A DNA stretch of 16,853 nucleotides, taken from IMG/VR virus record IMGVR_UViG_3300027659_000024; one strand, written 5' to 3'. Under the pieces are notes generated by a model that was given only the letters and a program-made list of their open reading frames with translations, was not told the origin of the DNA and made no database searches. The stretch comes from a virus. Taxonomy: Duplodnaviria; Heunggongvirae; Uroviricota; Caudoviricetes. Every line of letters begins with the position of its first letter. Within the stretch, counting starts at the first letter, position 1. A program made the position numbers and the translations under genes. This document shows, piece by piece, positions 1-16,853 of the stretch.

Positions 1-48
1 GCAATAAAGCAGGTCATTAAATGGAGTTATCAAAATGAGAGGTATTAA
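1..48 (+). CDS. 3' end of a truncated upstream gene (AIKQVIKWSYQNERY*)
   Basis: Open frame from base 1 to TAA at 46-48, overlapping the RBS of the next gene. Confidence 0.35.
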   Translation, partial: AIKQVIKWSYQNERY

Positions 49-51
49 AAT

Positions 52-276
52 ATGAGATTTGCATCAGTCACATGGGTGGATGGTGATTTTAATCGCACCG
101 CTTCCGTATTATCTTTTGACTCCAAAAAAGCTAGAGACGCATACTCAAAACAATCATCAATCAGGGTCCAAAAGATTGACAGTAAGCGCAAAAAACAATT
201 GCTGAATGAGGGTAGACCACATCGGTTAGTGTTGTGGGATAGTAAAGACCCAAGTCTTTTCATTTTTAGGATGTAA
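52..276 (+). CDS. hypothetical protein, 74 aa
   Basis: ORF track; GAGGT RBS upstream of ATG. Confidence 0.7.
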   Translation: MRFASVTWVDGDFNRTASVLSFDSKKARDAYSKQSSIRVQKIDSKRKKQLLNEGRPHRLVLWDSKDPSLFIFRM

Positions 277-282
277 AAAAAA

Positions 283-414
283 ATGATCAAAGAACGAGTA
301 TTCAGCACTGTAATAACCTTACTTACTGTAGGGGTATTGTTTTACTGGTTTAATCCGAGCGTTGAATCACCCATCATACAAAGGCTAAAAAGTCAAGCCC
401 TGAAATTAGAATAA
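283..414 (+). CDS. small membrane protein, 43 aa (not in ORF track)
   Basis: MIKERVFSTVITLLTVGVLFYWFNPS...; one hydrophobic helix; starts 6 nt after previous stop. Confidence 0.55.
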   Translation: MIKERVFSTVITLLTVGVLFYWFNPSVESPIIQRLKSQALKLE

Positions 415-432
415 ATACTCTAAAAAAGGGGC

Positions 433-461
433 TTGTGCTTTGAGTTTAATTCAGGTATAAT
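433..461 (+). promoter_or_regulatory. sigma70-type promoter
   Basis: TTGTGC-N17-TATAAT. Confidence 0.5.
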
Positions 462-1266
462 ATCTTTACTGAATTAACTAAAAACAAACGGGTGAACAAA
501 GTGAAAACAGCAACTATTGAAATCAGGGAGCAGTTAGAATGAAGCCTATTAAAATTGGTAGAGATGTTTGTTAAATAGTCTAATAGTATCGGGGAAGGGT
601 TGGTGATTGATTAAATTGCTTTCAATGTCTGCCCACCCCCTTCCCTTCGGTCTGTCCCTAATTAAATTTCAAGACAGCGAGAAAAATTCTGACAATTACA
701 TTTTTAGTGTATTGTCAAGAGTTTCACATAGATATTTTAGAATTGTTGTAAAAATACGACATGGGGATATGTGTGGTGTCAAGCCAATAGGCCAATATGC
801 AGAAGATATTTATAAATACCCTTATAAGTCGTAGGGGTATTTTAACAATTGTAAAAAAGTTTTAAAAAGCAATGAAAAAACAATACGAGAAGATTGTATA
901 GGAAAGAAAAGCTATAAGAATACGTTTAAAAACGTTTTAAAGGGTCTAGGATGCATCCAAAAAGTAAATACATACCAAGAAGAGGGGGAGATATTTAAAA
1001 CGATCCTGAAGCGTTTTAAGAGGTCTTGTGAAACACAGATATTTTTGAAGATTGGTATTGTAGAAATTCTACGCAAACCATAGGGGAGAATTTTTAAAAA
1101 GGAATTGCGTAAAAACACTACACATCACCAATAGGTTTCTTAAATTCGGGCTTTGCTTCGCTCCTTCGCCCTTTCTTGATTCTTATAACATTCTTATAAG
1201 AAGCTTTTAAAGATTGTTAACAGACAAGAAAGGTACGAGAGTACAGTCAATCAAGATACTTGTGTT

Positions 1267-1419
1267 CATAAAAATATTTATAGAATAATTCTTATAAAAG
1301 TTTTATGAATAACCTATAAATGTTCTATAGATATTTTTATAGAGTACTTATAAAATTCCTATAAAATACTTATAAAAAACTTAAAAAAATTCTATAAGTA
1401 TTCTATAAATATCTTATAA
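1267..1419. repeat. degenerate 11-bp tandem array (core YTATAA), iteron-like
   Basis: TATA(A/G) cores (TATGA at 1304) at 1279,1293,1304,1315,1326,1338,1349,1360,1371,1393,1404,1415, a degenerate unit at ~1382, and two more at 1184 and 1195. Confidence 0.8.
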
Positions 1420-1439
1420 GTATATATTAATATATACTT
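1418..1439. repeat. perfect 22-bp AT-rich palindrome
   Basis: AAGTATATATTAATATATACTT is its own reverse complement. Confidence 0.9.
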
Positions 1440-1463
1440 TAGTACCCTCTTTATCTATATTGT

Positions 1464-1478
1464 AGTCGGAATCCGACT
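1464..1478. promoter_or_regulatory. operator-like inverted repeat
   Basis: AGTCGGA-A-TCCGACT, 2 nt beyond the stop of the wHTH gene, no U-tract. Confidence 0.45.
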
Positions 1479-1480
1479 GT

Positions 1481-1906
1481 TCAAATCTCTTTTTCAGTGG
1501 TCTGTTTTGGTGTAATTAAGAAATCTGTCTTCAGTAAAACATTTCCTTTTATGTCATAAAACTGAAGACTTTCACACTCTGTAGGATCTTTTACCTTTGT
1601 GTAAAGAGTACAGAATCTGTGGTTTGTTGTGTGATGTTTTTGTGTACCAATTACACCCAACTGCTTAAGCTTTCTTAGTGTCAATTTTGTAACAGTCAGA
1701 GATACACCTGTGCTTTCAGATATTTGTTCCTGTGTCTCAAAGTACTCGTTACCAGAGTTCGTGTAAGATAGATATTTTGAAAGCATGTGACACCAGATCA
1801 ACTTATCTGTTGAGGTTATTGTATTAGAAATACTCAAAGACACACAGTAAACACTTTTTGCTCTTTTCAAATACTCTGGTATTTTAATAAAAGAATACAA
1901 TTTCAA
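1481..1906 (-). CDS. winged helix-turn-helix DNA-binding protein (replication-initiator-like)
   Basis: YFETQEQISESTGVSLTVTKLTLRKLKQLGVI is a typical wHTH signature. Confidence 0.7.
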   Translation of the reverse strand: MKLYSFIKIPEYLKRAKSVYCVSLSISNTITSTDKLIWCHMLSKYLSYTNSGNEYFETQEQISESTGVSLTVTKLTLRKLKQLGVIGTQKHHTTNHRFCTLYTKVKDPTECESLQFYDIKGNVLLKTDFLITPKQTTEKEI

Positions 1907-2160
1907 TGTCCTCCTTGGATCTCTTTCTTAATTGCTTTTTGAATCTCAACCAAACGCTTTAGTCTTTTCTTTTCTGACCTTTGTTCGTCACGGGAAGCGT
2001 TCAAGACTTTAAAGTAAAACTCACCATTCTTTTCTGAAGGATCAGAAGCAATATAAAGATTTTGGATTTCATTCTTTAAGAAACCAAGTTGTTCTTCTAC
2101 AGAGGATATTTCAGCTTTCAGTAGTGATTTCAGTGATTGTAGTTTAGATTTAGTTATCAT
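1903..2160 (-). CDS. hypothetical coiled-coil protein, 85 aa
   Basis: ORF track; AGGAG RBS; ATGA overlap with next gene. Confidence 0.75.
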   Translation of the reverse strand: MITKSKLQSLKSLLKAEISSVEEQLGFLKNEIQNLYIASDPSEKNGEFYFKVLNASRDEQRSEKKRLKRLVEIQKAIKKEIQGGH

Positions 2161-2192
2161 ATATGTATTTCTCCTTTATTTTATTATTGAAT

Positions 2193-2474
2193 TTATTCTG
2201 CACCAAACATGATATAAACTAACTCAGAGTACGTCAATTGTTTTTCTGTACAGCTTTCGTTTGCTTCATCATGTATTTGGACACAATAGGTTTTATTTAG
2301 TTCTGTTGGTGACTGTACTACTGTATACTTTACAGATTCCCTGTAGAAGTTAAATCCCGGTTTAAATTTAAATTCTTCAATCATTTCCTCTTTCCTCCTT
2401 TCTTTAAAGTGCAACCTAAAAGAGTGTTTTACTTCTCTTAAAGTGTCAATCTGATTTGTACTAAGGTATTTCAC
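2193..2474 (-). CDS. hypothetical protein, ~93 aa
   Basis: ORF track 2193..2492; GTG at 2474 overlaps the upstream stop (GTGA) and is the likelier start. Confidence 0.65.
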   Translation of the reverse strand: MKYLSTNQIDTLREVKHSFRLHFKERRKEEMIEEFKFKPGFNFYRESVKYTVVQSPTELNKTYCVQIHDEANESCTEKQLTYSELVYIMFGAE

Positions 2475-2773
2475 AACCAATATCCCACCCAAAGCTTATA
2501 TCCGGAACGAAAGAAATGACCGTTGTTTGGGCACAACTCAGAATACGGAGTAACTGAAGAGTTAAATCCTTCTTGTTTTAGTGCAGAGCAACAACGATCT
2601 GCTTCTTGTTTTTTATCTAAAGTAAATTGGTATTCAAAATAACCGGCTTGTATGTTCTCCTTGATACCTTTTACAATATCTGGGTACTCCGAATATAAAA
2701 ACTCTAAATTTTCTTTTTGTTCTTTAATTTTAAGTTTTTTAATTTCAAGTTGTACTTCTTCAAACAGTGTCAT
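2471..2773 (-). CDS. hypothetical protein, ~100 aa
   Basis: ORF track; AAAGGAG RBS is properly spaced to ATG 2773 rather than 2779. Confidence 0.7.
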   Translation of the reverse strand: MTLFEEVQLEIKKLKIKEQKENLEFLYSEYPDIVKGIKENIQAGYFEYQFTLDKKQEADRCCSALKQEGFNSSVTPYSELCPNNGHFFRSGYKLWVGYWL

Positions 2774-2921
2774 AAACATCTCCTTTAAGTTCTATAATCC
2801 TTGGTGTTCTATGTTGGAAATACAACAGTTGCATCTCTGCTTGAACTTTATCCAAGTACACAGCGAGTAATTCATTTTCATTCGATAACACAGCATAAGC
2901 TTTTACAGTGCAGATTTTCAT
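2760..2921 (-). CDS. hypothetical protein, 53 aa (not in ORF track)
   Basis: MKICTVKAYAVLSNENELLAVYLDK...; fills the gap in the leftward operon. Confidence 0.6.
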   Translation of the reverse strand: MKICTVKAYAVLSNENELLAVYLDKVQAEMQLLYFQHRTPRIIELKGDVYDTV

Positions 2922-2934
2922 ATTTTGTCTGTCC

Positions 2935-3228
2935 CTAATTAGCAGTGCCGAAACATCTCAAAAGATGTTTCCAAAAAGATTTTAAGAAACTCTCTTTTTT
3001 AATATCCTCTTTTTGTTCAAAGAACTTACCTTCTTTTCCACATCTCCAGTGATGAAAGCCTTCTCGTTCAACATTACAACGAATAATACTTTCTGTAACA
3101 AAACCCGTTAGTACATTCTGATGTGATTTAATTGTCCTAATACAAAGCCCGTACATGTAATCATCAAAATATTTACAATCTTTACAAAGCTTTACTTTGT
3201 TTTCAATAGGTGCATTTGACTGTGTCAT
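2935..3228 (-). CDS. Cys-rich hypothetical protein, 97 aa
   Basis: LCKDCKY...C...C...CGKEGKFFE; start at MTQSN with AAGGGGAG RBS. Confidence 0.7.
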   Translation of the reverse strand: MTQSNAPIENKVKLCKDCKYFDDYMYGLCIRTIKSHQNVLTGFVTESIIRCNVEREGFHHWRCGKEGKFFEQKEDIKKESFLKSFWKHLLRCFGTAN

Positions 3229-3463
3229 GTTGCTCCCCTTCTTTTGAAAAATAATCCACCAAAGCGTCTGCCGCTTGTTTACAGTCTTCGTGATAATCAC
3301 TCTGAATAAGGGGTACAGAAAAGTTACGTGATTCAAAATAATCACCTTGAATAACGAATTCAAAAGCTATAGAGTCGGGATTAAAGGTGCACTTCTTAAC
3401 AAACAGATCTGAGTCTGTAGGTATTTTCAGAAAATCGTGAAGCTTAGAATGTTTGTATTTCAT
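3203..3463 (-). CDS. hypothetical protein, 86 aa
   Basis: ORF track; AAGGAGG RBS. Confidence 0.75.
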   Translation of the reverse strand: MKYKHSKLHDFLKIPTDSDLFVKKCTFNPDSIAFEFVIQGDYFESRNFSVPLIQSDYHEDCKQAADALVDYFSKEGEQHDTVKCTY

Positions 3464-3621
3464 TTTTCCTCCTTTTTGTCTTGGATAAATACCTTTAGTG
3501 TACGGTCATCATCCTGAAACGATAACACAACTTCCCTGTGTGCAGTAAGATATTTCACATATGATCTACCTCTTTCGTCAATCACTTCTACTCTTGTTAC
3601 TTTTTGTGTTGTAATGTTCAT
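3460..3621 (-). CDS. small phage hypothetical protein, 53 aa (not in ORF track)
   Basis: MNITTQKVTRVEVIDERGRSYVKY...LSFQDDDRTLKVFI resembles a recurrent small phage protein; GGAG RBS; ATGA overlap. Confidence 0.7.
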   Translation of the reverse strand: MNITTQKVTRVEVIDERGRSYVKYLTAHREVVLSFQDDDRTLKVFIQDKKEEK

Positions 3622-3916
3622 TTTCTCTCCAATTATTAGTTCTTAACATTCTGTAAGTTGCTTCATTTACGACTTTGGCATCAAATTTAGAATTTTCATC
3701 AAAATAAACATAATCAACTTTCCTACCCATGAAAAACTCTTTGCTTTCTACAACAAAATTCATAACATAGTCCTTTGTTTCGACTGTAGCATTTCTTAAA
3801 CAAACAGTAAAGTCTTCTTTATAATTTGGCATATTCTTTATAATTTGAAGAAACTTCTCAAATTCTATTTTTAGGATTGCGTGGTTTTTATAAACTCTGA
3901 TGTATTGTAGTTTCAT
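3578..3916 (-). CDS. hypothetical protein, 112 aa
   Basis: ORF track; ATGA overlap with upstream gene. Confidence 0.7.
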   Translation of the reverse strand: MKLQYIRVYKNHAILKIEFEKFLQIIKNMPNYKEDFTVCLRNATVETKDYVMNFVVESKEFFMGRKVDYVYFDENSKFDAKVVNEATYRMLRTNNWRENEHYNTKSNKSRSD

Positions 3917-4233
3917 TTCAAATCCTTTTTTGCTCTAGCCATAAAAATATCAATCACGGATTTGTTTGAAGAGTAATGAAAGGTAGCTTCTTCGTAATCA
4001 AACCACTTTTCTTTTTCATAACGATAAAAAGAGTTCAAAAGATTATACAACTCCTGCTTTCGATCAAAATAGATCAACAAAAATCTTGGTTCTGTTGTGT
4101 CGGAAAAGTATCCGATCATGTATTCATACAGACCATCCCCTACATTACCGCAGTTGGCAATGTAAGTCACTGCAATATTTTTACATTGTGAATCGTTGCC
4201 GAAAGGCACTAGTTCTGTAATTTGTCTTAGCAT
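3913..4233 (-). CDS. hypothetical protein, 106 aa
   Basis: ORF track; GAGGTG RBS. Confidence 0.75.
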   Translation of the reverse strand: MLRQITELVPFGNDSQCKNIAVTYIANCGNVGDGLYEYMIGYFSDTTEPRFLLIYFDRKQELYNLLNSFYRYEKEKWFDYEEATFHYSSNKSVIDIFMARAKKDLK

Positions 4234-4508
4234 ATTTTCACCTCTTTTAAAGTAACTTCGAATAATTCCAATTGATCTACGAGTAATCGACTTTTATTTA
4301 TATCTTCTAAAGTCTCAACAGCTTCCTTTTCAGTCATTAGAAAAATGCTTTTAGGACCATAAGTATAGTTACAAACTCCGTATGATTTGTGTAAAGTACC
4401 AAAAAGATACATTTTCTTTTCTGTCACATCGTCCTCCTTTATTGCTTTAACAACCACATCTGGATCAACAATGCTCCGTGAACCCGCAATAATAATTTTG
4501 GTTGTCAT
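4227..4508 (-). CDS. chimeric ORF: SLOG/YspA-like N-terminal remnant fused in frame to a ~66-aa gene starting at GTG 4427
   Basis: KIIIAGSRSI start typical of YspA/DUF2493 SLOG proteins; internal AAGGAGG 5 nt before in-frame GTG. Confidence 0.55.
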   Translation of the reverse strand: MTTKIIIAGSRSIVDPDVVVKAIKEDDVTEKKMYLFGTLHKSYGVCNYTYGPKSIFLMTEKEAVETLEDINKSRLLVDQLELFEVTLKEVKIC

Positions 4509-4666
4509 ATTGATTTACTCTTAATTTTACCACATTTCTTGCAATTTTGAACATACAGATAACCATAAGGTCTTCCTTGTTCGCTATCGTTATGAAACAA
4601 AGGGTGTTTACTAATAATTTCCCAATCGTGGCGACAGATTCCCAATATAAATTTAATCCACTTCAT
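4505..4666 (-). CDS. small Cys/His (Zn-ribbon-like) protein, 53 aa (not in ORF track)
   Basis: MKWIKFILGICRHDW...CKKCGKIKS; ATGA overlaps at both ends. Confidence 0.7.
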   Translation of the reverse strand: MKWIKFILGICRHDWEIISKHPLFHNDSEQGRPYGYLYVQNCKKCGKIKSKSI

Positions 4667-4830
4667 TTTGCTTTCCTCGTATGTTTGTATTTTTCTCTAA
4701 TCCTAAAATGTTCTTTTAGAACCTCTGAAAAAGTCAAAGACTTATCGTAAAACGCTCTCATTAGTTTTCTAATAGTCAATTTGGTGTGTATTTTGCCTTG
4801 CAGTTTTCTTTTAAGTTTTCGCATTTTCAT
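4663..4830 (-). CDS. basic hypothetical protein, 55 aa
   Basis: TAATG coupling to upstream stop makes ATG 4830 the likely start. Confidence 0.6.
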   Translation of the reverse strand: MKMRKLKRKLQGKIHTKLTIRKLMRAFYDKSLTFSEVLKEHFRIREKYKHTRKAK

Positions 4831-5018
4831 TATATTGAAACCTCCAGTACAGAAAAAACTCCAGCTACAATTAAAACGCCAATCAGAATAATTAAAAACC
4901 CAACCCACAACTCTCCTTTACTTCCTGTAAACTTCGATTGAAAAGCTAAAGCTGTTCCAGCAAAAGAAACGAATAACCCAAACAACAATACAGCGATTAC
5001 ACCTATGATTTCAAACAT
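4830..5018 (-). CDS. membrane protein, 2 TM helices
   Basis: Two long hydrophobic stretches; GGAG RBS. Confidence 0.7.
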   Translation of the reverse strand: MFEIIGVIAVLLFGLFVSFAGTALAFQSKFTGSKGELWVGFLIILIGVLIVAGVFSVLEVSI

Positions 5019-5230
5019 TTTTCTCTCCCATTAAAAAATCGTCTCCACAAGTAAGATCTTGCGGTACTGACTACAGCAAAGATTGCTGTAATTTCAAAGT
5101 TTGTACCCCAATCAGGAGAAAATCCATAAAGAGGGGCAACAACATACGCCCAAACAAAAAGAGAAAGGAGAAATCCCGAAATCTGATTCAAAATTGATTC
5201 TACAAGCGAACTGGTTTTACTTTGTGCCAT
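5003..5230 (-). CDS. conserved phage membrane protein, 75 aa
   Basis: QS...SLVES..N...GF...F...S..RSY.WRRFF pattern of a common phage family; GGAAGG RBS. Confidence 0.7.
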   Translation of the reverse strand: MAQSKTSSLVESILNQISGFLLSLFVWAYVVAPLYGFSPDWGTNFEITAIFAVVSTARSYLWRRFFNGREKCLKS

Positions 5231-5429
5231 AGTATTTACCTTCCTCCATATCTTTGTCAGATATTTCTGTAGTGATAATCTCTTCTACACTTACGCAATG
5301 AAAAAATAAATCTAACCAAACTGAATCTGGTATATTGTGCCCTTCGTGTTCTATTTTTCCATCTACAAGCAAAACTTTCCAATCACCTCTTGGGCAAGTA
5401 ATCACTTCGATTTTCATTCTTTGACTCAT
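5217..5429 (-). CDS. hypothetical protein, 70 aa
   Basis: ORF track; GGGAG RBS. Confidence 0.7.
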   Translation of the reverse strand: MSQRMKIEVITCPRGDWKVLLVDGKIEHEGHNIPDSVWLDLFFHCVSVEEIITTEISDKDMEEGKYYGTK

Positions 5430-5439
5430 ACTTACTCCC

Positions 5440-5880
5440 TCACTCTATTCCGTCCGGTTTTAACACAACTATCATACTGTCGTGCATTCCGCATTTGTTT
5501 TTAACTAATTCACCTTTTGTATTTAATCCTTCAAATTTCACTCTTCCTTTTAAGAATCTTATTTCTGTCGCATTTGGTAAAATTACATTGTGAAATAAAA
5601 CAGTACTTGTAGACACTGGTAAAAGTAGTACAGACAGTCTACCTTGATTTTTAAAATCAACAGCCCTCTTGACGAAAGCTTCTTTTAAAGATCTGCTGTA
5701 AGGAGGGTTTACAAAATTTCTAAAGCCCCAATCTATAAGAAGTCCATCTTTATCTGGAGTTATTTCTCCAGTATTGAGTGGACAAGGATCGAAATCGAAG
5801 TTAAACTCTTCGTTCAGCATATTGTACAAATAATCTGGAGTTTTCCAATTATCACTATGATTTTGATTTCTGTTTTTCAT
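5440..5880 (-). CDS. phage DNA N6-adenine methyltransferase (Dam-like family)
   Basis: D.W.TP, FDFDPC and catalytic NPPY motifs, IRFL.GR..F. Confidence 0.85.
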   Translation of the reverse strand: MKNRNQNHSDNWKTPDYLYNMLNEEFNFDFDPCPLNTGEITPDKDGLLIDWGFRNFVNPPYSRSLKEAFVKRAVDFKNQGRLSVLLLPVSTSTVLFHNVILPNATEIRFLKGRVKFEGLNTKGELVKNKCGMHDSMIVVLKPDGIE

Positions 5881-5889
5881 ACTTACTCC

Positions 5890-6108
5890 TTACGGATGAA
5901 TCTGGTAGTCATCGCCCATGTCATCATCTAAGTTCAATGCACCAGCAAAGAATAGCATGATGTACAAACCCAAATTCATTACAAAAGCTACTCCCAACAT
6001 GATTGCTCCCAGTTTTACCGAAAAAGCAAGAGAAAACCCTGCTAGTACAATCATGAGAAAAACTACACCAAATGCTCGCCCATAAAAATTATTAAAATTC
6101 AAGATCAA
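5890..6108 (-). CDS. membrane protein, 72 aa
   Basis: Two hydrophobic helices; GGAG RBS. Confidence 0.65.
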   Translation of the reverse strand: MILNFNNFYGRAFGVVFLMIVLAGFSLAFSVKLGAIMLGVAFVMNLGLYIMLFFAGALNLDDDMGDDYQIHP

Positions 6109-6752
6109 ATCTCCTTCTCTGCTCGTTTAAGTTCTTGGTAATTTTCTACCAACTGTAAAAACAGTGTATACGAAGTTTTGATAAAATGCAAGAAGTATTT
6201 TATTTTGTTTGGTTTGTAATTTTGTTCGTACACGGTTTTAGCTAAGAAGTGGTGTTGAACTTCTTCTTTTGCGTGTTCCTCCCAAAGTTTACTACTCTGT
6301 AATTCTCTCTTAAAAAAGAACTTGCCGCCTTTAATGTAAAGAAACCCACCGAAAGCAGTCAAGTCTTCTAGACAAACTGTAGTCAAGAGTCTTTTATCAG
6401 GTGTAAATCCTAGATTTTGTAATCGACTGTGGGCAGACCTTTCCAGTTTTTCAGTGTCAACTTTGTATGTAGTTTTTAAAATCCTATTTAAACTTCTGTG
6501 TGCTAAACTGTGTTGCGCTTCTTGTTTAATGAACTCTTTGATTTCAAAATACGTTTCGTCATCAACACAGCTTTGATGTAATCTTACAGCATCACAGAAG
6601 AAGCGTTCGCCAATTACAAAAGTCAGACTAAGAGAATTTAAAACTCTAGTTAGAAATTTAAATTTAGTGTAGTTTAATACATTTTCTTTACTTGTGTCTG
6701 TAATAAGTTCAAAGGGTTTTGATTTTAGTTTTGTCTCTTGGTTTTTTTGCAT
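6105..6752 (-). CDS. predicted 'metal-dependent hydrolase' (PF10118-like helical diiron protein)
   Basis: NSLSLTF..GERFF, FIKQEAQH...H, TTVCLEDLTA, LW..HAKEEVQH motifs. Confidence 0.75.
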   Translation of the reverse strand: MQKNQETKLKSKPFELITDTSKENVLNYTKFKFLTRVLNSLSLTFVIGERFFCDAVRLHQSCVDDETYFEIKEFIKQEAQHSLAHRSLNRILKTTYKVDTEKLERSAHSRLQNLGFTPDKRLLTTVCLEDLTAFGGFLYIKGGKFFFKRELQSSKLWEEHAKEEVQHHFLAKTVYEQNYKPNKIKYFLHFIKTSYTLFLQLVENYQELKRAEKEI

Positions 6753-7047
6753 CTTTGTCTCCTAAAGGATTGTCTTGGCGTGTTAAGTGTTTAAGTTTAC
6801 ACTGAAGTTCATTGGCATCCAGAACAGAACCAGAGTAAACCAGTTCCGAATCTAGAAGAAGTTTGCAGTATTCGTGTTCAATACTGAAGTTTTGATAAGA
6901 AATAAAATCAAAAGGGTTTAGTTCTAACCAGTCTGTTTTAAATATATCAGATATTTGTCTGTGTGTCAAGATATAAGATAGAATCAAAGATTCATAATTA
7001 TTTTCTTGTACTTTTTTTAAATCGTACAGCTTCACTGTCAATAGCAT
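6709..7047 (-). CDS. hypothetical protein, ~112 aa
   Basis: ORF track start 7074 lies inside a terminator stem; ATG 7047 has AAGGTG RBS. Confidence 0.7.
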   Translation of the reverse strand: MLLTVKLYDLKKVQENNYESLILSYILTHRQISDIFKTDWLELNPFDFISYQNFSIEHEYCKLLLDSELVYSGSVLDANELQCKLKHLTRQDNPLGDKDAKKPRDKTKIKTL

Positions 7048-7056
7048 TCTACACCT

Positions 7057-7095
7057 TAAATAAAAATACCCCAAAAGGATTTCTCCTAATGGGGT
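7057..7095 (-). terminator. Rho-independent terminator closing the tRNA region
   Basis: ACCCCATTAGGA-GAAA-TCCTTTTGGGGT followed by ATTTTTATTT. Confidence 0.75.
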
Positions 7096-7117
7096 TTATA
7101 TAAATTAAAAATCTTTG

Positions 7118-7203
7118 CTGTACAGGTAGGCTTCGAACCTACAGTTGCTTTCGCGACAGATTAACAGTCTGCTGGGTCTACCAATTCCCCCCCCCACTGT
7201 ACA
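7118..7203 (-). tRNA. tRNA-Asn(GTT) with long variable arm, no encoded CCA
   Basis: Acceptor TGTACAG/CTGTACA, G73, anticodon arm GCAGA-CTGTTAA-TCTGT, T arm GTAGG-TTCGAAG-CCTAC. Confidence 0.85.
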
Positions 7204-7211
7204 ATAATCTT

Positions 7212-7370
7212 GGGTAAGTACACAACCAACCCTTTCACCTGTCAATTCAGGTTGTGCCTGCCGAAGGGGAGGTAGTTTCTACCTGCTAATCTCCTGCTGG
7301 GACTTAGTTTTTGGTTAGCACCAACTAACCTTTAACCTGTACTCAGGTTCGTAACACCGGGAGAGGTGTG
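7212..7370 (-). ncRNA. structured RNA of unknown family, copy A
   Basis: Run of hairpins (ACACC/GGTGT, AACCTG/CAGGTT, GGTTAG/CTAACC, AGGTAG/CTACCT, ACCTG-AATTGA-CAGGT, GGGT/ACCC); 23-nt motif shared with copy B. Confidence 0.6.
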
Positions 7371-7382
7371 TTTTATTTTGGG

Positions 7383-7456
7383 TTGCGGCCTGAAGAATCG
7401 AACTTCATTTGATTTAGTTTATGAGACTAACCCTGATCCAACCAGTACCGACCGCG
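7383..7456 (-). tRNA. tRNA-Met(CAT), initiator-like (C1:A72), partly non-canonical
   Basis: CGCGGTC/GGCCGCA, anticodon arm TTAGT-CTCATAA-ACTAA, T arm TGAAG-TTCGATT-CTTCA. Confidence 0.7.
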
Positions 7457-7611
7457 ATTACAGGGTCGAGCTATACTCCGGTAACCACCAGAATATTTAT
7501 TCAGATTCTTTGCCCTCGACCAGCAAAAGACTGCTTAAACAACTTATCTTCGGTAATGACAAGCATCACTCTGGGTCATTGTAGAACCTAGTTTAAGGTA
7601 AGTTTTACAAC

Positions 7612-8229
7612 CTAGCCAAGTGTACCTTGGCATATTTTTAAAAATACATTTTGCTTTCTTTTTAAACAAAAACAGTTTTTATAGTATAAATTTGAATAAA
7701 TTAAACAAACTGACTTATTACCTGACTGTATCAATCTGAATATTCTAGATGTTTTGTCATTTTTTAATGGTGTTCTATGATTTGTTACTTTCTCAAGATA
7801 AGTTTGAATTTTTTGTAGTATTTTTAAATTTTTACTTGTTAAACTCCAAATTAATTTTGAACTATTTTCTTTAGTAAGAATAACTGAACCATCTGCATCA
7901 AAATAACCCCTTATGAAATCTTTTTTGTAATTGTCCTTTATTTGATCAAACACATCTGACTCTTCTAAGTAAGTTTTATTTTTTAATATACCCGCACGGA
8001 TAAATAATTGTGAACTTTCATAATTCAAATCTAATCTACAACTTTCAAATAAACCCGTCTGGCATTTTGAATAGTAATCTTTAACTTTGTTTTCTTGAAA
8101 AATTTCATAACTTATTTTTACAAGATGCTCTTTATCTTTTTTAGATAACCTTATGGTTATTCTTCTTCCGTCAGAAGAACCGTCACCATATATAAAACCC
8201 AAAATATAATAGAAAATTTCTTTTTTCAT
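7612..8229 (-). CDS. free-standing double-motif LAGLIDADG homing endonuclease
   Basis: YILGFIYGDGS and FIRGYFDADGSV motifs. Confidence 0.85.
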   Translation of the reverse strand: MKKEIFYYILGFIYGDGSSDGRRITIRLSKKDKEHLVKISYEIFQENKVKDYYSKCQTGLFESCRLDLNYESSQLFIRAGILKNKTYLEESDVFDQIKDNYKKDFIRGYFDADGSVILTKENSSKLIWSLTSKNLKILQKIQTYLEKVTNHRTPLKNDKTSRIFRLIQSGNKSVCLIYSNLYYKNCFCLKRKQNVFLKICQGTLG

Positions 8230-8232
8230 AAA

Positions 8233-8315
8233 CCTCTCCTGTTAAATTTAAATATTTTTAACAGGAAAGTATTAGTTTCGCCAAATGAAATTTTGTAGAT
8301 TGCTGAAACTTTCCT
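8233..8315 (-). promoter_or_regulatory. structured leader able to occlude the LAGLIDADG RBS
   Basis: 10-bp IR 8237-8246/8257-8266 buries AGGA of AGGAGAGG; competing 8-bp helix 8263-8270/8308-8315. Confidence 0.55.
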
Positions 8316-8320
8316 AAAAC

Positions 8321-8350
8321 TGGTATCAGAAGGGCAGGGATCGAACCTGC
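8321..8350 (-). tRNA. 3' half of split tRNA-Pro (T arm, acceptor strand, CCA)
   Basis: GCAGG-TTCGATC-CCTGC-CCTTCTGAT-A-CCA. Confidence 0.8.
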
Positions 8351-8360
8351 TTTTCTGATA

Positions 8361-8765
8361 TTACTTATCAAGATCTTTGTGCCAATTTAATTGCGAAGCC
8401 GTTCTTCTTTTATGACAATTAGCACAGAGGACTTGACATTTTTCTATTTCTTTTTTTATTTTATCTAAACTATTGTACACCATCAAGCTTACACAATTAA
8501 TTTTTGTAGTTTGATCCAAATGATCAAATTCTAAAACAACTGGGTCTTTTTCTCCACAAATACAACATGGGTTTTCTTTGAGATAATCCCATAAGTATTG
8601 TCTTTTTTCTATTCTGTTTTGTTTATTTAGATTATTTTTCTTATCTTTCTTTTCTTTTGATAATTTTTTATAATACTGATTATCGTATTCTCTTTTACAA
8701 GGCTTACATTTCTTTTGTGTAATATAGTCTTTTTCAAAAATATTACCACAAGTAAAACACTTCAT
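8361..8765 (-). CDS. HNH endonuclease (Zn-finger type) lying inside tRNA-Pro
   Basis: CCICGE.DPVVLEFDH...EIEKCQVLCANCHKRRT; N-terminal CxxC pairs; GAGG RBS. Confidence 0.9.
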   Translation of the reverse strand: MKCFTCGNIFEKDYITQKKCKPCKREYDNQYYKKLSKEKKDKKNNLNKQNRIEKRQYLWDYLKENPCCICGEKDPVVLEFDHLDQTTKINCVSLMVYNSLDKIKKEIEKCQVLCANCHKRRTASQLNWHKDLDK

Positions 8766-8785
8766 ACATCCTCACAAATTAGTTA

Positions 8786-8830
8786 CCCGGCTCCAAACCG
8801 GGACGATTACCACTCTCGTCACCTTCTGAT
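8786..8830 (-). tRNA. 5' half of split tRNA-Pro(TGG)
   Basis: ATCAGAAGG-TG-ACGA-GAGTGGTAA-TCGT-CCCGG-TTTGGAG-CCGGG; first 9 nt complementary to 8325-8333. Confidence 0.75.
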
Positions 8831-8837
8831 TAAAACT

Positions 8838-8912
8838 TGGCACACGATACGGGAGTCGAACCCGTCTTTAAAGATTGAAAATCTTTTGTCCTAACCGATA
8901 GACGAATCGTGC
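8838..8912 (-). tRNA. tRNA-Glu(TTC)
   Basis: Full cloverleaf, AAAGA-TTTTCAA-TCTTT anticodon arm, encoded CCA. Confidence 0.92.
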
Positions 8913-8922
8913 ATTTAATCTT

Positions 8923-9020
8923 TGGTGGAAATTTCAAGAATCGAACTTGAACACCGTTTCTACCGTTAACAATCAAGTCAGCACAAGGCCCGTCTAGAAT
9001 CAGCTCACCCATATATTCCC
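8923..9020 (-). ncRNA. tRNA-like RNA with intact T arm and CCA but no recognisable D or anticodon arm
   Basis: GGGAATA/AATTTCC-A-CCA with G3:U70; TCAAG-TTCGATT-CTTGA. Confidence 0.6.
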
Positions 9021-9040
9021 ATTTAAAACTTTAAACTCGT

Positions 9041-9265
9041 GGGGAGTACCTTCACACTCTCCCTTGCACTTGTCAATTCAAGTTTTGACGCATTAACGAT
9101 ATTGCTCTCGTCTGATTTCTTTGTCTTAGTACAAAACGGATTCAGAACCACTCTAAGAGTTCTACGGTAACATGTTACCTCTCGGACAGATTAAAACTCT
9201 TAAAAATCTATCCACAGATTTACTGGATTTTGTAAAATACCAAGTCTCACTCAATCTGTAAATCG
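9041..9265 (-). ncRNA. structured RNA of unknown family, copy B
   Basis: Starts just after a promoter; serial hairpins ending ACTTG-AATTGA-CAAGT then GGGAGAGT/ACTCCCC. Confidence 0.6.
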
Positions 9266-9273
9266 ACTTAATT

Positions 9274-9301
9274 ATTATAGCATAATTTTTTAATTTGTCA
9301 A
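9274..9301 (-). promoter_or_regulatory. strong sigma70 promoter for the RNA operon, overlapping the deaminase 3' end
   Basis: TTGACA-N16-TATAAT with TGn extended -10. Confidence 0.8.
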
Positions 9302-9706
9302 GAGTTTTTCTACAATTATTTTTTCTTTTAATTTTTCTACACCTGACAAATCTCTATATTCTTCTAAGTACACCAGTCTTTTTATTCCTGCTTGAGAAAG
9401 CATTGCTGCACAACTTAAACAGGGAGCAAGTGTAACATAGCACGTTGAATCTGTTAAGCTAATTCCTTCTTTTGCTGCTTTTAGTACAGCATTGACTTCA
9501 GCATGAATTACCTCTGCTTTTGTTACGTTGTTTTCTGTTTCGCAAATGTTATCCCAACCAGAAGGTGTACCGTTGTATCCTGTCAATGTTACACCAGATT
9601 TTGTTACAATACAAGCACCAACTTGTTTTCTTTTTGCTTTTGACATTTGCGAGTGCAACAAAGCAGTTGCCATATATGCAGCATCCAATTGTTTTTGAGT
9701 AGGCAT
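9290..9706 (-). CDS. dCMP deaminase (ComEB/CMP-dCMP deaminase family)
   Basis: R.QVGACIV, GYNG, HAE.NA and PCLSC zinc motifs. Confidence 0.93.
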   Translation of the reverse strand: MPTQKQLDAAYMATALLHSQMSKAKRKQVGACIVTKSGVTLTGYNGTPSGWDNICETENNVTKAEVIHAEVNAVLKAAKEGISLTDSTCYVTLAPCLSCAAMLSQAGIKRLVYLEEYRDLSGVEKLKEKIIVEKLLTN

Positions 9707-9707
9707 T

Positions 9708-9863
9708 CTATCGCAACCAAAACCATTTTACAAACAAATTCCAAAACCAAGAACCTAAATCTTCTTCTGGTTGTTCTGATAAAGATATAGAAATGAATTC
9801 TACATTACCATCCGATTCTTCAATTTCTTGCATCATTTTATCAATTTCCGTTTGTTTTGTCAA
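9708..9863 (-). CDS. small acidic protein with Trp-rich C-terminus, 51 aa (not in ORF track)
   Basis: AGGAG RBS then TTG; MTKQTEIDKMMQEIEES...WFWNLFVKWFWLR. Confidence 0.5.
   Translation of the reverse strand: MTKQTEIDKMMQEIEESDGNVEFISISLSEQPEEDLGSWFWNLFVKWFWLR
9835..9863 (-). promoter_or_regulatory. sigma70 promoter upstream of dCMP deaminase
   Basis: TTGACA-N17-TAAAAT with TGn. Confidence 0.6.
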
Positions 9864-9890
9864 GATATTTCTCCTTTTTTTTTTTTATTT

Positions 9891-9966
9891 TGGCGAATGG
9901 ACTCCGATTCGAACGGAGGTTGCAAGGATTTGGAGTCCTGCCGAATAACCACTATCTTATCCACTC
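9891..9966 (-). tRNA. tRNA-Trp(CCA)
   Basis: GAGTGGA/TCCATTC, G73, CT-CCA-AA loop, CTCCG-TTCGAAT-CGGAG, encoded CCA. Confidence 0.88.
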
Positions 9967-9974
9967 TTTTAATA

Positions 9975-10052
9975 TGGTGACACTGGCAGAACTCGAATCT
10001 GCAAACCTACTCCTTAGAAGGGAGTTGCTCTATCCAATTGAGCTACAGTGCC
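9975..10052 (-). tRNA. tRNA-Arg(TCT)
   Basis: Canonical cloverleaf, ACTCC-CTTCTAA-GGAGT, encoded CCA. Confidence 0.93.
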
Positions 10053-10093
10053 TTCGTTTACCAAATAACTCTAAATTAAAATTATTTGGTAAA

Positions 10094-10229
10094 GAGGGTT
10101 TTTACAGAACCCTCATAACTGCAAGTCATTCTTGACACATCCCCCTAGTAGCCTCAAATCTACCTGAGTTTTTGAGCATTACGCTGACACTCTCAAACTC
10201 TTCATGGTTTGTACGCATTTCCAAAGCGT
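10094..10229 (-). ncRNA. structured RNA of unknown family, copy C (more divergent)
   Basis: CAGGTAG...CTACT hairpin, CAAG-AATGA-CTTG, terminal GAGGGTT/AACCCTC; starts right after a promoter. Confidence 0.5.
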
Positions 10230-10235
10230 GACAGA

Positions 10236-10265
10236 ATTATACCTGAAGTTCTGGATCATTGTCAA
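10236..10265 (-). promoter_or_regulatory. sigma70 promoter inside the ClpP-like gene 3' end
   Basis: TTGACA-N18-TATAAT. Confidence 0.6.
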
Positions 10266-10968
10266 GTGTTTTTTCAACTTTTTTAGAAGTTTTCTTTTCT
10301 TTTACCGGAGAGATTTGTTTACTTTGTTTTTTAAATTCTTTCAAAGCTTTTGCTTGCTCTTTTTCTCTTAAAGCAAGTCTGTTCTGAACTCTTGCGTTGA
10401 TTTCATCAGAATCTAACCACATGTCTTTTCCATCCAAAACAGCTTTAATCTCTTCTTGTGTCAAGAAGTCTTTGTAAACATCATTGTAGAATTTCTGCAT
10501 TTGTTTTTCAAAAAAAGTTCCTTGTTGAACATTCTCTGAGAATCGTCCAATGATACCACCTCTGGATTGATGAATTAACATACAACTGTGAGGTAGAGCA
10601 ATACAGTCATCACAAGATAAACTGATAAATGAAGCTCCTGAGTGCGCTTCAGACGTGATTACAGCACGGGTATAAGCTTCAGTAGATCTGATAGCATTGA
10701 CGATGTCTATTGTTGTATTAAGATGACCGCCTTCGCTTGATACAATGAACTCAAAAGTGTCTTCTTCTGAAGAACTTATTAGTGCCTGTATCAAATCTCT
10801 GTATTTGTGAGACTCTTCGATGTCCGTGTCAAAGAACACCCTGTAGTGATTACTTGAGATTGAAGTCTGAAGAATTTTTACTTGCTCTTGCATGTGAAAA
10901 GGTGGAAAATCATCCGAATTCAGGTTTTGACTTAAAGATTGTTTTTTTTCATTTTTTTGTTTTTTCAT
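10237..10968 (-). CDS. ClpP-like serine protease
   Basis: SSEGG, AHSGASFI (nucleophile Ser) and MLIHQ (catalytic His) motifs. Confidence 0.8.
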   Translation of the reverse strand: MKKQKNEKKQSLSQNLNSDDFPPFHMQEQVKILQTSISSNHYRVFFDTDIEESHKYRDLIQALISSSEEDTFEFIVSSEGGHLNTTIDIVNAIRSTEAYTRAVITSEAHSGASFISLSCDDCIALPHSCMLIHQSRGGIIGRFSENVQQGTFFEKQMQKFYNDVYKDFLTQEEIKAVLDGKDMWLDSDEINARVQNRLALREKEQAKALKEFKKQSKQISPVKEKKTSKKVEKTLDNDPELQV

Positions 10969-10977
10969 TTCGTCTCC

Positions 10978-11706
10978 TTAAGCGTAAGCTTTAATGATCG
11001 TCTTTGTCAATTCGCTTCGGACAACATCTTCGACTGTAAATTCGTGATAAGCTACAGATTTAAACTTAGCAGATCCGTCTTCTCTGAAGAACCTAGGTAC
11101 AGCGTCCCTTAGTGCATTCCTGCCTTTGGAATCGACATACAATTGACTATTGTCTCCCAGCACACACACTTTAGTATTCACCCCTGCTCTTTCCATTATC
11201 AATTTAAGAATCAAAGGGGGAAGTTGTTGTGCTTCATCTATGAGAAGTAAAGTGTTGTCAAAAGTACTTCCTAGAACGTAGTTTGGAATCTTAAAGTGTA
11301 GTCTGTGACCTAGATCTGTTTCAACTTTTCCTTTACTTAACAAGTCCTGTAGAATTGTCTTTGTGCTGTTGAAATGTGGTTCACATTTTTCTTCCAGTGT
11401 GTTTGGTAAAGCACCGATTTTGTCCATACCTGCCTCAACAGGTGTTCTGATGATTATAATTTGTTTAGTTGGGTCTCTTAAGTACTCTTGTATAAACGTA
11501 TACAATACAGTCATTGTCTTACCTGATCCACTAGATCCTACAATAAAAGTCAAATCATTTTCAAGTATCTTGTTTCTACAAGTTTTCTGAGTATCGGTGA
11601 GGTGTATCTTGTTTATCCCAAACTGTTCAGACCATTTTTGGGCTTGCGGTCTAGGACTTGATCCTTGCTCAACTCGCTCCCTTCTTGTCTTCTTTTTTTG
11701 TTGCAT
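10978..11706 (-). CDS. phoH: PhoH-family ATPase
   Basis: GSSGSGKT Walker A, IIIIRTPVE, G.LP..LEEK..P, LLLIDEAQ, LGD.SQ, VVRS. Confidence 0.92.
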   Translation of the reverse strand: MQQKKKTRRERVEQGSSPRPQAQKWSEQFGINKIHLTDTQKTCRNKILENDLTFIVGSSGSGKTMTVLYTFIQEYLRDPTKQIIIIRTPVEAGMDKIGALPNTLEEKCEPHFNSTKTILQDLLSKGKVETDLGHRLHFKIPNYVLGSTFDNTLLLIDEAQQLPPLILKLIMERAGVNTKVCVLGDNSQLYVDSKGRNALRDAVPRFFREDGSAKFKSVAYHEFTVEDVVRSELTKTIIKAYA

Positions 11707-11722
11707 TGATTACCTCCTTATT

Positions 11723-11998
11723 TTAAGAAGTTGACTTGCGACCTCTTTTTGTTTGTGGTTCTTTTGTCTGTGAAGCAACTGATTCTGGTTGAACAACTTT
11801 ATCAACTACAGCTTCAGTTTTAAGAACAACGGGTTGCTTTTCTTCTTCTCGTTTGACCATAACACAGTTATAATTCCCAACGTATGCTGTAGGCATTTTA
11901 TCATTGTCTGTTGAAAATACGTAACCCTCTTGTACAGCCTCTTGTACAGCTACACAGAACTCCCAAAAACTGAATTGTGTAATATTTTTTAATACCAT
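11723..11998 (-). CDS. hypothetical protein, 91 aa
   Basis: ORF track; AAGGAGG RBS. Confidence 0.8.
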   Translation of the reverse strand: MVLKNITQFSFWEFCVAVQEAVQEGYVFSTDNDKMPTAYVGNYNCVMVKREEEKQPVVLKTEAVVDKVVQPESVASQTKEPQTKRGRKSTS

Positions 11999-12007
11999 GT
12001 ATCCTCC

Positions 12008-12148
12008 TTAGTTATCATAATTATTTAAATTAAAGTACTGGTTTCTGGAAAGGTTTATGCTTCCAGAATCAATCAAATCAAGAATATCTTGATCGTACAA
12101 TTGATCTTCTTCATGATCAACTAAGGGTTCAGAAAAATAATTATTCAT
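12008..12148 (-). CDS. small acidic protein, 46 aa (not in ORF track)
   Basis: First ORF after the leftward promoter; AGGA RBS; stop abuts next RBS. Confidence 0.55.
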   Translation of the reverse strand: MNNYFSEPLVDHEEDQLYDQDILDLIDSGSINLSRNQYFNLNNYDN

Positions 12149-12185
12149 TTTGTATTTCCTATCCCTTTTAGTTAATTGAGATTGT

Positions 12186-12213
12186 ATTGTAGCATAAAAA
12201 CCACAAATGTCAA
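12186..12213 (-). promoter_or_regulatory. leftward sigma70 promoter
   Basis: TTGACA-N16-TACAAT with TGn. Confidence 0.8.
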
Positions 12214-12271
12214 GTATTTTTTAAAGTTTTTTCATTTATTTTAAATTTTATTAAAAAACTTTAAAAAATAC

Positions 12272-12299
12272 TTGACAAATCTAAAAAATGTGTTATACT
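12272..12299 (+). promoter_or_regulatory. rightward sigma70 promoter
   Basis: TTGACA-N16-TATACT with TGn, A-tract upstream. Confidence 0.8.
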
Positions 12300-12305
12300 T
12301 ATTGA

Positions 12306-12592
12306 CAAGGGTATCTCTGAAATACAAAAATACAGAGGGTGCGAGGAACTGCGGAATAAACCCTACTTACATGGTAAAGGATGACACCTTTGCGGTTTGA
12401 GAGTAAAGGCGTACAAGTATAAATCTTCTCCGGTGGCTAGTCAAGCTATTTATTTACGATGATGGAGTCTCTTGTGCGAATCAAGCCTAGTGGCTCCGAG
12501 GGAAACCTTTGGTGAACTACAGATTGACTGGTCAAGTGGAGAACTTAGTTTTCTCCCTAAAGGCCATGTTTTATCTAAAGTTCACCAAGGGA
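12306..12592 (+). ncRNA. long structured leader or ncRNA
   Basis: No long ORF; helices CCTTTGGTGAACT/AGTTCACCAAGGG, GGAGAAC/TTTCTCC, CCTTTGC/GTAAAGG, CTTG/CAAG. Confidence 0.45.
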
Positions 12593-12627
12593 AATTATAA
12601 CTTATTGATTTTTAAAGGATTTTATTA

Positions 12628-13137
12628 ATGTCTTATCAGAATGAAATACAAAAAGAAGATATACTTAAAATATTTGAATATGATCCTTTATCAGGTGATC
12701 TTACAAGAAAGAGTACAGGAAAGAAAGTTAAATATCCTGAATTTGATAGAGTACCTAAAGTTACTTTTAAAGTAAAAGATAAGACTTATAGACTGCACTC
12801 TCACACTATCGTGTGGTTCATGTGTTATGGAGAGTGGCCTAAATATGTAATCTTTCATAAGGATTTTAATCAATTCAATTTAAGAATTACAAATTTAATG
12901 GAAGTAAATAGATTACACAATTACGCTTTACTTAGCGCATATAAAAATTTAACTGAATATTGTGATATCAAACCTCATAGTCAAGATAAGCATATTTATT
13001 TAGTCAGATATATATCAAATAACAGACTGAAATACGAACAATACCACGATATGAAGTTTGCTCAACTAGCGTGTAAAAGACTTAAAGAAAATTACAGAAG
13101 ACTTATAATTCAACTTGGTGCTATACCTCCATCTTAA
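12628..13137 (+). CDS. HNH_3-type endonuclease-like protein, probably degenerate
   Basis: FEYDP.SG.L, HTIVWFM.YGEWP, HKD....N.RITNL; AAAGGA RBS. Confidence 0.75.
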   Translation: MSYQNEIQKEDILKIFEYDPLSGDLTRKSTGKKVKYPEFDRVPKVTFKVKDKTYRLHSHTIVWFMCYGEWPKYVIFHKDFNQFNLRITNLMEVNRLHNYALLSAYKNLTEYCDIKPHSQDKHIYLVRYISNNRLKYEQYHDMKFAQLACKRLKENYRRLIIQLGAIPPS

Positions 13138-13166
13138 GTGTATTTATAAAATATATAATAAAAGTA

Positions 13167-13195
13167 TTGACTTTGTAGTATATATTTGGTATAAT
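13167..13195 (+). promoter_or_regulatory. sigma70 promoter for the packaging operon
   Basis: TTGACT-N17-TATAAT with TGn. Confidence 0.75.
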
Positions 13196-13295
13196 AGTTC
13201 TCATATCTTAAAAGAAAACCGCAGACTGGTACAATAAATTATAACAGATAAATTAAAATTCTGTTGTGTTTACTTATCCCGGTCTTTTGGTATTT

Positions 13296-13368
13296 AAGGT
13301 GTACTTTCGTTAGTTATTCAATCCCTCCTTGTTGGATAGACTAAGACGGAATCCGTAACCGTCACCTT
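13296..13368 (+). promoter_or_regulatory. three-way-junction leader with an anti-SD-like loop
   Basis: AAGGT/ACCTT closing helix; 12-bp hairpin with loop TCCCTCCTTG; GACGG-AATCCGTAA-CCGTC. Confidence 0.45.
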
Positions 13369-13407
13369 TCTAAAAACAATAATAACATACAATTTAAAGG
13401 AAATCAA

Positions 13408-13581
13408 ATGAAATGCTTCTATTGCAAAAGCAACCTACCGTCTAACTCTGTATCTGACATCTGTGAGAATTGTCTCTTTCATCTAGATGACGATGACTCC
13501 GATTACGATGATAATCTTCAGAAGGATATTGAAGCTATCCTCAACAAGACTGGGGCAACCCCAGCAAGATTTATTGAATAA
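13408..13581 (+). CDS. small Zn-finger acidic protein, 57 aa (not in ORF track)
   Basis: MKCFYC...ICENC, Asp-rich tail; AAAGGA RBS. Confidence 0.75.
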   Translation: MKCFYCKSNLPSNSVSDICENCLFHLDDDDSDYDDNLQKDIEAILNKTGATPARFIE

Positions 13582-13590
13582 GGAAATAAG

Positions 13591-13965
13591 ATGCCTTTTA
13601 AGCCTAACGATCCTAATATAAACCGTGCCGGTTTAATTCCGAAAACGCACAAACCTTCCGCTAAAGAATTAAAGCAAAAAGAGATTATGTCCTTGTTGCG
13701 AAAACTAAAGCCCTTAATGAGTAAAAGCGTAAACACTGCTGCAAAGATTATAGACAGCGAAGATGCTAGTGAATCCGGTAAGCTTCGTGCTGCTACCATC
13801 CTTCTTGGTTTGTATAAAGACTTGATTTGCGAAGCTTACAATCACGATATCAAAGCAGAAGATCTAGTGTCAGACCCACAAGAAATTGATACAAGTAAAA
13901 ATGCTCCAATCTTTAGTTTGACCGTTTTGAAACCTGAAACAGAAGATAAACAAGAAGATTCTTAA
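13591..13965 (+). CDS. putative terminase small subunit
   Basis: N-terminal F.P..P.INR.G motif, helical body, position upstream of terL. Confidence 0.55.
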   Translation: MPFKPNDPNINRAGLIPKTHKPSAKELKQKEIMSLLRKLKPLMSKSVNTAAKIIDSEDASESGKLRAATILLGLYKDLICEAYNHDIKAEDLVSDPQEIDTSKNAPIFSLTVLKPETEDKQEDS

Positions 13966-13977
13966 AGTTTAAAAATA

Positions 13978-14078
13978 AAAGATAGGTAGGCCAACCGAAA
14001 AGCACATTTCTCTCTGTGTGCCCTCTTTTATTTCCCGTTTTATCAGATAGAGAGATTTTAATTTTAGGAGAGAAGATT
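13978..14078 (+). promoter_or_regulatory. candidate pseudoknot leader over the HNH RBS
   Basis: GCACAT/GTGTGC hairpin whose loop TTCTCTCT is complementary to GGAGAGAA (14067-14074). Confidence 0.45.
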
Positions 14079-14786
14079 ATGCAAGAAATTTGGAAAGATA
14101 TTACTGAATACGAAGGTTCTTATCAAGTAAGTAATTTTGGTAACGTCAGGAGCTTAGATAGACAGGTTGGTTCCGAGCCTCGTGTTAGGGTAATAAAAGG
14201 TAAAATTTTAAAAAAGAAAATCAACAAAGGCGGCTATCATTGTGTTCACTTAAGAGATGGTAAAATTGAGTCACATCCTTCAGTGCATAGACTTGTTGCT
14301 GAACACTTTATTGAAAACAAAGACAGTAAACCTACCGTCAATCATATCGATGGAAATAAGCTAAATAACCATTTCAACAATTTAGAATGGGCGACACATG
14401 AAGAACAGAGTTCTCATGCTATTTCCAGCGGATTAAGAATTATAAGAGGGAAACCAAAATTCTCTAAGTCTTTTAAAAAAGAAATTTTAGATTATTATTT
14501 AATTAATGGTTGTTCTATTGTTCAACTTGCTAAACACTTTGAAGTGAGTGAAAGAACCGCAGGTAGGATAGTCAACAATGGGGTTCATGCGAGAACTACA
14601 ACAAAAGTAAAAGAAGATGGAAGCTTAGAGGTCAGAGAAATCCTTACCAAAGGCGAAGTTTCTGAAATAAAAAAATTAAGAAGTGAAGGTTTGACTCTGT
14701 TAGAAATTTCTAAGATGTTTAACAGAGGCACTTCTCAAATCTGGAGAGTTTGTAAAGATCTTTCTAGAACAACAAATATTGAATGA
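14079..14786 (+). CDS. free-standing NUMOD4-HNH homing endonuclease with C-terminal HTH repeats
   Basis: EIWKDI..YEG.YQVSN.G.VRS (NUMOD4); VHRLVA..FI...VNHIDGNKLNN...NLEW (HNH); ATG 14079 has AGGAG RBS. Confidence 0.92.
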   Translation: MQEIWKDITEYEGSYQVSNFGNVRSLDRQVGSEPRVRVIKGKILKKKINKGGYHCVHLRDGKIESHPSVHRLVAEHFIENKDSKPTVNHIDGNKLNNHFNNLEWATHEEQSSHAISSGLRIIRGKPKFSKSFKKEILDYYLINGCSIVQLAKHFEVSERTAGRIVNNGVHARTTTKVKEDGSLEVREILTKGEVSEIKKLRSEGLTLLEISKMFNRGTSQIWRVCKDLSRTTNIE

Positions 14787-14793
14787 GGTGTAA

Positions 14794-14890
14794 ATGAGTG
14801 AACAAGTGATCCTAGCCCCTGCCAGTCAAAGACAGGCAGACATTTTAAATTCTGACGCTACAATCACTTTAGCAGGTGGTGCAGCGGGGT
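14794..14890 (+). CDS. terL: terminase large subunit, exon 1 (32 codons + 1 nt)
   Basis: GAGGTG RBS; MSEQVILAPASQRQ...LAGGAAG, first half of Walker A. Confidence 0.9.
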
Positions 14891-15131
14891 TAAGTCTGGC
14901 CCCCTGAGATGGGAACATTTCAGTGATAATCTCTCTAATTCGGTGAAACTCTCTTTTGAGACAATACCGAGCGAAGCCCTGTGAAGGGAACGTGTAACGA
15001 CTAGCGAAAGCGTAGGGTCAAGTGACTCGAAACGGGAGAAGCGGAGAAACCGCTAAGATATAGTCTAATCTCAGTGGTGACACTGAGCAGCGAAAGCGGA
15101 TTTAGTCTAACGAACTAAATTGAATATTAAG
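14891..15131 (+). mobile_element. ORF-less group I intron (IA2-like), 241 nt
   Basis: P1 GGGGU/GCCCC with U:G; P AATTCGGTGAAAC; Q AATACCGAGC; P7 GACTA/TAGTC; S AAGATATAGTC; P7.1/P7.2, P8, P9-9.2; terminal G; splicing restores T|CA Ser in GAAGSGKT. Confidence 0.93.
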
Positions 15132-16468
15132 CAGGTAAGACTTATGTTCTTTTACTTACCGCATTGCGATTCATGCAACATCCCCGTGCTACTGGTGTGA
15201 TATTTCGTAAGAACTCTACAATGCTTACTGCTCCGGGATCGATTTGGCATGAAGCAGTCAGCATGTATCAGAGCGTATATCCAAAAGGATTAAAGGTTCG
15301 ACACAGAGCTTTGGAGATTATATTTCCAAATGGTGCAATGTTGAAGTTCTCTCATATGCAGCACGATAGTGATATGTTTTCACATAAAGGGGCACAGTAT
15401 TCGTTCTGTGCCTTTGATGAAGTCACAGACTTTTCTCAAGACGCTGTGATGTATTTGTTATCTCGTATGCGTAATGCTCATGTTGACTACACTCCGCAGA
15501 TGTTTTTGACCACTAACCCTGATTATGAACACTGGACTCGTGTGTTTATCCAAGATTACTACCTTGATCCTTTGACAGGTATTCCTTTGCCTGAAAAAGC
15601 AGGTCACAAAAGATACTTCTTTAGACAGGGTAATACAATTCTTTGGTACAACTCTAAAGAAGCTGCTGAAGCTGTACATGGTAAAGGAGATGAAAACGGT
15701 GTAAACACTTTTACTTTCTGGCCTGCAACATGTAGAGATAATCCTCCATTACTTAAAGCACAGCCTGATTATATTTCTCGCTTAATGGGCCTACCTCGCG
15801 TTGAAATGGAGAGGTTGTTACTTGGATCTTGGTTTGCTCGTCCAGAGGCAGCATCGATGTTTAAACGTTCTTGGTGTGAGCTTGTAGAGCATCCAAATGG
15901 TAGAGCAATCAAGCGGGTAAGAGCTTACGATTTAGCTATGACTTTACCTTCAGAACAAAACCCTAATCCAGACTGGACAAGAGGTGTTTTGATCTCTAAA
16001 GATAGGACAGGGCTTTATACTGTAGAAGATTTGGTTAGTATAAGAGACAGGGCACATCATGTTGAAAAACTAATATTTGAGACAGCATTAAAAGATGGCC
16101 CAAATACAATAATCTGCATCCCTCAAGATCCTAATGCTGCTGCTGCTGCATATGCTCGTGACCTACAGAGAAAACTAGGTGAAATGGGATTTACTTGTAG
16201 ATTACTTAGACCTGTTAAATCTAAAATTATTAGATTTTCACCGTTCAGTAGTGTAGCTCAAGCTGGTTTTGTTCACATTGTAGAAGGGGACTGGAATAAA
16301 GAGTTTTTTGATGAACTTGAATCATTTGATGGGGGTCGTGCAAAAAAAGACGACATCGTAGATGCGACTTCTGACTCTTTTTATGCACTAAACAGAGGTG
16401 TAGCTTTGCCTGATTTTAGTCTACCAGAGTTAGGTTCTTCATTAAAGTTTGATTTTTCTTACAATTAA
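15132..16468 (+). CDS. terL: terminase large subunit, exon 2 (spliced protein 477 aa)
   Basis: GKT, Walker B CAFDE, nuclease motifs RAYDLA and KKDD.VDA.SD. Confidence 0.93.
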
Positions 16469-16504
16469 AAAATATGAAAATTAAAAAGATATCAAGGAGA
16501 TATT

Positions 16505-16853
16505 ATGGCTCGTAAAGCCCAACAAGTTGAAGTTAGTAAAGCTATATCAGAGGATTTACCGCGCTTCAAATTGAGTGAAATCGGATACGTTGGTCTTAAT
16601 GTATCTTCTGGTATTGCTCAAGAAGAATTAAAAAGGGAGTTGAATTTCCCAAACAGTATGACGACTTATAAGCAGATGTCTTATCACTCAGTCATTGCTG
16701 CTGCTCTTGCTTTGTATGAAGTAATGGTAACTAAAGTTGAATGGAAAGTTCAACCCCCAGAAAATGCAACAGAAGAAGAGATTAAAAGGGCTAATTTTAT
16801 TCAAGAGTGTATGCATGATATGGATCATTCTTGGTTAGAGTTTATGCAAGAAG
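16505..16853 (+). CDS. portal protein, N-terminal part (runs off window)
   Basis: AAGGAG RBS; directly after terL; EELKRELNFP.S..TYKQM resembles Felix O1/rV5-type portals. Confidence 0.75.
   Translation, partial: MARKAQQVEVSKAISEDLPRFKLSEIGYVGLNVSSGIAQEELKRELNFPNSMTTYKQMSYHSVIAAALALYEVMVTKVEWKVQPPENATEEEIKRANFIQECMHDMDHSWLEFMQE

Follow-up and report, generated by a model that had tools for sequence, protein, structure and literature searches.

Does a phage tRNA operon harbour a structured RNA that belongs to no catalogued family, and what might such an RNA do there? The window, which is the whole stretch of 16,853 nucleotides analysed here from a Caudoviricetes record (IMGVR_UViG_3300027659_000024), had been read from its letters alone as carrying three covarying copies, A, B and C, each upstream of a tRNA. 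The sequence common to A and B, AAC[C/T]TGAATTGACA[G/A]GTG[A/C]AAGGG, is present on the minus strand at 7230-7253 and 9061-9084, with 0 matches expected from shuffles, and the C-G to U-A swap between them in the first stem is real. A hairpin beginning with GG follows each copy in the predicted folds. Our results indicate that the window does contain three family copies: A and B are found by the family model, C drops out, and the third, A1, had been overlooked.

Copy A2, formerly A (7211..7253, minus strand; pattern match, cmsearch and fold), consists of a first hairpin ACCUG-AAUUGA-CAGGU (7252-7237), a linker GAAA (7236-7233), a second hairpin GGGU..ACCC (7232-7212) and an A at 7211, and both hairpins form in its predicted fold of -13.9 kcal/mol. 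Copy A1 (7312..7349, minus strand), recognised by cmsearch, fold and synteny, is made of ACCUG-AGUA-CAGGU, the linker UAAA and GGUUAG(U)-loop-(G)CUAACC; together with a hairpin upstream of it, it folds at -21.7 kcal/mol (z -3.1). By synteny, A1 is the ortholog of the sole copy in two relatives, L009 (12262-12318) and L010 (7858-7915). In copy B (9040..9084, minus strand; pattern match, cmsearch and fold), the first hairpin is ACUUG-AAUUGA-CAAGU (9083-9068), the linker is GCAA, and the second hairpin (9063-9041) has a bigger loop ending in GGUAC. Searched with the covariance model R1, which was built from independent, unrelated metagenomic copies, A2 scores 46.3 bits (E 5e-14) and B 42.5 bits (E 9e-13), both being among the 34 seed rows of the model, and A1, which is outside the seed, scores 42.2 bits (E 1e-12).

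The three copies are transcribed in sense within the tRNA operon. A1 and A2 share a spacer of 188 nt, bordered on its 5' side by the 3' end of a non-canonical tRNA-like element with a CAU anticodon (7392..7467, minus strand; repeat D2), which was recognised by sequence reading and has homologues in L009 and L010, that of L010 reaching 31 bits with the Rfam tRNA model. The other border is the 5' end, the RNase P site, of a tRNA of 87 nt whose anticodon is GUU and whose variable arm is long (7117..7203, minus strand), called by ARAGORN and scoring 28.8 bits with the Rfam tRNA model, slightly below the cut-off; its start at 7203 is 8 nt from the second hairpin of A2. Copy B occupies a spacer of about 245 nt, and about 18-20 nt separate its end from a tRNA-like element that terminates in CCA (8920..9023, minus strand). 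This element, identified by sequence reading and paralogy, resembles 7366-7405 as a paralog in its T arm and 3' end, and it aligns with a CCA-ending tRNA-Tyr-like element of L009. The distances agree with those given in the sequence-only reading, whose idea of release is supported for the window in that the copies lie in leaders or spacers which would be freed by tRNA processing. The consensus promoters that it noted are of the sigma-70 type and stand at 9301-9274 and 10265-10236. The former (9274..9301, minus strand; TTGACA-16-TATAAT with TG, 12/12 matches), whose start site lies ~185 nt upstream of B, is predicted to drive the B-bearing transcript. Right after A1-A2 and the tRNA, the operon is closed by an intrinsic terminator-like hairpin with a U run (7060..7098, minus strand), seen by sequence reading and missed by a simple scan because the hairpin is long and compound.

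The proposed copy C (10087..10138, minus strand) is a non-member, as it gives no match to the family model in cmsearch, even with filters off and at E<=10. In its fold the stem order is reversed (CAAG/CUUG), the linker is 9 nt long where the family has 4, neither the AAC nor the GNAAGG signature is present, and the terminal hairpin is terminator-like. The region is missing from the relatives, and in L009 and L010 the tRNA-Arg follows a ClpP-like gene almost directly. The AGGTA...TAC hairpin that was said to precede every copy fares no better, since it lies at variable distance (about 15, 80 and 10 nt) and is not kept in the family alignment.

A1, A2 and B are members of a two-hairpin RNA motif that is real, widespread and uncatalogued and occurs in aquatic phages and phages of Aeromonas; it constitutes a new RNA family whose function is only predicted. 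The module, of about 42-60 nt, joins a sequence-conserved 5-bp hairpin, a G-N-A-A hinge and a second hairpin, as A-[ACCUG-loop-CAGGU]-G-N-AA-[GG..7 bp..CC]-A; in R1 the signature is AAC-YUG-loop-CAR-GU, then G-N-AA, then GG-stem-loop-stem-CC-A. The second hairpin always has GG at its start and CC-A at its end, and its stem covaries freely. The analysis recovered about 45 instances, of which no fewer than 32 are distinct; they lie on phage contigs from freshwater and marine samples, on two MAG contigs and in four cultured T5-like phages of Aeromonas (AhSzw-1, Akh-2, TS3 and AhP_Mru1). A genome of 60-90 kb has 1-3 copies, for which the earlier word multicopy was an overstatement. The core is near-identical in Aeromonas phages, Bacteroidota-binned contigs and the freshwater phage of the window, a conservation that is partly an artefact of a retrieval pattern fixing 17 of 23 positions.

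A pattern scan gave 85 matches, with a perfect hairpin at the exact site of the second hairpin in 46. Across 34 sequences, 96.6% of cells pair, compared with 88.6% in shuffled and 32-48% in slid controls, and both sides change at 5 pairs; among the 46 model hits, the values are 97.0% and 6 pairs. The middle pair of the first hairpin is CG in 37 and UA in 8, with no mismatch, and at L039 620-676 the first hairpin is ACUCG/CGAGU. The second hairpin's third pair is most often G-U (23/45), which would read A-C on the opposite strand; the sense strand is therefore the one that folds, and G-U pairs occur on that strand only. Membership, pairing at the RNA level and strand are established, and the covariation first suspected from two copies is real.

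As the sequence-only reading had supposed, no named family accounts for the motif. Rfam 15 gave no match on any copy at gathering thresholds, none at E<=10 on the motif copies of the window, L042 and Aeromonas phage TS3, and none to the motif at E<=0.1 on 20 motif-bearing contigs. The motif is not a tRNA or tRNA-like element, since neither ARAGORN nor the Rfam tRNA model calls it, nor a tRNA-like minihelix, since it has no T-loop and its hairpins do not form one continuous 12-bp stack. If the assignment holds, a new, widely distributed structured RNA family joins a small phage set, with clean covariation support and a sharply defined position, its members following stop codons, preceding tRNAs and marking cassette junctions. 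Cultured carriers are unusual for a metagenome-derived motif, and its function is therefore directly testable. The family touches on why ribozymes and tRNA-like signals punctuate phage early operons, on the role of non-tRNA RNAs within phage tRNA clusters, and on how phages shuffle ORFan cassettes among themselves.

Every instance of the motif is in an untranslated gap that follows a gene or precedes a tRNA. Location upstream of a tRNA is not a family trait, given that most members follow protein-coding ORFs and that the orthologous copy in L009 and L010 lies past the last tRNA and before a terminator. The upstream ORF is on the same strand in all cases, and the motif starts 6-7 nt past its stop codon in 16 of about 40; these ORFs are small, mutually unrelated and without a Pfam family. 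In a loose test, a terminator-like hairpin with a U-run follows the motif in 16/35 ORF-linked members against 33/196 controls. Most ORF-linked members have a U-tract after the second hairpin, and a separate terminator stands about 10-30 nt further on in L009, L010, L038 and L084, the last of these loci resembling a convergent gene junction.

At least six phage lineages carry the motif inside tRNA arrays, and the distance from the end of the second hairpin to the tRNA is 8 nt in window copy A2, in L056 and in Aeromonas phage TS3. In L056 the inter-tRNA spacer is the motif with an 8-nt linker on either side, and in both L056 and L105 the motif is in the middle of the array, not at its head. Other intergenic gaps of the same operons are filled by pistol or twister ribozymes: pistol was found in 4 of the 20 contigs searched, with a fifth, weak match of 30.7 bits (E 0.096; cut-off 34.5 bits), and twister-P1 matches in 3 of the 20, at 35-60 bits, under the Rfam cut-off of 67.2 bits. 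The motif occurs in the initial 0.5-2 kb of long ORFan operons whose genes share one strand and which follow a divergent switch. Between related contigs, homology breaks at the motif, asymmetrically, in five independent comparisons (L042/L051, L042/L043-L047, L065/L068, L066/L075 and L069/L098), and L093 and L051 miss exactly the ORF that lies between two L042 copies. Positions, copy number and the association with junctions are likewise established.

The reading that we favour, with a probability of only about 0.4, is that the motif is a cis-acting transcript-boundary ('punctuation') module for 3' end formation or processing. We infer every functional step of it: the second hairpin would terminate or pause RNA polymerase, or protect the transcript by barring 3' exonucleases; the invariant first hairpin and the hinge would be a surface for a universal host partner, either RNA polymerase or an RNase; and in tRNA arrays the RNase P cut at the next tRNA would free the module with its leader or spacer. 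A boundary role is suggested by the same-strand upstream ORFs, the tight spacing after stop codons of unrelated ORFs, the terminator-like signals, the 8-nt tRNA spacing and the ribozymes in gaps of the same operons, and a universal partner by the near-identical core across Aeromonas, Bacteroidota-binned and window phages. The copies of the window (A1, A2 and B) and of other tRNA arrays have no U-tract and are therefore not intrinsic terminators there, and a motif present only 1-3 times per 60-90 kb is therefore not a general punctuation of these operons. Other observations speak against the boundary role: even in ORF-linked members the terminator-type stems are weak, with second hairpins of -6 to -10 kcal/mol; a simple nuclease block leaves the sequence conservation of the first hairpin unexplained; and the close spacing to stop codons and tRNAs may be mere genome compaction.

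An unlikely reading, but one worth considering, is that the motif represents a new class of factor-independent RNA device: it would either cleave itself, as a minimal ribozyme, or bind bacterial RNA polymerase directly, as a 42-nt RNA that alters termination. If true, this would account for the near-identical core across Aeromonas, probable Bacteroidota and freshwater hosts.

A distinctly improbable reading draws on the putL and putR RNAs of phage HK022, which are cis-acting, have two stem-loops and 1-2 copies, lie between early promoters and terminators, bind the beta' zinc-binding domain of RNA polymerase and suppress termination with no dedicated protein (PMC9378689). The nascent motif would similarly bind RNA polymerase without a phage protein and allow read-through of the following terminator or Rho sites, the proposed likeness being one of architecture and position. 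Two stem-loops, the low copy number, the place near the head of ORFan operons, the roughly 185 nt from a consensus promoter in the window and the terminators directly downstream in L009, L010, L038 and L084 all agree with it. Furthermore, the Rho-sensitivity of untranslated tRNA operons would make such a device useful, and RNA polymerase as a partner, with no protein required, would suit conservation across hosts. A -10-like element, believed to bring about sigma-dependent pausing, is likewise retained in HK022 putL (PMC9378689), and ORF-linked motif copies have a -10-like TAnnnT (T46 in 34/34, A47 in 31/34 and T51 in 30/34); in both systems such a sequence is borne by promoter-proximal copies. 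Size and stem architecture disagree: put RNAs measure about 70 nt and have bulges in their stems and a triple helix (PMC9378689), whereas the motif has about 42 nt and short perfect stems. The U-tract right after the second hairpin of ORF-linked copies resembles a terminator, not an antiterminator; the mid-array copies of L056 and L105 are not where an operon-head device would be; and the ORFan operon past the terminator of the window has a strong promoter of its own at 6969-6941.

The sequence-only reading had proposed a released small RNA, possibly a protein decoy, and a stable RNA of this sort that acts in trans also appears improbable. The module itself would then be the product and would titrate or mimic something, luring away a host nuclease or a defence protein or sponging up an RNA-binding protein. 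Release would occur through RNase P and 3' trimming in tRNA arrays, and through U-tract termination after ORFs. Processing of the flanking tRNAs would free an RNA of roughly 70 nt in L056, the window spacers are of 188 and about 245 nt, and the conserved loop and hinge nucleotides would suit a binding surface. Two stable RNAs of the T4 tRNA cluster that are not tRNAs, species 1 and 2 (rnaC and rnaD), are presumably released by tRNA processing and provide a precedent for a structured non-tRNA RNA within a phage tRNA operon. The motif differs from them in that most members lie outside tRNA clusters, and R1 finds nothing in the T4 genome. Moreover, ORF-linked copies have no 5' processing signal, no partner can be named, and a sponge would be expected in more than the one copy present per 90-kb genome.

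It is very unlikely that the motif forms all or part of a new small self-cleaving ribozyme. It would cut polycistronic or tRNA-precursor RNA, for instance at the N of G-N-A-A, which would leave one protective hairpin on each product. The motif shares its operons and its niche between stop codon and next gene with pistol (RF02679), twister (RF03160 and RF02684) and hammerhead ribozymes, is of similar size, and has about 10 invariant unpaired nucleotides beside two covarying stems; a ribozyme would require no host-specific factor, which would account for the spread across hosts. Unlike those ribozymes, it matches no class model (pistol, twister, hammerhead, hatchet or HDV-like), with no Rfam ribozyme match even at E<=10, and no pseudoknot or tertiary covariation was found in the alignment; cleavage is hypothetical. 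Two plain hairpins and a 4-nt hinge would be a very small scaffold, and most conserved motifs adjoining ribozymes have not proved to be catalytic.

As improbable is a DNA-level cassette of the PeSL type, the promoter-early stem-loop composite promoter-terminator motif of T4-like phages (PMC2839356, PMC4122927), in which a sigma-70-like promoter (TTAACA-N17-TACTAT) would lie within two inverted repeats; in evolution, the element would serve chiefly as a junction for homologous recombination by which ORFan cassettes are shuffled. Like PeSLs, the motif is a short, conserved, gene-oriented intergenic stem-loop among small ORFan genes of plastic early regions, and it lies at indel or mosaic junctions. 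The five homology breaks, and the gene between two L042 copies that relatives lack, agree with the PeSL description (PMC4122927). ORF-linked copies also have TT(A/G)ACA and TAnnnT exactly 17 bp apart, with the next start codon about 30 nt downstream. A promoter fits poorly with the remaining evidence. The PeSL stem-loop is upstream of its promoter, whereas the hexamer-like sequences of the motif are inside two hairpins that covary, with G-U confined to the sense strand; the two variable loop positions coincide with the most important -35 bases; and the predicted start site falls inside the U-run. In the window and other tRNA-array copies the hexamer spacing is 19-22 nt or more, incompatible with a promoter, yet GUAC and both stems are kept, and in L009 and L010 the promoter would fire directly into a terminator. 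PeSLs number tens of copies per genome against 1-3 for the motif, the core of which is conserved across unrelated phages and hosts, and R1 finds nothing in T4 or KVP40.

The hairpin that folds together with A1, H1 (CACC-UCUCCC-GGUG; 7354..7369, minus strand; sequence reading and fold), lies 5' of that copy and is restricted to the A1 lineage, outside the wider motif family. It is kept in L009 and L010 with compensatory changes in its stem.

The repeated RNA of the window is a member of a real RNA family that is uncatalogued, although its general kind is known, that of the structured regulatory or processing motifs of phage intergenic regions. Each member consists of two adjoining hairpins, arranged as A-[ACCUG-loop-CAGGU]-G-N-AA-[GG..7 bp..CC]-A. 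The sequence-only reading had described three covarying copies, each upstream of a tRNA, and two of these, A and B, are genuine: the 24-nt repeat common to them (7230-7253 and 9061-9084) is exactly as described, with 0 matches in 200 shuffles, and each copy folds into the two hairpins. The second hairpin of the first copy (A2, 7253-7211, minus strand) ends at 7212, 8 nt ahead of a tRNA start at 7203, and B (9084-9040, minus strand) ends at 9041, about 18 nt ahead of a CCA-ending tRNA-like element. The supposed third copy (10138-10087, minus strand) does not belong to the family, as R1, our covariance model of the motif, gave no match in it at E ≤ 10 with filters off. A further copy, A1 (7349-7312, minus strand), was recognised from those of the related contigs L009 and L010; it occupies the orthologous place, with the same CACC-UCUCCC-GGUG hairpin upstream. 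The Rfam check that had been proposed gave no Rfam 15 match to any window copy, even at E ≤ 10. The structured family thus stood, while the restriction to tRNA neighbourhoods did not, the motif not being tRNA-specific. An origin of the discarded copy as a decayed tRNA-Leu/Met of the relative L007 was rejected for absence of homology, and the first hairpin of B is not the anticodon arm of a tRNA-Tyr-like element, which a better alignment puts at 8920-9023.

A search with a degenerate 23-nt pattern, covering metagenome contigs of JGI and ENA plus a single genome for each prokaryote species, produced 85 matches from 82 loci. In 46 of the 85, the GG of the pattern is exactly where a hairpin begins whose stem has at least 5 bp, most often 7 bp closed by a 4-nt loop; the matches without it look like chance. 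When 32 distinct sequences were aligned with A2, B and the L009 copy, 96.6% of the pair cells held standard pairs, versus 88.6% in column shuffles and 32-48% in slid controls, and both-sided changes were seen at five pairs. At its middle pair, which the pattern left free on both sides, the first hairpin has only C-G (29) or U-A (5). R1 scored A2 at 46 bits, B at 42.5 and A1, which was not in its seed, at 42.2; it also recovered copies outside the pattern, one with the first stem ACUCG/CGAGU and two with the 4-nt loop AGYA. Among the 46 R1 matches, 97% of cells pair and double changes occur at 6 pairs; in the second hairpin the third pair is most often G-U, and therefore the sense strand is the folding strand. 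Because the retrieval pattern fixes 17 of the 23 core positions and members were then filtered for the hairpin, the conservation of the core and some of the pairing are overstated; independent evidence for the family comes from the unconstrained Y/R pair, the copies outside the seed and the comparison of orthologues. The A1 orthologues show full compensation in the second stem, the window having GGUUAG/CUAACC, L009 GGACG/CGUCC and L010 GGAAAGU/ACUUUCC. Contigs identical to the window at 99.9-100% were found in several freshwater-type metagenomes, and L001-L006 are uninformative on covariation because of this identity. No covariation signal was seen for loop-loop or loop-tail pseudoknots.

The exact A/B core had no match over IMG/VR, and a pattern joining the upstream CACC-UCUCCC-GGUG hairpin to the first hairpin gave 19 matches there, all chance and in coding DNA. 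With blastn against 50,697 phage records, true matches to the motif were confined to Aeromonas Shenzhenvirus phages; a pVp-1 match was marginal (E 0.07) and no copy was found in T5, T4 or KVP40. A literature search for the motif sequence found nothing.

Inside tRNA arrays, the motif occurs in the window and its relatives, in contigs L050 (12 tRNAs) and L056 (33 tRNAs), in L105, a contig binned as Sediminibacterium (14 tRNAs), and in four cultured Aeromonas T5-like phages (TS3, AhSzw-1, Akh-2 and AhP_Mru1). Such cultured carriers make the family testable. In the array copies the second stem is richer in G+C, the loop is longer but retains its GUAC end, and a U-tract is lacking; A2, L056 and TS3 have 8 nt between the second hairpin and the next tRNA. 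L007, L009 and L010 encode a ClpP-like protein 50-58% identical to that of the window, with gene order kept, and the latter two have one motif copy each, past the last tRNA and directly ahead of an intrinsic terminator. The same protein, used as a query for related loci in IMG/VR, found none. On contig L044 the motif is not inside an array and a tRNA-like element comes after it; between motif and next ORF (about 12790-12860, minus strand) lies a minihelix with a 10-bp acceptor-like stem, a GGUUCGAAUCC T arm and the end ..CUAACCA.

Where the motif is linked to ORFs, the upstream ORF is on the same strand in every case. The motif start stands 6 or 7 nt past the stop codon in 16 of about 40 cases, which span at least 11 unrelated upstream ORFs; there are also four cases where the motif's own UGA is the ORF stop. 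The upstream ORFs have no Pfam family; together with the neighbouring proteins they are mostly ORFans with no family in common. The next start codon often stands about 30 nt downstream of the motif, without a Shine-Dalgarno sequence. A U-rich tract follows the second hairpin, and a loose terminator test was passed by 16 of 35 copies versus 33 of 196 control gene ends; copies without a direct U-tract (L009, L010, L038, L084) have a separate terminator about 10-30 nt further on. IMG/VR records of 60-90 kb have no more than 1-3 copies each, and one record estimated to be 92% complete has a single copy. The copies stand 0.5-2 kb inside long same-strand blocks of small ORFs, past a divergent switch. 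Several motif-bearing operons hold pistol ribozymes and twister-like matches in other intergenic gaps (pistol or twister-P1-like matches in the motif-bearing contigs lie at L042 5768-5828 and 5994-6056, L074 506-571, L080 4850-4914, L039 1065-1123, L040 1274-1326, L099 328-387 and L038 317-378), the twister matches and the L039 pistol match being under Rfam gathering cut-offs. On L042, the pistols lie immediately ahead of start codons and the motif past stop codons. Since the motif is tightly placed in untranslated gaps, often has a U-tract or a terminator close by and keeps company with ribozymes, we tentatively favour a cis-acting module that would act at transcript boundaries, with a probability of about 0.4.

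Downstream of the motif, L048 (about 2945-3010), L071 (about 145-200), L098 and L112, four otherwise different contigs, share another conserved block, ..UUUGCACUAACCUUAGGGUGAGCAGUUGU.., to which Rfam has no match.

The near-identical core in phages of very different hosts points to a universal partner, which may be RNA polymerase or an RNase, or to a self-acting RNA. A put-like antiterminator is an unlikely reading, suggested by analogy with putL, the parallel including a -10-like element (PMC9378689). The released small RNA or decoy of the sequence-only reading is doubtful; in the window, an RNase P cut at 7203 and maturation of a tRNA-like element at 7392 would yield a 188-nt RNA with A1 and A2, and a transcript from the promoter at 9301-9274 would carry B in a leader of about 245 nt. 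As to self-acting RNAs, a new self-cleaving ribozyme seems very improbable. Equally improbable is a promoter cassette of the PeSL type, elements described in T4-like phages with the same junction behaviour as the motif: in five independent comparisons of related contigs, homology ends at the motif on a single side, and the 151-aa ORF between two L042 copies is exactly what is missing from L093 and L051. ORF-linked copies read TT(A/G)ACA-N17-TAnnnT on DNA. Against a plain promoter, however, the hexamers are enclosed in covarying hairpins, variable loop bases occupy the -35 positions that count most, a U-run stands at the predicted start site, and the spacing is broken in tRNA-array copies, which retain both stems and GUAC. 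A T7-like RNA polymerase promoter is opposed by the covarying stems and the small number of copies; a search for PF00940 in 5 motif-bearing viral records also found nothing, a weak test since control genomes gave no signal either. Inspection by eye showed no fit to an N4-type DNA-hairpin promoter, a Bacteroidota -33/-7 promoter, a hammerhead core, an HDV-like fold, a CsrA site, a CRISPR-repeat mimic, an attC-like site or a REP/IS200 end.

Three long CRISPR arrays (L058 2534-2556; L061 and L076; L063 3631-3653), with 37-nt repeats of two types, hold one motif-covering spacer each. The spacers span from 4-6 nt ahead of AAC into the second hairpin and are all oriented alike with respect to the repeat; this conserved phage sequence is therefore a target of hosts.

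The window is a fragment of an uncultivated phage, with every gene and RNA of the region on the minus strand, and encodes a terminase, a portal, PhoH, the ClpP-like protease, a dCMP deaminase, Dam, several HNH proteins and one LAGLIDADG homing endonuclease. Four tRNAs were called by ARAGORN, all on the minus strand: an 87-nt tRNA with a GUU anticodon (7117-7203), tRNA-Glu (8838-8912), tRNA-Trp (9891-9966) and tRNA-Arg (9975-10052). Consensus sigma-70 promoters lie at 10265-10236, 9863-9835, 9301-9274 and 6969-6941, also on the minus strand. GUU (Asn) tRNAs of 87-89 nt with a long type-II-like variable arm are also present in L009 (11980-12066) and L050 (3719-3807), that of the window scoring 28.8 bits, just under the Rfam tRNA cut-off. 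A tRNA-like element of non-canonical form, with the anticodon CAU and its A-CC(C)A end encoded (window 7392-7467, minus strand; L009 about 12072-12155; L010 7652-7718) is kept in all three related phages, though missed by ARAGORN, and the Rfam tRNA model scores the L010 element at 31 bits. The 400-nt stretch that follows the LAGLIDADG gene, for which a group I intron or intron core has no Rfam support, is this tRNA-like element plus the A1/A2 spacer. On the minus strand, an acceptor strand, D-arm and UGG anticodon arm (8780-8837) stand immediately 5' of an HNH gene, with a CCA-ending acceptor/T-arm minihelix (8320-8360) 10 nt past it.

Directly past the dCMP deaminase gene, L007 (11578-11814) and L010 (6896-7132) carry an Acb2/Tad1-hairpin (anti-CBASS or anti-Thoeris sponge) gene, absent at the equivalent place of the window, where there are only a promoter and copy B. 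In L009 (11775-11885) and L010 (7440-7560), a consensus promoter is immediately followed by a conserved leader RNA, about 110-130 nt long and containing CAUGAACUCGGAAACA.UGGGA.AAACGAGAGAUCAU.GGUUGACUCAAAC; Rfam gives no match to it at E ≤ 0.5, and the window has no recognisable counterpart. The window has a 184-nt leader (10053-10236, minus strand) between a 12/12 consensus promoter and tRNA-Arg, in which a 17-bp AU hairpin accompanies a terminator-like one, GAGGGUU..AACCCUC-UUU. This leader is missing entirely from the relatives, where a tRNA gene lies 0-24 nt after the ClpP-like gene, tRNA-Arg in L009 and L010 and tRNA-Leu in L007.
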